Below, one piece after another: positions 1 through 64,000 of a stretch of 64,000 nt of DNA. Position 1 is the stretch's first letter. Each line of letters starts with the position of its first letter. The stretch lies in contig JAGNJD010000002.1 of the NCBI GenBank assembly GCA_018000835.1, positions 1,732 through 65,731 on the forward strand, written 5' to 3'. Source of the stretch: Candidatus Goldiibacteriota bacterium (GTDB lineage Bacteria > Oederibacteriota > PGYV01 > DSYL01). The translations under genes and the position numbers were made by a program. The notes under the pieces were generated by a model. It saw only the letters and a list, made by a program, of their open reading frames with translations. It was not told the origin of the DNA and made no database searches.

Positions 1-2003
1 GCGGTGACTGGTGGTATGACTCGTCATTAAATTTCCCCGTCGTAAACGGTGCTGAGTTCTGGATAACCGTGGATATTGCCGGCAACCCTGCCTTTGGTTC
101 AATTGAATTTCAGACGGATAACGTTTCTTTTCAGAACTCTGCCGTGGTATCTTCTGACGAACCGGCAAAACCTTACGTATTACTCGTTACTTCAGTAACG
201 CCGGCTGAACTCCTTGAAATAAAACATCTGCCGGGGACAATGCAGTCGTTTGTATCAACAGACCAGACAAATCTAATACCAATGGAAATAAATTTTTACA
301 ACAACTCTCCTGAAACGTCCGCCGACATAACGATAAATTACGTAACGATTACGGTCCGCTCTTATCCTGTTCCGGGCATTATTTTATCTCCTTCTTCCGT
401 TATTTCTTCCATAAAAGTGCAGGATAAACAAACAGGATTTATTTACGGCGGGATTTATGGTCCAAATGTTCCTTCAGGTGCTTCTCCTTTTTCAATATCG
501 CTTGCCCAGCTTAACGTCCCGGCACAAACTACAATAACTGCAGACATAGTGATATCAATAACCGGAACGGCGTCATCTGCCGACGTTGATTTTGTTTTAG
601 CAGTAGAAAATGCAGATGCGGTCAATGCTTATGATTATTATACTTATAAAAAAATTCCGGTCACGCAGTCCCCTTCTGATTCTTTTCCCATGTATTCAAA
701 TTTTGCAAAAATCCAGAAAAAAACAGAATTGATAAATTCATTTTTTATTGACGTTATTCCTTCAAACATCAACAAAGGCGCAACAAACGTTGAATTACTT
801 AAAATACGTCTTGAAAATCCGGGTGATTCGCTAACTGCATCAGCCGAGTTATACAACCTGAAACTTTATTTAAAAGATAATTTGGATTCACCCGTAATAC
901 CTGCTGTCCTGTTTTCAAAAATTTCCATAACCGACGAAACGGGTAACATAAAATACAGCGTAAAAACTTCTTCTGCAATTGAATCGTCCGGTAACGTCAT
1001 AAACTTTCCCATGGTTACAACGGCAGGCATTGCTTCGTCTGCTTCCACTACGATCGTTGTAAGAGCAGACATTCTACCGTCAACGACCATAAATAATTTT
1101 AAAATAGGAATTGAATCTCCGGCAGACATAACGTGCAGGGACAAAAACACTTTCGTCATGGTTCCCGTCATCCCTGACTTCGTTCCTTCCTATACGTCAC
1201 TTGCACTTTTATCAAGTTCTTTCCGGGTCTCACACCGGCAAAAAATGCCGCAAAACATTTATAAAAACCAGAAAAACGTCCATCTTATGAACCTGACTCT
1301 TACATCTCCGCTATCGTTTGGTAATGGTAACATCCTCGTCCGCGGAATTACATTAACGGCGAAAAATTCAGATGGTCAGGCAATAAATTTTTCTGACTGC
1401 ATAGACAAAATAATTTTAAATACTCCTTCAGGAACGATGGAGTGGACTACTGTATCCGCCGGGCATGACCATTATCTCTCATTTCCATATCACATAACTG
1501 TTACATCGGCAGGAGAGACGGTCTCCCTGTTTGCAGACGTTTCAGATAACGTCGGCACGACTTCGCTGCAGGTCACTCTCGAAGATGCAGATTCAATTGA
1601 TGCTTACCAGGACAACGACCCGAACAGACGCATATTCATTACGGCAGATACCGGCGATGCTTTTCCAATGTCATCCGGAATTGGATTTATAAGCGGCGAA
1701 ACTTCTTCAACAAAATTGTCGGGATATCCTAATCCGTTTTATTATGGTTCTTTCTGCAGATTTGCATATTACATTAATGAAGCGTCCAGAGTCACAATAA
1801 AAATATACGATTTAATGGGAAACAACGTCAGAACAATAATACAGGACGTGGATAAAAACCGGGGATCGCACAACGAAGATACGTGGGATGGTAAAAACGA
1901 CAAGGGGAAGCCAGTGAATGCAGGAACTTACCTGGTAAAAATTGAAATTAATACAAACGGAAACAAAAAAACTTTAAAAGATAAAATTACTATTTTAAAA
2001 TAA
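1..2003 (+). CDS. Secreted protein with T9SS-type (Por/FlgD-Ig-like) C-terminal sorting domain. It is 5'-partial: the reading frame is open to the window start.
   Basis: The ORF track gives 69..2003, but the frame has no stop back to nt 3, so the gene probably starts upstream of the window. The C-terminal ~90 aa (GYPNPFYY...VTIKIYDLMGNNV...AGTYLVKIEIN) matches the T9SS CTD / FlgD Ig-like pattern. Three other large secreted proteins in the window end the same way. Confidence 0.6.
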   Translation, partial: GDWWYDSSLNFPVVNGAEFWITVDIAGNPAFGSIEFQTDNVSFQNSAVVSSDEPAKPYVLLVTSVTPAELLEIKHLPGTMQSFVSTDQTNLIPMEINFYNNSPETSADITINYVTITVRSYPVPGIILSPSSVISSIKVQDKQTGFIYGGIYGPNVPSGASPFSISLAQLNVPAQTTITADIVISITGTASSADVDFVLAVENADAVNAYDYYTYKKIPVTQSPSDSFPMYSNFAKIQKKTELINSFFIDVIPSNINKGATNVELLKIRLENPGDSLTASAELYNLKLYLKDNLDSPVIPAVLFSKISITDETGNIKYSVKTSSAIESSGNVINFPMVTTAGIASSASTTIVVRADILPSTTINNFKIGIESPADITCRDKNTFVMVPVIPDFVPSYTSLALLSSSFRVSHRQKMPQNIYKNQKNVHLMNLTLTSPLSFGNGNILVRGITLTAKNSDGQAINFSDCIDKIILNTPSGTMEWTTVSAGHDHYLSFPYHITVTSAGETVSLFADVSDNVGTTSLQVTLEDADSIDAYQDNDPNRRIFITADTGDAFPMSSGIGFISGETSSTKLSGYPNPFYYGSFCRFAYYINEASRVTIKIYDLMGNNVRTIIQDVDKNRGSHNEDTWDGKNDKGKPVNAGTYLVKIEINTNGNKKTLKDKITILK

Positions 2004-3703
2004 TGGTGAGCATGGTGAAAAAATTATTTTTGATACTTACATTGACGTTTTCAATGGTTGCATTAAACGCAAGCAACCTGCCTTATTCACAGGATTTAAG
2101 CGTAAAAAATTCCGGAGCCGCCGGTGCTCTGTCCGTATTCATAACAGATTCCTTTGCCTCCTTTATAAATCCGTCCCTGCTTGGCTGGACTCCGAGACAG
2201 AACGTCGGATTTATATATTACAATCTTTACGAAGATGGCATTTTAAGCTGCCTATCTTATGCCCTGCCCATGATTGAAAAAGGCACAATGGGTTTATCCG
2301 TCCTTTATCTGTCGTCCGGAGACGTAACTGAAAGAGACGTAAACAATCAGGAAACCGGGAAAATTTTTTCTGATACAACAACACACGTTAACTTATCCTA
2401 TGGAATAAATCTATTTTCGTTTTTTAACGTTGGATTAAATCTAAAATACATAAACAGAAATTTTTATGAAAAACAATTCTACGGCATCGGCTGCGACGTT
2501 GGAACTTCTTTTGACCTGCCTTATAACTCCAGAGTATCCATAAATCTTGAAAATGTCATAAAACCCCGGTTTAAATATTCAGATACGTCCTATGATACGC
2601 TTCCCCTGCGTTTTGACATGTCAGCAGGTTTTTCTTCAGAATTAATTAACGCAATAAACGGCATCCTCAAAGCAGGTGCGGGTATAACAAAAGAAGAAAA
2701 AAACGATACCATTGGATGGCAGGCCGGAATTGAATATGAAATCTTTAAGATCCTGACAGTGCGTGGTGGTTTAAATGAATCCGGTTTTGCGATAGGTTCT
2801 TCTGTTACTTATCTTGATTTCGTTTTTGATTATGCATTCATAAACAAGCCGCTTGACATCATCCACAGATTTTCGTTGTCCTACATGTTTGGTGATAACG
2901 TAAGGGAAATAGAAAACAAAATTAAAACGAAAGAAGAAAAAGTAAAATACGAACTGGTTCAGAAAATCAGGCAGGATGCGTTAAATGAATTTAAAACGAC
3001 TATAAACGATGCGCTTGCAAAAAACGACCTTGACCTTGCAAAGGAAACCGTCATAAAAGCTCTTGTCTGGGCTCCTTATGATAACTGGTTCAGGGAAAAA
3101 GAAAAAGAAATAAACGGTCTGATAAACAGGGATAAAAAACAAAAACTATTAAAGGAATCGGATACTGCAATGAAAGAAGGTTCCTACATAGATGCGCTTG
3201 TTTCCCTGAAAGCACTCCAGGAGATTGAGCCGGAAGACAAAGAGATACAGAAAAAAATAAATGAGGTTACGGGATACGTTAAAACTCTTGGAGAAAAAAA
3301 CATAGCAATAGAATCCGCAAACAGGGAGAAAATAAAAACTTATTTTGAAAAAGGTCTGGATAATTATGCTTCCGGTAAATATGAAAAAGCAATTGAAGAA
3401 TGGAATAAGGTAATTCAATCGTCTCCGCTGCAAAACCAGGTTTATACATACATTAAAAAAGCAGAAGAAAAAATAAGGAAAAAAGAAGATCAGGAAAAAA
3501 CAATGAAAATTCTCGAAAAACAAAAAATCCTGGAATTATATAACGAAGCAGTAATAGCGCATACAAAAGGGAAATTTGAAGAATCAATAAAATTGTGGAA
3601 AGAAATATTAAAACTGGATCCGGGTAACAAAGAAGCACAGGAATACCTGAACAAGGTAACGGAAGAATACAAAAAAATGCAGTTACAGCAGTTGCAATGG
3701 TAA
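2003..3703 (+). CDS. Outer-membrane beta-barrel-like protein (possible PorP/SprF-like cognate partner) fused to C-terminal TPR repeats
   Basis: N-terminal signal peptide. The N-terminal half is rich in alternating beta-strand-like segments. The C-terminal ~250 aa is TPR-like and Lys/Glu-rich. The start overlaps the stop of the upstream CTD cargo gene (TAATG). Family assignment is tentative. Confidence 0.4.
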   Translation: MVSMVKKLFLILTLTFSMVALNASNLPYSQDLSVKNSGAAGALSVFITDSFASFINPSLLGWTPRQNVGFIYYNLYEDGILSCLSYALPMIEKGTMGLSVLYLSSGDVTERDVNNQETGKIFSDTTTHVNLSYGINLFSFFNVGLNLKYINRNFYEKQFYGIGCDVGTSFDLPYNSRVSINLENVIKPRFKYSDTSYDTLPLRFDMSAGFSSELINAINGILKAGAGITKEEKNDTIGWQAGIEYEIFKILTVRGGLNESGFAIGSSVTYLDFVFDYAFINKPLDIIHRFSLSYMFGDNVREIENKIKTKEEKVKYELVQKIRQDALNEFKTTINDALAKNDLDLAKETVIKALVWAPYDNWFREKEKEINGLINRDKKQKLLKESDTAMKEGSYIDALVSLKALQEIEPEDKEIQKKINEVTGYVKTLGEKNIAIESANREKIKTYFEKGLDNYASGKYEKAIEEWNKVIQSSPLQNQVYTYIKKAEEKIRKKEDQEKTMKILEKQKILELYNEAVIAHTKGKFEESIKLWKEILKLDPGNKEAQEYLNKVTEEYKKMQLQQLQW

Positions 3704-3746
3704 AATAGGTTTACCTGATAGTAATGATTTTACCATCGTTTTGGAA

Positions 3747-3935
3747 TTAATTACTGACACTTTTTATATTTAATATGCTCTGACCTGATAGATTTGAAAA
3801 ACCCTTTTTTACCCCGCCTTTTAATTTTGCCTTTTTCATTGCATCCAGAATATTATCGGCTTTTACGTATATTTTCTTTTCAAAACAATTTCCTGCTCCT
3901 GTATGTCCTGTTTTTACTATGCATTCATAAGTCAC
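3747..3935 (-). CDS. Small hypothetical protein (62 aa, Lys-rich C-terminus)
   Basis: GTG start preceded by GGAGG with a 6-nt spacer (read from the minus strand at 3936-3950). No recognisable family. Confidence 0.3.
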   Translation of the reverse strand: MTYECIVKTGHTGAGNCFEKKIYVKADNILDAMKKAKLKGGVKKGFSNLSGQSILNIKSVSN

Positions 3936-4111
3936 GTAAAACCTCCGATATAATTATTTTATAATTATTTTATATTTTATAAGCAAATTATATGCCACAA
4001 AAAACGCATATTTTTATATGATTTTTCAGGATTTTTTAACGGGGGCTCTTTATGATTACACAATTATGTAAACCAGATGTAAACCAAACGTAAACCTTGA
4101 TTATAAATAAA

Positions 4112-4200
4112 ATAATTTCCCTTCTTTGGAAAAGAGGGGCCAGGGGAGATTTTATTTTATCAAATCCCCCTTTCTACCCCTTTTTCAAAGGGGGATAAAT
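4112..4200. repeat. Repeat family A unit (twin GC-hairpin element), located directly downstream of the sigma-54 activator stop
   Basis: Sequence ttcccttctttggaaaagaggggccaggggagatttta...atccccctttctacccctttttcaaagggggat. It contains two perfect palindromes (cccctcttt/aaagagggg and ccccctttt/aaaggggg) with T-runs. It may act as a terminator. Confidence 0.6.
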
Positions 4201-4203
4201 AAA

Positions 4204-6120
4204 TTATTTCTTTTTTTGCATCCTTTTCCATAACGCCATGCGTGAAATGCCAAGCACCTTTGCCGCTTTTGTCGTTGAATTATTTACCCTTGCTAATATC
4301 TCATTTAGGTCAATTTCATTAACTTTTTGTTTAAGGTATTCCTTTTTCATTTTTAATTTTTTTGCTGCCTTGTCATAATCATAATTTACGCTTTTTAACA
4401 TTTCTATCAGGTCTATGGTTTTCTGATTCTTGACGTTTTTAACCGTCGCCTTTGCCGATAATAATTCATCCGGCAGGTAAATTTTTTTTACTTCAACATC
4501 GTCATACAAAGTCACTATACGCTCAATTACGTTTTCCAGTTGTCTTACGTTACCCGGCCATGGATATTTTAAAATCACTTTTAACGCATCAGGAGAAAAA
4601 TCTTTAAATTTTTTATTATATTTTTCGTTAAATTTTTTTAAAAAATAATGGGCAAGCAAAACGGCATCTTCGCCACGTTCTCTCAAAGGCGGTAATGAAA
4701 CGGGTAAAACGTAAAGCCGGTAAAAAAGGTCCTCCCTGAAACTGCCGTCTTTTAACATTCGTTTTATGTCCTTGTTCGTTGCAGTTATAAGCCGCACATC
4801 AACCTTTATTGTTTCGTTTCCGCCGACTCTTTCAAATTCCCTGTATTGTATAAAACGCAGTAACTTAACCTGCATCGCAGCGGTTATGTCGCCTATCTCG
4901 TCAAGAAAAATCGTTCCTCCGTCTGCTATTTCAAATCTTCCCTGCTTTGTCTTCACTGCGCCGGTAAAAGCACCTTTTTCATATCCGAACAATTCTGATT
5001 CAAGCAGGTTTTCCGGCAGCGCACCGCAGTTTACAACAATAAAAGGTTTGTCAGAACGCCTGCTTAACCTGTGGATGGCACGAGCTACAAGTTCTTTTCC
5101 CGTCCCATTTTCACCATCAATAAATACCGTTGAATCCGTTTCAGACGCTTTTATTATCAGGTCCTTGACTTTTTTTACCGGCTCACTTTCACCTATAAAA
5201 TCCGCGAAAGACAAAGTATCACTTTGCTGTTTTGCTATGTCCATTATTGATTTTGAAATGTTGAATAAAATTTCAATACCGTCGTTTTGTTTTATGAATT
5301 CCCTGTAATCGTCTTTTATTTCGTCTTTCATTCCACTTTTAACGTAAATAAGGCCAAGGTTATAAAGAGCATTTTTATTTTCCGGATTTAAAATAACAGA
5401 ATTTTTAAAACATTCCATGGCTTCATTTGTAAGTCCCTTCCTGAAATAAGACAAACCAAGGTCATTGTATAAATTTGATTTTCTTCTGCTGTCCGACGAT
5501 ACATTTATTGCATAATTATAATTTTCGATTGCAACGTCATAATTGCCGTCCTTGAAATAAATGTCGCCAAGATTTGCATAAGAAAGTTCGTTTTTGGAAT
5601 CGTATTTTAATACGTTTTTAAACGCATCAATTGAATTTTTATTTTCTCCTGCATTTTTATAAAGAACCCCGAGAAATAAATTTACGTCCATAGCCAAACT
5701 TTTTATGTCGGAATATTTATCGGAATATATCAAACTTCCGGTCGGGTCTATTTCGTCTAAATTTATTGACCTCAGACTGTCTATTGCTTCTTTTATTTTG
5801 TTTTCATTTATGAATATAAGTGCAAGGTTGTAGGAAACGTCCCATTTTCTTTTATTTCCAGGTATTTTTAAATAATTCTCCTTTGCTTCCAGAAAATTAC
5901 CATGGATAAAAGCAATATCCCCTTTTAAACTTAAAATAAATTCTTCCGGTAAATCGGTTTCTATCGTTTTTATTTTGGCCTGTATGCCTGAATAATTTTT
6001 TTGCCTGAAATCCCCCTCAATCTCCAGCATAACCGCATCAGGCGGTTTTGTCCTGCTACCACAGTTTTTACAGAACATGCTGTTTTTTTTTATTTCTGCC
6101 CCGCAATTTTCACAATACAT
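4204..6120 (-). CDS. Sigma-54-dependent transcriptional activator (bEBP) with N-terminal zinc-ribbon and TPR sensor region, AAA+ sigma-54 interaction domain and C-terminal Fis-type HTH
   Basis: N-terminal CENCG...CKNCG zinc ribbon, then TPR-like repeats. Walker A GENGTGKE, the GAFTGA signature, ESELFGY and a C-terminal HTH (AKVLGISRMALWKRMQK). Confidence 0.85.
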   Translation of the reverse strand: MYCENCGAEIKKNSMFCKNCGSRTKPPDAVMLEIEGDFRQKNYSGIQAKIKTIETDLPEEFILSLKGDIAFIHGNFLEAKENYLKIPGNKRKWDVSYNLALIFINENKIKEAIDSLRSINLDEIDPTGSLIYSDKYSDIKSLAMDVNLFLGVLYKNAGENKNSIDAFKNVLKYDSKNELSYANLGDIYFKDGNYDVAIENYNYAINVSSDSRRKSNLYNDLGLSYFRKGLTNEAMECFKNSVILNPENKNALYNLGLIYVKSGMKDEIKDDYREFIKQNDGIEILFNISKSIMDIAKQQSDTLSFADFIGESEPVKKVKDLIIKASETDSTVFIDGENGTGKELVARAIHRLSRRSDKPFIVVNCGALPENLLESELFGYEKGAFTGAVKTKQGRFEIADGGTIFLDEIGDITAAMQVKLLRFIQYREFERVGGNETIKVDVRLITATNKDIKRMLKDGSFREDLFYRLYVLPVSLPPLRERGEDAVLLAHYFLKKFNEKYNKKFKDFSPDALKVILKYPWPGNVRQLENVIERIVTLYDDVEVKKIYLPDELLSAKATVKNVKNQKTIDLIEMLKSVNYDYDKAAKKLKMKKEYLKQKVNEIDLNEILARVNNSTTKAAKVLGISRMALWKRMQKKK

Positions 6121-6123
6121 CTT

Positions 6124-6579
6124 TTAATTTCCTTTTTTTATTTTGTTTTTTTCTATCCATTCAATCCTGTTTACTGCAATGTTTGCTATCTGTGGATTAT
6201 CCTTATATTTTGGAATCAGACCCTCGTAAACGCTTATTGCACCTTTAAAATCCCCTGCTTTTTCCTTTTCATATCCGACCCTGAATTCCTTTTCAAAATC
6301 AATTAGTATTTTTCTGCCCTTTTCGGACAAATGGGTCGTCCATAGATGCCCAAGTTCTGTAAAAAAAGATATAAGTAATATGTTTACAAAATAAGCGGGA
6401 AAAATGCCTGCCAGAATCAGACTTAGTATGGTGAGCAAACCCCATTCTTCTTTTTTTAACAACGTTTTTGGGACGTTCGCAAGTTCTTCCTTTGTCTGGA
6501 TGTTTTTAATAAAATTGTCAACGTCCATCTCTGACATGCCGTTGTTTTTTTCTGTATTATCGTCTTTTTTATTTTTCAT
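6124..6579 (-). CDS. Hypothetical membrane-anchored protein with TPR-like C-terminal region
   Basis: One or two predicted TM segments (LLTILSLILAGIFPAYFVNILLISFF) followed by a short helical repeat region. No family recognised. Confidence 0.35.
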   Translation of the reverse strand: MKNKKDDNTEKNNGMSEMDVDNFIKNIQTKEELANVPKTLLKKEEWGLLTILSLILAGIFPAYFVNILLISFFTELGHLWTTHLSEKGRKILIDFEKEFRVGYEKEKAGDFKGAISVYEGLIPKYKDNPQIANIAVNRIEWIEKNKIKKGN

Positions 6580-6591
6580 CTTTATCCCTTT

Positions 6592-7662
6592 TTACAATCT
6601 TTTTTCCATAACATTATACATCAAATTATCATCCACAGGAACATAGATTTTTTCGTCTTGTTTTATCTGAAAATATCTGCTGCATAATAAATTTATCTCT
6701 TCCGTTGAAATTCCAGCCCTCGATAATCTGTCCGGCATGTCAATTTTACCGGTTATCGTCTCAATGTCATCAACGTTTTTTTTGTTTTCCATTAATTGTT
6801 CCTGTATAAGAAGCGAAACTGAAACGTGTTCCCCGTGTAAATATTCTCGTGCTTTTGGAACGATGGTCATTGCATGTGCAATGGCATGTGCAATGGAAGA
6901 CGTAACCGTTTTTATTCCAACGCAGGAAATCATGCCGGAATAAATTATGTTACAATCGGTAAAAAACAACCTGTCTTCGTCGTTCAGACATTTTTTGTTT
7001 TTTTTAACTCTTTTAAAAATGTTTTTTTTTAAAATAAAGGCCAAATCTCTCGTAAAATTATCACAAAATTTTTTTTCTTTTTCATTTTTATAGAACGTCT
7101 CCGTTTCATAAAACTTGGACAGGGTATCCATAATCCCCGCTGCAAAAAAAGCCAGAGGCAGATCCATAAAAAATTCATAATCAATTATAAGGATGTCGGG
7201 AGGGACTGTGTCCAGCGTGTTAAGATAACTCCCGTCCTTATTATATATTACAGAAACCGGAGTGAAGGCAGCACAGGTTGCAGCCGACGTAGGAACATTT
7301 ATTAAACGGATTTCCGGCAGTTCTTTTTTTACGTGTTTTGCAACGTCAAGGACTTTTCCTCCGCCGGCAGCAACAAGATTTCTGATTTTTCTCTCTTTTA
7401 AAATGAGGAAAACCCTCCTGAACTCCTCGGGGCAGCATTCTCCGTTAAACATTATTTCTTCGTCAAAGATATTAACGTTTGCTTTTTTTATGAAAATTGA
7501 GCGGACGTATTTATCATAAATTACGGCAGATTTTCCGTCTGAAAGATTGTTAGTTAAGTCTTTTTCAAGGTCGCCGTTTATTTTTATTATTTTTCCGGGG
7601 AAAAGGAACTTCTGAAAGGAACTATACGAATTTTTAATTACGTCAAAATGTTGTTGTCTCAT
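6592..7662 (-). CDS. NAD(P)-dependent glycerol dehydrogenase / glycerol-1-phosphate dehydrogenase family protein (DHQS-like, metal-dependent polyol dehydrogenase)
   Basis: GGGKVLDVAK nucleotide-binding motif. PTSAATCAAF...SVIY and AAGIMDTL segments, plus LHGEHVS metal-ligand motifs typical of the GldA/EgsA(AraM) family. The stop overlaps the pnp start. Confidence 0.55.
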   Translation of the reverse strand: MRQQHFDVIKNSYSSFQKFLFPGKIIKINGDLEKDLTNNLSDGKSAVIYDKYVRSIFIKKANVNIFDEEIMFNGECCPEEFRRVFLILKERKIRNLVAAGGGKVLDVAKHVKKELPEIRLINVPTSAATCAAFTPVSVIYNKDGSYLNTLDTVPPDILIIDYEFFMDLPLAFFAAGIMDTLSKFYETETFYKNEKEKKFCDNFTRDLAFILKKNIFKRVKKNKKCLNDEDRLFFTDCNIIYSGMISCVGIKTVTSSIAHAIAHAMTIVPKAREYLHGEHVSVSLLIQEQLMENKKNVDDIETITGKIDMPDRLSRAGISTEEINLLCSRYFQIKQDEKIYVPVDDNLMYNVMEKRL

Positions 7663-9773
7663 CAGAGACCTGACTGATCCACTTCCTTCATGGATAAAGA
7701 AATTTTTCCTGTTTTGGGGTCTATGTCTTTTACTATGACCCTTACTTTTTGTCCTTCTTTTAATACTTCATCAACGGTTTTAAGCCGTCTATTCGTTATT
7801 GCAGAAATGTGAACGAGTCCGTCAATGCCGGGCATGATGTTTACAAATGCGCCAAATGGCATTATTTTTACGACTTCACCTACATATATTGTGCCGATCT
7901 CCGGCTCTGCAACGTAGGATTTTATCATTTTAACGGTCTTATCCATGGTTGCTTCGTCATTAGCAAATATTTTTACCTCGCCATTTTGTTCTATGTCAAT
8001 TTTTGCGTTTGTTTCTTCCACTATCTTTTTTATCGTTTTTCCGTTTGGACCGATTAAATCTTTTATCCTGTCTTTGTTTATGGTTATAATCTGCATTTTA
8101 GGTGCATATTTTGAAAGTTCTTTTTTTGGTTCGGAAATTGTTTTTAAAATTTTCTCTTCCAGAATAAACAATCGTGCTTTTTTTGCTTTTTCAAGTGCTT
8201 TTTTCATAACGTCGGTAGTTATGCCTGTAATTTTTATGTCCATCTGAATAGCAGTTATGCCGTCTTTTGTCCCGGCCACCTTAAAATCCATGTCTCCAAA
8301 ATGGTCCTCTGCACCCTGAATGTCCGTAAGAATTACCATTTTTTCATCTTTTTTTACAAGCCCCATTGCAATGCCCGCAACAGGTTTTTTTATAGGAACG
8401 CCTGCATCCATAAGTGAAAGCGTCGCACCGCAAACCGTTGCCATTGACGATGAACCATTTGACTCGAGAATGTCTGATACAACCTGTATGGTATAAGGAA
8501 ATTCTTCCTTTGTAGGTATTACTGCCTTTAACGCACGTTCGGCAAGATTACCATGTCCTATTTCTCTCCTGCCTACGCCACGAAGCATTTTTACCTCTCC
8601 AACGGAAAATGGAGGAAAATTATACTGAAGCATATAATGTTTATGCATTTCCCCTTCTATCTCGTCAAGCATCTGGGCATCTTCTTCCGAGCCAAGCGTG
8701 GTTACAACGAGTGCCTGTGTCTGCCCGCGTGTAAAAAGCGCAGAACCATGCGGCCTTGGCAATAATCCTATTTCACATTCAATGGGCCTTATTTCGTCAA
8801 AACCCCTTCCATCCGGTCTTTTATTTTCATCCACTATCATGCGACGTATTATTGATTCTTCTATGTCTTCCAGTACTTTTGTTATACCCAGAACCTTTTC
8901 CTCATATAATTCTTTACCCATTTCCAAAAGCAATGCATCGTGGACCGATTGTTTTATCTGATCAATCTCATCCTGCCGATTTATTTTATCTTCAATTTTT
9001 AAAGCATCATTTATTTTATTTTTTGCCATATTTTCTATTTTAAGACGCAGGTCCGGCTCAACGGTTCTTAATTTAACCTGCCTTTTCGGTTTTCCGTATT
9101 TGTTTTTTAAATTTTCAATAAAGCCGGCTATTTTTCTGATTTCGTCATGCGCGGTATTTATGGCATCTATCATTTCATCTTCTGATATTTCTTTTGCCTC
9201 GCCTTCTATCATCGTTATTGCCTGTTCCGTCCCGGCTACAATTATGTTTAAATCACCTGCTTCTTCCGCGCCGGTAACCGGATTGACGACAAACTGGTTA
9301 TCTATCTTTCCAACCTTTACTGCGCCAACGGGAAAAATGAACGGGATGTCTGAAATGGCAAGGGCTGCTGACGATGCAATAATTGAAAGAAAATCAGGAT
9401 CATTTATTTTATCGGCGGATATTAAAGTCACGATTAACTGAACTTCGTTATAATATCCGTCCGGGAAAAGCGGACGCAGTGACCTGTCTATCAGTCGTGC
9501 AGTAAGTATTTCCGATTCTCTCGGTTTTCCTTCCCTCTTAAAAAAGCCGCCTGGTATTTTTCCTGCTGCATAATACTTTTCCCTGTATTCAACGGTTAAA
9601 GGGAAAAAATCCGCGTCTTCCTTTGCTTCCTTTGCTGCAACTACGGTTGACAGGACAATTGTTTCACCGCATTGTGCCAGAACTGCTCCATCTGCCTGTT
9701 TGGCGAGTTTACCTGATTCCAATATTACTTTTTTACCCTGTATTTCAATTTCTTCTCTAAAATAATTTGTCAT
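7662..9773 (-). CDS. pnp: Polyribonucleotide nucleotidyltransferase (PNPase)
   Basis: Two RNase PH domains, a KH domain ([11 protein letters not shown]) and a C-terminal S1 domain ([18 protein letters not shown]). 703 aa. Immediately downstream of rpsO, which is the conserved arrangement. Confidence 0.95.
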
Positions 9774-9779
9774 TTGTCC

Positions 9780-10049
9780 TCATTTCCTTAATTTTAATCT
9801 TTCTATTAAACTTTTATATCTTTCAAAGTCCGTTTTTTTAAGATAATCAAGCAGGCGTTTACGTTTGGCAACCATCTGCAAAAGACCGCGTCTCGAATTA
9901 AAATCCTTTTTATGTTTCTTAAAATGCTCGGTTAAATAATTAATGCGTTCGGTAAGAAGTGCAACCTGCACTTCCGGCGAACCGGTGTCTTTTTCATGAG
10001 TTTTAAACGTCTCTATTATCTCTTTCTTCTTCTCTTTTATTAAAGCCAT
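9780..10049 (-). CDS. rpsO: 30S ribosomal protein S15
   Basis: 89 aa with the typical S15 sequence ([28 protein letters not shown]...). Conserved rpsO-pnp pair. Confidence 0.95.
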
Positions 10050-10379
10050 AAAAAATTTCTCCTTCCTTAATATTTATAGGGATTACTTTTAGGTTAAAAA
10101 GGATTTAAAGCCGGATTAATCCAAATTTTTAAACCTACGTGCCGGAATTACGTTGGCCAATCAATAATCTCAGCAACTTTTAATAAACTAACACAAAAAC
10201 TTTTTTTTGTAAAGAAAATTTTTATTGTCCGTGCAGAGCGTTGCATCGTTTTCATGCGTCTGGTTTTAATTCACGGATTGTTAGTACATCGCTGTCAGGT
10301 TAATTTACCTGAGATATAATCTTTAATTTTTACAATTATCACGGTCATTGCGAGCGTAGTTAAGCAATCCGGGTTTTAT

Positions 10380-10450
10380 TTTACCAACCCCCCCTTTGTC
10401 CTCCTTTTTAAAGTGGAAAAAGAAACAAAGTAATTTCCCCTATTTAAAAA
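10380..10450. repeat. Degenerate repeat family A unit
   Basis: ccccccctttgtcctcctttttaaagtgg...taatttcccctatttaaaaaagatgggtca is a diverged copy of the twin-hairpin unit. Confidence 0.4.
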
Positions 10451-10472
10451 AGATGGGTCAAAAAGAATATTT

Positions 10473-10690
10473 TTATTGAATCATATCGTTCCCACCCATC
10501 GTTTTAAAAATGTAGAGACTTAAGCTTGCTCTGTCTCTGAAAACAAATTAAATGGTGGAAATTTTTACAAATGGTTATGAAAACAAAACAGCGGTTTATC
10601 CTGTGCTGGTCGCGTGGCACACCGTTTGAATATCCGCCTTGCTTATCTTTGAGACACAGCAATCTTAAGTCTCTACGAATCTTGTTATCT
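10473..10690 (+). repeat. Repeat family B copy 1 (~220 bp element with ~26-bp terminal inverted repeats)
   Basis: ~90% identical to 54158..54378. Contains gtagagacttaagcttgctctgtctc ... gagacacagcaatcttaagtctctac inverted repeats enclosing ~115 nt. The internal ORF 10571..10810 is probably spurious. Confidence 0.7.
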
Positions 10691-10711
10691 TACCTTGCGA
10701 CGTGTATTACT

Positions 10712-10765
10712 AAAGGGGGAAAAAATATTTCCCCTCTTTGGAAAAAGAGGGGTCACCTGTTTTTT
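10712..10765. repeat. Repeat family A partial unit
   Basis: aaagggggaaaaaatatttcccctctttggaaaaagaggggtcacc. Confidence 0.5.
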
Positions 10766-10806
10766 TTCGGATTGACTTTTAAAATTGTATATATAATAAT
10801 TATCTT

Positions 10807-12060
10807 ATGAAAAAAAAAGTACTTTTAACATTTATATTGTTGTTTTTGTTACTTTTATCCGCTGAAATGGATTTATTTTCATTTAAAATCGGCAGATTAA
10901 CGCAGAATTTTTCTACTGCCGAACTGTCTTTTTTAATTTTTGACTTTTTTGCCGTTTTATTTATCAGAAAAAACAATTTCAGAAATTTTTTGGAGCATTA
11001 TAAGCCCCTGATTTTTTTGTCTTTGTTGTTTTTGTTGTCCGGACTTTTATCTTCCATTTTTTCTCCGGTTGATAAAATATATGCATTCAAAAATCTTGTG
11101 CGGTATTTTTTGTTCGCTACGTCTTCATTATTATTCATATATCTAACCTTCGTAGAGCGGGACGTAAAAGATTATTTTTATTTTTCCCTGTTTATCATTG
11201 CAATCTTACTGTCTCTTGTTTCAATTGTTGAATCATTTAATCAGTCCTTTGCAGGTTTACTGGCGGATATTTTTCGCGGCGGTAATTCAGTTTACATAAA
11301 TAACAGGCTGAGACCATCTGCAACGCTTACGCATTCCAACATTTTTTCATGTTTTATGGCCATATCCGTGTTTGTTGCATTAAAGATATATTTTGAAAAT
11401 AAAATATCAAAAATAACTTTTATTTGCGGAGTTATTTTGTTTCTTACCGGATTGTCGTTTGGAAGTTCCAGAAATGCTTTATGGACTTTTTTAATAGCCT
11501 TGCTTGTTTTTGCTTTGAATAAAAAACATTTAAAAAAAATTGCTGCTTTGATTTTTTTAACGTTTTTAATTACGTATTTTGCTTTTACCCCTTCATTAAA
11601 AAGAATGGCAGAAATTAAAACGGAATCGTCCGTTTCAAGAATACTTCTATGGAAATCCTCAGTAAAAATGTTTAAAGATTATCCGATCCTGGGGGTAGGA
11701 CCCGGATGTTTTAATAAATCCATCATAAAATATGCTTCGGAGGATTTGTTACGCATTGAAAATCAGTTTATTAATAAATCGGCCTTAAATGCACACAATG
11801 GGTTTTTTAACGCGCTTGCAGAATTTGGTTTAAGCGGAATTATTATTTTAACTATATTTTTATTTTATTATCTGTCTTTTTTCGTCAAACTGCATCCATT
11901 TCCTTCCGATACGCTGAGTTATTCCGTGTTATTTGTAATTTCCCTGCCGTTTTTAGCCGATGCCTTTTTTTATAGTTATTTTTATATGACTGTTTTTTGT
12001 ATCATTTTGTTTCTTTTATTGCAAAAAACAGATAATTCACGTTTTGTAGTAAGGCATTAA
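10807..12060 (+). CDS. O-antigen ligase / Wzy-like polymerase family membrane protein
   Basis: About 10 predicted TM helices. Wzy_C-like motif GVGPGCF...AHNGFFNALAEFGLSG in a periplasmic loop. Confidence 0.6.
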   Translation: MKKKVLLTFILLFLLLLSAEMDLFSFKIGRLTQNFSTAELSFLIFDFFAVLFIRKNNFRNFLEHYKPLIFLSLLFLLSGLLSSIFSPVDKIYAFKNLVRYFLFATSSLLFIYLTFVERDVKDYFYFSLFIIAILLSLVSIVESFNQSFAGLLADIFRGGNSVYINNRLRPSATLTHSNIFSCFMAISVFVALKIYFENKISKITFICGVILFLTGLSFGSSRNALWTFLIALLVFALNKKHLKKIAALIFLTFLITYFAFTPSLKRMAEIKTESSVSRILLWKSSVKMFKDYPILGVGPGCFNKSIIKYASEDLLRIENQFINKSALNAHNGFFNALAEFGLSGIIILTIFLFYYLSFFVKLHPFPSDTLSYSVLFVISLPFLADAFFYSYFYMTVFCIILFLLLQKTDNSRFVVRH

Positions 12061-13173
12061 ATCCTCATAAACAGAAATTATCTCTTCTGCAGTTTTATCC
12101 CATGAAAATTTTTCTGCCTGTTTTCTGCCTTTTTCAACGAGTTCTTTTCTAATTCCATCGTTTTCAATAACCGATACCATGGCATCTATTAGTTCGTCAA
12201 CGTTATAGGGGTCTATTAAAATGGCCGCATCTCCGGCTATTTCCGGTATTGAAGAAACAGAGGATGTAATCAAAGGGACACCGGCATTAAAGGCATCCAG
12301 AACGGGCATGCCGAATCCTTCATATATGGAAGGAAACAAAAAACAAAATGCACCTTTTACAAGGGGAATTAAATCTTCATCAGGAACAAAACCGGTAAAA
12401 ATAAAATCATCGTTTGATTCCGTTAATTTGTATAATTCATCCACCAGCCATCCCCTGGAACCGACAAAAACCATGCAAAAATCATTGTATTTTTTTTGTA
12501 TTTCAAGAAACGCCTTTGCGATTCTTACGACGTTTTTTTTGGGTTCCAGAGTTCCCGTAAAAATAAAATATTTCTTCGTTATGTTGTATTTTTGTTTCAC
12601 CCGTTGTATTTGTTCATCAGGTATAAATTTTTTAAACTCATCCCTTCCTGCAAGATAAACAACTTTTATTTTATTCTCTTTCGGTTTGTAATATTTAATC
12701 AGGTCTTTTTTCGTATTTTCCGATGAAGTTATAATAACGTCGTCACTTTTTAACATAAACGGAATTATGTGCCTGCACATAAACAAACTTTTGTATGATG
12801 CTTCCCTGCTGAATATCAGAGGTATTATGTCGTGTATTGTCTGGACCAGTTTAAAACCTTTTTTCCATGCAGGGCCAAGAAAATCAAGAGAATGAAACAT
12901 GTCAATTTTATTTTTAACTGCATAAAAAGGGCTGAACCATACAGCCCTTTTTGCAGTGCTGTTATGTTTCCTTATTTCATCGTGGATTATTACGTTTTCT
13001 TTTAAAAAAGAATCTGCCTCTGTTTCTGCCCCGGGAAAAAGATGTATTTCCCATTTATCTGTCGGCAATTTATTTATCACTCTTTTTACTATTTCCATCT
13101 CAGCCCTGCCTATTCCGGAACCTTTTGGAGACATCGTCCGAACATCCAGACCGAGTTTTATTTTTTTATTCAT
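12037..13173 (-). CDS. Glycosyltransferase family 1 (GT4-type)
   Basis: C-terminal EGFGMPVLDAFNAGVPLITS...IPEIAGDAA motif characteristic of GT-B family 1 transferases. Confidence 0.85.
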   Translation of the reverse strand: MNKKIKLGLDVRTMSPKGSGIGRAEMEIVKRVINKLPTDKWEIHLFPGAETEADSFLKENVIIHDEIRKHNSTAKRAVWFSPFYAVKNKIDMFHSLDFLGPAWKKGFKLVQTIHDIIPLIFSREASYKSLFMCRHIIPFMLKSDDVIITSSENTKKDLIKYYKPKENKIKVVYLAGRDEFKKFIPDEQIQRVKQKYNITKKYFIFTGTLEPKKNVVRIAKAFLEIQKKYNDFCMVFVGSRGWLVDELYKLTESNDDFIFTGFVPDEDLIPLVKGAFCFLFPSIYEGFGMPVLDAFNAGVPLITSSVSSIPEIAGDAAILIDPYNVDELIDAMVSVIENDGIRKELVEKGRKQAEKFSWDKTAEEIISVYEDLMPYYKT

Positions 13174-13175
13174 GA

Positions 13176-14603
13176 TTATCTGTTTAAAATAAATTTTATA
13201 TCGGAATAATACTGCCTGCCGTTTATCAAAAAATTAACTGTTAGATATATTATTAACGTTATGAATAAGAAAACTATAAGAATTATTAGATTATCTACAC
13301 TGACTTTAGCCGTTAAAAAATAAACGGCTGCAACCGTTACAATAAAAGATATCAGGGACGGCAGAATGTTTCTTAAAATTCTGATGTTAAACTCCTTTTT
13401 TGCATCATACATGCATTTAACATTAATAAGATAGGTAAGCAAAACTGCAATACCATAGCCCGTAATGTCGTATTTTGGCACCAATATCAAAGAAAAAATC
13501 CAGAAGCCCACTGCCCATGCAATGGATAATTTTAATGTATATACTGCCTTTCCTTTTGCATTAAAAGCATTTATGAACGGAACGACTGAGCCCAGTAAAA
13601 AATTTACAAAAACAAGTAAATATAACAAATTCAGGGCCGGCAGCCATTTTTCAGTATAAAGTATGATTGTAATTGGTTTTGCAAGAGCAAAAAGCATGGC
13701 TGCAATTGCCATAATGACAAGAATATTAATCCGCGTTATTATTTCCAGTGCGTTACCAAATTTTTCTTTGTCGTCCTGTATTCTGGAAAAAAATGGAAAT
13801 AAAATTCTTGAAAGTAAATTGGAAAGCATAATCGGATAAATGGCAAGTGAGTTTGCCCACGTTAAATATCCCAGGGATTTTACTCCAAGAACAGAACCTA
13901 TCCAGATGGGAACAGTGCTGTCTTTTATAAAATTTACGAAATGGCTGCCCTGAAAAGACAAACCAAAAGGTAAAATCGTCTTTATTTTATCAAAATCAAA
14001 CCTGTATCTTATTTTCCATCCGGAAATAAAAAATACTATGACGAGCATTACGACGTTTTTTGCGAGTAATCCCAAAACCATTGACCAGACGCCAAATCCT
14101 GCAAATGCCAGTGAAACGGCTGTCCCCTGAAATGCAAGGGTTTCCATTATTTCAAGAAACGTTATTTTGTCAAACAATAAATCTCTTTCGAGTAACTGGA
14201 CCTGAACCATCCTGAATGATAAAAGGAAAAATGAAACAATTGATACGCGGAACAGCCAGATTACCTCCGGTTTTTTTAACTGTGGTTCCAGAAATAGAGT
14301 AACGATTAAAAGAATTAACGAAATAACAAACATAAGTATCTGCTGAAAAGTAAAAATGGTTGCAATGAATTCATCCGATAATTTTCCCGGCTCTCTTATT
14401 ATAACCGCCCCTAAACCACTGTCCCCTATCAGGACAAAAAATGTCATAAGAAACATGATAAGTGCATACGTGCCAAAATCCTCCGGCAATAAAATTCTTG
14501 CCAGAATTAAATTGCCCAAAAAATTAATGACGTTAATTATAAGTTGCCTGCCAACGAGAAAACCCGTTCCCTTTAATACCTTTTTTCTTAAAATTCCTTC
14601 CAT
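13176..14603 (-). CDS. Polysaccharide biosynthesis flippase (Wzx/MOP superfamily)
   Basis: 475 aa with 12-14 predicted TM helices. The N-terminus (LVGRQLIINVINFLGNLILARILLPEDFGTYAL) is typical of Wzx/RfbX-type oligosaccharide flippases. Adjacent to a GT1 gene and a Wzy-like gene. Confidence 0.7.
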   Translation of the reverse strand: MEGILRKKVLKGTGFLVGRQLIINVINFLGNLILARILLPEDFGTYALIMFLMTFFVLIGDSGLGAVIIREPGKLSDEFIATIFTFQQILMFVISLILLIVTLFLEPQLKKPEVIWLFRVSIVSFFLLSFRMVQVQLLERDLLFDKITFLEIMETLAFQGTAVSLAFAGFGVWSMVLGLLAKNVVMLVIVFFISGWKIRYRFDFDKIKTILPFGLSFQGSHFVNFIKDSTVPIWIGSVLGVKSLGYLTWANSLAIYPIMLSNLLSRILFPFFSRIQDDKEKFGNALEIITRINILVIMAIAAMLFALAKPITIILYTEKWLPALNLLYLLVFVNFLLGSVVPFINAFNAKGKAVYTLKLSIAWAVGFWIFSLILVPKYDITGYGIAVLLTYLINVKCMYDAKKEFNIRILRNILPSLISFIVTVAAVYFLTAKVSVDNLIILIVFLFITLIIYLTVNFLINGRQYYSDIKFILNR

Positions 14604-14807
14604 TCGATGTCTCCTGCATCATACCGGCATCTGCTTTTTAATCCGACAGGTTGCTAAAAAATTATTTTGTTTATTATTACGAATGGCATTTCTGCCTCTC
14701 CTTAGCCACCCGCAATGACAATTAAGAATATTTTCCAACAATTTGTTTGTAATATGCCTGCTTTTATAAGGTGGGGATATGGCATATCGTGCAATGGTAT
14801 CAAAAAA

Positions 14808-17168
14808 TTATTTCTTTTTTTCAATTGCAATTTTTATCACTTCATCCATGGTTTTTACGAAATAAAACTTCAAATTTTTCTTTATGTAATCTGGAAGTTC
14901 CGTATAATCCTTGCGGTTAAATTCAGGAATTATAACTTCTTTTATTCCGTTTCTGTGCGCCGCGAGGGTTTTTTCCTTTAATCCGCCTATTGGCAGAACC
15001 CTGCCCGTTAACGTTATCTCTCCGGTCATTGCAACATCTTTTTTTACCGGCTTGCCGGTAAAAGCGGATATCAGGGAAGTGGCTATCGTAATCCCGGCAG
15101 AAGGCCCGTCTTTTGGTATTGCGCCTTCCGGGACGTGAACGTGGACGTCTGTCTTTGAAAATACGTCTTCCTTTATTCCGAGTTTTTTTGCTTTTGAACG
15201 GATGTAACTTAAAGCAGCCTGTCCGGATTCTTTCATAACATCGCCGAGTTTTCCGGTAAGAATCAACGTGCCCTTGCCTTTAAAAATTGACACTTCTATT
15301 ATCAATACGTCGCCCCCGAATTCCGTCCAGGCAAGTCCGGTTGCAATGCCAACGCCGTTTACGTCTTTTGTCGGGACGTCTAAAAATTTAGGCACGCCAA
15401 GAAATTTATCTATGTTTTCTTCCGTTATCAGTATTTTTTTAAATTTCGTTTCGCTTACTTTTGCCTTTGCTACTTTTCTGCAAACCGTCTTTATCTCCCT
15501 CTCAAGGTTACGCACGCCTGCTTCTTTCGTATAATTATTAATTATTGACAGAACTGCCTTTTCATTTATCTGGACATCTTTATCCGTTAATCCATGCTGT
15601 TTTAACTGTTTTGGAATGAGGAATTTCTGTGCAATGTTTAATTTTTCAAAATCCGTATAACTGTTTATCTCAATTATTTCCATTCTGTCCTGCAACGGCA
15701 GAGGTATGTTGTATAAAGTATTTGCAGTCGTTATGAACATAACGTCCGACAGGTCAAATTCAGTATCCAGATAATGATCCATAAAAGTATTGTTTTGTTC
15801 CGGGTCCAGGACCTCTAACAGGGCAGCAGCAGGGTCGCCCCTGAAATCAGAAGACATTTTGTCAATTTCGTCCATCAAAAATACGGGATTTTTGGATTTT
15901 GCCTTACGGATTGACTGTATTATTCTTCCCGGCATTGCTCCTATGTAGGTTCTCCTGTGACCTCTTATTTCCGCTTCGTCCCGGACACCGCCAAGGGATA
16001 TACGCACAAAATTACGTCCCATTGCACGGGCAATAGATTTTGCAAGTGAAGTTTTACCAACGCCAGGCGGGCCTACAAAGCACAGAATGGGGTCCGTTAC
16101 TTTTTTATCTTTAATGTTCTTTTTTACCGCAAGATATTCTATTATTCTTTCTTTTGGTTTTTCAAGGCCAAAGTGGTCCTCTTCCAGAATTTTTTCCACG
16201 TTTTTAATTTCAATTTTTTCCTTTGTTTTGAAATTCCACGGCAGCGCAATAAGCCAGTCAAGATACGTCCTTATCACCGTTGCTTCTGCCGACATTGGCA
16301 TCATTTTTTCAAGACGCGATAATTCCTTTAATGCTTTGTCTTCTGCGTCTTTTGACATCTTTGCTTTTTTTATTTTTTCCCTTAGTTCTTCAACTTCGTT
16401 ATACGTTGAATCCGTCTTTCCAAGTTCTTTTTGTATTGCTTTTAATTGTTCATATAAATAATATTCACGCTGGGATTTTTCCAGTTGACTTTTGACTTTG
16501 CCCTGTATTTTCTTCTCAATGTCTAATATTTCGTTTTCCCTTTGCAGATAAGATGATAGCTGCTGCAGTCTTTTTGCCGGATCTTCCATCTCAAGTAAAT
16601 TCTGTTTCTCCTCATTTTTTAAATAAATGTGTGCTGCTATGACGTCTGCAAGCCGTCCCGGATTGTCAATTTCGGAGACCGACATCAACGTCTCCGGTGG
16701 TATCTTTTTATTCATCCGGACGTATTTCTGGAATTCGTCCATAATCATCCGCATCAATGCTTCTATTTCTTTCGTTTTCACCGTATTTTCGTTTATTCTT
16801 TCTATGGAAACCTCAAAAAAAGGTTCTTCCTGCAGATATTCTTTTATTTTTCCCCTCGTTAGTCCCTCTACAAGAACGCGGATTGCACCATCGGGAAGTT
16901 TTAAAATTTGAAGTATTTCTGAAATCGTTCCCATCTCAAAAATGTCTTTCTTTTTTGGGTCGTCCGTCCTTGCATCTTTTTGTGCAACGAGAAATATTAT
17001 CCTGTCGCGTTCCATTGCCGTCTCAAGTGCTTTGATTGATTTTTCCCTTCCGACAAAAAGAGGTATTACCATGTTTGGAAAAATTACAAGGTCGCGCAGG
17101 GCAAGGAGAGGCACTTTTTCTATCTTGCGTTCGTCGTTTACGTTTTGTTTTTCGTTAAGATCCGGCAT
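14808..17168 (-). CDS. lon: ATP-dependent Lon protease
   Basis: N-terminal LON domain, AAA+ Walker A GPPGVGKTS, and a C-terminal proteolytic domain with DGPSAG...catalytic Ser/Lys. 786 aa. Confidence 0.95.
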   Translation of the reverse strand: MPDLNEKQNVNDERKIEKVPLLALRDLVIFPNMVIPLFVGREKSIKALETAMERDRIIFLVAQKDARTDDPKKKDIFEMGTISEILQILKLPDGAIRVLVEGLTRGKIKEYLQEEPFFEVSIERINENTVKTKEIEALMRMIMDEFQKYVRMNKKIPPETLMSVSEIDNPGRLADVIAAHIYLKNEEKQNLLEMEDPAKRLQQLSSYLQRENEILDIEKKIQGKVKSQLEKSQREYYLYEQLKAIQKELGKTDSTYNEVEELREKIKKAKMSKDAEDKALKELSRLEKMMPMSAEATVIRTYLDWLIALPWNFKTKEKIEIKNVEKILEEDHFGLEKPKERIIEYLAVKKNIKDKKVTDPILCFVGPPGVGKTSLAKSIARAMGRNFVRISLGGVRDEAEIRGHRRTYIGAMPGRIIQSIRKAKSKNPVFLMDEIDKMSSDFRGDPAAALLEVLDPEQNNTFMDHYLDTEFDLSDVMFITTANTLYNIPLPLQDRMEIIEINSYTDFEKLNIAQKFLIPKQLKQHGLTDKDVQINEKAVLSIINNYTKEAGVRNLEREIKTVCRKVAKAKVSETKFKKILITEENIDKFLGVPKFLDVPTKDVNGVGIATGLAWTEFGGDVLIIEVSIFKGKGTLILTGKLGDVMKESGQAALSYIRSKAKKLGIKEDVFSKTDVHVHVPEGAIPKDGPSAGITIATSLISAFTGKPVKKDVAMTGEITLTGRVLPIGGLKEKTLAAHRNGIKEVIIPEFNRKDYTELPDYIKKNLKFYFVKTMDEVIKIAIEKKK

Positions 17169-17180
17169 TTTTTCGTTCCC

Positions 17181-18389
17181 CTATGCTATTTTATTTTTTC
17201 TGATTGCCATTAATTTGTCTTTTTTTCCTTCAACGATGTCTTTATCAATAACGACTTCTTTGGCATCTTTAATTGATGGTATTTCATACATGATGTCAAT
17301 CATAATTGACTCTATTATCGACCTCAGGCCCCTTGCTCCTACTTCTTTTTTTATTGCTTCACGTGCCACGGCTATTTTTGCATCTTCTTTAAACCTAAAA
17401 TCTACGCCATCGTGTTTTAACAAAACTTCGTATTGTTTTAAAATTGAGTTCTTTGGTTTGTCAAGAATTTCCACCAATTCTTTTTCGTCCAGTTCGGATA
17501 AAGTTGCAATTACCGGCAATCTCCCTACGAATTCAGGAATCATACCGTATTTAATCAAATCAACGGGCAACGTTTGTGACAATATTTCGTATCTGTCTTT
17601 TGTCCCTGCATTCATTTCTTCCTTGTTTTTATAACCAAAAATCTTTTTTTGTAATCTTCTCTGGACAATCTTATCAAGTCCGACAAAAGCACCGCCGACG
17701 ATGAACAGTATGTCGTGAGTGTTGACTTTTATATACTCCTGATAGGGATGTTTCCTGCCGCCTTTGGGAGGTATGTTTGCAATCGTGCCTTCAAGTATTT
17801 TAAGAAGTGCCTGTTGCACTCCTTCACCCGATACGTCTCTCGTAATTGATATATTTTCCGATTTCCTTGCGATTTTATCTATTTCGTCAATGTAAACAAT
17901 GCCTTTTTCTGCCTGGTCAACGTTAAAATTTGCGTTTTCAAGCAACCGCAAAACGATGTTTTCAACGTCTTCACCGACGTAACCTGCTTCTGTTAAAGTA
18001 GTTGCGTCTGAAATTGCAAAAGGGACGTTTAAAATTTTTGCAAGCGTTTCTGCAAAAAGTGTTTTCCCGGAGCCGGTCGGTCCTATTAAAAGTATGTTTG
18101 ATTTCTGCATTTCAACGTTATCTTTTGATTTTAACATAATTCTCTTATAATGGTTATACACCGCAACTGATAAAATCTTTTTTGCAGTATTTTGCGAAAT
18201 CACATATTGGTCAAGTAAATTTTTAATTTCCTTTGGAGTCGGCAGTTTTTTTAAATTTTCTTCCTTTTTCTCCGTTTTTTCCACTTCATTAAAAATCTCT
18301 ATGCACTCGTTGCATATTGCAACTCCGTTGGAAATGATTATCTTTTTTACGTCTTTTTCCTTTTTACCGCAGAATGAACACATATACAT
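17181..18389 (-). CDS. clpX: ATP-dependent Clp protease ATP-binding subunit ClpX
   Basis: N-terminal C4 zinc finger (CSFCGK...CNEC), Walker A GPTGSGKT and the GYVG pore loop. Confidence 0.95.
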
Positions 18390-18391
18390 AT

Positions 18392-18997
18392 TTATTTTTC
18401 TTCCTTTGCTTTATCTTTTCTGGTTTCAATTATCTCGTCAATTATTCCATATTCCTTTGCTTCCTCAGACGTCATAAAATAATCCCTATCCGTATCTTTT
18501 TCTATCTTCTTTAACGTCTGACCCGTATGTTTTGCCAGTATTTTGTTTAACCTCTCCCGTAATTTTAAAATTTCTTTTGCATGTATGTCTATGTCGGAAG
18601 CCTGTCCCTGGACGCCACCCATCGGCTGATGAATTAAAATCCTTGAATTGGGCAATGCATATCTTTTTCCCTTTGTACCCGCTGCAAGTAAAACGGCAGC
18701 CATACTCGCAGCCTGCCCGACACAAATCGTCGTGATTGGCGATTTAATGTATTGCATTGTATCATAAATTGCCATGCCAGAACTTACTATCCCTCCAGGG
18801 CTGTTTACGTATAAAGAAATTTCTTTACCCATATCTTCTCCGTCAAGGAATAACAACTGTGCTATTATCAGATTTGCAACGTCGTCGTCTATGGGCATGC
18901 CTATAAATACTATTCTTTCTTTTAATAAACGCGAATAAATATCGTAAGCTCTCTCGCCTCTGTCGCTTTGTTCTATAACCATGGGAATCAAACTCAT
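18392..18997 (-). CDS. clpP: ATP-dependent Clp protease proteolytic subunit ClpP
   Basis: 201 aa. Ser-His-Asp triad context (GQAASMAA...HQP...). Adjacent to clpX. Confidence 0.95.
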
Positions 18998-19086
18998 ATC
19001 GTGCCTCCTTTAAATAGATAACAATTTTTCATCGTAGTCAATGAACATCCTTAAAAAACATTCTCACAAAACACTTTAAAGAACCT

Positions 19087-20370
19087 TTATTTCACGGAAT
19101 TGCTTCCTGCGATTTCAAGAAGTTTATCTATAACTTTATCTTCAAGTAACTGGGCTTTTAAAACGTCCCAGTTTGGTTTTGCCCTTTTTATCAGAGCATC
19201 TACATCTTCTTTGCTTTCTGCTGCAATTTTTTTTATTTCATTTTCTATGTCACCGTCTGTTATTTCTATTTTTTCAATTTCCCCTATTTTTCGTAAAATA
19301 TATCTAAGACGGACGTTTTCTTCCGCGATTTTTAATTGTTCCGCTCGTATTTTATCCCTGTCAAGCCCCATCTTTTCTATGGACAATCCGCGTGAGAGCA
19401 ACTGATTTTCATAGCGTTTTAGAAGATTATCGGCCTCCATTTCAACAAGACTCCTCGCAACTTCAAATTCGTTGTCTTTTAAAAGTACTTTAAATATCTT
19501 GTCCATATTCTGCATTTTTATCTGTTGTTTTAAATATTTTGCGAGTTCCTGTTTAATTACATTAATTAATTCATCTTTCGTCTGATAGGGGCCACCCAGC
19601 GATTTTACAAATTCATCGTTAAATTCAGGAACTTCAAGTTCTTTTATTGATTTTATCTTAACTTTAAAAATAACTTCTTTACCGTTAAATTTTTTATTAT
19701 TATAATCGTCGGGCAATTTTGTCCTTATTTCCTTTTCTTCGCCCTTTTTCATGCTTTTTAAACCATTTTCAACGTCGGGCAGAATGTTTCCCTCACCTAT
19801 CTTTATCAACTCATCCTCACCGGTTAACTCCGGTTCTGCTTTTCCATCAACGAAACCTGCTATAGATATTACGACGTAATCCCCGTCTTTTATTTCGTCT
19901 TTTTGCACGTCCTTTAAAACGCCTCTTGACTGCCTTAACTTATTTATCTCTCTGTCAACGTCATCCGGCATAACCTCTTTAAAATCATTTAAATCAACTT
20001 TGATTCCCTTATAATCTTTCATTTCAAATTCAGGATTTGTCTCAACTATTATTTTAAAATTTAAACCGTCCGGGATGTCAGATTTTACGTCACAAAGCAC
20101 GGGATCCGTTACTATATGTAAATCAGTTTCGCTTAATACCTTTTTTGCGGTATTAAGTATTAAATCTTTTTGCGTTTCTTCTTTTATCGTTTTTTCAAAC
20201 GTTTTCTTAACTATGTTTTCCGGCGCTTTTCCTTTTCTGTAACCGTCTACCTGTGCATTTCCCTTAACGTCTTCCAATACTTTTTTATAAACCGGTTCTA
20301 TGTCATTTGCATCAAGACTGACTTCTATTATTTTGGTACAATTCTTCTCGCTTTTCGTTTCATACTTCAT
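19087..20370 (-). CDS. tig: Trigger factor (ribosome-associated chaperone / PPIase)
   Basis: 427 aa. N-terminal ribosome-binding domain, central FKBP-like segment and a C-terminal helical domain. Conserved tig-clpP-clpX-lon order. Confidence 0.9.
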   Translation of the reverse strand: MKYETKSEKNCTKIIEVSLDANDIEPVYKKVLEDVKGNAQVDGYRKGKAPENIVKKTFEKTIKEETQKDLILNTAKKVLSETDLHIVTDPVLCDVKSDIPDGLNFKIIVETNPEFEMKDYKGIKVDLNDFKEVMPDDVDREINKLRQSRGVLKDVQKDEIKDGDYVVISIAGFVDGKAEPELTGEDELIKIGEGNILPDVENGLKSMKKGEEKEIRTKLPDDYNNKKFNGKEVIFKVKIKSIKELEVPEFNDEFVKSLGGPYQTKDELINVIKQELAKYLKQQIKMQNMDKIFKVLLKDNEFEVARSLVEMEADNLLKRYENQLLSRGLSIEKMGLDRDKIRAEQLKIAEENVRLRYILRKIGEIEKIEITDGDIENEIKKIAAESKEDVDALIKRAKPNWDVLKAQLLEDKVIDKLLEIAGSNSVK

Positions 20371-20391
20371 TAAATCCTCCTGAAATTATAA

Positions 20392-20475
20392 TGGTGCGAG
20401 GAGAGGGACTTGAACCCACACCCGGAATGGACCAGATCCTAAGTCTGGCGCGTCTGCCAATTCCGCCATCCTCGC
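20392..20475 (-). tRNA. tRNA-Leu (anticodon TAG)
   Basis: Minus-strand sense gcgaggatggcggaattggcagacgcgccagacttaggatctgg...ggttcaagtccctctcctcgcacca. Cloverleaf with a long variable arm, anticodon loop cuUAGga and an encoded CCA. Confidence 0.85.
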
Positions 20476-20546
20476 TGAATTAAAAATAATTAGATATTAT
20501 TATAATATTTTTTTGTCTAAATTACAATAAAATTTGGGTTAAAACT

Positions 20547-20605
20547 GGGAATAAGGAAAGACATGGAGGACATTTAAAAAGGTTGAAAATAATGAAAAAA
20601 GAGGG
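20547..20605. repeat. Repeat module C (55-bp conserved block preceding family A arrays)
   Basis: gggaataaggaaagacatggaggacatttaaaaaggttgaaaataatgaaaaaagagggg is near-identical to 53949..54008. Confidence 0.6.
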
Positions 20606-20835
20606 GAATTAACTTTTCTTTTTTTCTCCCCCCTTAGAAAATGGGGACAAAAGAGGATTTGATTGAAATAAAATCTCCCCTGACCCCTCTTTTCCAAAGA
20701 GGGGAATTTATTTTTATCCCCCTTTGAAAAAGGGGGAAAGAGGGGGATTTGTCTTCTTATTCTTTTCCCCCTTTAGAAAATGGGGACAAAGGAGGATTTG
20801 ATTGAAATAAAATCTCCCCTATCCCCTCAATCGCA
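20590..20835. repeat. Repeat family A array (about 3 units, opposite orientation to the other loci)
   Basis: aaaatctcccctgacccctcttttccaaagaggggaa and atccccctttgaaaaagggggaaagagggggattt are reverse complements of the family A hairpins. Units are tandem and lack unique spacers. Confidence 0.7.
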
Positions 20836-20996
20836 GGCTAAAGCCTGCTATTACGAGATGAAAATGAAAAATCACATGGAATGAAACCCAACGTTATTAT
20901 TGACATTTACTTACTTTTTAATAAAATATTAGTAAATATTTAATTATGACGCACAAAAAAATATAAAAACTTACATACAATTTACAGGAGAATAAA

Positions 20997-21341
20997 TTGA
21001 AAAAAATAATTTTAATTTTTATGGCGTTCGTTTTTATATTTGGATGCAGTTCCAAAACCCCAACAGTAAAAATAATAAGCATTGAATCAAAAGGGTGTCA
21101 TTTTTGCGAAGAACAGCAAAAAGTCTTTGCCGAATTAAAGGAAAAATACAAGGATAAAATAATTATAGAAACTCATCTGATAGACGACCCGGACGGAATA
21201 AGTTATGCAGACAAATATGGCGCAACAAAATTTCCTACAAACATTTTTCTTGACGAAAAGGACAACGTCATTTTCAGGGCAGAAGGTCTGCTGAAAAAAG
21301 ATTCCATAGTAAAAGTCCTTGACATCGTAGGGATAAAATGA
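20997..21341 (+). CDS. Thioredoxin-fold lipoprotein (CxxC)
   Basis: Signal peptide with a lipobox (FIFGCSS). CHFC redox motif and a downstream FPT cis-Pro region typical of thioredoxin-like proteins. Confidence 0.55.
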   Translation: MKKIILIFMAFVFIFGCSSKTPTVKIISIESKGCHFCEEQQKVFAELKEKYKDKIIIETHLIDDPDGISYADKYGATKFPTNIFLDEKDNVIFRAEGLLKKDSIVKVLDIVGIK

Positions 21342-21350
21342 ATGCATAAC

Positions 21351-24300
21351 TTACTTTAAAATAATCAACTCCTGAATGCGCGAGTTTACCTTGTTTTTAT
21401 CGTTTTCTGCAGTAACAACAATCAAATAAAGCCCGTTTGCAAGATTTTCAAATTCTTTCTGACCTATTTCAATCACGTCATCCGTATCTTTGTTTTTTTC
21501 AATCGTCTTTATCAGCCGTAATGACCTCGTATAAATTTTTATGGTGACCTGATTACACTGACCCGATAATTTTAAAAATAATTTAAGTTTATTTTCCCGG
21601 CAATTATACGGATTTGGATATATCTGTATTTCATTTATGCCAAGTTCCGTTGACTGGATTATGGTATTGACCGGCGTAGGAATCATTGTCGGAGTTTGCG
21701 TGAAAGTGCACGTATAGGTAAACTGCGGATAATAAAACATCACGTCGTCTATTTCAACGTCAAATGCGCCGTCCTCAGATATTTTCCATTGTATATCTTC
21801 TGCCCGCGTTAAATCAAAAGGTCTGTATGTCCCATAAGGTATGGTAAATGAGGAAAATGGTATCTGCACAAGAGTCCAGTTCAGCGTCGTGGGAACTGTA
21901 TATTGCCAGTTGTTATAGTCAGGAATATCTGTAAAATTACCGGTTACAATGGCTATGTTAAGCGGCGTCCCGTCTCCTTTTACGAACATCTGTATTCCTT
22001 CAAATGTAGTCAGGTCGGTTTCTGCACCACCGTCTGCCAGATTTGTCCCGATTCCTGCCCACCCGCCCGTGACCTTATTTCCCGTTGCCCTGTATTTCCC
22101 GATCGTCGTTACCGGACCTCCTGGAGATTGTTTTGCACCGGTTATTTCTGAATGAGGGGCGGATTCTTCGTCAGCATAAGTATACCACCAGCCGCCCCAT
22201 AAATTCTGGTTTGTTCCTGTATTTTCGCAATCATCAACCATTACGCCTTTGGCAGGCGTGGCAGTGTTCGTTATCGTTACGGTCGCAGTCGGCGAACAAA
22301 CAGGCGTATTCGTTCCCGTTGCAGTTGCCGTATATTCAGGATGCGAAACCACAACTTCATACCATAACGTCTGGTATGAGGGGCCAATTGAAATTGAAGC
22401 AAAACCGCCGTTGTTTGTTACCGGCACGGCCGTCTTTCTTGCTCCTGTCGTATCAAGTGCCCATGAAGATACGTCTGCATAACTGCATGGCAGAATAACA
22501 GTCCCAGGTATTCCTTCCACCATAACCGGAGACGTTCCCCATTTATCCCGCAACGTTACGTTTATGCCCATTAAAGGTGGAAAAGAAATCAAAGTGTCGG
22601 GATACTGATAAAACTGTGCATTTGTATTATATTGCGTCCCAAGTGCAGTTATTAATATTTTTTGTGCAGATAAAAAAGAATCTCCGTCGAGAATTGTAAC
22701 TGCTATTGCTGAAAATCCGTCTGCAAGCGTCGCCCCGGGCGTTATCGTTACTCCGGATAAATAATAAGTTCTTCCGTTCTGGAAACCGTATACAAATTTT
22801 GTTTTTGGAGTATCCACTTTTACGTATCCCGCAGATGCATCTGATGCGTCCCATACGATTTCTCCGGTATCAGACGTCATCACGTTTTCCGACACATTCG
22901 TGGTTCCCGGAGAAATGGAACCAGGAGGGATGCTCTGCCCTTCCACCGCCATTCTTACTTTGTGTATCAAAGACGTCTTTGGATTTTCCCCTGCTTTTGC
23001 TCCGTCCACAAGCCACCATGCCCATGTACTTAACAATTCCTGTATTTCCCTTTCCCTGTCAATTGGTATTACAACCGTGTTAACTCCTTCTGAAATGTCT
23101 CCACGATGAAATGCAAGTGCTGCCGGTATCATTGATGCCATTTTAACCATATTCTGATTTACGGCAAAATATCCGTCTATTTTTTGCAGGTTCCAGTCAT
23201 CGCTTCCATTGTAATCAAATTCAAAAACCGCATCCCAACCCTGCAAACTTCCATAAGTGGAAAGAAAAAACATGCTCTCTGCTTCGTAAGAATTTGGATG
23301 CGGATGATTATACTCGGTTACGAGATGCGGTTTGTTTAATACCGATTTTAACCCAAGCCCTGCAACGGTTGACCCCGCCTGGTTGTTTACCATCGGATTG
23401 TTTCTCACATACCAGTCGGTGCTACTCCATGGCTGACCGGGAAATTCCGGATGCTGCCAATATGCATGCGTATCTATCGCATCATAAACGCTTTGAACGT
23501 TTGGCGTTGAACAGCCAATTATCGTTCCAAATATGAGTGCATGCGCCCCCAGGGTATTTCTTATATAATCCCTCATGTCAATCCAGTAGTTGCTTTCCGT
23601 CTCCTGCAAAAATCTGAACCAGTCCTTTCGTCCCTCTGTTGTTCTTACCGTGTCTCCCTGATTTTTGAAATTATCTATTCCCGTGGTATATAAATTTTCG
23701 CCCGATTTTAATCCGATTAAGCCGCCCTGCCTTAACGATACGTCGGTAAAATAAAAACTCCCGCCTGCCGCAAGCCCCATGCTTCCAAAATTTATTCTCG
23801 CGTTTGTATCGGAAGCATTTGGTGAAAACGTAAACGTAAAAACCTGCCATGCATTCGTTAAATTTATCTGCGTTGAAAATCCGAGGTTTGACCATGGGTC
23901 ATGTGCCATCATTAAGGACAAATCTATGGTCCTGTTTGTATCTGCTTTTGCATAAAACGTAATAGTATACGGCACTCCCGCAGTTACAGATAAATTCGGC
24001 TGGTTGAATTGAACGTGCCATCCCTGACTCCCTGCGGTTGTAACGTTTATCCTCGCGCAATTTAATCCGCCAGGGCCTGTCCCCGTCTCTACCACTGCAC
24101 TTCCAGTTGCAGTATCGTGAAACTCTGCAACCCATGGAGTTGTGTTTCCGGTAGTAAATCTTCCATTCGTCAGTATTTCAGAACCAGGCGGCTGATTTAA
24201 AACCCCCCATCCAGTTTCAAGTGCCTGCTGCGTCTGATATTTATTTTTTAACCAGTTATTCCATTGCGTATTTAATAAATTATAATAGTATGGAGGTAAT

Positions 24301-24989
24301 CCATCAAGTTGTGAACTTAAAAATGCCTGTGTTAATCCATTTTCATTATTTATTTCTATAAATGCTACTGCTGGTTCGTTTACATAACTATTTCCCGTGT
24401 ATGGATTGTAATGCGTTAATAAATCCCTTGCATAATCTTTTTGCAATTGCCTTGTCTGCGGATCAAAAAATCCAAGTGCATCACGGACTTTCCAGTCGGT
24501 TATTAAATCAATGTCTGCCGGCAGGTCTGTTCCTCTGTTAAACGGTCTGGACACAACCAGATTTATGTCGGCATATATTCCCTTTTGTTTTAACTGAAAT
24601 ATAAAATAATCGAGCAAATCAAGTTTTGCAGGACTTATTGTTCTATCCGGATTTGTGCCCGTCCATATATCATACATGTCCATGTGATGAAAGCGTACTG
24701 CGTTGAATCCGTATTTTGCGAGACGCGCTGCAGCCTGCAGTGCATTTGATTTTGAAGGAAAATTTCCGCCAAAGGTCGTGTTCGTGCCCCAGAATTTTAT
24801 CCTGCCTGAATTTACCGTAAAATGGCCGTCTGAAGTTGCCCGGACGAATCCTTCCGCATTTATGTTTCTGTAAACGATTAAACTTAAATCAACGGCATTG
24901 TTTGTTGAATCGTTCCATGGAAGGACAAAAGGAAAAACCGTTCCGGAAAAGGAATTTATCGCGGCAGAAAAGAAACAAATGAGAAACAT
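21351..24989 (-). CDS. Large secreted glycoside hydrolase (GH5-like TIM-barrel, clan GH-A) with beta-sandwich/CBM-like domains and a T9SS-type C-terminal sorting domain
   Basis: Signal peptide. N-terminal region has GFNAVRFHHMD and IEINNENG (NE acid/base-like) motifs typical of the GH5 family. 1212 aa with Thr/Pro-rich linkers. C-terminal IQIYPNPYN...VTIKIYTRSLRLIKTI...GLYLIVVTAEN matches the CTD pattern. Confidence 0.6.
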   Translation of the reverse strand: MFLICFFSAAINSFSGTVFPFVLPWNDSTNNAVDLSLIVYRNINAEGFVRATSDGHFTVNSGRIKFWGTNTTFGGNFPSKSNALQAAARLAKYGFNAVRFHHMDMYDIWTGTNPDRTISPAKLDLLDYFIFQLKQKGIYADINLVVSRPFNRGTDLPADIDLITDWKVRDALGFFDPQTRQLQKDYARDLLTHYNPYTGNSYVNEPAVAFIEINNENGLTQAFLSSQLDGLPPYYYNLLNTQWNNWLKNKYQTQQALETGWGVLNQPPGSEILTNGRFTTGNTTPWVAEFHDTATGSAVVETGTGPGGLNCARINVTTAGSQGWHVQFNQPNLSVTAGVPYTITFYAKADTNRTIDLSLMMAHDPWSNLGFSTQINLTNAWQVFTFTFSPNASDTNARINFGSMGLAAGGSFYFTDVSLRQGGLIGLKSGENLYTTGIDNFKNQGDTVRTTEGRKDWFRFLQETESNYWIDMRDYIRNTLGAHALIFGTIIGCSTPNVQSVYDAIDTHAYWQHPEFPGQPWSSTDWYVRNNPMVNNQAGSTVAGLGLKSVLNKPHLVTEYNHPHPNSYEAESMFFLSTYGSLQGWDAVFEFDYNGSDDWNLQKIDGYFAVNQNMVKMASMIPAALAFHRGDISEGVNTVVIPIDREREIQELLSTWAWWLVDGAKAGENPKTSLIHKVRMAVEGQSIPPGSISPGTTNVSENVMTSDTGEIVWDASDASAGYVKVDTPKTKFVYGFQNGRTYYLSGVTITPGATLADGFSAIAVTILDGDSFLSAQKILITALGTQYNTNAQFYQYPDTLISFPPLMGINVTLRDKWGTSPVMVEGIPGTVILPCSYADVSSWALDTTGARKTAVPVTNNGGFASISIGPSYQTLWYEVVVSHPEYTATATGTNTPVCSPTATVTITNTATPAKGVMVDDCENTGTNQNLWGGWWYTYADEESAPHSEITGAKQSPGGPVTTIGKYRATGNKVTGGWAGIGTNLADGGAETDLTTFEGIQMFVKGDGTPLNIAIVTGNFTDIPDYNNWQYTVPTTLNWTLVQIPFSSFTIPYGTYRPFDLTRAEDIQWKISEDGAFDVEIDDVMFYYPQFTYTCTFTQTPTMIPTPVNTIIQSTELGINEIQIYPNPYNCRENKLKLFLKLSGQCNQVTIKIYTRSLRLIKTIEKNKDTDDVIEIGQKEFENLANGLYLIVVTAENDKNKVNSRIQELIILK

Positions 24990-25036
24990 AAAAAATTTTT
25001 TCGTTTTTATACCCCTGCCTGTTTTTGTTTAAATTT

Positions 25037-25720
25037 TTATATTATCGACGGAGCGCTTCCTTTTTCAAAGGTTCTCTCCGATAACAACCTGCCTTTTTTG
25101 TCGTATTTTTTTATTGAAACGAGGAAACCCTCGTCATAGGTATGTTCTTCTTTCAGGTCTTTTCCTACGTAATATTTCACAATCCCATCTATTGTCTCGC
25201 CATATTTTTTTACAGTTCCATCTGCCTCATGCGTCCATCGTGCAATTTCCCTGCCATTTTTGTAAAAAACTTCCGTATTTCCCGTGCGGACAGAGACAAT
25301 CTCCGCATAAATTTTATCCGATAATAATTTTCCGTTTTCAGAATAAGTTTTCAGCCGCACAATCTGGTCAGATGCAAATCTGCCTTCTTTCCACAAAGCA
25401 CCGGAAGGATAATATAATTTATATGGTCCGTTTTTCTGTCCGTTAAAATAATTTTTTTCAACCATTACCTGACCATTTTCATAATATTCAACCACTTTGC
25501 CGTCAGGTATATCGCCGTATAATTCGTATCTGATAAGCGTGCCATCCTTATTTATGACTTCTATTGCATATACTTCCATACCATTTTTTGACTTTATTGC
25601 CTGATCCCCCAGAAAAAAACTTATTTTATAGGTAGTATTTCCTTCCTTATCCGTCCCGAGTATGGACGTTTTCTGGACCATTTGTAATTTGATTGGTTGT
25701 TCTTTTTTTTCTTCAGGCAT
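25037..25720 (-). CDS. MORN-repeat protein (YwqK-like)
   Basis: Repeated G-x-YxxYYxNGQ/K MORN-variant motifs (VEYYENGQVMVEKNYFNGQKNGPYKLYYPSGALWKEGRF...). Confidence 0.6.
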   Translation of the reverse strand: MPEEKKEQPIKLQMVQKTSILGTDKEGNTTYKISFFLGDQAIKSKNGMEVYAIEVINKDGTLIRYELYGDIPDGKVVEYYENGQVMVEKNYFNGQKNGPYKLYYPSGALWKEGRFASDQIVRLKTYSENGKLLSDKIYAEIVSVRTGNTEVFYKNGREIARWTHEADGTVKKYGETIDGIVKYYVGKDLKEEHTYDEGFLVSIKKYDKKGRLLSERTFEKGSAPSII

Positions 25721-25835
25721 AATTAACCTCCTGTATTGTTTTTGTTATCAATGTAATTATACATTATTCAAAAAAACAATGCAAACGTAATTTACATTTG
25801 TAGTGGGACCCCCGATATAAAGCCCAATGCTTCCA

Positions 25836-25879
25836 CAAAAAAAATGCAGCAATCCCGCCATTATTCTTACCGGGCTGCA
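25836..25879 (-). terminator. Rho-independent terminator downstream of the 992-aa hydrolase gene
   Basis: Minus-sense hairpin tgcagcccg...cgggattgctgca (imperfect) followed by a run of eight T. Confidence 0.45.
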
Positions 25880-25886
25880 ATTTATT

Positions 25887-28865
25887 TTACCTTATTATCG
25901 CGACTTTTCCGGTTTTTCTGTTCTTTCCGTCCCATAATACATAAATATAAACCCCCGGACTTATTTTTTCACTATTTCTTTTACCATCCACATTCCAGAG
26001 AAGTATTCCACCCGCTCCTGTTGCTTCTTTCTGGAACACGAGTTCTCCGTTTATGTTAAACACGGACAGTTTTACATATTCAGGGAGATTGTAAAAACCG
26101 ATTTCCTGCCGTCCTTCCTTTCCCGTGTAAAGTGTGGGATATACGTAAACTTTATCCAGATTATTTTTTGTTTCAGACGGGACGCCCTGCGTCGGCGTTA
26201 TTGACGGGACCGGTGTGTTTTTATAAAAACCCGGATTATCAATTCCTATGTATGCAGTATACGTAACGCTCGACCCCGAGACCTGAAATGAAACTGCCTG
26301 TATGTTATCACCGGTCCATGTGCCGCCGCATCCGCCCCATCCTCCCTGGGTTAACTGTGAAAACGGTAACTGATAAAACGTCCAATACGTATTTGTTTTA
26401 AAATCCGCGCCGAAATAATCATAACAGGGTATGTTGTTTTGATTTATAAAAACCCTTGCATCGTGTTGCCCGTCTCCTTTATACCAGAAAAATATTCCAT
26501 CATAACTCCGTAAATCCATCGGACTCCAGTTTGACGAAAGAGCAGCAGAGATTCCAAATCCCCATGAATTACCCATGACAGAGCCGGTTACCTCTACATA
26601 GCAGTTGGAGCCGTCAGCGCCTGCTCCATCGCATTTCATATCCGTAAATAACGATGGATATGCAGAAACTTCATCGCCATAAATTGACCACACCCCACCC
26701 CATAAATCAGTTTTATCACCATCCTCACAATCATCAATAAGGTTTGCCCCAAGAAAAACAGGGGTTGGAGTAAAAGTAGCAGTCGGTAGTGCAGTTGGGG
26801 TTGACGAAGGCGTTAAAGTAGGCAGGGTTGAATCATATAATGTTATTATTTTTACGTTATATGCCGGGACGTTAAAGCTGAAAGCCTGTGATGCGTTTGA
26901 AATCGTAGAATCCGCCGGCTGCATGTCAGGATTAGCATACGACTGATATCCGTTGCTTATCCATGAATATTGCTGTGGGGAAAAAGTAACGACCTGGGCA
27001 GAAGACAGCGGAGAAAAACCGTTTAAGGAAACATTTGCATCAATTGAATCAGTTTCACTCGTATTTATCATAATCAGGGATAATTTTCTGTCCCCTCTTT
27101 TATTTGCATAAATCTTAAGAGAAGAATTGGAAGAAGAACATGCGACGAGCGTGTTTCCGAGTTCATCGGCAGCAGAAAATCTGTTTTTTAACATCCATAA
27201 AGCCCAGTAAGAAGAACGCGGCTGATACCTGTAAGCAATGAGATCTCCGGATAATGCTCCCCCTTCCATTGCTCCAAAGTCAGAGTAAATATCAGGAGCC
27301 ATCTCACCAGGCCCGGGCGTGCCAAAATCAGTAAACAGGAATCCAAAATCACCGCCATTTTTCACAAAATTCAAAACGTAAGATGATATAAACAATGAAT
27401 TGTAATATCTATTCGTAAAAGCACTGTCAATGCCGTCGTTGTATTCCGTAAGCCACACAGAAACGGATTGAGGGGCAGGACAATACGTATTTATCCAGTT
27501 GGTAAGCGGCGTCATTTCAGAATCCCAGATATTTGTATATGAAAGAGCCACTGCTTCTGTTGCCGGCTGATAAGTGGGATACCGGTGCACTGAAATTGCT
27601 TTTATTATATCCTGTCTGCCTCTGGATTGAATATATTTTAAAAAATTTTCTATGTAATAATCATGTGCGACAGGATTATTTGATGCATTCATTGTTACGT
27701 TTTCATAATCACCTATGCTGTTAAACTGCGGCATTACGACTATGTTAGAATCAACCGCAGTCATTGCATCATAAAATTCAATAAATCTTTTTGCATAAAA
27801 CTGTGAATCAACGGGACCACCTGCTTCCCAGTTGCCTGCATTTTCATTTCCTATTTCCCAGTATTTTACGTTGTATCCCTTGTGCACGTTTGCATAATAA
27901 ACCCAGTCGGCTGCCTCCTGCACATTTCCCGTAAAAAAATTGACGGTTATCAACGGCTCTGCCGGCGGAGTAAGTGAACGGCATACGTCCATGAACTGTT
28001 CAAAATCCATGTTCCCGTATCTGTCAAAAACGTCGCCGAGAGCAACGGACGACGAATATGTTTTTGTCTGCTGCATAGGGTCTCCTGAATTAACAGATAC
28101 CTGATTTGCTCCATAATATAATTTTACCTCTTTTATTTCAAACTGGTTGTCCGGTGAAGAAGATGCATCACATAAAACCCTTATATATTTTGCCGATACT
28201 ACATTAAAAGAAATGTCGGCATCTCCGCCGCTTCCTGAAATTGTTCCTGAACTCGTATCTTTCCATGCAGTATCGTTATAAATCCAGATTCCAAGATTTC
28301 CGGGCCAGTTTGCATTTGAATACTGGACCTTATACTGCGTTGCATAAGGAGTTCCCCAGTTTATTACAATCCTGTTTACGTTAACCGGCTGGTATGATGA
28401 ATTCTGGATTTCGAGAATTATATATTGTTTTCTTGTATCCCCGGGAAAACTTTTCCAGGACGTATTCAAATCATTGTCGGTCACCATTGCTTTTTTTCTG
28501 TATCCTGCAGAAGTTGAACCGCGATATTTGCTTAAATTTAAAAAGCCGGAAGAAAAATCCACAGGTGACGGACTCCCGTCTACGACCCATTCACCGTTTG
28601 AATTATATTTTCCTTTCCCGTTCCAGTGGTATTCGTTTGAATTGGAACCGCCCGGAAAACGGATATAACGAATGCCTGCGCGCTGAAACTGCCATACGTT
28701 TCTTTTTAAATTTGTAAATCCATCCCACTCTCCGGTATTTATGGAAAATGCCGCGCCGGGAGAAAAGGAATGAAGGTTTGAATTAACATCAACGGTTACC
28801 GTAGAAGACGCACCAAAAACAAAAAACGGTAATATCAGGAAAATAAACAAAAATGCTTTTTTCAT
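25887..28865 (-). CDS. Secreted glycoside hydrolase (clan GH-A TIM barrel; GH30/GH39/GH51-like) with a discoidin (F5/8 type C)-like domain and a T9SS-type C-terminal sorting domain
   Basis: Signal peptide. WEIGNENAGNWE motif (catalytic acid/base context of clan GH-A). Discoidin-like segment NDLNTSWKSF...QYIILEIQ. Thr/Pro linker. C-terminal VYVYPTLY...VKLSVFNINGELV...GVYIYVLW CTD. Confidence 0.6.
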   Translation of the reverse strand: MKKAFLFIFLILPFFVFGASSTVTVDVNSNLHSFSPGAAFSINTGEWDGFTNLKRNVWQFQRAGIRYIRFPGGSNSNEYHWNGKGKYNSNGEWVVDGSPSPVDFSSGFLNLSKYRGSTSAGYRKKAMVTDNDLNTSWKSFPGDTRKQYIILEIQNSSYQPVNVNRIVINWGTPYATQYKVQYSNANWPGNLGIWIYNDTAWKDTSSGTISGSGGDADISFNVVSAKYIRVLCDASSSPDNQFEIKEVKLYYGANQVSVNSGDPMQQTKTYSSSVALGDVFDRYGNMDFEQFMDVCRSLTPPAEPLITVNFFTGNVQEAADWVYYANVHKGYNVKYWEIGNENAGNWEAGGPVDSQFYAKRFIEFYDAMTAVDSNIVVMPQFNSIGDYENVTMNASNNPVAHDYYIENFLKYIQSRGRQDIIKAISVHRYPTYQPATEAVALSYTNIWDSEMTPLTNWINTYCPAPQSVSVWLTEYNDGIDSAFTNRYYNSLFISSYVLNFVKNGGDFGFLFTDFGTPGPGEMAPDIYSDFGAMEGGALSGDLIAYRYQPRSSYWALWMLKNRFSAADELGNTLVACSSSNSSLKIYANKRGDRKLSLIMINTSETDSIDANVSLNGFSPLSSAQVVTFSPQQYSWISNGYQSYANPDMQPADSTISNASQAFSFNVPAYNVKIITLYDSTLPTLTPSSTPTALPTATFTPTPVFLGANLIDDCEDGDKTDLWGGVWSIYGDEVSAYPSLFTDMKCDGAGADGSNCYVEVTGSVMGNSWGFGISAALSSNWSPMDLRSYDGIFFWYKGDGQHDARVFINQNNIPCYDYFGADFKTNTYWTFYQLPFSQLTQGGWGGCGGTWTGDNIQAVSFQVSGSSVTYTAYIGIDNPGFYKNTPVPSITPTQGVPSETKNNLDKVYVYPTLYTGKEGRQEIGFYNLPEYVKLSVFNINGELVFQKEATGAGGILLWNVDGKRNSEKISPGVYIYVLWDGKNRKTGKVAIIR

Positions 28866-29427
28866 ATATAAACTCCTTTTAAATTTAACTTTTATATATT
28901 ATACAACGATTTAACGGAATTTTTGTTGCATTTTTTCCTTATGTATTCAGCCCCGCTCCTGTCCGGTAAAAAATATATATTTTCATATAATCCCTTTCAA
29001 ATTATACGTTTTTATAAAATTTTTAATAGCGTGAACATCAATTATAATGGAAGGATTGATTGCATTTTTTTAAAAATTCATTCTCGCCTTTCTAATGAGG
29101 GACGTGGCGGTTGCAGGGTTGATTTTGAAGGTCTGAAATAATCTGATTATATAAAGCATGCCCATAACATCAGCCCGTTTCAATTACGGAAAAAGCAATC
29201 CTGCAACCGCCGGTTTAATACTAATACATTTCCATTGCATCTCTGGGATATAAGTTTTTATTGAAATTCATTGATTTACCGGACAGCAATGATTCATCCT
29301 CCATTGCCGTCAGGTAAATTTAATGAATAAGATAGCGTTGTCACCTGCCGCTATTTTTCTCTGTTTTTTTCTTGACACTTTTTGCCCATCTGGTAATCTG
29401 ATAAGGAATTAAACTTTAAGGAGTAAA

Positions 29428-30423
29428 ATGCAAAAAATTTTTAACGTTAAATTATTATCATTGATTTTTTTTGTATTCATTTTTTGGGGAAATAAACAAT
29501 CTTTTGCCCTGATACTGCCGGAAACTCCTGACGGAAGAATCGGAAAAAATTATCAGTTATATGGATTTTTGTCCGCTGGATTTGGAACGGCAGAAAAATT
29601 TTTAGACCATTCAACGGATTATTACGTTTGTGGTTTACGTTCAAACCTGGGCACTGATTTTTTTGATTTCGGGATTTTTTACGATTATTCGGATTTTCCC
29701 GGATTGTCTGCAGACGTAAAATACGGATTTATACGGAATAATAATTTTTCCTGTGCAATTGACCTTTCACTTTCAAAGCCGTTTATGGATGGTTTCCTTG
29801 CTAAAACCGGCGCAGCCTTTAATCTAAACATATTGCGGCCGCTTGACCTGGTTCTTTCCTCTTATTACGTTTATTCGTTCTCTGAATTACAGACGGAAAA
29901 TGAAATTTTTTTTCCACGTGGATACTCGGTTTATTTTTACGGCGGTTTTGAATTCCATCCGCCTTTTTTGGCAGATAATACGATAAATTTTGGCTGCGGT
30001 TACCTTTATATACCCGACTCTCTTCCTGACAGCCGGAATTTTTTTAACCGGTTATACATAAATATATTTGCTAGATATGCGTTAAATGAACCAAAATTTG
30101 AAAAAAAATCATTAATATCTTCCGCCAATATCAAAAAAGATGAAAACGAGGAAAAAAACATAAACGAAAGTATATTGCTTGCAAAAGAATTAATAAAGAT
30201 AAAAAATTATAAAAAAGCAATTCTTGTATTATCGGATACACTGTATTATTATCCGGATAGTTTTATGTTAAACCTGTTAATTGCAGACTGTTATTATAAT
30301 ATGGGAGACAGAAAAAAATCCTATATCTATTACAAAAAAGCATCTGAAATTAATGCAATTGATTTAAAATTAAAGGACGTCATAAACAACATTGAAATGG
30401 AAATCAAACATGAACAAAAATAA
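29428..30423 (+). CDS. Secreted/outer-membrane-associated hypothetical protein with C-terminal TPR motif
   Basis: N-terminal signal peptide. Gly/aromatic-rich beta-strand-like N-terminal half. C-terminal TPR-like helix pair (LLIADCYYNMGDRKKSYIYYKKASEINAIDLK). Divergently transcribed from the hydrolase gene. Confidence 0.4.
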   Translation: MQKIFNVKLLSLIFFVFIFWGNKQSFALILPETPDGRIGKNYQLYGFLSAGFGTAEKFLDHSTDYYVCGLRSNLGTDFFDFGIFYDYSDFPGLSADVKYGFIRNNNFSCAIDLSLSKPFMDGFLAKTGAAFNLNILRPLDLVLSSYYVYSFSELQTENEIFFPRGYSVYFYGGFEFHPPFLADNTINFGCGYLYIPDSLPDSRNFFNRLYINIFARYALNEPKFEKKSLISSANIKKDENEEKNINESILLAKELIKIKNYKKAILVLSDTLYYYPDSFMLNLLIADCYYNMGDRKKSYIYYKKASEINAIDLKLKDVINNIEMEIKHEQK

Positions 30424-31474
30424 TTTTTTATCAGGACTGCTGATTATTTTTATCTTCTCTTTATTAAACGGCTGTGCCTCTGTTGACCAGTATAAATACA
30501 AGGATTCGAGGATGGCATTCAAAATAGACGTTGATGAGCCGCAGGTAAAGGAAACAAAAAAATCATTTTATCTGATTGACGAAAAAATAACCGTTTTCCC
30601 GTTTATTGATAACAGGAATTTTGATAAAACCTTATTTGCAACGGATATACCGCTATCAATATTATTTTCCAAAACAATTTATAAAAATTTGCTTGAAAAT
30701 CTTATTTTCAGGGAAATTAAATATGCGGATGAAGCCGTCTACAAAAACAAAACTATAACGTTTGACGAAAAAAATTTTAATGCCTTAAAAAACGAATCAA
30801 AAACCGATGCAATGTTAACCGGCATAATTTATGAATTTGACATTGTTATTTCTCCCGACAAAATAAAACAACAATATGTTTTAACTCTGCATATGCGCGG
30901 AGATATCAAAATAATGTCGGATAATGGAACGATAACTTATTATCATGATTATAACAAATTACGTTCGTATACCTTTAAGACAGAATCGTATTTCTCCTAT
31001 TCTGCATCCGACGTCCGGGCGCTCGGGCCTTACATAAACAATTTTCTTGAATGGATTGTAGACGGCGAAATTAACCATCTGATTACAAAATCCGAAGAAT
31101 TTGTAAACGGAAAAACGTCTATTGAGAATCTGATACCCGACGTATTAACCTATCCTCAGGAAAATACAAAATTATACGATGCTTCTATTATTTCTTCCGC
31201 CATATTACAAAAACAATTAATCAATGGGCTTGGCATGTTGGGCGGAGGACTGGCAGGATGTTTTACAGGTTATTATCTGGCAGGTGGTAATTCTGGCACC
31301 GGCCTTGGTGGCGCCATACTCGGCATACCTGTAGGAATGATTGCAGGATTTTTTATAACCAATTATTTTACAGACAAACTATATAAAGAAAATGAGAAAA
31401 AAGCGATTTTTTATGCTTTAAATAACCGGTATAATTTTGTTCTGTATTTTCCGATTTTAAATTTAAAATTATGA
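30392..31474 (+). CDS. Lipoprotein with C-terminal glycine-zipper membrane segment
   Basis: Signal peptide with a lipobox (LLNGCAS). C-terminal GLGMLGGGLAGCFTGYYLAGGNSGTGLGGAILGIPVGMIAGFF glycine-zipper. Confidence 0.45.
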   Translation: MKWKSNMNKNNFLSGLLIIFIFSLLNGCASVDQYKYKDSRMAFKIDVDEPQVKETKKSFYLIDEKITVFPFIDNRNFDKTLFATDIPLSILFSKTIYKNLLENLIFREIKYADEAVYKNKTITFDEKNFNALKNESKTDAMLTGIIYEFDIVISPDKIKQQYVLTLHMRGDIKIMSDNGTITYYHDYNKLRSYTFKTESYFSYSASDVRALGPYINNFLEWIVDGEINHLITKSEEFVNGKTSIENLIPDVLTYPQENTKLYDASIISSAILQKQLINGLGMLGGGLAGCFTGYYLAGGNSGTGLGGAILGIPVGMIAGFFITNYFTDKLYKENEKKAIFYALNNRYNFVLYFPILNLKL

Positions 31475-31486
31475 ACCCTGTAAATT

Positions 31487-31620
31487 TTGTTGACGGATAA
31501 CGGTCCGGAATTTATCAGTAAGGTTTATAAGTCATCGGCTGATAAACGAGAAATTAAGCTATGTTATATTGATTTAGGCGAGCCGATGCAAAAACGCCTA
31601 TATGGAAAGACAAATAATTT
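31487..31620 (+). pseudogene. Relic of an IS3-family transposase (C-terminal end of the integrase core, rve)
   Basis: The translation LTDNGPEFISKVY...GEPMQKRLYGK matches the conserved sDNGpEF.s...G.P.qNa.iErfn end of DDE/rve transposases. Only ~45 codons remain, with no upstream catalytic region. Confidence 0.45.
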
Positions 31621-31625
31621 TTTAT

Positions 31626-32816
31626 TTACCATATTTTATTCCCCTCCGTATCAGTTTCCATTAAAAAATAATCCCCATTTATACCGGCAGAATATGTAGA
31701 CCCACCCACAATATAATTACCAGATGGTGAAATCAAACAGAACCTGCTCTCACTATCAGAAAATACCGAATTTCCAGTATATGTTTTTAACCATATTTCG
31801 TTTAAATCAATATCAAATTTAAGTAAAGCAATTTTACCATCAGACGTCCCATTTATGATAAAATCATGGGTTAACGTTTCGGCAATAGAAATAGTTCCAA
31901 AATTATAGAAATCATTCCATGTTTTTGTTGTCAAACAATTGCCATTATTATCTATTTTAAAAATTGTTACATCACTAGAACCTGCTAATGCTGCAATAAA
32001 ATTATCATTTGATGTTTTTATTAAAGCCCTTATAAAAACCCATAAACTATAATTATAATTCTTCTTCCATAATATATTCCCAGTTAAATCTATTTTTAAC
32101 AATGAAGCACTACTAGTCAAAATATAATAACTATTGCTATCGGCAACAATTGAATTATATTCAGCAAAAGAATCATACTGGTATGATTTTGTCCAGACAC
32201 AATTACCATCTGAATCTGTTTTTAATAAAAAACTTGACGAGTAACTATCTATACCTGTAATTATATATCCACCATCAATTGCTGGTATTGCACAATAACC
32301 ATATTCATCCGATGATTGAGCACCAAATGTTTTTTCCCATATTACATTTCCTGAGGGGTCTATTTTTAAATAATATAAATCACTTTCATAATTACCATAA
32401 ATATTAGTATAACCACATATTATAAAATTTCCATCAGTTGTAGGTCTTATTGAATTCGCTTCATCATGAAAAACTCCGCCATAAATTTTCTGCCATAATA
32501 GATTTCCATATAAATCAGTTTTCACAAGATATATATCACGATTTCCATTACTAAAAGAATCACTTCTGCCGACAATTAGATATCCATCGCCTGTGCATAC
32601 GGCAGAGTATGCCAAATCCATATTATTTCCACCATAATTTTTGAAATACAAAACCTGAGTCATTGAGGGAGTTATTTCAGGGGGTATATTTGTTGCCGTC
32701 GGAGTTACATCCACTTCTGGTATTGTAAGTAAATTCTTTTTATTTCCGCAATTGTTATATATAAAAATTACAAAAATAAAAAATAATATAATAAAAATTT
32801 TTTTCATATTTACCAT
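31626..32816 (-). CDS. Secreted beta-propeller repeat protein (SBBP-type repeats), paralog 1
   Basis: Signal peptide. About 6-7 repeats of D..GN..W.K.YGG....A.SI..T.DG.YII.G.T....G..D.YL.K.D..GN..W. Confidence 0.5.
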   Translation of the reverse strand: MVNMKKIFIILFFIFVIFIYNNCGNKKNLLTIPEVDVTPTATNIPPEITPSMTQVLYFKNYGGNNMDLAYSAVCTGDGYLIVGRSDSFSNGNRDIYLVKTDLYGNLLWQKIYGGVFHDEANSIRPTTDGNFIICGYTNIYGNYESDLYYLKIDPSGNVIWEKTFGAQSSDEYGYCAIPAIDGGYIITGIDSYSSSFLLKTDSDGNCVWTKSYQYDSFAEYNSIVADSNSYYILTSSASLLKIDLTGNILWKKNYNYSLWVFIRALIKTSNDNFIAALAGSSDVTIFKIDNNGNCLTTKTWNDFYNFGTISIAETLTHDFIINGTSDGKIALLKFDIDLNEIWLKTYTGNSVFSDSESRFCLISPSGNYIVGGSTYSAGINGDYFLMETDTEGNKIW

Positions 32817-32824
32817 TCACCTTT

Positions 32825-34069
32825 TTACCATATCTTATTTCCAGCACTATCAATTTTCATCATAAATCCTTTAGCAAGAAATTCAGGAGAATTAGCTATT
32901 CCACCAGCAATAACAAAGCAATTATCCAATGTTTTGCAAATGTCAATATAATATGGGTTGATTATATTATTCTCCGGCGGAATATACTTTTTTTGCCATA
33001 ATATATTTAAATTTTTATCTATTTTCATAATCGTTAAATTTGAATACAAAGTCCCATTGATAAGACTGTAACTTCCACAACCAACAATATAATTTCCATC
33101 CCCGGCAGAAATTATTTTTTTTCCATAATCCATTGAAAGTTCCTCGCCAATTATTTTTCTTGTTATTTCACTTCCTGATGAATCAACTTTCATTAATAAA
33201 ATTTTAGAACTATCCGGAGTATAGGTATCGCCAACAATAATAATACCGTCATCTGTTTCTACAATTGAATATGCGCTGTCATCAGCCACAGAGCCATAAG
33301 CATTTTGCCATAGAAAATTTCCATAATAATCTATTTTTATAATATAAAAATCATCATAACCAGAACCAAAAGAATTTGTATCTCCACATAATAAAAAATT
33401 ATTATTTGAAGTTTTTATCATCTGTATTGGTGATTCCCAACCGCTTCCACCATAAGATTTCACATTAATACAATTGCCATTGAAATCTGTTAATAAAAAT
33501 AAAAACTGTTGTGAATAATCATCATGAATGGAACCATATAAAGCATAACCGTTAGATACGGAAATAATTGAACAAATATCCTCAAAATAATTCCATGAAC
33601 CCAGTTCGTATGCTCTCGTCCAAACACAATCGCCATCTGCATCTGCTTTCATAATAAATCCCATATAATTTAAATTATAACCAATAATATAATTATTGTC
33701 CGTGGTTTGAATGATTGAATACCCCTCATCATAACTGTAATCTCCCAAAATTTTACTCCACTGCTCATTGCCAAAACTGTCGGTTTTTAAAAACCATACA
33801 TCCACATCATTAGTCTGTGGTCCCGATATATCACCAATCAAAGCAAAACCACCATCTGATGTTTGAATGACCTGTTTGAACTGACTATAATTTGAAGACA
33901 CGTAAATTTTTGTTGGCCATTCATTTACCGGAGTAGTAGTTGGAATAACTGTTCCTGTTGGAGAAACTATCGGAGAAGTGGGTCCTTTTAATGCTTCTTT
34001 TTTCGTGCAGGAAAAAAATATTAATAAAACAAATATAAACGGTGCTATTATTTCAATTATTTTTTTCAT
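32825..34069 (-). CDS. Secreted beta-propeller repeat protein (SBBP-type repeats), paralog 2
   Basis: Same repeat architecture as 31626..32816 (SFGNEQWSK..., ADGDCVWTR..., FNGNCINVK..., YYGNFLWQN...). It is a tandem paralog. Confidence 0.5.
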   Translation of the reverse strand: MKKIIEIIAPFIFVLLIFFSCTKKEALKGPTSPIVSPTGTVIPTTTPVNEWPTKIYVSSNYSQFKQVIQTSDGGFALIGDISGPQTNDVDVWFLKTDSFGNEQWSKILGDYSYDEGYSIIQTTDNNYIIGYNLNYMGFIMKADADGDCVWTRAYELGSWNYFEDICSIISVSNGYALYGSIHDDYSQQFLFLLTDFNGNCINVKSYGGSGWESPIQMIKTSNNNFLLCGDTNSFGSGYDDFYIIKIDYYGNFLWQNAYGSVADDSAYSIVETDDGIIIVGDTYTPDSSKILLMKVDSSGSEITRKIIGEELSMDYGKKIISAGDGNYIVGCGSYSLINGTLYSNLTIMKIDKNLNILWQKKYIPPENNIINPYYIDICKTLDNCFVIAGGIANSPEFLAKGFMMKIDSAGNKIW

Positions 34070-34075
34070 TTATAT

Positions 34076-34723
34076 TCACTTTTTTTGTATTAAAAAATTC
34101 ATTCCAATACCCATAAACATATTTTCTGCAACATTGTTATAGTTACATTCAATTAAAATTCCGAAATTATCCAGTAAAAAATATTTCAATCCCGCTTTGA
34201 TGAAAAAACCAAAATCATAATAATTTACCTGTTTATTTATATAATCCCCCTCATCTCCATAAACAGTATATGTTACTATTTTATTATTCCCCAGACCAGT
34301 TTGTAAACCAGCATCAGCGCCGCAATAAAATAAAAAATTATTGTTATAATAATAATTTAAATTAAAACCCACTCCGGAATATATAAATAGAATGTTTGAA
34401 TCATAATCCATAAATTTAGAACCATCGGGATAATAATATTTACCCATAAAAATCACATCAGGGAGAAACCATAATTTAGGATAAAAATCCAGAAAATTAT
34501 TTAATTTAAAAATTACAGATATTTCTCCGGCAATTTCAGCCAAAGTTTTTTGTGATTCTCCGGTATAATTCGGCAAAAGAACTATTTTATTAATTTCAAA
34601 TATTCTGTCATTATAATCTTCTATTTTTATTGTTTGACACCCTGTCTTTATTTCAATATTATATGAAAAAATGTGAAAAACAAATAATAAATATGAAAAT
34701 AAAATGAGTAAAATTTTATTCAT
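34076..34723 (-). CDS. Small secreted, possible outer-membrane beta-barrel protein
   Basis: Signal peptide. Tyr/Gly/Asn-rich alternating pattern. Located immediately downstream of the 1036-aa CTD cargo gene. Weak assignment. Confidence 0.3.
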   Translation of the reverse strand: MNKILLILFSYLLFVFHIFSYNIEIKTGCQTIKIEDYNDRIFEINKIVLLPNYTGESQKTLAEIAGEISVIFKLNNFLDFYPKLWFLPDVIFMGKYYYPDGSKFMDYDSNILFIYSGVGFNLNYYYNNNFLFYCGADAGLQTGLGNNKIVTYTVYGDEGDYINKQVNYYDFGFFIKAGLKYFLLDNFGILIECNYNNVAENMFMGIGMNFLIQKK

Positions 34724-34985
34724 ATTTAAACCTTCTTTATAAATAATTTATATATATAATTATACAAAAAACATATATAAAAAACAATGTTTTTTATCCG
34801 GAGGTTAGTGTATAACATTGTGCGTGAATTGCTCCCTGCCTTCACAGGCGGGAATTTCCGTAAAGGGAAATTAAATGCTTTTCCGATTTACACACCGATA
34901 TTATGATTTAATTATCAACCGTTAATGATTTTTAATTGATAATTATTCATATTATGGCAACAGGCAATCGAAATCGGCAATTTAT

Positions 34986-37900
34986 TTATTTCAATATTAC
35001 CAGATATTCCGGTCTGGATCTAATCTTACCATCTTTCCCTTTTGCTTCTATTACAAAATAATAAATTCCATTGGCAAGTCTGGATAATGTTTCTCTACCG
35101 AGCGTTGAAATCTTCAGTCCTGCATCTATATTTTGTTCTATTGTTTCATTTAATATCAACCTGAAAGATGCAGAATAAATTTTTATTCTAACTTCACTGC
35201 AATGCTGTGTAACATAATATCTAATTCTCAAGTCGTTTATGGATTTTGGATTATATGGATGTGGATATATTCTTATATTTTTAATTACCAATTCCGGTTC
35301 TTCCGGTGCAGGCGTATTTGTCGGTGTATTTGTAGGGGTTGGAATCGTCTGCGTGACCGTCCATGTCGGTGTTGATGTGAAAGACGATGTATATGTCGGT
35401 GTATTTGTAGATGTTGGCGGTGTTCCTGTAATTGTAGGTGTTATTGTAAAAGTCCTTGTTACTGAATACGTAGGCGAAATTGTCGATGTATATAATGGTC
35501 CGGGGGGAGAATACCATACGTCATTTGTCGTTGACCCCATTGAATCAAAACCAGCTATTACCCATAATCTACCGGAATAAAAAAGTAACTCAAATGCAAC
35601 ACGTGGAGTAAAATTAGTCGAACTGCTTAACTGTGTCCAGTTTATACCGTCAGGTGACACCCATACATCATTTAAAAAAACAGAACCATTATATCCGCCT
35701 ATCATCCATAACAAACCATTATAATATATTAATCCATTTAACATTCTTTTCGTATATGCAGTTGATGCTGTTTCCTGAGTCCAATTTATTCCATTGTTTG
35801 AAGACCAAACATCATTTAAATAATTGTCGTTAATATCATATCCATTAAATATAAATAGTTTTCCATTTAAAACGGCGGACGAAAAACCATATCTTGCGTT
35901 GAAACCGGCGAATGGTGTTTCCTGCGTCCAGTTAATACCATCAGCAGATGACCAAACGTCATTAAAATATTCACCCGCTATATTAGTGCCGCCAATAACC
36001 CAAATTTTGTTATTAAAAACAATGCTTGTATGCCAATAGCGCGGAGAAAAAGTCGCCGCTGCAGTTTCCTGCACCCAGTTAATTCCATCGGAAGACGACC
36101 ACACGTCATTATAGACCGGCATTGGAAAAATATCAGTTCCTCCAATAACCCATAACTTACCATTAAAGGTCACCGTTGAATGAAATGCTCTCGGAGAAAA
36201 ACCAGCGGCTACTGTTTCCTGAATCCAATTTATGCCATCGTTTGAACTCCAGATATCATTATGTGTAATAAATGAATCATCAAGTCCACCAATTACCCAC
36301 ATTTTTCCATTAAATACTGCACCTGTATGTCCATATCTTGGTGTGAAATTTGCATTTCCAGTTGCAAGCACCCAATCTATTCCCATTGTTGGCAGAGTCA
36401 ATGGCGTGCATGTTGCTGAAACAGTTGGAGAGATTGTAAAAGTAGCTGAAATGGAATGCGTGGGCGATATCGTTGATGTTGGAGTTATTGTCCCACTATT
36501 TGTGAATGTAGGTGAAATTGAGTGCGTTGGTGATATTGTCGGAGTATTTGTATAAATTACTGTTAAATTTAAATAATATGAATGTATAATATTGTCGTTT
36601 CCATATTCTATTACCCTCGCATAATACGTTCCTGGTCCTAATGTCATTGAAATTCGTGAATATAAATTAGAACCGCCATCATCATCATAACCAATCTGAT
36701 TTGTCCCTGTTGAATCATAAAAATAAAGAACCGTATCATCTCCACCAGACCCACTTGTTTCAAGTATTATATTAGCATAATCAGTTAATGTAAAAGTCAC
36801 CCAGTCATTATCTCCCGCTGGATTTATACTGTGCGTCTGTTGAACACCGCTTATTATTGTCTTTGCTTCCGGATAAGAATTATCCGGCTCATATATATCT
36901 AATACCGGTGTTGTATAAGTTACTGTTAAATTCAAATAATAAGTATTTATAATATCATTATTTCCAAATTCTTCAACCCTCGCATAATACGTTCCTGGTC
37001 CTAATGTCATTGAAATTCGTGAATATAAATTAAAAGCGCCATCATCATTATAACCAATCTGATTTGTCCCTGTTGAATCATAAAGATAAAGAACCGTATC
37101 ATCTCCACCAGACCCACTTGTTTCAAGTATTATATTAGCATAATCAGTTAATGTAAAAGTCACCCAGTCATTATCTCCCGCTGGATTTATACTGTGCGTC
37201 TGTTGCACTCCACTTATTATTGTCTTTGCTTCCGGATAAGAATTATCCGGCTCATAAGCATCCAGCACCATTGTTGGTGTCCGGGTTGATGTCGATAGCG
37301 GAGTAAATGTTGTGGTCGGAGTCCTTGTCGATGTCCATGTCGGCGTCGCTGAATATGTTGGCGAAATTGTTCTGGTTGGGGATATAGTATATGTATTTGT
37401 TGCTGAAACATACGGAGTATTGGTTTCTGTCATAAAAATTGTTATAGTGTGTGTCGGAGTTATTGTTTGTGTAATGCTCTGCATAGGAGTTATTGTAGCA
37501 GAACCTGCCTGCACATAATCAATTACAAGATAAGGAGTATAACCAGCGCCGCTTTCCCTTGAATATAAAACCGCCTGATAATTTGTTGTCAGGCTGATTC
37601 TCAAACCATAATTAGGCCCTGCTTTCCAGTTGTTTACTATATCCGTGATATCAACTGAATAATAACCTGTTGTTGAATCTAAAATATTGGCCGCCGCCGT
37701 TGTTCCAATGACTCCAGGCATATTTTCATAAGTAAGCCCTGTCTCCGTCCAATCAGAAGCACATTGCATAAATCCCAGCGCAGGGTTGCCCATACTATAC
37801 CCTGAATTAAAATACAAAATTGCATTATTTATTGTTCCGGCAGGTAAATCACTGGATGAAAATTTTATAAAAGAATAATTATAAATTGGCGGCCAGTTTA

Positions 37901-38096
37901 CAACCGACATTACAGGCAATGTCCCGCTATTTAGTGTAGGCGAAGAAGAATCTGCAAAAGTATCTTCAACAGGATAAATCGTTATTATATCTGCATGGGT
38001 AGTAAAAAAAATAAAAAATAAAAAATAAAATAAAAAATTTTTTTTTACTGCAGAGATTCCCAATTTTGATTTATAATTCACCGCCATTTTTCTCAC
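34986..38096 (-). CDS. Large secreted protein: N-terminal beta-sandwich domain, two tandem pre-peptidase C-terminal (PPC) domains, Kelch-type beta-propeller, Thr/Pro/Ser linkers and T9SS-type C-terminal sorting domain
   Basis: Two nearly identical PPC domains (YEPDNSYPEAKTI...DNDWVTFTL...GTYYARV). Six Kelch-like blades (PRYGHTGAVFNGKMWVIGG, PRAFHSTVTFNGKLWVIGG, ...). C-terminal IRIYPHPYNP...VRIKIYSASFRLI...GIYYFVIEAKG CTD. Confidence 0.65.
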   Translation of the reverse strand: MRKMAVNYKSKLGISAVKKNFLFYFLFFIFFTTHADIITIYPVEDTFADSSSPTLNSGTLPVMSVVNWPPIYNYSFIKFSSSDLPAGTINNAILYFNSGYSMGNPALGFMQCASDWTETGLTYENMPGVIGTTAAANILDSTTGYYSVDITDIVNNWKAGPNYGLRISLTTNYQAVLYSRESGAGYTPYLVIDYVQAGSATITPMQSITQTITPTHTITIFMTETNTPYVSATNTYTISPTRTISPTYSATPTWTSTRTPTTTFTPLSTSTRTPTMVLDAYEPDNSYPEAKTIISGVQQTHSINPAGDNDWVTFTLTDYANIILETSGSGGDDTVLYLYDSTGTNQIGYNDDGAFNLYSRISMTLGPGTYYARVEEFGNNDIINTYYLNLTVTYTTPVLDIYEPDNSYPEAKTIISGVQQTHSINPAGDNDWVTFTLTDYANIILETSGSGGDDTVLYFYDSTGTNQIGYDDDGGSNLYSRISMTLGPGTYYARVIEYGNDNIIHSYYLNLTVIYTNTPTISPTHSISPTFTNSGTITPTSTISPTHSISATFTISPTVSATCTPLTLPTMGIDWVLATGNANFTPRYGHTGAVFNGKMWVIGGLDDSFITHNDIWSSNDGINWIQETVAAGFSPRAFHSTVTFNGKLWVIGGTDIFPMPVYNDVWSSSDGINWVQETAAATFSPRYWHTSIVFNNKIWVIGGTNIAGEYFNDVWSSADGINWTQETPFAGFNARYGFSSAVLNGKLFIFNGYDINDNYLNDVWSSNNGINWTQETASTAYTKRMLNGLIYYNGLLWMIGGYNGSVFLNDVWVSPDGINWTQLSSSTNFTPRVAFELLFYSGRLWVIAGFDSMGSTTNDVWYSPPGPLYTSTISPTYSVTRTFTITPTITGTPPTSTNTPTYTSSFTSTPTWTVTQTIPTPTNTPTNTPAPEEPELVIKNIRIYPHPYNPKSINDLRIRYYVTQHCSEVRIKIYSASFRLILNETIEQNIDAGLKISTLGRETLSRLANGIYYFVIEAKGKDGKIRSRPEYLVILK
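36540..37268. repeat. Intragenic tandem duplication (~363 bp x 2) encoding the two PPC domains
   Basis: Near-identical DNA blocks (for example gtcacccagtcattatctcccgctggatttatactgtgcgtctgttg...ggataagaattatccggctcata at about 36810-36900 and again at about 37160-37250). The encoded 121-aa units are >90% identical. Confidence 0.8.
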
Positions 38097-38241
38097 ATTG
38101 ATTCCTTATTTTATAATGTAGGGCACCCACGGGGTTACACCCGTGGTTTTCAAAGCGCTATTTGCATAAATTATATATTTAATTATACATTAAAAAATTG
38201 CAAAAAACAATAAATTTTCTGATTTATGTCATCTACGAATT

Positions 38242-38264
38242 AAAAACGGCACGTTTGTGCCCAT
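38242..38264 (-). terminator. Candidate rho-independent terminator after the YfhO-like gene
   Basis: Minus-sense gggcac-aaac-gtgcc hairpin followed by gttttta. A second palindrome, cacgggg-ttaca-cccgtg, lies at 38125-38150. Confidence 0.4.
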
Positions 38265-38281
38265 GGAAAGAATCAAAAAAA

Positions 38282-39124
38282 TTACTGATAGGCACAAAAA
38301 AATGAAACCGATTTTATAGGTTCAAAAAATCCATAATTAAAAATCCGGATATCGGCACCGCTTCTCCACGAATATCTGAAATATTCTGCCGTAGGAAACA
38401 GTTGCAAAGCCCCGAGAAATATCGTCAGGCAACATGCAGCAACAAAATAAATTATTTTATCGCTTCTTTTTTTGCTGTTTTCCTGTATCAGTTCAAAAAT
38501 AAAATAAATACCGCCGGCCAATATGGTATAAAAAGTTATCTGGATGCCGAGACATAAAATCTGCATTGCAAAAAGAACCGATATGTTTAAAAAACTGATG
38601 AACCTGCCTCCGTCTATGCCTCTCTTTATAAAATAAAAAACAAACGGAATAAATGATACTGCTTTAATGATTCCCATTATTCCTGAATTAACGAAAAAAA
38701 CAAGCATACAACTTGTCATAAAAATAAATCCGCCAAAAAAACATGAAAATGGATGGAGTCGTAATGCGCTTAGAAAACAATACGTCCCTGTCCCTGCTAT
38801 AAAAAGATGAATGATGATATCAAACGTATAAGTATATGCAGGATGAATTGGAAGCATCATATAAATAAAATTTAGAGGATAAAAATATTCAATGTTTGAA
38901 GAATCTATCAATGGAATGCCGTTTAATATGCCGGGAAGCCATACGGGCATTGATTTATATGTATCAAACGTTGATTTTGCAAATATTCTAAAAGGAAGAC
39001 TTAAAGTATCTATGTCATAGCCGGAAAGGAACATTCCTTTTCTTAATCCATCTTTAAACAATAAAATAAGTGCAAATAAATAACACAGAACAAAAATAAT
39101 TTTTTCTTTTATATTTATCTTCAT
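38282..39124 (-). CDS. Polytopic membrane protein resembling the N-terminal ~280 aa of YfhO-family proteins (possibly truncated)
   Basis: About 7 TM helices. The N-terminal region (GMFLSGYDIDTLSLPFRIF...) resembles the start of YfhO/DUF2298-type glycosyltransferase-like membrane proteins, which are normally >700 aa. Confidence 0.35.
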   Translation of the reverse strand: MKINIKEKIIFVLCYLFALILLFKDGLRKGMFLSGYDIDTLSLPFRIFAKSTFDTYKSMPVWLPGILNGIPLIDSSNIEYFYPLNFIYMMLPIHPAYTYTFDIIIHLFIAGTGTYCFLSALRLHPFSCFFGGFIFMTSCMLVFFVNSGIMGIIKAVSFIPFVFYFIKRGIDGGRFISFLNISVLFAMQILCLGIQITFYTILAGGIYFIFELIQENSKKRSDKIIYFVAACCLTIFLGALQLFPTAEYFRYSWRSGADIRIFNYGFFEPIKSVSFFCAYQ

Positions 39125-39125
39125 T

Positions 39126-41135
39126 TTAAATTTTTAACCTGTATTCCTTTTTCTTTTTGCTTTTCACGCCAGTTGCCCTTATCTCTTCAATTTTATCCCG
39201 TAATATTGCCGCTTTCTCAAAATTCAGTTTTTTTGCTTCATTTATCATCTCTTTTTCTATCTGGGCTATCAGGTCATTCTTATCTTTATATGAATATTCC
39301 CTTTCTTCTTCTAATAATGGAATCGTAAAATAATCCATGGAACAAACGTCCGTCATTACGTTTTTTATTTCTTTTTGTATAGTCCTTGGAGTAATGTTAT
39401 ATTTTTTATTATATGCCAGTTGTTTTTTTCTGCGACGTTCTGTTTCTTCTATCGCTTTTTTCATTGAATCGGTTATCTTATCGGCATACATTAAAACTGT
39501 CCCGTTTGCATTTCTCGCAGCCCTCCCTATAGTCTGGATAAGAGATGTAGTGGAACGCAGAAAACCCTCTTTATCCGCATCCAGTATTGCAACCAGGGAA
39601 ACTTCCGGCAAATCAAGCCCCTCTCGCAGTAAATTAATTCCAATCAGGGCTGTAAATTTTCCCTGCCTTAATTCCCTGATTATTTTTACGCGTTCAAGCG
39701 TTTCTACGTCTGAATGCAAATAACTGCATTTTATTCTTTTTTCTTTTAAAAAAGACGTAAGTCCTTCTGCCATTTTTTTGGTAAGCGTGGTAACAAGAAC
39801 GCGCTCGTTTTTTTCTTCCCGTTTTAGGATTTCCGTCATTAAATCTTCTATCTGGCCTTTTGTATTTCTGACTATAACCAGGGGGTCAACCAGCCCGGTC
39901 GGCCTTACTATCTGTTCTATAACGTTACTTTTTCCGGATTTACCGATTTCGTATTCATCAGGAGTGGCAGACACAAAAACAACCTGGTTTATTTTTTTTT
40001 CAAACTCCTCAAATTTTAAAGGCCTGTTGTCGTAAGAACATGGCAGTCTGAAACCATAATCAACAAGATTTTTTTTTCTTGAATAATCACCTGCATACAT
40101 GCCATGAATCTGGGGGATTGTAACGTGGGATTCGTCAATGAACATCAAAAAATCTTCCGGGAAATAGTCAATTAAAGTATACGGCGGTTCGCCCGGTTTT
40201 CTGCCGTCTATTATGCGTGAATAATTTTCAATGCCCTTACAATATCCCATTTCAAGTAGCATTTCCATATCATAATTCGTCCTTGCCTTTAACCTCTCGT
40301 ATTCTACGGGGTTATCTTTATATACGTTCAATCTTTCGTTTAATTCTTTTTCAATGTCACGAACGACCCGTTCAATCGTATTTTGGGGCATTACGTAATG
40401 CGTTGCAGAATATACGACCGTACGTTTTAATTTATTAAGGACGTTTTTATTAACCGGTTCTATTTCATAAATGCCGTCAATTTCATTTCCGGACATGTCA
40501 ATTCTGACCGCAGTAGTTGAATAAGCAGGAAAAATCTCCACTACGTCGCCTTTTATCCTGAATATTCCCTGGGTAAATTCAAATTCATTTCTTTTATATT
40601 GCATCTGAACCAGTTTATCCGCAATTTCGTTTATGGTAATTTCCATCCCCTCTTCAAGATATAAAACTTCTTTTTTATAATTGTGAGGCGAACCAATGCC
40701 GTATATGCAGGACACGCTTGCAACTATTATAACGTCCCTCCTTGTCATTAACTTGTGAGTTGCTGCAAGCCTCATTCTTTCAAGTTCGTCGTTTATTGAC
40801 GAATCCTTTTCAATATATAAATCTCTCTGAGGTATGTATGCTTCCGGCTGATAATAATCATAGTAGGATACAAAATATTCAACTGCATTATCCGGAAAAA
40901 ATTCCCTGAACTCCATATATAACTGGGCTGCAAGCGTCTTATTGTGTGATATCACAAGTGTCGGCTTGTTCATTTCTTCTATGACCCTGGCCATTGTAAA
41001 AGTTTTACCGGAACCGGTAACGCCAAGCAGCGTCTGAAATTTTTCGTTCTCCGACAATCCTTTAACAAGAGATTTTATGGCTTTGGGCTGATCCCCTGCT
41101 GGTTTAAAATTCGTTTTTAATTTGAATTTATTCAT
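39126..41135 (-). CDS. uvrB: Excinuclease ABC subunit B
   Basis: Walker A GVTGSGKT, helicase motifs, a beta-hairpin region and a C-terminal UvrB/UvrC interaction motif ([14 protein letters not shown]). Confidence 0.95.
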
Positions 41136-41159
41136 TTTTAATGAAAATTGAACGGCAAT

Positions 41160-42701
41160 CTAATTATTTTTACGTTTTTCAATTTCTTTGATGATTTGTT
41201 TTACTTCAGGATGATCCGGATATTTTTCTACGAGTTTATTATAAATATTCATTGCTTCTTTAAGCACGTTCTGATTAATGTATATGTATGCAGTGGTTAT
41301 CAGGGAATCCAGCGTCTCGTTATTTACAATTATGTCATCCTGAGGTTTTATTTCTACTTCGCCTATGTCGTCAACTATATTTTCTTCCCTGTCTTTAGAT
41401 TTTGCTTCTGGTTTTTCTTCTTTCTTTGACGTCTCTTTTATGTATGTCAATGGTTTTGTTCCCGGTATGTTTTTACCTTCGCCTATTTTCGGACTTTCGT
41501 AGGTCTTTTTTAAAACGTCGTTCAAATCGGTCGTTGAAGTTTTTGCCGCGTCTTTCATAAAAGGTAATTCGATTTTTTCATCGTTTTTTGTCTCTATACC
41601 CTGGATCACTTCCTTTTGTTTTTTCCACTTTTCAATTGCCTCCTTTTTAATCTTTTCAAGGAGTTCGCGTTTTTTGGCTTCCTGTTCTTTCATTATTCTT
41701 TGTATTTCTTCTTCTTTTAATTTTTCCTTCTTATGGGCTTCGTCAAGTTTTTGTTTTAATTCTTCTGCTGCTTTCTGGATTATTTCCATTTCCTTTGCTT
41801 CGTATTCTTTTTGTATTTTTGCTTCTTCTTCCATAAGTCGCATTGCTCTTTCTTCTTCTTCCTGAATAATTTTTATGTGTTTTTCTTCAATCGCTTTTCT
41901 TTTTGCCTCTTCAATTTTATCAAAAGGAGACATATCTAATTTCTGCCACACTTGTTCGCCTTCTGATTTTTTGGCAATAAGACGATATATTTCATGAAGT
42001 TTCTCCCTTAATTTCTGGTTACCAGGTGCAAGTTTTAAAGCAGTTATATACGTTTCAACGGCGCCGTCATAATCTTCGTTATCCAGATAATTTTGTGCCA
42101 TTTTTTCAAATTTTTCTAATAATTCGTTCTGCGTCTCTGTCTTTGGTACTTTTTGTTCTGCAAGTTGTTTCTCTCTCTCCTTATATTTTTCCTCTTCCTC
42201 GGACAATTCTTTTAATTTTAAACCTATCGGGAATTCCTCATTTTCAAAATCCCTGATATCTTCGTAAAGTTCCCTTGCTTCTTTGTATTCATGCTGCAAT
42301 GTTTTTCTTTCCGCTTCATGGACGAGCAATCGCAAAGTTGCTTTTAATTTATTTTTCAACCGTAAATCATCCGGAAATATTTTTATTATCTTTTTGCATA
42401 ATTTAATTATTCTGGACAACTGACCTTTGGATTCAAGAATAGAAATGCCATTAATATAAGCATCTATTGCTTTCCCTTTCATTTCTGCCTTTAAATAAGC
42501 ATCCCCAAGCATGTTAAATACATTAAAATCGTCTTTTTCACCTTCTGCCAGTTGCTGGTATAGTTCTATTGCCTTTTTATAATCCTTATTCTGATAATAC
42601 TGATATGCCAGCTTTACGTATAATGTTTTTTCTTCTGGTGTCACATAAACCTCGCATAATTTAGTTTTACATATTATAATATTACACAAAAATATTGTCA
42701 A
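41160..42701 (-). CDS. TPR-repeat protein with central Glu/Lys-rich coiled-coil region
   Basis: N- and C-terminal TPR motifs (AIELYQQLAEGEK..., AMNIYNKLVEKYPDHPE...) and a long E/K-rich helical middle. Confidence 0.5.
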   Translation of the reverse strand: MTIFLCNIIICKTKLCEVYVTPEEKTLYVKLAYQYYQNKDYKKAIELYQQLAEGEKDDFNVFNMLGDAYLKAEMKGKAIDAYINGISILESKGQLSRIIKLCKKIIKIFPDDLRLKNKLKATLRLLVHEAERKTLQHEYKEARELYEDIRDFENEEFPIGLKLKELSEEEEKYKEREKQLAEQKVPKTETQNELLEKFEKMAQNYLDNEDYDGAVETYITALKLAPGNQKLREKLHEIYRLIAKKSEGEQVWQKLDMSPFDKIEEAKRKAIEEKHIKIIQEEEERAMRLMEEEAKIQKEYEAKEMEIIQKAAEELKQKLDEAHKKEKLKEEEIQRIMKEQEAKKRELLEKIKKEAIEKWKKQKEVIQGIETKNDEKIELPFMKDAAKTSTTDLNDVLKKTYESPKIGEGKNIPGTKPLTYIKETSKKEEKPEAKSKDREENIVDDIGEVEIKPQDDIIVNNETLDSLITTAYIYINQNVLKEAMNIYNKLVEKYPDHPEVKQIIKEIEKRKNN

Positions 42702-42790
42702 ACGTAATGCGTCCGTTATGGCAATCTTTACTCCGTTTTTATACGATACTCTTGTTGCATAACGTAATCTGCCTGTATTTATTACAAAAA

Positions 42791-43534
42791 TTAATTAGTT
42801 TTAAACTGTAACCTTATAAACGTCGGAGGTCCGTATTTTTTTATGTTTCTTTCGTATAATTCTTTTTTGTTGGTTCGTCTGGTAAAATATCTTTTACCGG
42901 ACGACTCTATGACTATGAAGTCGTTGTCCATTACTTTTTCTACCATAACGATATGTCTTCCCTTAAAACTTATAAGGTCTCCCGGACGAAGTTTTTCATC
43001 GTTCTTTAACATAAAACCCCTGTCTCTGCAATACGCTTCGAAATTTATAACGCGTCTGGCAAAACACCGGTCATCAGGATTGTTCCATCTTCTGTTTTTA
43101 AAAATCTCTTTTTTTTTGTAATAATAATCCCTTAATTCTTTTTCAAAATATATTCCTGCCTTTTCGTATGCAAGATTAATCAGATCAATGCAAACAATTC
43201 CTCCGAATTTAAAACCAACGTCTCTGAATTCACCACCCAGTTGTTCGTAAGGTCTGCCTATGAGGCATCTTGCATTATTTAAAGCATCCTGAATATTATC
43301 CGTTCCATCCCCGTCTGCATCGTCATCATAAATATTTAAAATCCCATCCCCGTCAACGTCATCGTCACACATATTAATAATGCCGTCCCTGTCAGTGTCT
43401 TTATATCTGTATGACATATAAAACGAAGTATACAAAAAAGCAACAATCAACAAATATAACAAATTTGCATAAATAACAAGCACGGAAATTACAAAAATGT
43501 TAAATATTTTTTTTACCTTTCCCCTGAAATTCAC
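42791..43534 (-). CDS. Membrane-anchored protein with thrombospondin type-3-like Ca-binding Asp repeats and a C-terminal NlpC/P60- or DUF1287-like papain-fold domain
   Basis: N-terminal TM. DTDRDGIINMCDDDVDGDGILNIYDDDADGDGTDNIQD repeats. Cys (GGIVCIDLINLAYEK) and His (GRHIVMV) arranged as in permuted papain-fold peptidases. Confidence 0.4.
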   Translation of the reverse strand: MNFRGKVKKIFNIFVISVLVIYANLLYLLIVAFLYTSFYMSYRYKDTDRDGIINMCDDDVDGDGILNIYDDDADGDGTDNIQDALNNARCLIGRPYEQLGGEFRDVGFKFGGIVCIDLINLAYEKAGIYFEKELRDYYYKKKEIFKNRRWNNPDDRCFARRVINFEAYCRDRGFMLKNDEKLRPGDLISFKGRHIVMVEKVMDNDFIVIESSGKRYFTRRTNKKELYERNIKKYGPPTFIRLQFKTN

Positions 43535-43546
43535 TTTATTTTTAAT

Positions 43547-44212
43547 TTATCCTTTTTTTCTTATTTTTTCTATTGTCTTTTCAACCGTTCCTTTTATTTT
43601 TACGGTACCATTTTTTGTTTTTTGAATGATTTTTTCTGATTTATCCTTTAATTCTTCCACGTTCTTTTTGTTAAAAATGGTTTTCGTAAAAACCTCAGCT
43701 GATTTCCCGAGTTTTTTTATAGTAATTTTTACGTTGTTCTTTTTTTTCATTTCATTCATAATTTCCGCTGCTTCTTCATAAATTATGACAGCATCTTCGC
43801 CTATTTTGATAATTGCATCGCGGGACATAATCAGATTTTCAATAAAAATGTTTTTTTCAACTTCAAAATGTGTAATTATGCCGTCATTATTAAAATAAAA
43901 CGATGCAATTATTCCTTTTTCTATGCCTTTTTCCGTAATTACCTTTAAACCATTGATGGAACTTCCTTTTTTTATTTCTGCATTTAACTTTTCTGAAATT
44001 GGTAAAAGCATTTCTCCCGAATTAAAAATTATTGAATCACCAATGCTTTTCACTTCGTTAAAAGGCAAAAATTTATCGTCTTTATCCGATATTATAAAAC
44101 CTTCAATGTTAAGATGCACGTTATTTACGAAAACATCTATAATTTTACCAAAATTTTTACCCTCCTGAATTGATATGGTTTGTTTGCCAATGACATCCTG
44201 AAATCTTATCAT
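43547..44212 (-). CDS. PRC-barrel domain protein (YlmC/YmxH-like)
   Basis: N-terminal MIRFQDVIGKQTISIQEGKNFGKIIDVFVNNVHLNIEGFIIS matches the PRC barrel. A second PRC-like half follows. Confidence 0.5.
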   Translation of the reverse strand: MIRFQDVIGKQTISIQEGKNFGKIIDVFVNNVHLNIEGFIISDKDDKFLPFNEVKSIGDSIIFNSGEMLLPISEKLNAEIKKGSSINGLKVITEKGIEKGIIASFYFNNDGIITHFEVEKNIFIENLIMSRDAIIKIGEDAVIIYEEAAEIMNEMKKKNNVKITIKKLGKSAEVFTKTIFNKKNVEELKDKSEKIIQKTKNGTVKIKGTVEKTIEKIRKKG

Positions 44213-44308
44213 GTTATCTCCTTTAAATATAATATTTGTAGTTATTTATTATAACAGATTAAAAAAAAATAACAACATTCACGAATTAAAATTTTTTGAT
44301 GGCAGTCA

Positions 44309-44899
44309 TTAACGGACGTTTTTCTTCAGATACTTGCTTCCTCTTGAAGTAAGCGGAACGTTCCTTTTGCACAACGGACAGTCATCCGGATCGTAAGCAT
44401 TTACGTCTACCGTTGCAAGTACAAACGTATCATCAATCCCAAAATCCAATTCTTCCCCGCTTCTGTTTATCAGAACTCCCACTCCTACTATCTCACATTC
44501 ATATTCTTTTAAACTGGTAATTAATTCTCTTACCGAACCGCCTGTCGTAACTATGTCTTCCACGACAAGTACTTTTTCCCCTTTCTTTATTTCAAAATTC
44601 CTTCTCAGCGTAAGTTTACCTTCTTCTCTTTCCATAAAAATACCGCGAACACCAATCTGCCTTGCTACTTCATAAGACAATATTATACCTCCGACCGCTG
44701 CTCCTATTACGACGTCAGGTTTTTTATTTTTAAAATGCCCTGCTATTTCTTTCGCAAGTTTTTCGGTGTGTTCCGGATATTGAAGAACCATAAATTTCTC
44801 AAGATAAATGTTTGAATGTTTTCCTGACGTCAGCAAAAAATGGCCTGCAAGCAAAGCATTTGTCTTTCTAAAAACGTTAAGCACTTTTTCCTGGTTCAT
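44309..44899 (-). CDS. pyrE: Orotate phosphoribosyltransferase
   Basis: PRPP-binding motif VLVVEDIVTTGGS. 196 aa. Overlaps the pyrF stop (ATGA). Confidence 0.9.
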   Translation of the reverse strand: MNQEKVLNVFRKTNALLAGHFLLTSGKHSNIYLEKFMVLQYPEHTEKLAKEIAGHFKNKKPDVVIGAAVGGIILSYEVARQIGVRGIFMEREEGKLTLRRNFEIKKGEKVLVVEDIVTTGGSVRELITSLKEYECEIVGVGVLINRSGEELDFGIDDTFVLATVDVNAYDPDDCPLCKRNVPLTSRGSKYLKKNVR

Positions 44900-45645
44900 T
44901 TTTTACATGCCTCCTGCATCTGATTTATTATTTTACTTACCATTTCAATTTTATCATCCGCCTGAATTATGGGCCTTGACACCACTATGTAATCTGCCCC
45001 GCGTTTTATAGCTTCATACGGCGTCATGACTCTTTTCTGGTCGTCTTTTTCTACTTTTCCTATTCTGATTCCGGGAGTAACTATTATAAAATCCTTGCCG
45101 CACTCTTTTCTTATTGAATGAATTTCTTTTGGGGAACATACAACGCCATCAACACCTGCCTTTTTGGCAAGTTTTGCAAGATGAATCACCATCTTCTTTA
45201 CGTCAAATTTTGATCTGAAAATGTTTTTTATTTCCCTGCTTTCAAAGCTCGTAAGAACCGTTACTGCAAGTAGTTTTGGTTTTTCAATCTGCAATTTATT
45301 TGAAGTATCTTCTATTGCCTGCTTTGCAAATTTTATCATTTTACTGCCGCCCATGGCATGAACGTTTATAAAATTAACGCCCAGTCGTGTTGCCTCGCAG
45401 CAGGCATTATATACCGTCTGAGGTATGTCAAAAAATTTTGCATCATAAAAAATTTTCAGACCTTTTCTTTTTAAGGTCATGACCATTCTTGGTCCGTCTT
45501 TTGTAATTAGTTGTAATCCGACTTTATAAAATTTCACAAATGGGGCAAGTTTGTCTATCAAACCATATGCAATTCCTACGTCGTCAACGTCAAGTCCTAA
45601 AATAAGTTTATCCCTGACATTAAATTCATGCTCATCCTGTTTCAT
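44896..45645 (-). CDS. pyrF: Orotidine 5'-phosphate decarboxylase
   Basis: LILGLDVDD...KFYKVGLQL, the DAKFFDIPQTV catalytic Lys/Asp motif and a C-terminal GADYIVVSRPI phosphate-binding segment. Confidence 0.9.
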   Translation of the reverse strand: MKQDEHEFNVRDKLILGLDVDDVGIAYGLIDKLAPFVKFYKVGLQLITKDGPRMVMTLKRKGLKIFYDAKFFDIPQTVYNACCEATRLGVNFINVHAMGGSKMIKFAKQAIEDTSNKLQIEKPKLLAVTVLTSFESREIKNIFRSKFDVKKMVIHLAKLAKKAGVDGVVCSPKEIHSIRKECGKDFIIVTPGIRIGKVEKDDQKRVMTPYEAIKRGADYIVVSRPIIQADDKIEMVSKIINQMQEACKK

Positions 45646-45675
45646 GACAACCTCCGTTTATTAATTGTATAAATT

Positions 45676-46776
45676 TTATTTCTGAATTGCATTTAAATCA
45701 ATACCTGAAGTTTTACCAATAACGAAAAGCCATGAATATTCATATTCTTCCTTGTTCAAACTTTTTGCATTAATAGTTGCAACATACGTACCATCAGATA
45801 AAGGTTTTTCACGGGAACATTTTATTTCTCTTATCTTTGAATCATAATTTATTTTTCCGATTTCCTTGTTGTTTAACTGGAATTTTATCGTTGCCGTGTT
45901 TAGGTTGGAGTCTTCTGCAAGCAAAACGTGAAATTCAGGATTTCTTTCTTCCATTATTTCACCATCTGCAGGATAAACTTCTTTTACTTTTATCGGTTTT
46001 TTATCCAGAATTTTTTTTAAACTTTTTACCGTCGTTGAATTAAATATTAACGTCCTGTGCAAAGCGTATCCCGGCGTATCCGAAACGTTCATGCCGGTGA
46101 CGACGGAAAAAGCCGCCCTGTATCCAGCCTTTTTTACTATCTGAATGATTTCTTTCGAATATAAGCCATAAGGATATGCAAAAGTTTCAACGGGCATTTT
46201 CAGTTTTGATTCAAAAAACGTTTTTGACTTAATTATTTCTTTTTCAAGAAAAGACAGATATTCTTCATCTGAACTAAAATTGTTTCTTTTAGTTAAATTG
46301 GGATGCGTATAAGAATGACTTCCGACATCAAAATTAAATTTCATCATTTCCTTTATCATATCTTCATTTAAATTATTTTTCCCTCCAAAAAATACGCTGT
46401 AAATGAATATTGTTGCGGGAAATTCGTATTTTTTAAGTAAAGGGAACGCAATGTCATACAACGACCTGTAACCATCGTCTATCGTTATCAACACGGAATT
46501 GTCGGGAATGGAACCCGTGCCGGCAAGATAAGAAAGATATTGTTTCATTGATATGACGTCGTATCCCGACTCCTTTAAAAATTTCAGATGTTCTTCAAAT
46601 CTTTCCTCAGAGATAGAAAAAATGTCATGTTTTTTTGTGTCTGCTGCGATTGTTTCAGTTCCCTTCGTAAATTTGTGATAACACAAAACGTTTATTATTT
46701 TATCCTGCGAAAAAGCAAAAAAATAATAAACGACAAAAGACACAACTAAAACCGATGTTTTTAAATAATGGTTCAT
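45676..46776 (-). CDS. Polysaccharide deacetylase (NodB-homology, CE4) with N-terminal TM and C-terminal beta-sandwich extension
   Basis: TIDDGYRS (Asp-Asp metal/catalytic motif), GSHSYTHPNL (His-His) and AFPYG motifs of CE4 deacetylases. Confidence 0.8.
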   Translation of the reverse strand: MNHYLKTSVLVVSFVVYYFFAFSQDKIINVLCYHKFTKGTETIAADTKKHDIFSISEERFEEHLKFLKESGYDVISMKQYLSYLAGTGSIPDNSVLITIDDGYRSLYDIAFPLLKKYEFPATIFIYSVFFGGKNNLNEDMIKEMMKFNFDVGSHSYTHPNLTKRNNFSSDEEYLSFLEKEIIKSKTFFESKLKMPVETFAYPYGLYSKEIIQIVKKAGYRAAFSVVTGMNVSDTPGYALHRTLIFNSTTVKSLKKILDKKPIKVKEVYPADGEIMEERNPEFHVLLAEDSNLNTATIKFQLNNKEIGKINYDSKIREIKCSREKPLSDGTYVATINAKSLNKEEYEYSWLFVIGKTSGIDLNAIQK

Positions 46777-47348
46777 TTATTTTCCTTTTTCATTGCGCTT
46801 GTATTAACGTATTTTTTCTTTAACCAATTAAACAAAATTCCGATTATAAGTCCCGTCACAAATCCTGCAGCCACGTCAAACGGATAGTGTCCTCCGGTAT
46901 AAATACAAAAAAAACCGATAAGAAAAACAAAAAACACGAACAAAGGGCGCAGTTCTTTATAGTCATCCCATAAAACAGTTACAAGAGCGGTTGCCATTGC
47001 AGTATGCGTTGACGGGAAAGCATAATTAAGGGTTCTCATATAAACGAGAAAATTGACGTCCGCAAGTTCAGCTGCCGGTCTTTTCCTTTTAAAAACGTTT
47101 TTTAAAATAAACGTATTTAATAGATTCGTAATAATAACCGCCCACAATGAAAATGCAACATTTGTTTTTGCCTTTGCCGCATCTTTTTTAAAAAAATAAA
47201 TAAAAGCAAAAAACAAAACGACGATAAGGAAAACGTCGTTTGCAAAAAACCACATTATTTTTTCCAGCAAAGGATTGTATAACGTGCCATTAATAAATCT
47301 GAAAATTTTTGTATCAGTGCTTAAAAGAAAATTTTTTATTGCGTCCAT
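46773..47348 (-). CDS. PAP2-family (type 2 phosphatidic acid / undecaprenyl-pyrophosphate-type) phosphatase
   Basis: KRKRPAAE (KxxxxxxRP), FPSTH (PSGH-like) and HYPFDV (SRxxxxxHxxxD-like) motifs. About 5 TM helices. Confidence 0.7.
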   Translation of the reverse strand: MDAIKNFLLSTDTKIFRFINGTLYNPLLEKIMWFFANDVFLIVVLFFAFIYFFKKDAAKAKTNVAFSLWAVIITNLLNTFILKNVFKRKRPAAELADVNFLVYMRTLNYAFPSTHTAMATALVTVLWDDYKELRPLFVFFVFLIGFFCIYTGGHYPFDVAAGFVTGLIIGILFNWLKKKYVNTSAMKKENK

Positions 47349-47349
47349 T

Positions 47350-50300
47350 TCATTCCTTTAACTTATAAAGGACGGCGCCTGCGTTCTGATAGACGGGCTC
47401 TCCTAATTCGGCAAGTTTAAAACAATTGGGGTATAATTTTTTTTCTATGGAACCGATGTAAAAATATTTTAATCCATAATCTTTCATCAGTCTTTTTGAT
47501 TCGTTTAAATCTGTTGCGGTATAAATGGAATCCGTTGCCTTCGTTCTGGCTGAAACCTCGCTGCTTCGTCCGCTTTGCTGTGAAACCTGGTATCCCCAGC
47601 CAACCAGCGTAGGCATACCCGTAAAAATTGATATTCTTGACGAACCGGTATACATCCATTCCCCATGTGTTTCCAGAATCGGATCTATGCTTTTAAAATT
47701 TTTATTTATCCATTCTATGGTTTCATAATCATATTTATCAAAATCGCGGACAGAACCCATACGCTGTTCAAGATTTTTCATGTATAAAAGTCCGTCTATC
47801 CGGGGTTTTTGCCTGAAACCAAGTGAGCATATGTCCATTTTTATTATTGAACCAAACAAAGGATATAATACGGCGGGCACAAGCAGGAAAATAAGAGACC
47901 CGGCAAAAATGTATTTGCTTAATTTTTCCTTTAAAAAACCGGCAAACAAAGGTCCAAGTAAAATAACTATGGTTAAAACAGCAGGCAGGAAATCACCCGT
48001 TCTGCGTAAGTCAAAGAAACGTACAAAAATTGAAGTTATCAATAAAAACAAAACTATGCCTGTAATATATAACCAATCTCTGTTTTTTAATCTATTAAAT
48101 ATTTTTAAATTTTGTTCAATTTTAAAAAGGAGATAAGGAACGGCGATTGAAAGCATGGTCCATGCAACCATATAAAATTTAAAAACCGTATTCATTCTTC
48201 CATCCGCTATAAAATATATTTCAGTCCCCCAGATGATTCCTATTGAAATGAACAACAAAAGCATTGAGAAAATTTCCGTTCTGTCCTTTGTCGTAAACAA
48301 CACCCACAATACGACAGCTGCCATAACCAGTAAAAAAGCAAAGGTCTCCTGGACAAACCCAAAAATTATAAGAAATAAAATAAGAATTATGACCGTGACG
48401 TAAAATCTTATGGATAATGAAAAATTGTCGTTTATTTTATTCATTACTTTTACTACAACTCCCATTATCTTATTAAAATCCGGTTTTTTTATTTTAAACA
48501 TTTTATGCAAAGACAATTTTTTACTAAAACGGTCTATACCACCGCCCAGGACAAAATAAATGTATGCAAATATAATAAAGAAAAAAACAGAAAAATATTT
48601 AAACATAACATAAAGTGATGCTCTTTCCGCCTTTGATATCAGATGAGGGCTTGTTTTATATGGCGACTGGAAACCCGAGTGAAAAGGAATATATAAAACA
48701 TAACTTATCAAAGTAAGAACTATGGCAGATACAACTGCAATACCAATGGAATATAAAACGTTTTTTATGACCGTTTCTGTTTTTATTTTTCTGGTAATTT
48801 TAAAATTATCCCTGAATAGATTTATTCCCACAATAAAAAATGCGACTGCAACCAGAATAAGCATTGGAGGGAAATTCCACGTATTCATAGGTAACATCGC
48901 ACCAAGTATAAGTGCAATCATAAAACATGAAAGAAAAACGTTTATACGTGAATCACCAAAACTATTTAAAAAATTTGTGGTTTTATTGCGATGCAATATG
49001 ACGTTATAAATGAGTGCAAATCCAAAAACCATTATCGGGATTACAATGTTATGGGCATGCAAATCACCATAAAGATATGAAAAAAACGGCATTTCAGTTA
49101 TGACGGGTGTCGGATAGATTCTGGTCGGGTCCCAGATAAACTGGAAAACCCCGGTTGAATTAATAAACTGTGATAGATTATTTGCATTCCAGAGTTTGTC
49201 GAGAATGAATTCAAGAGTATGAAAATTACCGGAAAGTGCCAGTAAAAAAGAACCAAATAAAGCATAACCATATTTTTTCGTCATGTTGTAGACAAGCGTA
49301 AAAGCACCGGTAAAACACAATGCAAATAAAAGTGCAAGTGACAAATTATATGTAATCCTCGGTTCATACCCCAGCAGTTTTGAAAGCGTTGCAAGCATCA
49401 GTTGACCCCAGTAATAATAATTCAGGGTCCATCCTGAAAGCCATGGGTCGTGAGGAGGGAATTTAACGTCGTTATAAATTGCGGAAAGATAAGCCATACC
49501 CATCGGCTCACCGCCACCGTTATAACCATGGCCTGAGACGTTATGTATGTCCGGTGCCCATAGTTTTATAATTATGAAAAACAGATAAGAGGCAAGAAAA
49601 ACGATTTCGGTAAACAAAATGTGTCTTTTGTTTTCTTTTACAAAAGAATTAACTTCTTTTAATTTATTCCTGTATGCAATAAAACTCAGGATCAGTAAAA
49701 CAAAAAATAAAATAAAAAGATTTTTCTGATAAAATTTGAATAATCCACATGAAACTATTATCCAGTTTAACCACGCAAAAATAAAAATGCCGGAAATCTT
49801 TGCAAGTCCATATCCTTTATCTGCAAAATTGTTAAATACTTTAAAATGCAACGGCATGACGATAAAAGACAATAACTGGACCAGCAGATACCACATAAAA
49901 ACAGAAATCACTGGCAGCAATGCTATTGGTCTATCCCTTAAAAGTCCTATGTTTGGATTCGGGAATCCTTTTATTTTTGATTTGGTACTATATTTTGCCC
50001 TTATCTGGTTTTCACCCTGTATCAGTATTGCCTTTAATTCTTCCTTTGGCAGATATTTTTCATTTTTAAAAATATAAACATGCGGATGGTCGTATAACTG
50101 AAAAGATTCGTCTGCATTATCGTCTTTTATAGTTATTCCGAGGAAAGAAGGATAAACTGCTTTTTCGTAAGCAAGTTTAAATCCCAATTTTTCCGGCTCT
50201 TTTAACATGGTGCTGTAATAAAAATAATTTATCGGGTATCGCTGCGGCAGCCGCATATAAGTCCCATAAGCACGCTTATCTGCCATTACAACGTAATCTG

Positions 50301-51768
50301 CCTCTGCAAGCCGTGAAGACAGTTCTTCTATCTTTCCGGGAGAATCCGGCTCCTGCAAATTCCATTTTGTAATATTATAAATCCATCCTCCTTTCCCGTC
50401 TGCATAAACGGGAAGATCATCTCCCCACTGTTCATTTAATATCGTGGTCCGTTTTGGCGGATTGCTGCCTGGCATAATTTCAGGAATGTTTTTATACATC
50501 CATCTTGAGGCCTGAATCCATGTATGGGAATTTGTATAAACGTTCATAAAAGCCAGACCATAAAAAGCAGCGCCACCCATTACCACCGCGCTTATAAGAA
50601 CCGGCCACTTTTTTTCCTTAAAAAATGAAAAAAGGTCGTATAAAAATTTAGCAGTAATCAATGCAAGAAACGGCGTAAAAAGGAGCATGTAACGGTTAAA
50701 TTTACCAAAAGAAACCCCGACTATAAGGAAATAAGGCACCATCCATGACAAAATCAGCATTATTCCCTTGTCTTCAAACTTTTGTTTTATAAAATTTTTT
50801 ACGACTTTTATTATGTAATACAAAAAAGCAGCAAAAGCAGCAATGCCAAAAGGTATTCCCATTGTATATAAAACGAGATTTTTTATGTAATACAGATACG
50901 GCGTTGTATGTAAATATTGTCTGTTGTATGGGACGTCTCCTTCGCCGGTTACAAGGATGCGTCTCTGATAATTCTGGTCGTTCATAAAACTTTTAAAATC
51001 AATTATTGCATAGGGCATGAATATGAAAAAGGAGATGAAGGAAACTGCTGCTGCTATTCCCAGGTTTACCCATGAATTTATTTTTAACTCTTTTACTGAT
51101 TTACCTTTTCCTTTTATTGAAAAAAAGTAAAGCAGATGTCCGGTTAAAATGGCAAAAGCAGCGGGAAGTGCAGACGATTTTGAGGCAAGAGATGCCCCGT
51201 AAAAAACGCCTGCAAGTATATAATCCAGTATTGCTCCCTTTTTATAAATGCGCGCCGAGAAATACACAACTCCTGCAACAAAAAAAGCGGTAAAAGTATC
51301 AACTGTAAAAAAATGTGCAGCATGTATATGAAGCGTAGTAAAGGCAAGCAAGGTTGCAGCCATAAGTGCGACGGCGGGTTTAAAAAGCAACATCCCTGTT
51401 AAAAAAATAAAAATGATTGTTCCTGTATCAACGAGGCCCGATATTACCCTCGCACCGCCAATCAATGCCCTGTTCGTATCAAGATTTTTTACCCAGCCGT
51501 TATTACGTAGGTCATTAAGAAAATTTTTATAAAAAGAAAGGATGTAAAGGGGAAGAGAGCCGTATTGAAGGCCAAGTGGTCTTCCCGGATAATTCAGCGA
51601 CGGGACTGCATTTCCAACAATCCATCGTTCATCAGGATGAAACTGTCTGTCGTTATACCAGTCAGGCTGATATAACCGTAAAATAAGTGCAGTTAAAATG
51701 ACGGCAAACAATGCAAAATAAGTCCAGAACCTTGAATTTACCTTTATTTTATTCTTTTTTGCAGTCAT
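47350..51768 (-). CDS. Giant polytopic membrane protein (1472 aa) with ArnT/PMT-like GT-C glycosyltransferase N-terminus and DUF2298-like C-terminal region
   Basis: More than 30 predicted TM helices. The first extracytoplasmic loop carries QFHPDERW (a DE motif as in GT-C transferases ArnT/PMT). The C-terminal soluble domain resembles DUF2298 proteins. Confidence 0.55.
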   Translation of the reverse strand: MTAKKNKIKVNSRFWTYFALFAVILTALILRLYQPDWYNDRQFHPDERWIVGNAVPSLNYPGRPLGLQYGSLPLYILSFYKNFLNDLRNNGWVKNLDTNRALIGGARVISGLVDTGTIIFIFLTGMLLFKPAVALMAATLLAFTTLHIHAAHFFTVDTFTAFFVAGVVYFSARIYKKGAILDYILAGVFYGASLASKSSALPAAFAILTGHLLYFFSIKGKGKSVKELKINSWVNLGIAAAVSFISFFIFMPYAIIDFKSFMNDQNYQRRILVTGEGDVPYNRQYLHTTPYLYYIKNLVLYTMGIPFGIAAFAAFLYYIIKVVKNFIKQKFEDKGIMLILSWMVPYFLIVGVSFGKFNRYMLLFTPFLALITAKFLYDLFSFFKEKKWPVLISAVVMGGAAFYGLAFMNVYTNSHTWIQASRWMYKNIPEIMPGSNPPKRTTILNEQWGDDLPVYADGKGGWIYNITKWNLQEPDSPGKIEELSSRLAEADYVVMADKRAYGTYMRLPQRYPINYFYYSTMLKEPEKLGFKLAYEKAVYPSFLGITIKDDNADESFQLYDHPHVYIFKNEKYLPKEELKAILIQGENQIRAKYSTKSKIKGFPNPNIGLLRDRPIALLPVISVFMWYLLVQLLSFIVMPLHFKVFNNFADKGYGLAKISGIFIFAWLNWIIVSCGLFKFYQKNLFILFFVLLILSFIAYRNKLKEVNSFVKENKRHILFTEIVFLASYLFFIIIKLWAPDIHNVSGHGYNGGGEPMGMAYLSAIYNDVKFPPHDPWLSGWTLNYYYWGQLMLATLSKLLGYEPRITYNLSLALLFALCFTGAFTLVYNMTKKYGYALFGSFLLALSGNFHTLEFILDKLWNANNLSQFINSTGVFQFIWDPTRIYPTPVITEMPFFSYLYGDLHAHNIVIPIMVFGFALIYNVILHRNKTTNFLNSFGDSRINVFLSCFMIALILGAMLPMNTWNFPPMLILVAVAFFIVGINLFRDNFKITRKIKTETVIKNVLYSIGIAVVSAIVLTLISYVLYIPFHSGFQSPYKTSPHLISKAERASLYVMFKYFSVFFFIIFAYIYFVLGGGIDRFSKKLSLHKMFKIKKPDFNKIMGVVVKVMNKINDNFSLSIRFYVTVIILILFLIIFGFVQETFAFLLVMAAVVLWVLFTTKDRTEIFSMLLLFISIGIIWGTEIYFIADGRMNTVFKFYMVAWTMLSIAVPYLLFKIEQNLKIFNRLKNRDWLYITGIVLFLLITSIFVRFFDLRRTGDFLPAVLTIVILLGPLFAGFLKEKLSKYIFAGSLIFLLVPAVLYPLFGSIIKMDICSLGFRQKPRIDGLLYMKNLEQRMGSVRDFDKYDYETIEWINKNFKSIDPILETHGEWMYTGSSRISIFTGMPTLVGWGYQVSQQSGRSSEVSARTKATDSIYTATDLNESKRLMKDYGLKYFYIGSIEKKLYPNCFKLAELGEPVYQNAGAVLYKLKE

Positions 51769-51844
51769 GTTTTCTCCTTAAAAATGAGTATCATAAATTC
51801 CGGAATAATGTCTTATAATGTCCGTTAAAACAAAACATCCGGAA

Positions 51845-52114
51845 TTATCCCATTTTATAACGTTTTCTTATGTCCTCCAGAATTTCCCATTCACATTCAA
51901 GTCCGGCCGGGAAAGTAACAAGGTCACCCGCACCAAACGTAACTGTCTCTTCCTTTGTTTTTACGTTTGCTTTACCTTCCAGGATGAAGCACGTTTCCGG
52001 TTCGTCATAAAACCACGGGAATTTTGATTTTTCTTTTTCCCATACAGGCCATGATTCTACGTTTAATTCTTTTAACTGTTTTTCCGTTGGTTTTTCAATA
52101 TTAATTTTTGCCAC
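51845..52114 (-). CDS. Cupin-domain protein (cupin_3 / DUF861-like)
   Basis: 89 aa with VESWPVWEKE...FILEGKANVKTKEETVTFGAGDLVTFPAGLECEWEI, typical of small single-domain cupins. Confidence 0.6.
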   Translation of the reverse strand: MAKINIEKPTEKQLKELNVESWPVWEKEKSKFPWFYDEPETCFILEGKANVKTKEETVTFGAGDLVTFPAGLECEWEILEDIRKRYKMG

Positions 52115-52127
52115 GATTTCCCCCTAC

Positions 52128-53804
52128 CTAAAATTTTTTTGATTTTTTACTTTCAAGAAACAACGTTTTTGTAGTCATGTCAACTATGTATGACGGGCCA
52201 AAATACTGGATAGGACCCGGGAACAGATAATACTCATTTAACGCCCATTGCTGTCTGCATTTCAAAAGCATTTTATAAGGATTGCCCCTTAAATCAACGA
52301 GGGCTTTATGGATAACTGGTTTTTCCTTTCCCTTTCTTTTTTCTATGGTCATCATCATTGTTAATGGAATTCCGCCGCACTCCCATTGGGATGGTTTTTT
52401 TACGAGTTTACGCACCGAAGAAATATAACCAGTAAGGTTATTAATGGCAAGCATTGCCGCATTAAACCCGAGTGCATAGCAATAATTCGTGTCAAAATTT
52501 GAAGGTGCGCCACAGCGGCCTTCATATCCGAAAAAATGAGATATAGGAGAAAATTTGCCATTGTATTTCCCTTCTTTTTTTAGTTCTTTTAATCTCCTGT
52601 CTACCATATTAATAAGTAACCGCTCAGTCTCTATCTGGGATACCTGGACGTTTCCATGCGGGTCCCTGTCTATCAATAACTGGGATTCAATTGTATCGGG
52701 CAGTGATTTCATAAGTGCTGCAAGATTTTCAGGTAATCTGCCATAAACAAAATTTTTTTTATCAACAACGCTTGTTATTTTGTTTAATTCTTTCTCACAT
52801 TGTCCCATTATGTCGTTTAATGCACTTATTAGTTGTTTTACCTCTGGTATGAATTCAATAAGCCCCTCAGGGACAAGGCAAACGCCAAAATTTTTTTTCA
52901 TCTCAGAACGTTTTACAATGACGTCGGTTATTGAATCAATTACTTCCGAAAGTTTCATGTTCTTTTCTTTTACTTCTTCCCCTATAAGGACGATATTGGG
53001 CTGCGTTTTTAAGCCGACCTCAAGAGTGATGTGTGAAGCACTCCTGCCCATCAGACGCACAAAATGCCAGTATTTTTGTGCTGAATTAACGTCCCTGCAT
53101 ATATTTCCAACGAGTTCCGAATAAATTTTTGTTGCCGTATCAAAACCAAAAGATGTTTCTATCTGCTCGTTTTTTAAATCGCCGTCTATGGTTTTTGGAA
53201 CGCCTATTACACAAATTTTTTCTTTTTGTGCCATGAAATAATCGGCAAGAAGTGCTGCGTTTGTATTTGAATCATCACCGCCAACTATGACGAGGGCACT
53301 AAAACCATTTTCGGTCAGGGTTTTTTTGCACCGGGCAAATTGTTCTTCTGTTTCAATTTTTGTCCTTCCTGATTTTATCATGTCAAATCCGCCCGTGTTT
53401 CTATACCTGTCAACGAGCGGCTTCGTAATTTCAATCATTTTTCCATCCAGTATACCGGATGGTCCGCCAAGAAATCCAAAAAGTCTGTTTTTGGGATTTG
53501 CTTTTTTTAATCCATCAAATAAACCTGCAATTACGTTGTGCCCGCCCGGTGCCTGTCCACCGGACAAAACTACTCCGACTTTTACCGGTTTTTTTAAATT
53601 AATTTTATTTTTACCTTTTTTAAAAGTTATTGCCGGCTTACCATATACGTTTGGGAAAATACTTTTCAGTGTCTCCTTATCTGATACTGACTCTGTTTTC
53701 TTCCCTGTTTCCGGGACGATGGTGGAAGGGCTGGAACGCAAAATTGCCGGTAACTCCGGTTTGTATTTCAGGCGTTCAATCTGAAGTTCGGATAGATTTT
53801 TCAT
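52128..53804 (-). CDS. pfp: Pyrophosphate-dependent 6-phosphofructokinase (long/group II PPi-PFK)
   Basis: PFK fold motifs GGDDS (Asp replacing the Gly of ATP-PFK GGDGS), PKTIDGD (Lys instead of Gly) and MGRSASHITLE. 558 aa, as in long PPi-PFKs. Confidence 0.8.
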   Translation of the reverse strand: MKNLSELQIERLKYKPELPAILRSSPSTIVPETGKKTESVSDKETLKSIFPNVYGKPAITFKKGKNKINLKKPVKVGVVLSGGQAPGGHNVIAGLFDGLKKANPKNRLFGFLGGPSGILDGKMIEITKPLVDRYRNTGGFDMIKSGRTKIETEEQFARCKKTLTENGFSALVIVGGDDSNTNAALLADYFMAQKEKICVIGVPKTIDGDLKNEQIETSFGFDTATKIYSELVGNICRDVNSAQKYWHFVRLMGRSASHITLEVGLKTQPNIVLIGEEVKEKNMKLSEVIDSITDVIVKRSEMKKNFGVCLVPEGLIEFIPEVKQLISALNDIMGQCEKELNKITSVVDKKNFVYGRLPENLAALMKSLPDTIESQLLIDRDPHGNVQVSQIETERLLINMVDRRLKELKKEGKYNGKFSPISHFFGYEGRCGAPSNFDTNYCYALGFNAAMLAINNLTGYISSVRKLVKKPSQWECGGIPLTMMMTIEKRKGKEKPVIHKALVDLRGNPYKMLLKCRQQWALNEYYLFPGPIQYFGPSYIVDMTTKTLFLESKKSKKF

Positions 53805-53948
53805 ATAAATTCCTCCTGTTTATTAGATTTATGTTATAAAAACAATACTAAATCCATGCCTGCGGATTTCTAAACCCGCTTTAATTTTTGAATACGTATA
53901 TTATACGTAAAAGATTTATTTTTTCAACTGGAAATAAATCGGTTAATT

Positions 53949-54008
53949 GGGAATGAGGAAAGACATGGCGGACACTTAAAAAGGCTGAAAATAATGAATA
54001 AAGAGGGC
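53949..54008. repeat. Repeat module C copy 2
   Basis: gggaatgaggaaagacatggcggacacttaaaaaggctgaaaataatgaataaagaggg is near-identical to 20547..20605. Confidence 0.6.
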
Positions 54009-54150
54009 TACGGGAGATTTTATTTTTTCAAATCCCCCTTTTACAAAGGGAAAAAAAGAAAAAAACAAATCCCCCTCTTTCCCCCTTTTTCAAAGGGGGA
54101 TAATAAGATGAAGTAATTTCCCCTCTTTAAAAAAGAGGGGTCAGGGGAGA
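54008..54150. repeat. Repeat family A array (about 2 units)
   Basis: ...gggagattttattttttcaaatcccccttttacaaaggg... and ...atccccctctttcccccttttttcaaagggggataa...aatttcccctctttaaaaaagaggggtcaggggagattt. Confidence 0.7.
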
Positions 54151-54157
54151 TTTATTC

Positions 54158-54378
54158 TTATTGAATCATATCGTTCCCACCCATCGTTTTAAACATGTAG
54201 AGACTTAAGCTTGCTCTGTCTCTTAAAACGAATTAAATGGTGGAATTTTTTATAAATGGTTATGAAAACAAAACAGCGATTTATCCTGTGCTGGTCGCGT
54301 GGCACATAGTTTGAATATCCGCCTTGCTTATCTTTGAGACACAGCAAGCTGTGTCTCTACGATTCGTTATTGTGCATT
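54158..54378 (+). repeat. Repeat family B copy 2
   Basis: ~90% identical to 10473..10690 and in the same orientation. It includes the same terminal inverted repeats and an internal TGGCAC-N5-TTGAA motif. A 38-bp fragment of the element's 5' end recurs at 54478..54515. Confidence 0.7.
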
Positions 54379-54529
54379 CATGTTGGTAAATACGAATTAA
54401 TAATGACAACGGATGATTATATTCAATTAAAAACAAAAAAATGGAAATATGGATGGAATTGTATTTTAACGGCGGCATTATACCACCCATCGTTTTAAAC
54501 ATGTAGAGATAGTTTTTATACTCTTCATT

Positions 54530-54730
54530 CCCTTTAAAAAAACAAATCCCCCTCTTTCCCCCTTTTTCAAAGGGGGATAATAAGATGAAGTAATTTCCCC
54601 TCTTTAAAAAAGAGGGGTCAGGGGAGATTTATTCCATTAATTTCCCCTCTTTGAAAAAGAGGGGCCAGGGGAGATTTTATTTCTATCAAATCCCCCTTTC
54701 TCCCCCTTTTCTAAAAGGGAAAAAAGAAAA
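54530..54730. repeat. Repeat family A array (about 2.5 units)
   Basis: Tandem twin-hairpin units (aatttcccctctttaaaaaagaggggtcaggggagattt..., aatttcccctctttgaaaaagaggggccaggggagatttt...atccccctttctcccccttttctaaaaggg). ORFs 54281..54502 and 54651..54947 lie in the repeats and are probably spurious. Confidence 0.7.
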
Positions 54731-54949
54731 AAATCCTGATTTACATAGAGAAATTCGTATGTTGCCTCCGACTATTCCTGACAATATGATTCACAGAGAG
54801 TATATAAATAGTGTTTACCATCTATGTCCTGCTCCCTTTTCTACTTTCAAGGTCTTACCCCAATTTCATTTAGAAGACAACAATAGGTTAAAATATAATA
54901 TTTTTATTATAAATCGTATGGATTTGCGATTTTATATGTGGCACTAAAA

Positions 54950-55651
54950 TCATGCGTATATATTTGTGTTTTTTATTTTTACCTTTTCCACGTATTTTTT
55001 CATAGTATCGGAAAATTCATGCAGAATCTTTTCCGTATACGGCTGAACCGTCCTGAAATTGCCATCAAGGGTAAATGAATTTTCAAACTGCTGTATTGAA
55101 AATAATTTTGCACCTTTTATTAACTCCCCTATTTCCTCAAAATCATCACAGTCGACAATGCCGGGGACGACAGTAGTCCTGAACTCATAATCAACGCCTG
55201 AATTCATTATCAATTTTATGGAATTAATTATTTTTGAAACGTCAATTTTAAAACCGGCTGCTGCTTCATATTTTTTTATGGACGTTTTTACGTCCATTGC
55301 CACGTAATCAACCAGTCCACCGTCAATCAGCATCCTGATTTTTTCCGTTAAATAGCCGTTGGTATCTATTTTCACAAGCAAACCGGAATTTTTTATCTTT
55401 CTTAAAAAATCAGGCAGGTCATCCTGCAGCAATGGTTCTCCGCCAGTTATGGAAACCCCGTCAATAAATGAAACTCTTTCCTTTAAATCGTCCAAAACGT
55501 CATTTTCGTCAATAATCGTGGCGTTTATTGAAATAAGCGCCGGGTTATGACAAAAAGGACATCTAAAATTACATGGCGAAGTGTAAATTACGGAAGATAT
55601 TTTATTCGGAAATTCTATTAATGAAACTCCTATGAATCCATTAATTCTCAT
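54950..55651 (-). CDS. nrdG: Anaerobic ribonucleoside-triphosphate reductase activating protein (radical SAM)
   Basis: CNFRCPFCHNP radical-SAM cluster motif near the N-terminus. 233 aa. Directly downstream of nrdD. Confidence 0.85.
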   Translation of the reverse strand: MRINGFIGVSLIEFPNKISSVIYTSPCNFRCPFCHNPALISINATIIDENDVLDDLKERVSFIDGVSITGGEPLLQDDLPDFLRKIKNSGLLVKIDTNGYLTEKIRMLIDGGLVDYVAMDVKTSIKKYEAAAGFKIDVSKIINSIKLIMNSGVDYEFRTTVVPGIVDCDDFEEIGELIKGAKLFSIQQFENSFTLDGNFRTVQPYTEKILHEFSDTMKKYVEKVKIKNTNIYA

Positions 55652-55660
55652 TTAATAATA

Positions 55661-55894
55661 TCAGGACACCTGGACTTTTTCTTCCACAGAAAAAACGTCA
55701 AACATTTTTCTTTCATAAAATTCTTCCTGTTTTCCGTTGTTCCATTGTTTAACAGGTCTGAAATAACCAACAATTCTGCTGTAAACCTCACATTCGGTTC
55801 CTTTTACGTTTACCAATTCCTGTTCAAGTTTTTCAATTTCAGACAAAATTTCATTTTTTTCCATATATTTCCTCCTTTCCTGATTTAAATTCAT
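55661..55894 (-). CDS. Small stand-alone glycyl-radical protein carrying the class III RNR C-terminal radical motif
   Basis: ...TECEVYSRIVGYFRPVKQWNNGKQEEFYERKMF matches the NrdD glycyl-radical segment (sRvvGY.rPv..wN.GK..Ef..R). An AGGAGG RBS precedes the second ATG (MEKNEIL...). The ORF is in a different frame from nrdD and carries ~35 aa of extra N-terminal sequence. Confidence 0.65.
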   Translation of the reverse strand: MNLNQERRKYMEKNEILSEIEKLEQELVNVKGTECEVYSRIVGYFRPVKQWNNGKQEEFYERKMFDVFSVEEKVQVS

Positions 55895-55905
55895 TTTGAC
55901 GTTTT

Positions 55906-57948
55906 TTATACCGTTAATTTTTCCTTTAAGTCCTGTATTTTATTTCTTATCTGCGTTGATTTTTCCTCTGCACATAACGGGCACTCGTGATGTTCCCCGG
56001 ATAAATATCCATGGACCGGACAGATGGAAAAAGTAGGCGTTATGCTATAATAAGGAAGATGAAAATTCTCTGCCACTTTTCTGACAAGATTTTTTGTGGC
56101 TTTTGTTGATGGCATACGTTCTCCGACAAATATGTGGAAAACCGTCCCGCCTGTATATTTACATTGTATTTCATCCTGATGTTTTAAAGCATCAAATACG
56201 TCGCTCGTATGTGCAACCGGTAGTTGCGTGGAGTTCGTATAATACGGGTCTTTCTTTCCCATCGTAATTATGTCCGGATATTTTTCTTTGTCTATCTTTG
56301 CAAGCCTGTAGGATGTCCCTTCCCCTGGCGTTGCTTCCAGATTATAAAAATTACCGGTTTCCTCCTGATATTCTTTTAATTTATTCCTCATAAAATCAAG
56401 GATTTCAATCGTAAATGCCCGCCCGTCCTCTGATGAAATGTCTTTACCTATAAAATTCAGGGATGCTTCGTTCATGCCTATAAGGCCTATCGTTGAAAAA
56501 TGGTTATGCCAGTATTTGCCATTTAGTTCCTTTACTCCGGAAAGATAATGTCTCGAATACGGATAAAGTCCCTGCTCCGTTAATTTCTCCAGTGCTTTTC
56601 TTTTTATTTCAAGACTTTCTTTTGCAACGTCCATGAGATATTCTAATTCCCTGAAAAATTTCTCTTTTTCTCCCTTATATTTATAACCAAGTCTGGGCAC
56701 GTTGATTGTTACCACGCCGATTGAACCGGTCAATGGATTTGAGCCAAACAAACCGCCACCGCGTTTTCTTAATTCCCTGTTATCCAGCCTTAACCTGCAG
56801 CACATTGAGCGTGCGTCGTCAGGCGACATGTCTGAATTTACAAAATTTGCAAAATACGGTATGCCATATTTTGCAGTCATTTCCCATAACGGTTCAAGTT
56901 TTTCATTATCCCAATCAAAATCTTTCGTTATGTTATAAGTCGGGATGGGAAACGTAAATATTCTTCCCTTGCTGTCGCCTTCGAGCATTATTTCCGCGAA
57001 TGCCCTGTTTATCATGTAAATCTCTTCCTGGTATTCTCCATAGGTTGAATTACCTATCTGACCGTCTATTATTACAGCCTCATCTTTCATACTGTTGGGG
57101 CAGGTTAAATCCATGGTTATGTTCGTAAACGGCGTCTGAAATCCGACCCTCGTCGGAATGTTCATGTTAAACATAAATCTTCTCATTGCTCTTTTTACGT
57201 CTTCATAGGAAAGATTGTTATATCTTATAAATGGTGCAAGCAGAGTATCAAAATTTGCAAATGCCTGGGCGCCTGCAGCCTCTCCCTGCAGTGTATAGAA
57301 AAAATTAACGACCTGGCCAAGCGCAGATTCAAAATGAGAAGGTGGTGCAGATTCAATTTTACCCGCAACTCCGCCAAAGCCCCGCATCAATAAATCCCTT
57401 AAATCCCAGCCGCAGCAGTAAACAGAAAGAAGCCCAAGGTCATGAATGTGAAAATCACCGTCACTATGTGCCTGCTTTATTTCAGGAGTATAAATTTTAT
57501 TTAGCCAGTAATTTGAAATGACGATTGAGGCAATGTGGTTATTTAACCCCTGAAGAGAATAACTCATGTTTGAATTTTCTTTAACCCGCCAGTCAAGGTT
57601 TCTGAGATAATCATCAACTATAGTTATGGAATCTTTCAGAAGGTCTTTTATCTCCCTTAATTTTGAATGCTGATCCCTGTAAAGTATGTAGGATTTCGCA
57701 ATCTGGATGTAACCATTATTAATCAAAGTCGTTTCTACTACGTCCTGGACGTTTTCTACGGTAGGAATTTTGCCGTTTTTATATACTGCTTCGAGAATGG
57801 AGACGACCTGATTTGAAATTTTTTCTGCCTTGTCTTTTTCATAATCATTGTTTGCCTTAAATGACTTAAAAATTGCATTTGTAATTTTTTCCGGAGTAAA
57901 AGGAACTATTTCACCATTTCTTTTGTGAATGAATTCTATCTTTGACAT
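55906..57948 (-). CDS. nrdD: Anaerobic ribonucleoside-triphosphate reductase, catalytic polypeptide, lacking the glycyl-radical motif
   Basis: 680 aa with an N-terminal ATP-cone-like region, a class III RNR core and a C-terminal Zn-ribbon-like CPVHGY...CPLC. The ORF ends 21 aa after the last Cys with no RxxGY motif. Confidence 0.85.
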   Translation of the reverse strand: MSKIEFIHKRNGEIVPFTPEKITNAIFKSFKANNDYEKDKAEKISNQVVSILEAVYKNGKIPTVENVQDVVETTLINNGYIQIAKSYILYRDQHSKLREIKDLLKDSITIVDDYLRNLDWRVKENSNMSYSLQGLNNHIASIVISNYWLNKIYTPEIKQAHSDGDFHIHDLGLLSVYCCGWDLRDLLMRGFGGVAGKIESAPPSHFESALGQVVNFFYTLQGEAAGAQAFANFDTLLAPFIRYNNLSYEDVKRAMRRFMFNMNIPTRVGFQTPFTNITMDLTCPNSMKDEAVIIDGQIGNSTYGEYQEEIYMINRAFAEIMLEGDSKGRIFTFPIPTYNITKDFDWDNEKLEPLWEMTAKYGIPYFANFVNSDMSPDDARSMCCRLRLDNRELRKRGGGLFGSNPLTGSIGVVTINVPRLGYKYKGEKEKFFRELEYLMDVAKESLEIKRKALEKLTEQGLYPYSRHYLSGVKELNGKYWHNHFSTIGLIGMNEASLNFIGKDISSEDGRAFTIEILDFMRNKLKEYQEETGNFYNLEATPGEGTSYRLAKIDKEKYPDIITMGKKDPYYTNSTQLPVAHTSDVFDALKHQDEIQCKYTGGTVFHIFVGERMPSTKATKNLVRKVAENFHLPYYSITPTFSICPVHGYLSGEHHECPLCAEEKSTQIRNKIQDLKEKLTV

Positions 57949-57989
57949 CTATTCTCCTTATTTTAAAATATAACCTTACCTTATTTTAA

Positions 57990-58100
57990 TACAATATATA
58001 GTATGTCCCATAATTTGTCAAGTTAAAAATTGGCCCAATATACAATATATATTGTATAAAACACAAATTTTAAAGTAAAAAAATACAATATATTGTGTCT
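57990..58100. promoter_or_regulatory. Cluster of NrdR-box-like palindromes upstream of nrdD
   Basis: tacaatatatagtatgt (57990-58006), ATACAATATATATTGTAT (58039-58056, a perfect 18-bp palindrome) and ATACAATATATTGTGT (58083-58098). The last has one mismatch to the NrdR consensus acaCwAtATaTwGtgt. A further aacaatattgtgt lies at 58236-58248. Confidence 0.5.
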
Positions 58101-58279
58101 TGTGGTGTATTTTCGTTAGTAAAATCAATAATTTTATAGTATTTTTCGTAAATTAATTGATTTCTTATAGTTTTAAATTAAAAATTTTTAAAAAATACAT
58201 TTTTTATTTTTTAATCATAAAATATTGACAATAAAACAATATTGTGTATGATATTATCAATAAAAATTGCAGGTGAAAA

Positions 58280-58879
58280 ATGGAACTTGAAAAATATAAA
58301 AATGAATATAACGAGTTGCTAAAAAAAATTTCCGGGAGAAAAGGCGTCAATGAATTATCTGCTTATCTTGCAAAACATGGATTTCTTTCTGCACCGGCCT
58401 CAACAAAGTATCATTTAAGTTTTGAAGGCGGCTTATTGATACATTCACTTAACGTAACAAAACTGGCTCTGAAATTAAAAGAAATATTATTACCGGATAT
58501 ACCGGAAGAATCTGTCATACTATGCGGATTATTTCACGACACGCATAAGGTAACCGATGGTTTTGGAAACGTAACGTATCTGAAAAACGAAGGATACGAT
58601 AAGGATAAACAACCTTATCTTTGGAACAAGGAGCAGATGAATTTTTCAGGCGCCCAGAAATCACTTTTGATCGTTTCCCGCTTCGTGGATTTAACGCAGG
58701 ATGAAATGCAGGCAATTGCATATCACGACGGTCCTTTTGTCCCGTCATGGGAAGACATAAAAGGAGACCCTTATCCACTTACCCTTCTCTTACATTTTTC
58801 CGACATGTGGTCCTGCTGGATAATTGAAAAGTCAAAAGATAAAAATTCATTTACAAAAAAATTCATACAGGACGTTTAA
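58280..58879 (+). CDS. HD-domain phosphohydrolase
   Basis: HSLNV...LCGLFHDTHK (H...HD metal-binding motif). 199 aa. Confidence 0.6.
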   Translation: MELEKYKNEYNELLKKISGRKGVNELSAYLAKHGFLSAPASTKYHLSFEGGLLIHSLNVTKLALKLKEILLPDIPEESVILCGLFHDTHKVTDGFGNVTYLKNEGYDKDKQPYLWNKEQMNFSGAQKSLLIVSRFVDLTQDEMQAIAYHDGPFVPSWEDIKGDPYPLTLLLHFSDMWSCWIIEKSKDKNSFTKKFIQDV

Positions 58880-59626
58880 TCAATTACCGTATTCCCAGTA
58901 TATATGCGGCTGGTATTTTCTCAGTTCTTCCTCAAAATTTCTTATTTTTGACATCGGAATTTTTGGCCACTCTGCTTTTTCATCCAGCGTTTTGATGTAA
59001 AATCTACCGCTTGATTCTTCTGTTTTCGTTTCAAATAAATTAATTGTGGGCACATCACAAAACTGGAATAAAATGAATCTCCATGGCATTCTTGCGCTTA
59101 AAAACTGATGGTTTTTTCTTTCCCTGTCATTTTTATCAAATCCATTATATAAAATCAGATACCTTCTGTCAGGCGGACTTACGTTTTTATCTTCTATGCC
59201 GTCAAAAATCATAAGAAAAACTTTTGGCAGTTCATTTTGCGCAATTTTATTAATGGTGACGTATGGCTGGGGTGTCCTTGCATACGTCAGTCCTGTTTCT
59301 ATAAAGCCCCTCGTTTTTTTACCGTTTCGAACTATGTCAATGGTAAAATATTGTTTGTAAATTGATGCTTTTTCTTCCCTTTCCTCTTCTGACTTTTTCG
59401 ACCTGTATGCTATTATGATTTCTTCCCCTGGTTGTCCATCCAGTTCTGCATACATTATGTATCCTAAAGCCTCACCTGTCTCCGGGTCAAAAAATACTAC
59501 CGGTATCTGGTCTGGGTCTGCATATTTTTTTGCTATTTTAAACTGACTGCCTTCCAGATAAGAAAATAAGATACAGGGGACAAAAAATAAAAAAATTAAG
59601 ATAAATATGTTTTTTTTACGTTTCAT
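58880..59626 (-). CDS. Secreted hypothetical protein
   Basis: N-terminal signal peptide. No recognisable domain. Confidence 0.4.
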   Translation of the reverse strand: MKRKKNIFILIFLFFVPCILFSYLEGSQFKIAKKYADPDQIPVVFFDPETGEALGYIMYAELDGQPGEEIIIAYRSKKSEEEREEKASIYKQYFTIDIVRNGKKTRGFIETGLTYARTPQPYVTINKIAQNELPKVFLMIFDGIEDKNVSPPDRRYLILYNGFDKNDRERKNHQFLSARMPWRFILFQFCDVPTINLFETKTEESSGRFYIKTLDEKAEWPKIPMSKIRNFEEELRKYQPHIYWEYGN

Positions 59627-59869
59627 TTTAACCTCCGGTAAAAATTTAAAATTTTCTGTAGTAAAATTTTTAATCTGCCCTTTATTATATATTATTTTAT
59701 TTATTTTTCAATCATATCTGAAATTTAGACGTAATTCAACGGAATTAGGATGACAATCTTTTATAGTTTTGCAGGTATATAACCGCGTGTCAACCAGGAA
59801 TTTAAAACAATGACGTTTTAAGGCGTATGTGGTGCTGAGTTTCTATTGTCACATCTTTTTTTCATCCTT

Positions 59870-60350
59870 TTTAAAAGGGAGAAAAGAAAACAAGTAATTT
59901 CCCCTCTTTGGAAAAGGGGTCAGGGGAGATTTTTATTCTTTCAAATCCCCCTCTTTCCCCCTTTTTCTACGGGGGAGAAAAAATAATTTCCCCTCTTTGG
60001 AAAAGAGGGGCCAGGGGAGATTTTATTCTTTCAAATCCCCCTTTTTCCCCCTTTTTCTACGGGGGATAAAGAAAAAAACAAATCCCCCTCTTTCCCCCTT
60101 TTTCTACGGGGGAAAAAAATAATTTCCCCTCTTTGAAAAAGAGGGGTCAGGGGAGATTTTTATTTTTTCAAATCCCCCTCTTTCCCCCTTTTTCTACGGG
60201 GGGAGAAAAAATAATTTCCCCTCTTTGGAAAAGAGGGGTTAGGGGAGATTTTATCCTTTCAAATCCCCCTTTGTCCCCCTTTTCTAAAGGGGGAAAAGAA
60301 TAAAAAGAAAACAAATCCCCCTTAATCCTTCTTTCCAAAGGGGGATAAAA
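59870..60350. repeat. Repeat family A array (largest: about 5-6 tandem twin-hairpin units)
   Basis: Reiterated taatttcccctctttggaaaagaggggtcaggggagatttttattctttcaaatccccctctttccccctttttctacgggggagaaaaaa units. Second-hairpin-only copies occur at 60040-60120. There are no unique spacers. Confidence 0.75.
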
Positions 60351-60461
60351 AGATTAGTAATTATAGTTTTCATTATATTATTTAAACAAAAACCGGATTC
60401 CAGATTTCTCTAATATGACAAATTAAAAATAATACAAATTATTTTTAATTACGATTATGCG

Positions 60462-61538
60462 TCATTTTGCAGTTGCGATACCTTTAATTTTTAAATTGCT
60501 CCCGGATGCATGCCAGACGTCAAATTTTTTGCTTTTTACGTTGTAATTTTTTATAATTTCGGCAAGGTCAAATCCATTACCTGTATATTGAATTATAAAT
60601 ACTCTTTTTACGTCATAATATTTTTTCTCTTCCAAAATTTTTACTCCTGATATACCGGACAGAATTTTTGTGAATTCATCCATATCCTCCGCTCTCGAAT
60701 CCGTCATCTCCACTATAATCATCCTACCCTGTTTAAACTCATCTTCAATAAACGAATTTATTTTGGAAGTTATGTCATTCCCGATTTGCATCGCCTTTAT
60801 TTCGGGCAATGTGTTTTTTTCGTCATTTCCCGTTTTGTTCTCATCTATTATTCCAATTATTTTCCCGCTTACAACGTGCGTAATGGTTCCTTTCACGGCA
60901 ATGTCCTGCCCTGAAACGTCAATCTTTACCAGAAACTCCGGCTCGTTTTCCCCTGACGTGAAATAATTATTTTTTAAGATTTCTTTTATTTTTTTATCAA
61001 ACAGTTCTTTTATTTTATCTTCTGCCCGCGTTTCAACCGTAACGGTCGCCGTTTCTGCTTTTACGTTTTCGTTCTGCCAATCGTCCGGTTCTTTTACGAA
61101 CGATACGTTACGATTTTTCAGATTTATCGTCTCGCCTTTATTAACTCTTTTTCCGGAAACAAAAACAGAACCGTTAAAAACCGTTAACAGGTTCTCCGCC
61201 ACATTTACGTCAACGGTTGCCCCATTTATTTCAATCCTGTCTTTTCCACAAATCACTTTTACCGGCGATAATCTTACAGCAGTAACCCATACTCTCCCTT
61301 TTATTAATTTAATTACGTTATCATTTATCTCAAAGACGGAATCTGCGGTACATGCAACTCTGTCTCCCCTCATATAATATACTATTGTCCCGTCGGAACG
61401 TTTGACGTCGTAAGTTTTTTTATTTCCTGACGTTGCTTCTTTTGCAAAAACGTTTCCAATCGTAAATAAAAAAAACAACGCGAGGAAAATTTTTACGTTT
61501 TTCACAATATCATCACCGGATAAGGTCAAGAACTTCAT
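60462..61538 (-). CDS. FecR-domain protein (secreted/periplasmic)
   Basis: Signal peptide. FecR-like beta-rich segment (VACTADSVFEINDNVIKLIKGRVWV...GATVDVNVAENLLTVFNGSVFVSGK). Overlaps the 3' end of the upstream CHASE2 cyclase gene. Confidence 0.6.
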   Translation of the reverse strand: MKFLTLSGDDIVKNVKIFLALFFLFTIGNVFAKEATSGNKKTYDVKRSDGTIVYYMRGDRVACTADSVFEINDNVIKLIKGRVWVTAVRLSPVKVICGKDRIEINGATVDVNVAENLLTVFNGSVFVSGKRVNKGETINLKNRNVSFVKEPDDWQNENVKAETATVTVETRAEDKIKELFDKKIKEILKNNYFTSGENEPEFLVKIDVSGQDIAVKGTITHVVSGKIIGIIDENKTGNDEKNTLPEIKAMQIGNDITSKINSFIEDEFKQGRMIIVEMTDSRAEDMDEFTKILSGISGVKILEEKKYYDVKRVFIIQYTGNGFDLAEIIKNYNVKSKKFDVWHASGSNLKIKGIATAK

Positions 61539-63387
61539 AAACGTCTATTTTTTCCTGCTTCCCTTTTATTAATATATTTTCATATTTCCTCACTTTTACA
61601 AAATCTTTCACCTGCTCATAAGTCGTCTCACTTATCAAAAACTGAGTGTCGAGTTCCTTGTTTAATGATTCCAATCTTGACGCCAGATTTACGGTATCGC
61701 CTATTACTGTATATTCCATCCTCTTTAAAGAACCCATGTTACCTGCAACGGCAATGCCCGTATTTATACCTATACCTATTTTAAATTCATGTTTTCCTTC
61801 CTTTTTCCATCCGGCGTTTAACTGTTCCAGTTTTTTAAGCATTAAAAATCCGGTTTTTACTGCCCTTAAAGCATGGTCTTTCTGAAATCCAGGTGTGCCA
61901 AATATTGCCATCACCGCGTCACCGATAAACTTATCAAGGGTTCCACCGTTACTGAATATTGCATCCGTCATTTCAGACAAATATTCGTTTAACATTGCTA
62001 CGACTTCTTCCGGAGTTAATTTCTCAGACATAGAGGTAAAATTTCTTATGTCGGAAAACAAGACGGTTATTTCTTTTCTTTCACCGCCGAGTTTTATGTC
62101 TTCGCTCTTTATCAATTCTTCAACTACGTTTGACGAAAGATATTTTGAAAATATGTTTTTTATTTTTCTTTTCTCTCTTTCCTCAACTCCGACTTTATAA
62201 GTGGAAATTGCAAGACAACAGAGAACCATGGAAAATACGGGATTAACAAAATCAATGATGTAGTTATGCGAATTAAAAAGATAGGTCGCAACAAAAAAAT
62301 AAATAAGAATTTCAAAGACAACTACTATCAATCCATGCCATGCTTTTATGTTAAATATCAAAAAACTCGTTAATATTCCGATGGTTAAAACAAGCAATAA
62401 TCCTATGCCGGGTTCCATTCTTTTTAAATATTGACCTGAAAAAATCGTATTAATTACGTTAGCGTGTATTTCAACCCCCGGCATCAACACCGTAGTTTTT
62501 GCAGTGCCTCCGTCAGGTAATTCTATCTCATCCATTGAAAAAGAAGTTAAAAAAACGTCGTGTAAAAGTTCCGCCGTGGAACCAATCAATACTATTTTAT
62601 TTTTAAAAACATTTGTATCTATGTCATTTCCATAATAAACTTTATAAAACGGGACGACGTTAAACGTCCCTGCCGGTCCTGAAAAATTTATTATGCACAG
62701 ATTGCCCTTGTAAAGCGGAATATTCATTTTTCCCCATGTCAATCTGTCGTTTCCTATTTTTAAATCGTCTGCTTTTAATCCATAATATAAACCTATGGAC
62801 TTTAACGCCATTGAATAAAAAATTTCTTCTCCTGTTTCAAGGAACAAATACGTCTCTCTTATGTAAGAATCAGTTTCAGAAAATTTGTGATGGATAAGGC
62901 CTATATCAAATGCTGCGTCTTTTAATTCCTTTATCGGATATAGAATTCTGGTTGCAGTACCTTTGCCCGTATTTTCCTGCAATATGGCAAGCCCAAGTAT
63001 CACGTTCCCTGCTTTTTTTATGGACCTGGCAAAAATTTTATCTTCGTTGGGATCTTTTGCAGTTGGTTCGGAAAAGACCATGTCAAAAACAATCGCCTTT
63101 GCACCCCATTTTTTTAAATTATCCACAACTTTTGCATAAAACGTTCTGGGCCACATCCAGCGTTCCGGCATGTTTGCAAACGAAGAATCATCAATTCCAA
63201 CAATTACAACCGGAGCCGAGGGTTTCACTTCACCCCTTAAATTAAACCTCCAGTCAATGGAACGCGATTCAAGAGTATTAAAAAGTCCGGTTGACGTAAT
63301 TATGATTGCAAAAATGGTTGCAATAATTCCTATTATAAATATTATTCTTTTGCTGTGTTTTTTAATTTTTTTTTCTTTCATTTCCAC
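61513..63387 (-). CDS. CHASE2 sensor-domain adenylate/guanylate cyclase (class III)
   Basis: N-terminal TM, periplasmic CHASE2 domain (SIDWRF...VVIVGIDDSSF...), three TM helices, then a class III cyclase domain (EITVLFSDIRNFTSMSE...FIGDAVMAIFG...). Confidence 0.85.
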   Translation of the reverse strand: MEMKEKKIKKHSKRIIFIIGIIATIFAIIITSTGLFNTLESRSIDWRFNLRGEVKPSAPVVIVGIDDSSFANMPERWMWPRTFYAKVVDNLKKWGAKAIVFDMVFSEPTAKDPNEDKIFARSIKKAGNVILGLAILQENTGKGTATRILYPIKELKDAAFDIGLIHHKFSETDSYIRETYLFLETGEEIFYSMALKSIGLYYGLKADDLKIGNDRLTWGKMNIPLYKGNLCIINFSGPAGTFNVVPFYKVYYGNDIDTNVFKNKIVLIGSTAELLHDVFLTSFSMDEIELPDGGTAKTTVLMPGVEIHANVINTIFSGQYLKRMEPGIGLLLVLTIGILTSFLIFNIKAWHGLIVVVFEILIYFFVATYLFNSHNYIIDFVNPVFSMVLCCLAISTYKVGVEEREKRKIKNIFSKYLSSNVVEELIKSEDIKLGGERKEITVLFSDIRNFTSMSEKLTPEEVVAMLNEYLSEMTDAIFSNGGTLDKFIGDAVMAIFGTPGFQKDHALRAVKTGFLMLKKLEQLNAGWKKEGKHEFKIGIGINTGIAVAGNMGSLKRMEYTVIGDTVNLASRLESLNKELDTQFLISETTYEQVKDFVKVRKYENILIKGKQEKIDVYEVLDLIR

Positions 63388-63428
63388 CCTTGAATTTTGA
63401 ATTTGTGTCCATAAAACATGTTTATTTC

Positions 63429-63505
63429 TGGCGTGCCCGGGGAGATTCGAACTCCCGACCCACAGCTTAGAAGGCTGTTGCTCTATCCAGCTGAGCTACG
63501 GGCAC
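63429..63505 (-). tRNA. tRNA-Arg (anticodon TCT)
   Basis: Minus-sense gtgcccgtagctcagctggatagagcaacagccttctaagctgtgggtcgggagttcgaatctccccgggcacgcca. Anticodon loop cuUCUaa. CCA encoded. Confidence 0.85.
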
Positions 63506-63533
63506 ACTATATTTTACTTTTCTGTTCGTTAAA

Positions 63534-63609
63534 TGGCGCGCCTGGAGGGAATCGAACCCCCGCACAAGGCTCCGGAGGCCTATGCTCTAATCCACTGAGC
63601 TACAGGCGC
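63534..63609 (-). tRNA. tRNA-Arg (anticodon CCG)
   Basis: Minus-sense gcgcctgtagctcagtggattagagcataggcctccggagccttgtgcgggggttcgattccctccaggcgcgcca. Anticodon loop cuCCGga. CCA encoded. Confidence 0.8.
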
Positions 63610-63670
63610 TTGTTTTGTTTCTGTCTTTTCTTCTCTTAATCTACTTTCTCTTCTCTTTTTTCCTTTACTA

Positions 63671-63866
63671 ACCTGTTGGAGGGAATCGGTCACCTCGCGA
63701 AACGCTCCCGCGTTTCGCTCCGCGACCCCCTCGCTCGCTGTCGCTATCTCGCTATTCCTCGCTATTCGCTCGGCGCTCGCTCGCCTTTCGCCCTTTCAGG
63801 GCTTTCAGCCCCCTTACAAAACTCCCGAGGCCTATGCTCTAATCCACTGAGCTACAGGCGCTTGTT
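63671..63866 (-). other. tRNA-Arg(CCG)-derived element: intact 5' half (nt 1-38) and T-loop/3' segment separated by a ~140-nt GC-rich structured insertion
   Basis: 63826-63866 equals the 5' half of the adjacent tRNA-Arg(CCG) with one base change. 63671-63687 (cctgttggagggaatcg) resembles its T-arm/3' part. 63688-63825 is ~65% GC with perfect hairpins (gcgaaacgc-tccc-gcgtttcgc, gggct-gaaa-gccc). The start of a second copy is at 63913-64000. Confidence 0.4.
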
Positions 63867-64000
63867 TTCCTATTCTTATTGCTTTTTTATTTTACTTTTC
63901 TTTCTCTCTTTACTAACCTGTTGGAGGGAATCGGTCACCTCGCGAAACGCTCCCGCGTTTCGCTCCGCGACCCCCTCGCTCGCTGTCGCTACCTCGCTAT

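Follow-up and report, generated by a model that had tools for sequence, protein, structure and literature searches.

Triplex-type repeat modules in intergenic arrays and their association with DUF559 endonuclease genes

The intergenic DNA of this 64-kb stretch (the window, in its whole length) carries short hairpin repeats in several places, the most extensive being the array at 59860-60345. This array raises the questions of what kind of element its units are, and by what means such units are multiplied, kept and spread.

Census and arrangement of the repeats

Two 34-nt modules, A and B, made up the repeats, with about 30 copies in seven intergenic loci and none in shuffled sequence. A local-alignment census that counted degenerate and truncated copies recovered 30 (13 A-type and 17 B-type) in exactly the loci that the earlier note had listed, confirming that the repeat family is real. 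Allowing up to 3 mismatches, there were 8 copies of module A and 7 of module B (0 expected from 100 dinucleotide shuffles). Under a strict structural definition, 11 modules were found in the window and 0 in each of 30 dinucleotide shuffles. The main array included four A modules (at 59901, 59990, 60126 and 60218) and seven B modules (at 59943, 60033, 60080, 60170 and 60261, a degenerate one at 60313 and a remnant at 59860). Its periods were 90 and 137 nt, with a match of 89-95% (TRF). It was composed as follows.

59860-59882, minus strand: remnant of module B
59901-59932, plus strand: module A with a 2-nt deletion in the purine arm
59943-59976, minus strand: module B, 'GTA' variant, TCCCCCGTA-GAA-AAAGGGGGA-AAG-AGGGGGATT, three loop-proximal pairs broken
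59990-60023, plus strand: module A, CCCCTCTTT-GGA-AAAGAGGGG-CCA-GGGGAGATT, 9 base pairs and 9 triads by rule
60033-60066, minus strand: module B, 'GTA' variant
60080-60113, minus strand: module B, 'GTA' variant, lacking a partner A
60126-60159, plus strand: module A, perfect
60170-60202, minus strand: module B, 'GTA' variant
60218-60251, plus strand: module A, perfect, DNA hairpin of -8.8 kcal/mol
60261-60294, minus strand: module B, perfect, TCCCCCTTT-AGA-AAAGGGGGA-CAA-AGGGGGATT, hairpin of -10.6 kcal/mol
60313-60345, minus strand: module B, degenerate, at the high-coordinate end of the array

Elsewhere in the window the following were found.

4119-4195: single tail-to-tail doublet of A (plus strand, 4119-4152) and B (minus strand, 4162-4195)
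10390-10460: degenerate B (minus strand, 10390-10416) and degenerate, tail-less A (plus strand, 10437-10460)
10731-10755, plus strand: hairpin of module A only, tail lost
20583-20828: array adjoining tRNA-Leu, in the orientation opposite to that of the other loci, with B on the plus strand (degenerate at 20627-20660, perfect at 20717-20750, degenerate at 20766-20799) and A on the minus strand (perfect at 20671-20704, truncated at 20810-20828)
54000-54153: truncated A (plus strand, 54000-54020), short B-like piece (54033-54058), perfect B (minus strand, 54067-54100) and A (plus strand, 54120-54153)
54154-54543: non-coding insert of ~390 nt between the inward-pointing tails of A (plus strand, 54120-54153) and B (minus strand, 54544-54577)
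54544-54719: perfect B (minus strand, 54544-54577), two A (plus strand, 54597-54630 and 54644-54677) and degenerate B (minus strand, 54688-54719)

Every copy in the window was intergenic and several loci lay just past gene 3′ ends, as had been described; the B module at 4162-4195 ends 8 nt from the stop codon (4204) of the sigma-54 activator. In the main array, A on the plus strand alternated with B on the minus strand, separated by linkers of 9-14 nt which were themselves repeated. Neighbouring modules were in opposite orientation in 129 pairs and in the same orientation in 45, a BIME-like mosaic, and to this extent the earlier description of a REP/BIME-like family was apt. A CRISPR array was ruled out, since the modules alternate in orientation and abut via repeated linkers, and unique spacers are absent. 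The window unit was ~90 nt long. It is not the fixed ~85-nt pair of the earlier note, as B occurred without A at 60080 and A was followed by A at 54597 and 54644. The 'GTA' variant of B was confined to the main array, which points to local tandem amplification. Two ORFs (54281-54502 and 54651-54947) overlapped repeats and matched no protein family, in keeping with the earlier view of them as artefacts. Four metagenome contigs terminated within the first unit; the units break metagenome assemblies and also generate spurious ORFs and N-terminal extensions such as 'PLFSKEG..PPLKKGERGGF'.

Module architecture and the triplex class

Modules A and B had been taken for two different hairpins, but they are a single architecture in opposite orientations. 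In each, a 3-nt loop joins a pyrimidine arm to a purine arm, and after a 3-nt linker comes a purine/T tail, the mirror image of the purine arm. The arms CCCCTCTTT/AAAGAGGGG and TCCCCCTTT/AAAGGGGGA each give 9 Watson-Crick pairs around the 3-nt loop, and in the 11 strictly defined window modules 9/9 tail positions, placed after a 3-nt linker, obeyed the G·GC, A·AT and T·AT triad rules. What had looked like a T-run after the A hairpin is part of the conserved 9-nt third strand GGGGAGATT and not a terminator tail. Following Hoyne 2000 and Holder 2015, a class II motif is a homopyrimidine/homopurine hairpin with a short loop, and with a third segment 3′ of the purine arm that is antiparallel, follows a linker of 1-6 nt and forms only G·GC, A·AT or T·AT triads. 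Judged by its sequence layout, each module is a class II (purine-motif) intrastrand triplex motif.

Three-way co-variation of arms and tail was seen in loci selected independently of any DNA pattern. In these loci triad runs of at least 7 were present in 142 of 424 hairpin-strand instances (8 in the shuffled control), and 42 distinct asymmetric purine arms were each accompanied by the matching tail. With G positions fixed, the tail base facing an arm A was T in 56 cases, A in 55, G in 7 and C in 1, so that A or T accounted for 111 of 119. In the first locus set, the tail was a mirror of the arm in 450 instances, a direct repeat in 120 (all of them ambiguous poly-G) and a complement in 0. A direct repeat of the arm was ruled out as the nature of the tail, since asymmetric arms bear mirror tails and T swaps freely for A. 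The same two observations ruled out Watson-Crick pairing of the tail with the pyrimidine arm as an alternative. Arms and tail were highly conserved, loops and linkers were free to vary, and the 5′ flanks of module A differed between loci. One unit folded into three stable hairpins in a calculation that models Watson-Crick pairs only; the A and B sequences of the window would probably fold further, into triplexes.

The closest known repeats are BoxC/PIT/TM (Bergler 1992; Hoyne, Maher et al. 2000 and 2002; Holder et al. 2015), recorded from the 1990s onwards and tallied across thousands of genomes, with no known function or means of spread. In vitro, single-stranded DNA of TM_ECO, which is the same as BoxC/PIT, adopts a triplex fold, but neither double-stranded DNA nor DMS footprinting in vivo showed a triplex, and no mobility genes were found near TM_ECO sites (Holder et al. 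2015, PMC4666352). Earlier reports name no partner gene for repeats of this class. The window modules share with TM_ECO the class II arrangement of pyrimidine arm, short loop, purine arm, 3-nt linker and reverse-Hoogsteen-compatible tail. They also share the intergenic location, the frequent inverted ('palindromic') pairs and the tie to local genome variability. The window modules differ from TM_ECO in a higher A/T content, in the two T·AT triads at their end and in their long alternating arrays. Their sequences, CCCCTCTTT/AAAGAGGGG/GGGGAGATT and TCCCCCTTT/AAAGGGGGA/AGGGGGATT, lie outside the TM_ECO pattern and fail its strict form (CCCTCNCCC N3-6 GGGNGAGGG N3 GGGNGAGGG) because the arms differ. 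TM_ECO-type modules were present in related loci (L007, L021, L028, L169 and L193-L195). Going by sequence, then, the window repeats belong with the intrastrand triplex motifs of the BoxC/PIT/TM_ECO class, as a distinct sequence type.

Spread of the modules and the DUF559 genes between them

At least 120 genome stretches, belonging to many phyla, contained the 36-nt module A letter for letter, as scored over 32 fixed bases. Carriers of exact matches included Nitrospirota, Thermodesulfobacteriota, Methylococcaceae, Planctomycetota, Pasteurellaceae and one Lysobacter locus (71% G+C), and the loci ranged over 26-71% G+C. The sequence was also observed in Actinobacillus by Bosse et al. Only 6 viral contigs carried module A, and a search for plasmids as vectors gave no match, with the reservation that the low-complexity filter may hide some.

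Between strains, the number of units changed. The doublet site at 4119-4195 has one unit in the window and three on a near-identical strain contig (L216) with flanks 99.7% identical; the additional units, in L216 as in the window, are identical copies in tandem. The content of the main array differed between relatives with flanks 94-96% identical, and at the orthologous site of an 81%-identical relative the units were inverted. Close strains were compared on short contigs only. The strain comparison called for by the earlier note thus showed polymorphism, and the note's suggestion of a recombination substrate is upheld by unit number and content that differ between strains with flanks 99-99.7% identical.

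The only small protein family that recurred beside module A was DUF559 (10 of 120 loci), a YcjD-like endonuclease family of the Vsr-fold PD-(D/E)XK type. In a reverse test, 80 loci were picked solely by DUF559 protein similarity, and modules lay at the ends of the DUF559 gene in 54 of them (68%). Upstream of DUF559 they were present in 43 of 78 cases compared with 6 of 75 for other ORF ends (Fisher 1e-10), and downstream in 42 of 74 compared with 5 of 94 (Fisher 4e-14); other gene ends at the same loci had modules in 11 of 169 cases combined. Tails were aimed at the DUF559 gene in 81 of 85 instances (p = 1e-19). The strict module was absent from 26 of the 80 loci, where some contigs were short or the modules were possibly degenerate. 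TM_ECO-type modules, too, flanked DUF559 genes in this test.

The sequence type of the modules shifted with DUF559 lineage. In the closest lineage a B-type module lay upstream and an A-type downstream, the same two modules as in the window, and the window unit aligned with the joined ends of these elements. The window spacer resembled UTR remnants of full elements over ~6-10 AT-rich bases, which could be chance. Doublets existed both with the DUF559 gene (occupied) and without it (empty). The DUF559 profile matched PDB 3HRL (E = 5e-33) and, at E = 0.002, 3R3P, the domain of the Vsr-like homing endonuclease I-Bth0305I, which has a related nuclease fold; VSR, DUF559 and 3r3p were grouped in one clade by Steczkiewicz 2012. 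An independent published screen found predicted inversion targets to be 14-fold enriched in DUF559 genes. In the open-access literature we found no papers linking DUF559 or ycjD to BoxC/PIT/TM repeats.

No DUF559 gene was detected in the 64-kb window by tblastn (E <= 10) or by Pfam scans of window ORFs, and the tblastn matches at this threshold were only to low-complexity, module-encoded N-terminal extensions of DUF559 queries. The insert at 54154-54543 occupies the slot which in full-length elements is held by the DUF559 gene, with a tail-to-tail gap of 392 nt compared with 362-367 nt in DUF559 elements. It includes an inverted-repeat element of ~215 nt. A decayed DUF559 gene was ruled out as its origin, there being no similarity and short ORFs only.

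In E. coli, module remnants and a BoxC lie after ycjD. BoxC-like sites numbered 11-24 in ycjD+ genomes and 1-16 (median 3) in ycjD-less ones, a comparison confounded by phylogeny. The ycjD-less O157-type genomes retain ~12 BoxC copies, and the gene is therefore unnecessary for BoxC maintenance.

Origin of the units

We favour, with some confidence, the explanation that the window units are gene-less, tandemly amplifying derivatives of a DUF559 selfish element, on whose folded ends the DUF559 nuclease acts. An A and a B module, tail to tail, are the ends of an element of ~0.45 kb that occurs in many unrelated bacteria with the DUF559 gene between the tails. The window units would be such ends without the gene, as empty sites or internal-deletion derivatives. 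When DNA is single-stranded or under repair the modules may fold, the 9-nt pyrimidine arm pairing with the 9-nt purine arm and the 9-nt G/A/T tail lying antiparallel on the purine arm. Folded modules could stall or misalign replication, so that whole units are gained or lost in tandem. A DUF559 nuclease, presumably encoded elsewhere in this genome, would introduce nicks or cuts at the ends in their folded or paired state; the repair that follows could copy units or the gene between sites, and copying of this kind would keep the ends near-identical. Against this explanation count the absence of a DUF559 gene from the window, the DUF559 loci in which the strict module was not found, the BoxC copies of ycjD-less E. 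coli, the negative results of Holder et al. on TM_ECO and the fact that a PD-(D/E)XK nuclease alone is not known to perform transposition.

Several known systems offer parallels to such an element. The units may stand to it as REPINs do to RAYTs, or as MITEs do to their parent insertion sequences. The features used for the REP side of the comparison are those reportedly described by Nunvar in 2010 and by Bertels and Rainey in 2011. REP/BIME repeats and REPINs are likewise short intergenic hairpin repeats in alternating orientation and mosaic arrays, with gene-less inverted doublets dispersed and the partner gene bracketed by two inverted copies. Here, in contrast, the partner is a Vsr-fold PD-(D/E)XK nuclease instead of a Y1 HUH transposase, the modules lack a GTAG-type guide tetranucleotide and have an additional third-strand segment, and module A is identical across phyla and not lineage-specific. 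MITEs such as Correia and ERIC are also small, intergenic, non-coding units with inverted-repeat ends, plausibly derived from a longer gene-bearing element. They differ in that no target-site duplication was seen here, growth is largely by tandem duplication, and the parent element encodes a nuclease and no DDE transposase. With homing endonuclease genes, free-standing or intron-borne, the units share occupied and empty forms of the site, but there is no intron or intein, and instead of a unique conserved gene a structured repeat present in many copies would be the putative target.

Some weight is due to an explanation without any dedicated enzyme, which we nevertheless consider unlikely. The repeats would be prone to structure-driven instability and would spread via replication slippage, recombination and horizontal transfer, and DUF559 would lie between modules because doublets favour landing or retention, or because modules give expression signals. 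The latter would suit the upstream tail AAGGGGGA, which lies 8-20 nt before the DUF559 start codon and may resemble a ribosome-binding site. Holder et al. tied TM_ECO to local genomic instability, and the identical tandem copies in the window and L216 are what slippage predicts. The absence of mobility genes near TM_ECO, the survival of BoxC in ycjD-less E. coli and the non-coding insert filling the window slot in place of DUF559 agree with it as well. Slippage, however, fails to explain the letter-for-letter identity of 36 nt across phyla and 26-71% G+C. It also leaves unexplained why, out of all genes, those of a single small family should have modules of fixed inward orientation at their ends in 68% of loci, and why module type tracks DUF559 lineage.

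The other explanations are all improbable. Elements acting at the transcript level (bidirectional intrinsic terminators, mRNA 3′-end stabilisers or small RNAs) have a slim chance, given several loci directly past gene 3′ ends, three stable hairpins per folded unit and, on the minus strand, an A hairpin followed by AAATTATTTT that yields terminator-like hits. These hits were 3 and weak, not above the 1.8 expected in shuffles, and give no support to the bidirectional terminators that the earlier note had envisaged; on the plus strand, linker and G-rich tail come after the hairpin. Rfam at the gathering threshold returned only 3 tRNAs for the whole window, and at E <= 1 the region 53950-54800 gave only sub-threshold chance hairpin matches. 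Moreover, orientation to flanking genes is not fixed, an RNA hairpin has no use for a conserved mirror tail in which A and T are interchangeable, RNA is reported not to form purine-motif triplexes, and earlier work cited by Holder et al. found PIT elements to be without terminator or promoter activity. Slightly less probable still is that the units have no mobility of their own and are arrays of sites bound by a host protein, for example a nucleoid or topology factor of the kind that binds BIMEs. Conserved arms and tail with free loops and linkers, in units that are always intergenic, would fit such sites, but mirror symmetry and A/T equivalence suit base triads over a protein half-site. Identity across phyla is unexpected of a host-specific binding site, and a fixed architectural role is hard to reconcile with copy numbers that change fast between strains. 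Least probable of all is a classical REP/BIME family mobilised by a RAYT (Y1 HUH transposase), for which the alternating, BIME-like mosaic speaks. A cognate RAYT was looked for, but Pfam scans detected neither it nor another transposase among window ORFs, and no Y1 transposase family recurred in the 120 stretches around module A. The recurring partner is the PD-(D/E)XK nuclease, and REP families are lineage-specific whereas module A is not.

Returning to derivation from a DUF559 element, we advance a broader claim more tentatively, at somewhat less than even chances: DUF559/YcjD genes between two inward-facing triplex motifs may be an unrecognised class of selfish elements in many phyla, with BoxC/PIT/TM repeats and A/B doublets as non-autonomous ends kept and spread by the nuclease acting on folded DNA. 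DUF559/YcjD, a protein of unknown function found in E. coli K-12, is a concrete candidate for the partner enzyme of repeats of the BoxC/PIT/TM class. If true, this would be a second enzyme-repeat partnership beside RAYT/REP, built on another enzyme and on triple-helical DNA. It would give the intramolecular DNA triplex a biological role and would account for an identical 36-nt sequence from Pasteurellaceae to Nitrospirota.

Triplex-type modules in the window

The main array (59860-60345) consisted of two short, densely packed modules, with tandem periods of 90 and 137 nt (89-95% match, TRF). Module A (AATTTCCCCTCTTTGGAAAAGAGGGGTCAGGGGAGATTTT) was present in eight window copies at three or fewer mismatches and module B (CAAATCCCCCTCTTTCCCCCTTTTTC(TAC/AAA)GGGGG) in seven, where shuffled sequences are expected to contain neither. 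A local-alignment census, which included degenerate and truncated instances, gave 30 copies in the window (13 A-type and 17 B-type). Strictly defined modules numbered 11, against none in 30 dinucleotide shuffles. All 30 census copies fell within the seven loci named in the earlier note and each was intergenic, as the note had stated. The surrounding genes were ordinary chromosomal ones, among them S15, PNPase, trigger factor, ClpP/ClpX, Lon, UvrB, NrdD and PFK. Rfam detected three tRNAs in the window and nothing else, with no family for the repeats. The existence of the repeat family is statistically unambiguous.

Two different hairpins had been proposed previously, but A and B are a single design in opposite orientations. 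In each, a 3-nt loop joins a 9-nt pyrimidine arm to its complementary purine arm, from which a 3-nt linker leads to a 9-nt tail. Module A reads CCCCTCTTT-GGA-AAAGAGGGG-TCA-GGGGAGATT and the reverse complement of module B reads TCCCCCTTT-GAA-AAAGGGGGA-AAG-AGGGGGATT. The tail mirrors the purine arm, T being permitted opposite an arm A. Set antiparallel to the arm, it gave G*GC, A*AT or T*AT at 9/9 positions, the triads from which a purine-motif triple helix is built. Under Watson-Crick folding only, a single unit (an A and B doublet, tail to tail) formed three hairpins, one from each stem (A and B) and a third between them from the facing tails, with a folding energy of ~-24 kcal/mol (z ~-3.2).

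Other genomes were scanned for module A (32 fixed bases, one genome per species), yielding at least 120 matching stretches. In these, what came after an asymmetric purine arm was its mirror copy in 450 cases and a direct copy in 120. Among the matches listed, all 120 direct-copy tails were ambiguous poly-G, the complement of the arm never occurred as a tail, and more than 20 distinct arm sequences each had their own matching tail. A class of tails with T opposite A also exists (for example GGGAGAGGG followed by GGGTGAGGG). Another 80 loci were selected on protein similarity alone; there, triad runs of at least 7 occurred in 142 of 424 hairpin-strand instances versus 8 in the shuffled control. 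These loci contained 42 distinct asymmetric arms and, with G positions fixed, the base facing an arm A was T in 56 cases, A in 55, G in 7 and C in 1. Judged from the sequences, the tail-arm pattern is a three-way co-variation obeying the triad rule. The tail as an alternative Watson-Crick partner of the pyrimidine arm was ruled out, because T opposite A would then be a mismatch. The window units are inverted doublets of triplex-type modules.

The earlier note had suggested a REP/BIME- or MITE-like family and a check for a cognate RAYT. Judged from the window and the module-A stretches listed, the family is not a REP/RAYT system, and its modules belong to the BoxC/PIT/TM class, the class II intrastrand triplex motif. 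The class was described in E. coli as BoxC, Hoyne, Maher and colleagues came upon it again as PIT elements, and Holder et al. 2015 (PMC4666352) used the name TM_ECO for it in a survey of 5246 genomes. The TM_ECO single strand formed a stable triplex in vitro, no triplex was detected in duplex DNA or by in vivo DMS footprinting, RNA does not form purine-motif triplexes, triplex motifs mark variable loci, and no mobility genes were found close to TM_ECO sites (Holder et al. 2015, PMC4666352). Earlier work, in so far as it is cited there, found neither promoter nor terminator activity. The window modules do not match the TM_ECO sequence pattern and are a different, A/T-richer member of the class. 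The family adds a new sequence to a class of repeats already known. The A sequence also occurs at the borders of Actinobacillus pleuropneumoniae capsule loci, where it was read as an inverted repeat or terminator (Bosse et al. 2018).

Distribution and strain differences

Among the matches listed, module A was found in Nitrospirota, Thermodesulfobacteriota, Methylococcaceae, Crenothrix, Kapaibacterium, Binatia, Planctomycetota, Omnitrophota, Nitrospinota, Acinetobacter, Mannheimia, Ursidibacter and Lysobacter koreensis. Local G+C in these matches ranged from 26% to 71%, flanks were unrelated from locus to locus, and module A often lay beside B-type or other modules, mostly in opposite orientation (129 pairs versus 45 in the same orientation). 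Only 6 of 2.9 million viral contigs carried it, and a plasmid search found no match. In L. koreensis (L020, a 71% G+C locus), module A and an inverted copy 57 nt apart formed a REPIN-like pair that looks like clear foreign DNA. In five loci from delta-proteobacterial MAGs (L003, L025, L040, L078 and L094) a C-type module (CCTCCCTTT..) lay 5 nt from an A module. This pair was part of a larger repeat, itself bounded by terminal inverted repeats (AGTCCATAATTATATAGAC.. / ..GTCTGGTCAATTATGGACT) and present in several copies per genome.

Unit number changes between near-identical strains. The site downstream of the sigma-54 activator has a single unit in the window and three in the close-strain contig L216, whose two additional units are identical; L216 and the window are 99.7% identical over 6.1 kb. 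At the main array, a second such contig (L208; flanks 94-96% identical) retained the first unit, lacked the three units with the GTA variant of B, in which three loop-proximal pairs are broken, and had a ~260-nt inverted-repeat element instead. In a relative with an 81%-identical flanking gene the units at this site were oppositely oriented, and three further contigs ended within the first unit. In the window census the GTA variant was confined to the main array, which therefore grew by local tandem duplication. A further rearrangement breakpoint lay beside a repeat locus: the window (~10233) and L216 (1-100) were 99.7% identical until ~185 nt upstream of the S15 gene and then diverged totally, ~150 nt ahead of the degenerate modules at 10390.

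A second repeat of ~215 nt occurred at 10473-10688 and 54158-54370 (93% identical) and in L208 (~3285-3490). It comprised a ~150-nt core closed by a 26-bp inverted repeat (GTAGAGACTTAAGCTTGCTCTGTCTC / GAGACACAGCAA..GTCTCTAC), with an RNA fold z-score of -3.9 to -4.3. At both window loci it began directly after an A-module tail; in L208 it lay within a B-module loop (junction CCCCCTTTAG/TAATACACGTCGCAAGG, also present at window 10712). Neither an Rfam match nor a convincing ORF was found for it, and the other fetched loci lacked it. A direct repeat of 27 nt (CCACCCATCGTTTTAAACATGTAGAGA, 54177-54203 and 54483-54509) lay near both ends of a ~390-nt insert between a forward A and a reversed B, and the 88-nt blocks at 54066-54153 and 54543-54630, each a reversed B followed by a forward A, were identical. 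The identical blocks suggest a ~477-nt duplication taking in the insert. Elsewhere, a 363-nt tandem repeat (36548-37256, 2.0 copies, 94% match) within a 1036-aa Kelch/CBM96 ORF (34986-38096, minus strand) is presumably an internal domain duplication.

Association with DUF559 genes

The ORFs of all the listed module-A stretches (at least 120) were clustered into families. Among the matches listed, the sole small family recurring beside module A was a ~115-aa protein, in 10 loci. It was identified as Pfam DUF559 (E = 1e-34 to 1e-49). E. coli YcjD and PDB 3HRL are homologues of it, and the catalytic domain of the homing endonuclease I-Bth0305I (PDB 3R3P) is a more distant one. Upstream, a module in G-tail orientation ended a few bases 5′ of the start codon; downstream, a module in reverse orientation began ~10 nt past the stop codon. 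This geometry was constant, both tails facing the gene.

The reverse test used 80 metagenome loci fetched by DUF559 alignment, on protein similarity alone. A strict module lay within 120 nt of a gene end in 54/80, at 43/78 upstream and 42/74 downstream ends, and at both ends in 31 loci; strict modules were absent from about one third of the 80. Tails pointed inward in 81/85 cases (p = 1e-19). Control ORF ends in the same loci had modules at 6/75 upstream and 5/94 downstream positions (Fisher 1e-10 and 4e-14). Module type tracked DUF559 lineage across the 80 loci: the closest relatives had CCCCCCTTT or TCCCCCTTT upstream and CCCCTCTTT downstream, and more distant ones had TM_ECO-type or other modules at both ends. 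In an independent published screen, genes with long inverted repeats on either side were also 14-fold enriched in DUF559 genes. No paper tying DUF559 or ycjD to BoxC/PIT/TM repeats was found in the available literature. The association is strong, oriented and cross-phylum.

Beside non-DUF559 gene ends in these 80 loci, tails faced the gene in 12/14 cases, and the bracket may also serve other small cargo genes. In L069, L073 and L090 (Nitrospinota and other MAGs), the element of forward B, DUF559 and reversed A itself sat within an outer inverted repeat (..GGTTCTTTCTCATTTCAAGTGGGTAA / TTACCCACTTGAAATGAGAAAGAACC..). The densest module cluster seen was in L193 (metagenome contig ERZ795062.1744), with nine TM_ECO-type or related modules in 6.3 kb round one DUF559 gene.

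No DUF559 gene was found within the 64-kb window. On the minus strand, its unit reads forward B, ~10 nt, reversed A; the full element reads forward B, 5′UTR, DUF559, 3′UTR, reversed A, and its B and A sequences are those of the unit. The window units are identical to the ends of DUF559-bearing elements of unrelated bacteria. The window spacer (e.g. GATTTGAAAGGATAAAATCTCCCC) aligned with the start of the 5′UTR (GATTTGAAAGAT before ATG, in the DUF559-bearing loci L124 and L110) joined to the end of the 3′UTR (..TTTATAAAATCTCCCC). Being short and A/T-rich, this match is no more than suggestive. Tail-to-tail pairs 320-367 nt apart in other genomes contained DUF559, and the window pair at 54120-54577 (gap 392 nt) had a non-coding insert in that place.

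E. coli ycjD and a possible mechanism

In E. coli, sapF and fabI flank ycjD (DUF559), and a degenerate module overlaps the ycjD stop codon. Beyond the gene come a partial duplicate of its 3′ end and a BoxC. In the ycjD-fabI spacer of MG1655 (L121, ~2837-2980), the last ~24 nt of the CDS (GAGACGGTGCTGGAGAATATTC..) were repeated ~115 nt downstream, preceded by a degenerate module and followed by a module remnant and BoxC. The arrangement resembles what a second, partial ycjD-type element or a gene-conversion tract would leave behind. The gene was present in 3378/5426 complete E. coli genomes, and 2038 of the genomes lacking it had the eef efflux operon at the site.

BoxC-like sites per chromosome in sampled E. 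coli genomes
With ycjD (36 genomes): 11-24, median 17.5
Without ycjD (23 genomes): 1-16, median 3

These counts differed (Mann-Whitney p = 9e-10, confounded by phylogeny) and agree with a link between ycjD and the repeats, subject to that confounding. Among genomes without ycjD, one group had 1-3 sites and O157-type genomes ~12, which shows that BoxC repeats survive without the gene.

We propose that the modules would fold while single-stranded, and that folding could promote slippage and tandem gain or loss of units. A DUF559 nuclease may act on the modules and drive copying from site to site, by analogy with a homing endonuclease or with RAYT and REPINs. The leading alternative treats the modules as instability repeats that need no enzyme and in which DUF559 only lodges. 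The value of the repeat family is that it leads to the DUF559 association, which is directly testable.

Follow-up and report, generated by a model that had tools for sequence, protein, structure and literature searches.

Tandem tRNA-Arg-derived units carrying a GC-rich structured module in a tRNA operon of a Candidatus Goldiibacteriota bacterium, and their likeness to Escherichia coli tRNA-linked repeats

tRNA-linked repeats (TLRs) were reportedly described in E. coli in 1978, and to our knowledge they are still without an accepted function or origin. On re-examination of the E. coli tyrT locus, we found 178-bp repeats, each with a T arm that is split in the T loop by a GC-rich insert. TLRs of E. 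coli are located in tRNA or rRNA operons, occur in 1-5 copies per locus and have a 3' end identical to that of a tRNA (PMC8144298). Here we describe a tandem array in a Candidatus Goldiibacteriota contig, analyzed in a stretch of 64,000 nucleotides (the window). By analogy, the array may be regarded as a tRNA-linked repeat in kind, like RtT and the other repeats of E. coli tRNA and rRNA operons, without sequence homology to them. In our reading, its units are probably co-transcribed cassettes of tRNA pseudogene and structured RNA that lie in a tRNA operon and were amplified by unequal recombination (probability roughly 0.55).

Contig extension and tRNA calls place the array within a cluster of five tRNA genes on one strand, in the order Pro(TGG), Lys(CTT), His(GTG), array, Arg(CCG), Arg(TCT). 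It thus sits between tRNA-His and tRNA-Arg(CCG) on the same strand as the tRNAs, as E. coli TLRs do in their tRNA or rRNA operons, and the related loci are arranged alike. The two intact minus-strand tRNA-Arg genes named in the initial annotation were both called by ARAGORN and the Rfam tRNA model: tRNA-Arg(TCT), the last gene of the operon, at 63429..63505 (70.1 bits) and tRNA-Arg(CCG) at 63534..63609 (63.8 bits). The latter adjoins the array directly downstream and is the parent of the repeat units. The window ends, at base 64000, inside the array; this is not the contig end that had been assumed, as the source contig, whose reverse strand the window represents, is 81,301 bp long and continues for another 17 kb. 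Followed past base 64000, the array has at least 4 tandem units in total, a lower bound because a 100-N scaffold gap lies inside the array in the source contig. This number agrees with the 1-5 tandem copies per locus of TLRs, while the relatives have 1 unit per tRNA. The direct repeat is located upstream, on the minus strand, of both tRNA-Arg genes and is 94-100% identical between copies; its existence was annotated correctly, with the period measuring 245-252 bp instead of ~242 bp. One strong promoter-like site (TTGACG-17-TATATT) was found upstream of tRNA-Pro; the array interior has none, and no terminator-like site was detected.

Each unit consists of a decayed copy of tRNA-Arg(CCG) (positions 1 to about 64), a GC-rich module of ~120 nt, tRNA positions 56-67, a conserved tail and a polypurine spacer. 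Unit 4, which adjoins tRNA-Arg(CCG), is described here from 5' to 3' on the minus strand, which carries all features given below. Its tRNA-Arg(CCG)-like part (63809..63861, positions 1-53) is defined by repeat alignment, with no ARAGORN or Rfam tRNA call; positions 1-34 are identical to the tRNA and the identity decays afterwards. An altered T loop and a small hairpin, H1 (GCCCU-GAA-AGGGC), follow at 63786..63808 according to folding, and the hairpin is kept in relatives with other sequences (GUCCU/AGGAC, AAUCCC/GGGAUU and CCCUGAACCG/CGGUUCAGGG). The conserved head GGCGAGCGAGCGCCGAG (63769..63785) is a motif 100% identical in the window and in two related loci, L010 and L022 (L numbers denote related loci throughout). 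A variable middle of reiterated AGCGA(G) motifs (63731..63768) shows 42-87% identity between species. The 3' domain of the module (63689..63730; fold z = -4.7; 98 bits with covariance model R1) comprises GGGGG, a T-stem-like 5' strand, and hairpin P, with the layout GGUCGC / GGA / GCGAAACGC-GGGA-GCGUUUCGC / GAG / GUGAC. Segment B, CGATTCCCTCCA (63677..63688), equals tRNA-Arg(CCG) positions 56-67 by direct comparison and is 100% conserved between species; it contains the 3' part of the T loop, the 3' strand of the T stem and 2 nt of the acceptor. The 3' part of the module resembles a T arm whose U54-U55 are replaced by a 40-nt hairpin capped by a GNRA loop.

Next comes the conserved tail ACAGGTTAGTAAAG (63663..63676), which is common to Arg, His and Lys units of several species (motif matches in the window, L001, L009, L010 and L011) and reads ACAGGTTAG / ACAGGUUAG after tRNA positions 56-67. 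The AT-rich polypurine spacer or leader (63610..63662) completes the unit. Unit 3 is represented in the window by its 3' 139 nt (63862..64000), recognized by sequence, repeats, motif and covariance model and running on beyond the window end; the spacer (63862-63907), tail (63908-63921), segment B (63922-63933), hairpin P (63934-63975) and part of the middle are all in place. The last 27 nt of the unit 4 spacer and tRNA positions 1-35 together make up a 62-nt perfect direct repeat, which recurs in 100% identical copies before units 1 and 3. The GC content of the insert is 0.57-0.64 versus about 0.3-0.4 in the surroundings, in line with the compositional shift noted earlier.

Compared with the E. 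coli repeats, the resemblance lies in the plan of the unit. E. coli TLRs consist of a constant non-tRNA body and a 3' end copied from the adjacent tRNA (PMC8144298), and a constant body next to tRNA-copied sequence is also seen here. In the E. coli tyrT-tyrV repeats (RtT RNA, RF00391; rttR), each repeat has a split T arm consisting of AAGGTTCGA, a GC-rich insert of ~60 nt and AATCCTTCCCCCACCACCA. One relative, the Gly-type copy in L008, fits the TLR definition exactly, being downstream of its tRNA with 3' 25 bp that equal the tRNA 3' end. The window units differ in that they include tRNA sequence from the 5' end onwards (positions 1 to about 64) and are located upstream of their cognate tRNA. 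In addition, their tRNA-derived 3' segment is internal (positions 56-67) and followed by the conserved ACAGGTTAG tail. [quoted passage not shown] The RtT model (gathering threshold 45 bits) matched neither the array (E<10) nor the relatives (E<5), and gave 4 matches of 133-138 bits in the E. coli tyrT locus as a positive control. Homology to the E. coli tyrT repeat was rejected, since the best local alignment was equalled by 5/300 shuffles.

The tRNA-related part of the unit is more extensive than the initial annotation had suggested. Instead of only the first 38 nt, the unit aligns to the whole tRNA with 83% identity over 80 nt, and the elements reported as missing are present: the anticodon-stem 3' strand as GUUUU (with G-U pairs), the variable region as GUAAG and the T-stem 5' strand as GGGGG, with an altered T arm CUGAAAG-CCCU. 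The changed anticodon loop was read correctly and is CUCGGGA in unit 4. The conclusion that the unit cannot fold into a complete tRNA also stands, though not for the reasons given; what is lacking is a usable acceptor 3' strand and a CCA end.

One might suppose that the units are functional tRNA genes with an intron or other intervening sequence in the T loop, the insert being removed or the RNA acting as a split tRNA. The 34 nt shared with the tRNA at the 5' end and the possible T-stem pairing of positions 49-53 with segment B fit this idea, as does a more distant Goldbacteria contig (L014) with tandem tRNA-Arg(TCT) copies that carry a precise 80-nt D-loop insert in an otherwise intact tRNA. 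However, the acceptor 3' strand, the discriminator base and the CCA are absent, and manual pairing yields only 3/7 acceptor pairs for Arg; decay is visible in the anticodon stem; the anticodon varies among copies and species (CGG, an 8-nt loop, UUG, CCG); and an intact copy of the same tRNA is always beside the unit. Neither an ARAGORN call nor an Rfam tRNA match at E<10 was obtained on the units, and the highest score among the relatives, 26.4 bits for the L022 His unit, is below the 29 bits taken as the minimum for a cloverleaf. The insert is situated in the T-arm region, not in the anticodon loop as in tRNAs with group I introns, the 3' exon has no acceptor strand or CCA, and no Rfam group I intron, group II intron or ribozyme match was found at E<10. 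We consider an interrupted functional tRNA highly improbable, in agreement with the earlier statement that this is not a simple intron-containing tRNA; a self-splicing insertion, which had been listed among the options, finds no support in these searches. Each unit combines a non-functional tRNA-Arg(CCG) copy, derived from the gene downstream, with a GC-rich non-coding module. A coding role was rejected as well: the GC content leaves stop-free stretches on the opposite strand, but no frame is conserved in the units, and the indels between species are not multiples of three.

The module ends appear to behave like structured RNA. In the window, the 9-bp hairpin GCGAAACGC-GGGA-GCGTTTCGC is found twice in perfect form versus 0 matches expected from shuffled sequence, which bears out the perfect stem-loops noted at first. 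Across the Arg, His and Lys types, the 3' domain has one and the same fold (z between -4.7 and -6.4). The inner helix of hairpin P is 100% paired among 7 sequences and includes 2 compensatory pairs (G-C to A-U and C-G to U-A); 3/500 shuffles in control (a) match the observed covariation score, a modest support given that only about 8 distinct module sequences exist. The loop of hairpin P in intact copies is GGGA, GGAA or GAGA, all of the GNRA type. Cross-species identity reaches 100% for the head, 93-95% for P and 100% for B versus about 65% for the spacers. Judged from sequence comparison, the module ends thus show RNA-type conservation, with 93-100% identity and compensatory changes between species while the spacers diverge. 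A closing helix between the unit 5' end (GCCUGU) and the tail (ACAGGU), predicted for the Arg units, was not adopted because the His units do not conserve it. In perfect palindromes in general, compensatory changes may also arise through DNA-level templated repair.

The module belongs to a family whose loci all come from Goldbacteria, consistent with the initial view of a tRNA-derived, structured member of a repeat family. The same module adjoins His and Arg tRNAs in L010, L011 and L022 and tRNA-Gly in L008 and L018. A diverged module with the same fold adjoins tRNA-Lys in L013 and L024, and a covariance model from the Arg/His/Gly type detects this Lys type at E about 1e-5. The tRNA-derived flanks always match whichever tRNA is adjacent, and the right junction lies at one site (T loop, 55/56) in the Arg, His, Lys and Gly tRNAs. 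A further covariance model match, in L014 (E = 0.006), was rejected as a module because it covers the anticodon and T arms of a genuine tRNA-Arg(TCT) copy. The Gly-type locus in L008 has no synteny with the window, and the Gly-locus copy decays stepwise at orthologous positions from L008 to L018 and then L019; therefore, at least that copy is not under strong selection.

The recurrence of the module also bears on whether the array is an assembly artefact, either a chimeric join or a GC-rich contaminant fragment, as the initial annotation had considered. There is some ground for caution. The 100-N gap lies within the array, and repeats cause collapses: L009 corresponds to L010 except that exactly 600 bp are missing between two modules of 98% identity. 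The array copy number differs between the window and the 99%-related L024, which may also reflect collapse. Nevertheless, the same tRNA junctions recur in no fewer than 7 independent assemblies, which stem from different projects and were made with different assemblers (L001, L008, L010, L011, L013, L018, L022, L024; from NCBI, ENA and JGI), each in a syntenic tRNA context, and the copies have species-specific substitutions that are not expected of a contaminant. For the element itself the artefact reading is largely refuted, and we regard it as extremely improbable. Presence/absence differences among the window, L024 and L009 were not used as evidence of mobility: long perfect repeats are present at every one of them, and collapse during assembly may be the cause.

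A different possibility is that the module is non-autonomous selfish DNA that has its specific insertion site in the T-arm region of tRNA genes and is mobilized in trans by an enzyme encoded elsewhere, with the conserved terminal hairpins as enzyme recognition sites and the arrays as secondary amplifications. The identical placement of the right junction in four tRNA species, the unlinked locus of the Gly copy, and a second, altered T-loop/T-stem-3' copy on the left, which varies with the tRNA type and resembles a 9-11-bp target duplication, all speak for insertion. Conserved ends, a variable middle and decaying single copies are typical of a transposable-element family, and the contigs of several assemblies break inside modules (L008, L011, L013), as multi-copy DNA would. 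On the other hand, the ends GAAAGGGCG... and ...CGAGGTGAC form no terminal inverted repeats of the kind that mark MITEs or IS-derived elements, and no transposase, integrase or reverse transcriptase gene was found within 10 kb at any locus. Covariance model searches found no module copy elsewhere in the 64-kb window, nor any away from tRNA genes in the about 270 kb of related loci; every copy is beside a tRNA gene in a tRNA cluster. Viral contig scans with five module patterns returned nothing, no module match was obtained in the phage, plasmid and viral collections, and whole units matched phages and plasmids in BLAST only by the tRNA part, to tRNA genes. A scan of the genome contig collection with CGATTCCCTCCAACAGGTT gave 5 matches in unrelated phyla with no tRNA nearby, about the chance number by our own estimate. 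The GNRA loops are conserved on the tRNA strand and therefore indicate RNA rather than DNA recognition. Within one genome, His and Arg modules are more alike than orthologous modules between genomes, a pattern for which local gene conversion also accounts. Taken together, we regard the selfish element as possible, though unlikely. The SINE-like dispersal once proposed for the units is not supported, since the tRNA head always fits the adjacent tRNA and the window has no copy at another place. Eukaryotic tRNA-derived SINEs share the three-part organization of tRNA-related head, unrelated body and tail; in the units, by contrast, the head copies the adjacent tRNA, copies occur only in tRNA operons and no retrotransposition machinery is known to us or was seen.

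The T-loop junction recalls site-specific integration, too. T-loop crossover sites are classical for tRNA-targeting integrases, and Ms6 is said to be an example of such a crossover at a tRNA gene. The partial tRNA copies could accordingly be att remnants of tyrosine-integrase elements, once integrated in the T loop and since lost by deletion, with the GC-rich module as the arm of such an element. The partial direct tRNA repeats do start in the T loop, the reiterated AGCGAG motifs are possible arm-type binding sites, and L008 has an attL/attR-like form, in which the 3' 25 bp of an intact tRNA-Gly, CCA included, are perfectly repeated ~190 bp further on. However, we know of no integrase att duplication that includes the tRNA 5' part, which the ~245-bp window units contain (positions 1-53). 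The units are also upstream of the intact gene, the 12-nt tRNA-derived segment has conserved element sequence on both sides, and neither an element body nor a module match in the viral, phage and plasmid collections is seen. No integrase gene or domain was found within 10 kb on either side of the array or at the related loci, so the integrase-bearing element that had been envisaged for the extended locus is not supported. We therefore consider stacked integration remnants, one of the earlier suggestions, very unlikely.

Other RNAs in which tRNA-like modules are attached to another structured RNA, such as YrlA Y-RNA-like RNAs and tmRNA, differ from the units, which have no acceptor/T-arm minihelix with CCA; the Rfam matches were below threshold and due to true tRNAs (YrlA 26.7 bits versus a 69-bit cut-off). 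At permissive Rfam thresholds, the units had no intron, ribozyme, omega-RNA/HEARO, RtT, YrlA or tmRNA match.

We then propose a model for the units as co-transcribed tRNA-pseudogene/structured-RNA cassettes. From their position, the units would be transcribed along with the tRNAs from the single promoter upstream of tRNA-Pro, and tRNA-processing nucleases may excise them from the precursor as ~200-nt RNAs, tRNA-like in the 5' half and hairpin-forming in the 3' half. Unequal homologous recombination, acting on the repeats made of leader and tRNA 5' part, would raise and lower the copy number, and the same recombination could prevent the opening 28-34 nt of each unit from diverging from the real tRNA. 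The 62-nt perfect direct repeats that flank the units, and the identity to the parent tRNA that is perfect at positions 1-34 and then decays, support such recombination. The module ends may be under selection, whether because the RNA has a function, as a protein-binding or processing element, or because the element propagates itself. Unequal recombination accounts for the amplification, but not for the same T-loop position in four tRNA species, of which the Gly one is unlinked. More speculatively, the module might be an RNA-structured element, specific to T arms, that spreads from one tRNA gene to another by copying itself, with a constant scaffold and a short segment that is identical to the local tRNA and possibly guide-like or a mimic. 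A single unrecognized, widespread mechanism that duplicates and interrupts tRNA genes at loops would in that case have produced both the E. coli TLRs and the Goldbacteria units, as well as the tRNA-Arg(TCT) copies with interrupted D loops in L014; we hold this to be distinctly unlikely.

These units break assemblies, escape tRNA finders and Rfam, and can be mistaken for introns, att sites or chimeras, which matters for annotation. The Goldbacteria loci may represent a family of the same kind as the E. coli tRNA-linked repeats, now in an uncultivated candidate phylum. To that kind the family adds a conserved RNA-type structure with a GNRA-capped hairpin placed in the T arm, one module joined to four tRNA species at an identical T-loop position, and a visible turnover, with amplification to at least 4 copies versus decay at one locus. 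The family thus offers a comparative handle on the origin of such repeats and on whether they are processed small RNAs or selfish DNA.

The window is the reverse strand of part of the NCBI contig JAHZTS010000322.1 (GCA_020049655.1, 81,301 bp), which carries on past it, so the feature does not lie at a contig end, as had been suggested as one possibility. The closest homologues, judged by their source names, assign the organism to Candidatus Goldbacteria/Goldiibacteriota. Four elements of the initial annotation were confirmed: two intact minus-strand tRNA-Arg genes (TCT, 63429-63505; CCG, 63534-63609; ARAGORN and Rfam), a direct repeat upstream of them on the same strand (period 245-252 bp, copies 94-100% identical), a GC jump in the insert (0.57-0.64 vs roughly 0.3-0.4 nearby) and a perfect 22-nt stem-loop (GCGAAACGC-GGGA-GCGTTTCGC) found twice in the window at a chance expectation of 0. 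The claimed repeat and hairpin feature therefore stands. Read in tRNA orientation and extended beyond base 64000, the locus (L001) runs from a promoter-like site through tRNA-Pro(TGG), a short remnant, tRNA-Lys(CTT), tRNA-His(GTG) and at least four units to tRNA-Arg(CCG) and tRNA-Arg(TCT), the unit count being no more than a lower bound, since a 100-N scaffold gap (L001 8997-9096) lies inside the array. The sole strong sigma-70-like site of this operon is upstream of tRNA-Pro, and no terminator-like site was found in the operon region. A 622-aa CHASE2 adenylate cyclase, recorded on the same contig, adjoins the tRNAs; the other genes within 10 kb encode a periplasmic binding protein, a T2SSE/TPR protein, an HD-domain protein, NrdD/NrdG and PFK. 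None of these genes is an integrase, transposase or RT. Without an integrase within 10 kb, and with the tRNA 5′ part inside the repeats, a classical integrated element does not fit the locus, and the stacked integration-site remnants first considered are unlikely.

Each unit is a composite. In unit 4 (63861-63610, minus strand of the window), the tRNA-like part covers tRNA positions 1-53, identical to tRNA-Arg(CCG) over 1-34, and its anticodon loop reads CUCGGGA as originally described; in the contig's first copy this loop has 8 nt (CUCUCGGA). An altered T loop with a small hairpin, H1 (GCCCU-GAA-AGGGC), is followed by the conserved head of the GC-rich module (GGCGAGCGAGCGCCGAG), a variable middle of AGCGA(G) reiterations, GGGGG and a hairpin P (GGUCGC/GGA/GCGAAACGC-GGGA-GCGUUUCGC/GAG/GUGAC), segment B (CGAUUCCCUCCA, identical with tRNA positions 56-67), a tail (ACAGGUUAGUAAAG) and some 50 nt of polypurine spacer. 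The tRNA part is thus not confined to the first 38 nt, as had been stated; the unit aligns with the entire tRNA (83% over 80 nt). The supposedly missing anticodon-stem 3′ strand (GUUUU), variable region (GUAAG) and T-stem 5′ strand (GGGGG, plus an altered T arm CUGAAAG-CCCU) are all present, and what survives of the incomplete-tRNA claim is the absence of the acceptor 3′ strand and CCA. ARAGORN called no unit a tRNA and Rfam gave no match at E<10; the best unit of a relative scored 26.4 bits with the Rfam tRNA model, below the 29-bit cut-off. An intron-containing tRNA was rightly rejected from the outset: the insert's position is wrong for one, no intron family matches and the acceptor 3′ strand is lacking. 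The units hold no conserved reading frame. Pairing between the GGGGG before hairpin P and CCCUC in segment B makes the 3′ domain resemble a T arm, and in the predicted fold (z = -4.7, Arg type) P looks to stand in place of U54-U55, with G57-U60 left as a bulge.

Scanning metagenomes for the hairpin yielded contig FWPV01010408 (L008); cyclase homologues, and those of a patatin gene on L008, led to contigs of further Goldbacteria relatives. L008 carries an intact tRNA-Gly(GCC), a 60-nt spacer, a module as in the window and, directly after GGUGAC, tRNA-Gly positions 56-76, CCA included. Two kinds of unit occur both in L010/L011 and in L022, whose cyclases are 82% and 83% identical, respectively: one derived from His, ahead of intact tRNA-His, and one derived from Arg, ahead of intact tRNA-Arg(CCG); L013 and L024 have a Lys-derived unit ahead of tRNA-Lys, and L018 and L019 a progressively decayed Gly-linked copy at the orthologous position. 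The compact tRNA clusters of the more distant L014 and L016 (cyclase about 60%) contain no module. All units agree with the neighbouring tRNA in their tRNA-like 5′ part and in segment B (B is CAAUUCCCGUCAC in His, CGAGUCCCCGA, or the same plus UCAC, in Lys and CAAGCCCCGUUUCCCGCUCCA in Gly), and the junction of P is constant at T-loop position 55/56. An assembly chimera, another early suggestion, is contradicted by identical tRNA-module junctions in at least seven independent assemblies with species-specific substitutions. Three contigs (L008, L011, L013) stop in a module or no more than about 100 nt away from one, as would be expected if repeats had broken the assemblies. Of the proposed tRNA-derived or SINE-like family, the structured repeat family holds; a SINE or MITE does not, given a head that varies with the neighbour, no terminal inverted repeats and no dispersed module copies in about 270 kb searched. 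Phage or plasmid DNA gave no match within the collections searched.

In Arg, His, Lys and unlinked Gly genes, one module occupies the same T-loop position and is bordered left and right by tRNA-specific sequence. The natural candidate to account for this is insertion or recombination specific to the T arm, in effect a mobile element that would have joined the module to the four tRNA species; no enzyme or autonomous parent was found in the DNA scanned. We regard as improbable its broader form, in which an RNA-structured element targeting T arms would account for the tRNA-linked repeats (TLRs) of E. coli as well.

Across the window, L010 and L022, identity is 100% in the head, 93-95% in P and 100% in segment B; it is about 65% in the spacer and 42-87% in the middle. 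P differs by compensatory changes (G-C to A-U, C-G to U-A), and its inner helix is paired in 7/7 distinct sequences, while slid controls fall to 40-49% paired. The P loop of intact copies is GGGA, GGAA or GAGA, all GNRA, and AGGA is confined to the L018 copy, which is decaying. H1 is retained under changed sequence (GCCCU/AGGGC, GUCCU/AGGAC, AAUCCC/GGGAUU), and in L022 it is 10 bp long. The Lys type differs in sequence but has the same architecture (GGCUAC/GCAG/CCGC-GAAAUA-GCGG/CGAA/GUAGCC); it is matched by a covariance model made from the other type (E about 1e-5), and its 3′ domain folds as the Arg type does (z = -6.4). Palindromes may also be maintained by templated repair of DNA. With this alternative and about 8 distinct sequences compared, these patterns make structural conservation of the module at the RNA level likely rather than proven.

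Perfect 62-nt direct repeats, each a leader plus tRNA positions 1-35, flank and punctuate the array. Unequal homologous recombination between them would add or remove units and renew each unit's 5′ part from the real tRNA gene. An identity gradient fits such refreshing: units are tRNA-identical at positions 1-34 (Arg) or 1-28 (Lys) and decay beyond. The anticodon is not conserved (CGG, 8-nt loop, UUG, CCG). Window units share derived changes with the L022 Arg unit (GUAAG, U-rich anticodon-stem strand), and so the Arg unit is older than the split of the two species. His and Arg modules of one genome are 95-98% identical yet unlike those of other genomes, which indicates concerted evolution. L024 (99% related) has a full Lys unit and no Arg unit, and L009 has a His-5′/Arg-3′ hybrid unit (9441-9719) and no intact tRNA-His, L009 being L010 (8841-9719) shortened by exactly 600 bp, which is the distance between two modules of 98% identity. 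Because these differences coincide exactly with long perfect repeats and may be assembly collapses, the L009 one probably so and not a true deletion, they were set aside as evidence. The remnant between tRNA-Pro and tRNA-Lys, outside the window (L001 8497-8545; CCGCGAAATAGCGGCGAAGTAGC + CGAGTCCCCGA + ACAGGTTGGTAA), is the 3′ end of a Lys-type unit (hairpin, tRNA-Lys positions 56-66, conserved tail), and L024 has this remnant besides its complete Lys unit.

[quoted passage not shown] We re-examined the K-12 tyrT-tyrV locus (NC_000913.3 1286650-1287700), which contains four copies of RtT (RF00391), the TLR RNA family of tyrT, three at a 178-bp period. Each copy terminates in AATCCTTCCCCCACCACCA, equal to tRNA-Tyr positions 58-76, preceded by AAGGTTCGA and a GC-rich insert of about 60 nt. 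Each 178-bp repeat contains a T arm split in the loop, after A58, a description of TLRs that we did not find in PMC8144298. The Gly-type copy of L008 fits the TLR definition. The window Arg units resemble TLRs in lying in tandem in an operon, with a constant body and a tRNA-specific 3′ segment, but they fail the 3′-end rule and hold a whole tRNA pseudogene, upstream of their tRNA. Since the organisation is shared, no sequence homology to TLR/RtT was found and the 3′-end rule fails, we class the element with the TLR kind, outside the RtT family.

Several neighbouring features were also observed. Following the ACAGGTTAG tail, the minus-strand spacers 63610-63662 and 63862-63907 consist of ~50 nt of almost pure purine on the transcribed strand, an asymmetry that recurs in relatives' units. 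Between tRNA-His and the Arg unit, L010 (9255-9345, called as a 61-aa ORF) and L011 (337-427) carry a (GGATGA/GGATAA)n microsatellite, about 15 hexamers long; L013 spacers are also rich in AAGGA/GGAGG motifs, and inverted copies flank each tRNA. By analogy, GGA-rich RNA of these operon spacers may recall the CsrA-binding TLR sRNAs. In the L010 operon (8214-9437, six copies), each tRNA or tRNA-like copy is headed by a ~43-nt leader that ends in CAATCGACAAAGTATTTA; the leader's GCAA/CAATC reiterations resemble AT-shifted forms of the module's AGCGA reiterations. In L014 (6700-7125, minus), two further copies stand in tandem after tRNA-Arg(TCT), both with an identical 80-nt structured D-loop insert (GCCGGC-AGUA-GCCGGC...), otherwise intact save G10U, the second truncated; insert and loop differ from the window, and the tandem interrupted-tRNA arrangement is alike.

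Together, our results demonstrate the composite anatomy, operon context, family, module-end conservation and recombination-suited repeats. We propose a model in which the units would be co-transcribed from the tRNA-Pro promoter and freed from the precursor by tRNA-processing nucleases, their number would rise and fall by unequal crossing-over, and selection would act on head, P, B and tail. To this reading as a whole, of co-transcribed, nuclease-released, recombination-amplified TLR-like units under selection, we assign a probability of roughly 0.55. The feature itself is non-artefactual and represents a lineage-specific tRNA-linked repeat family whose structure is probably conserved.
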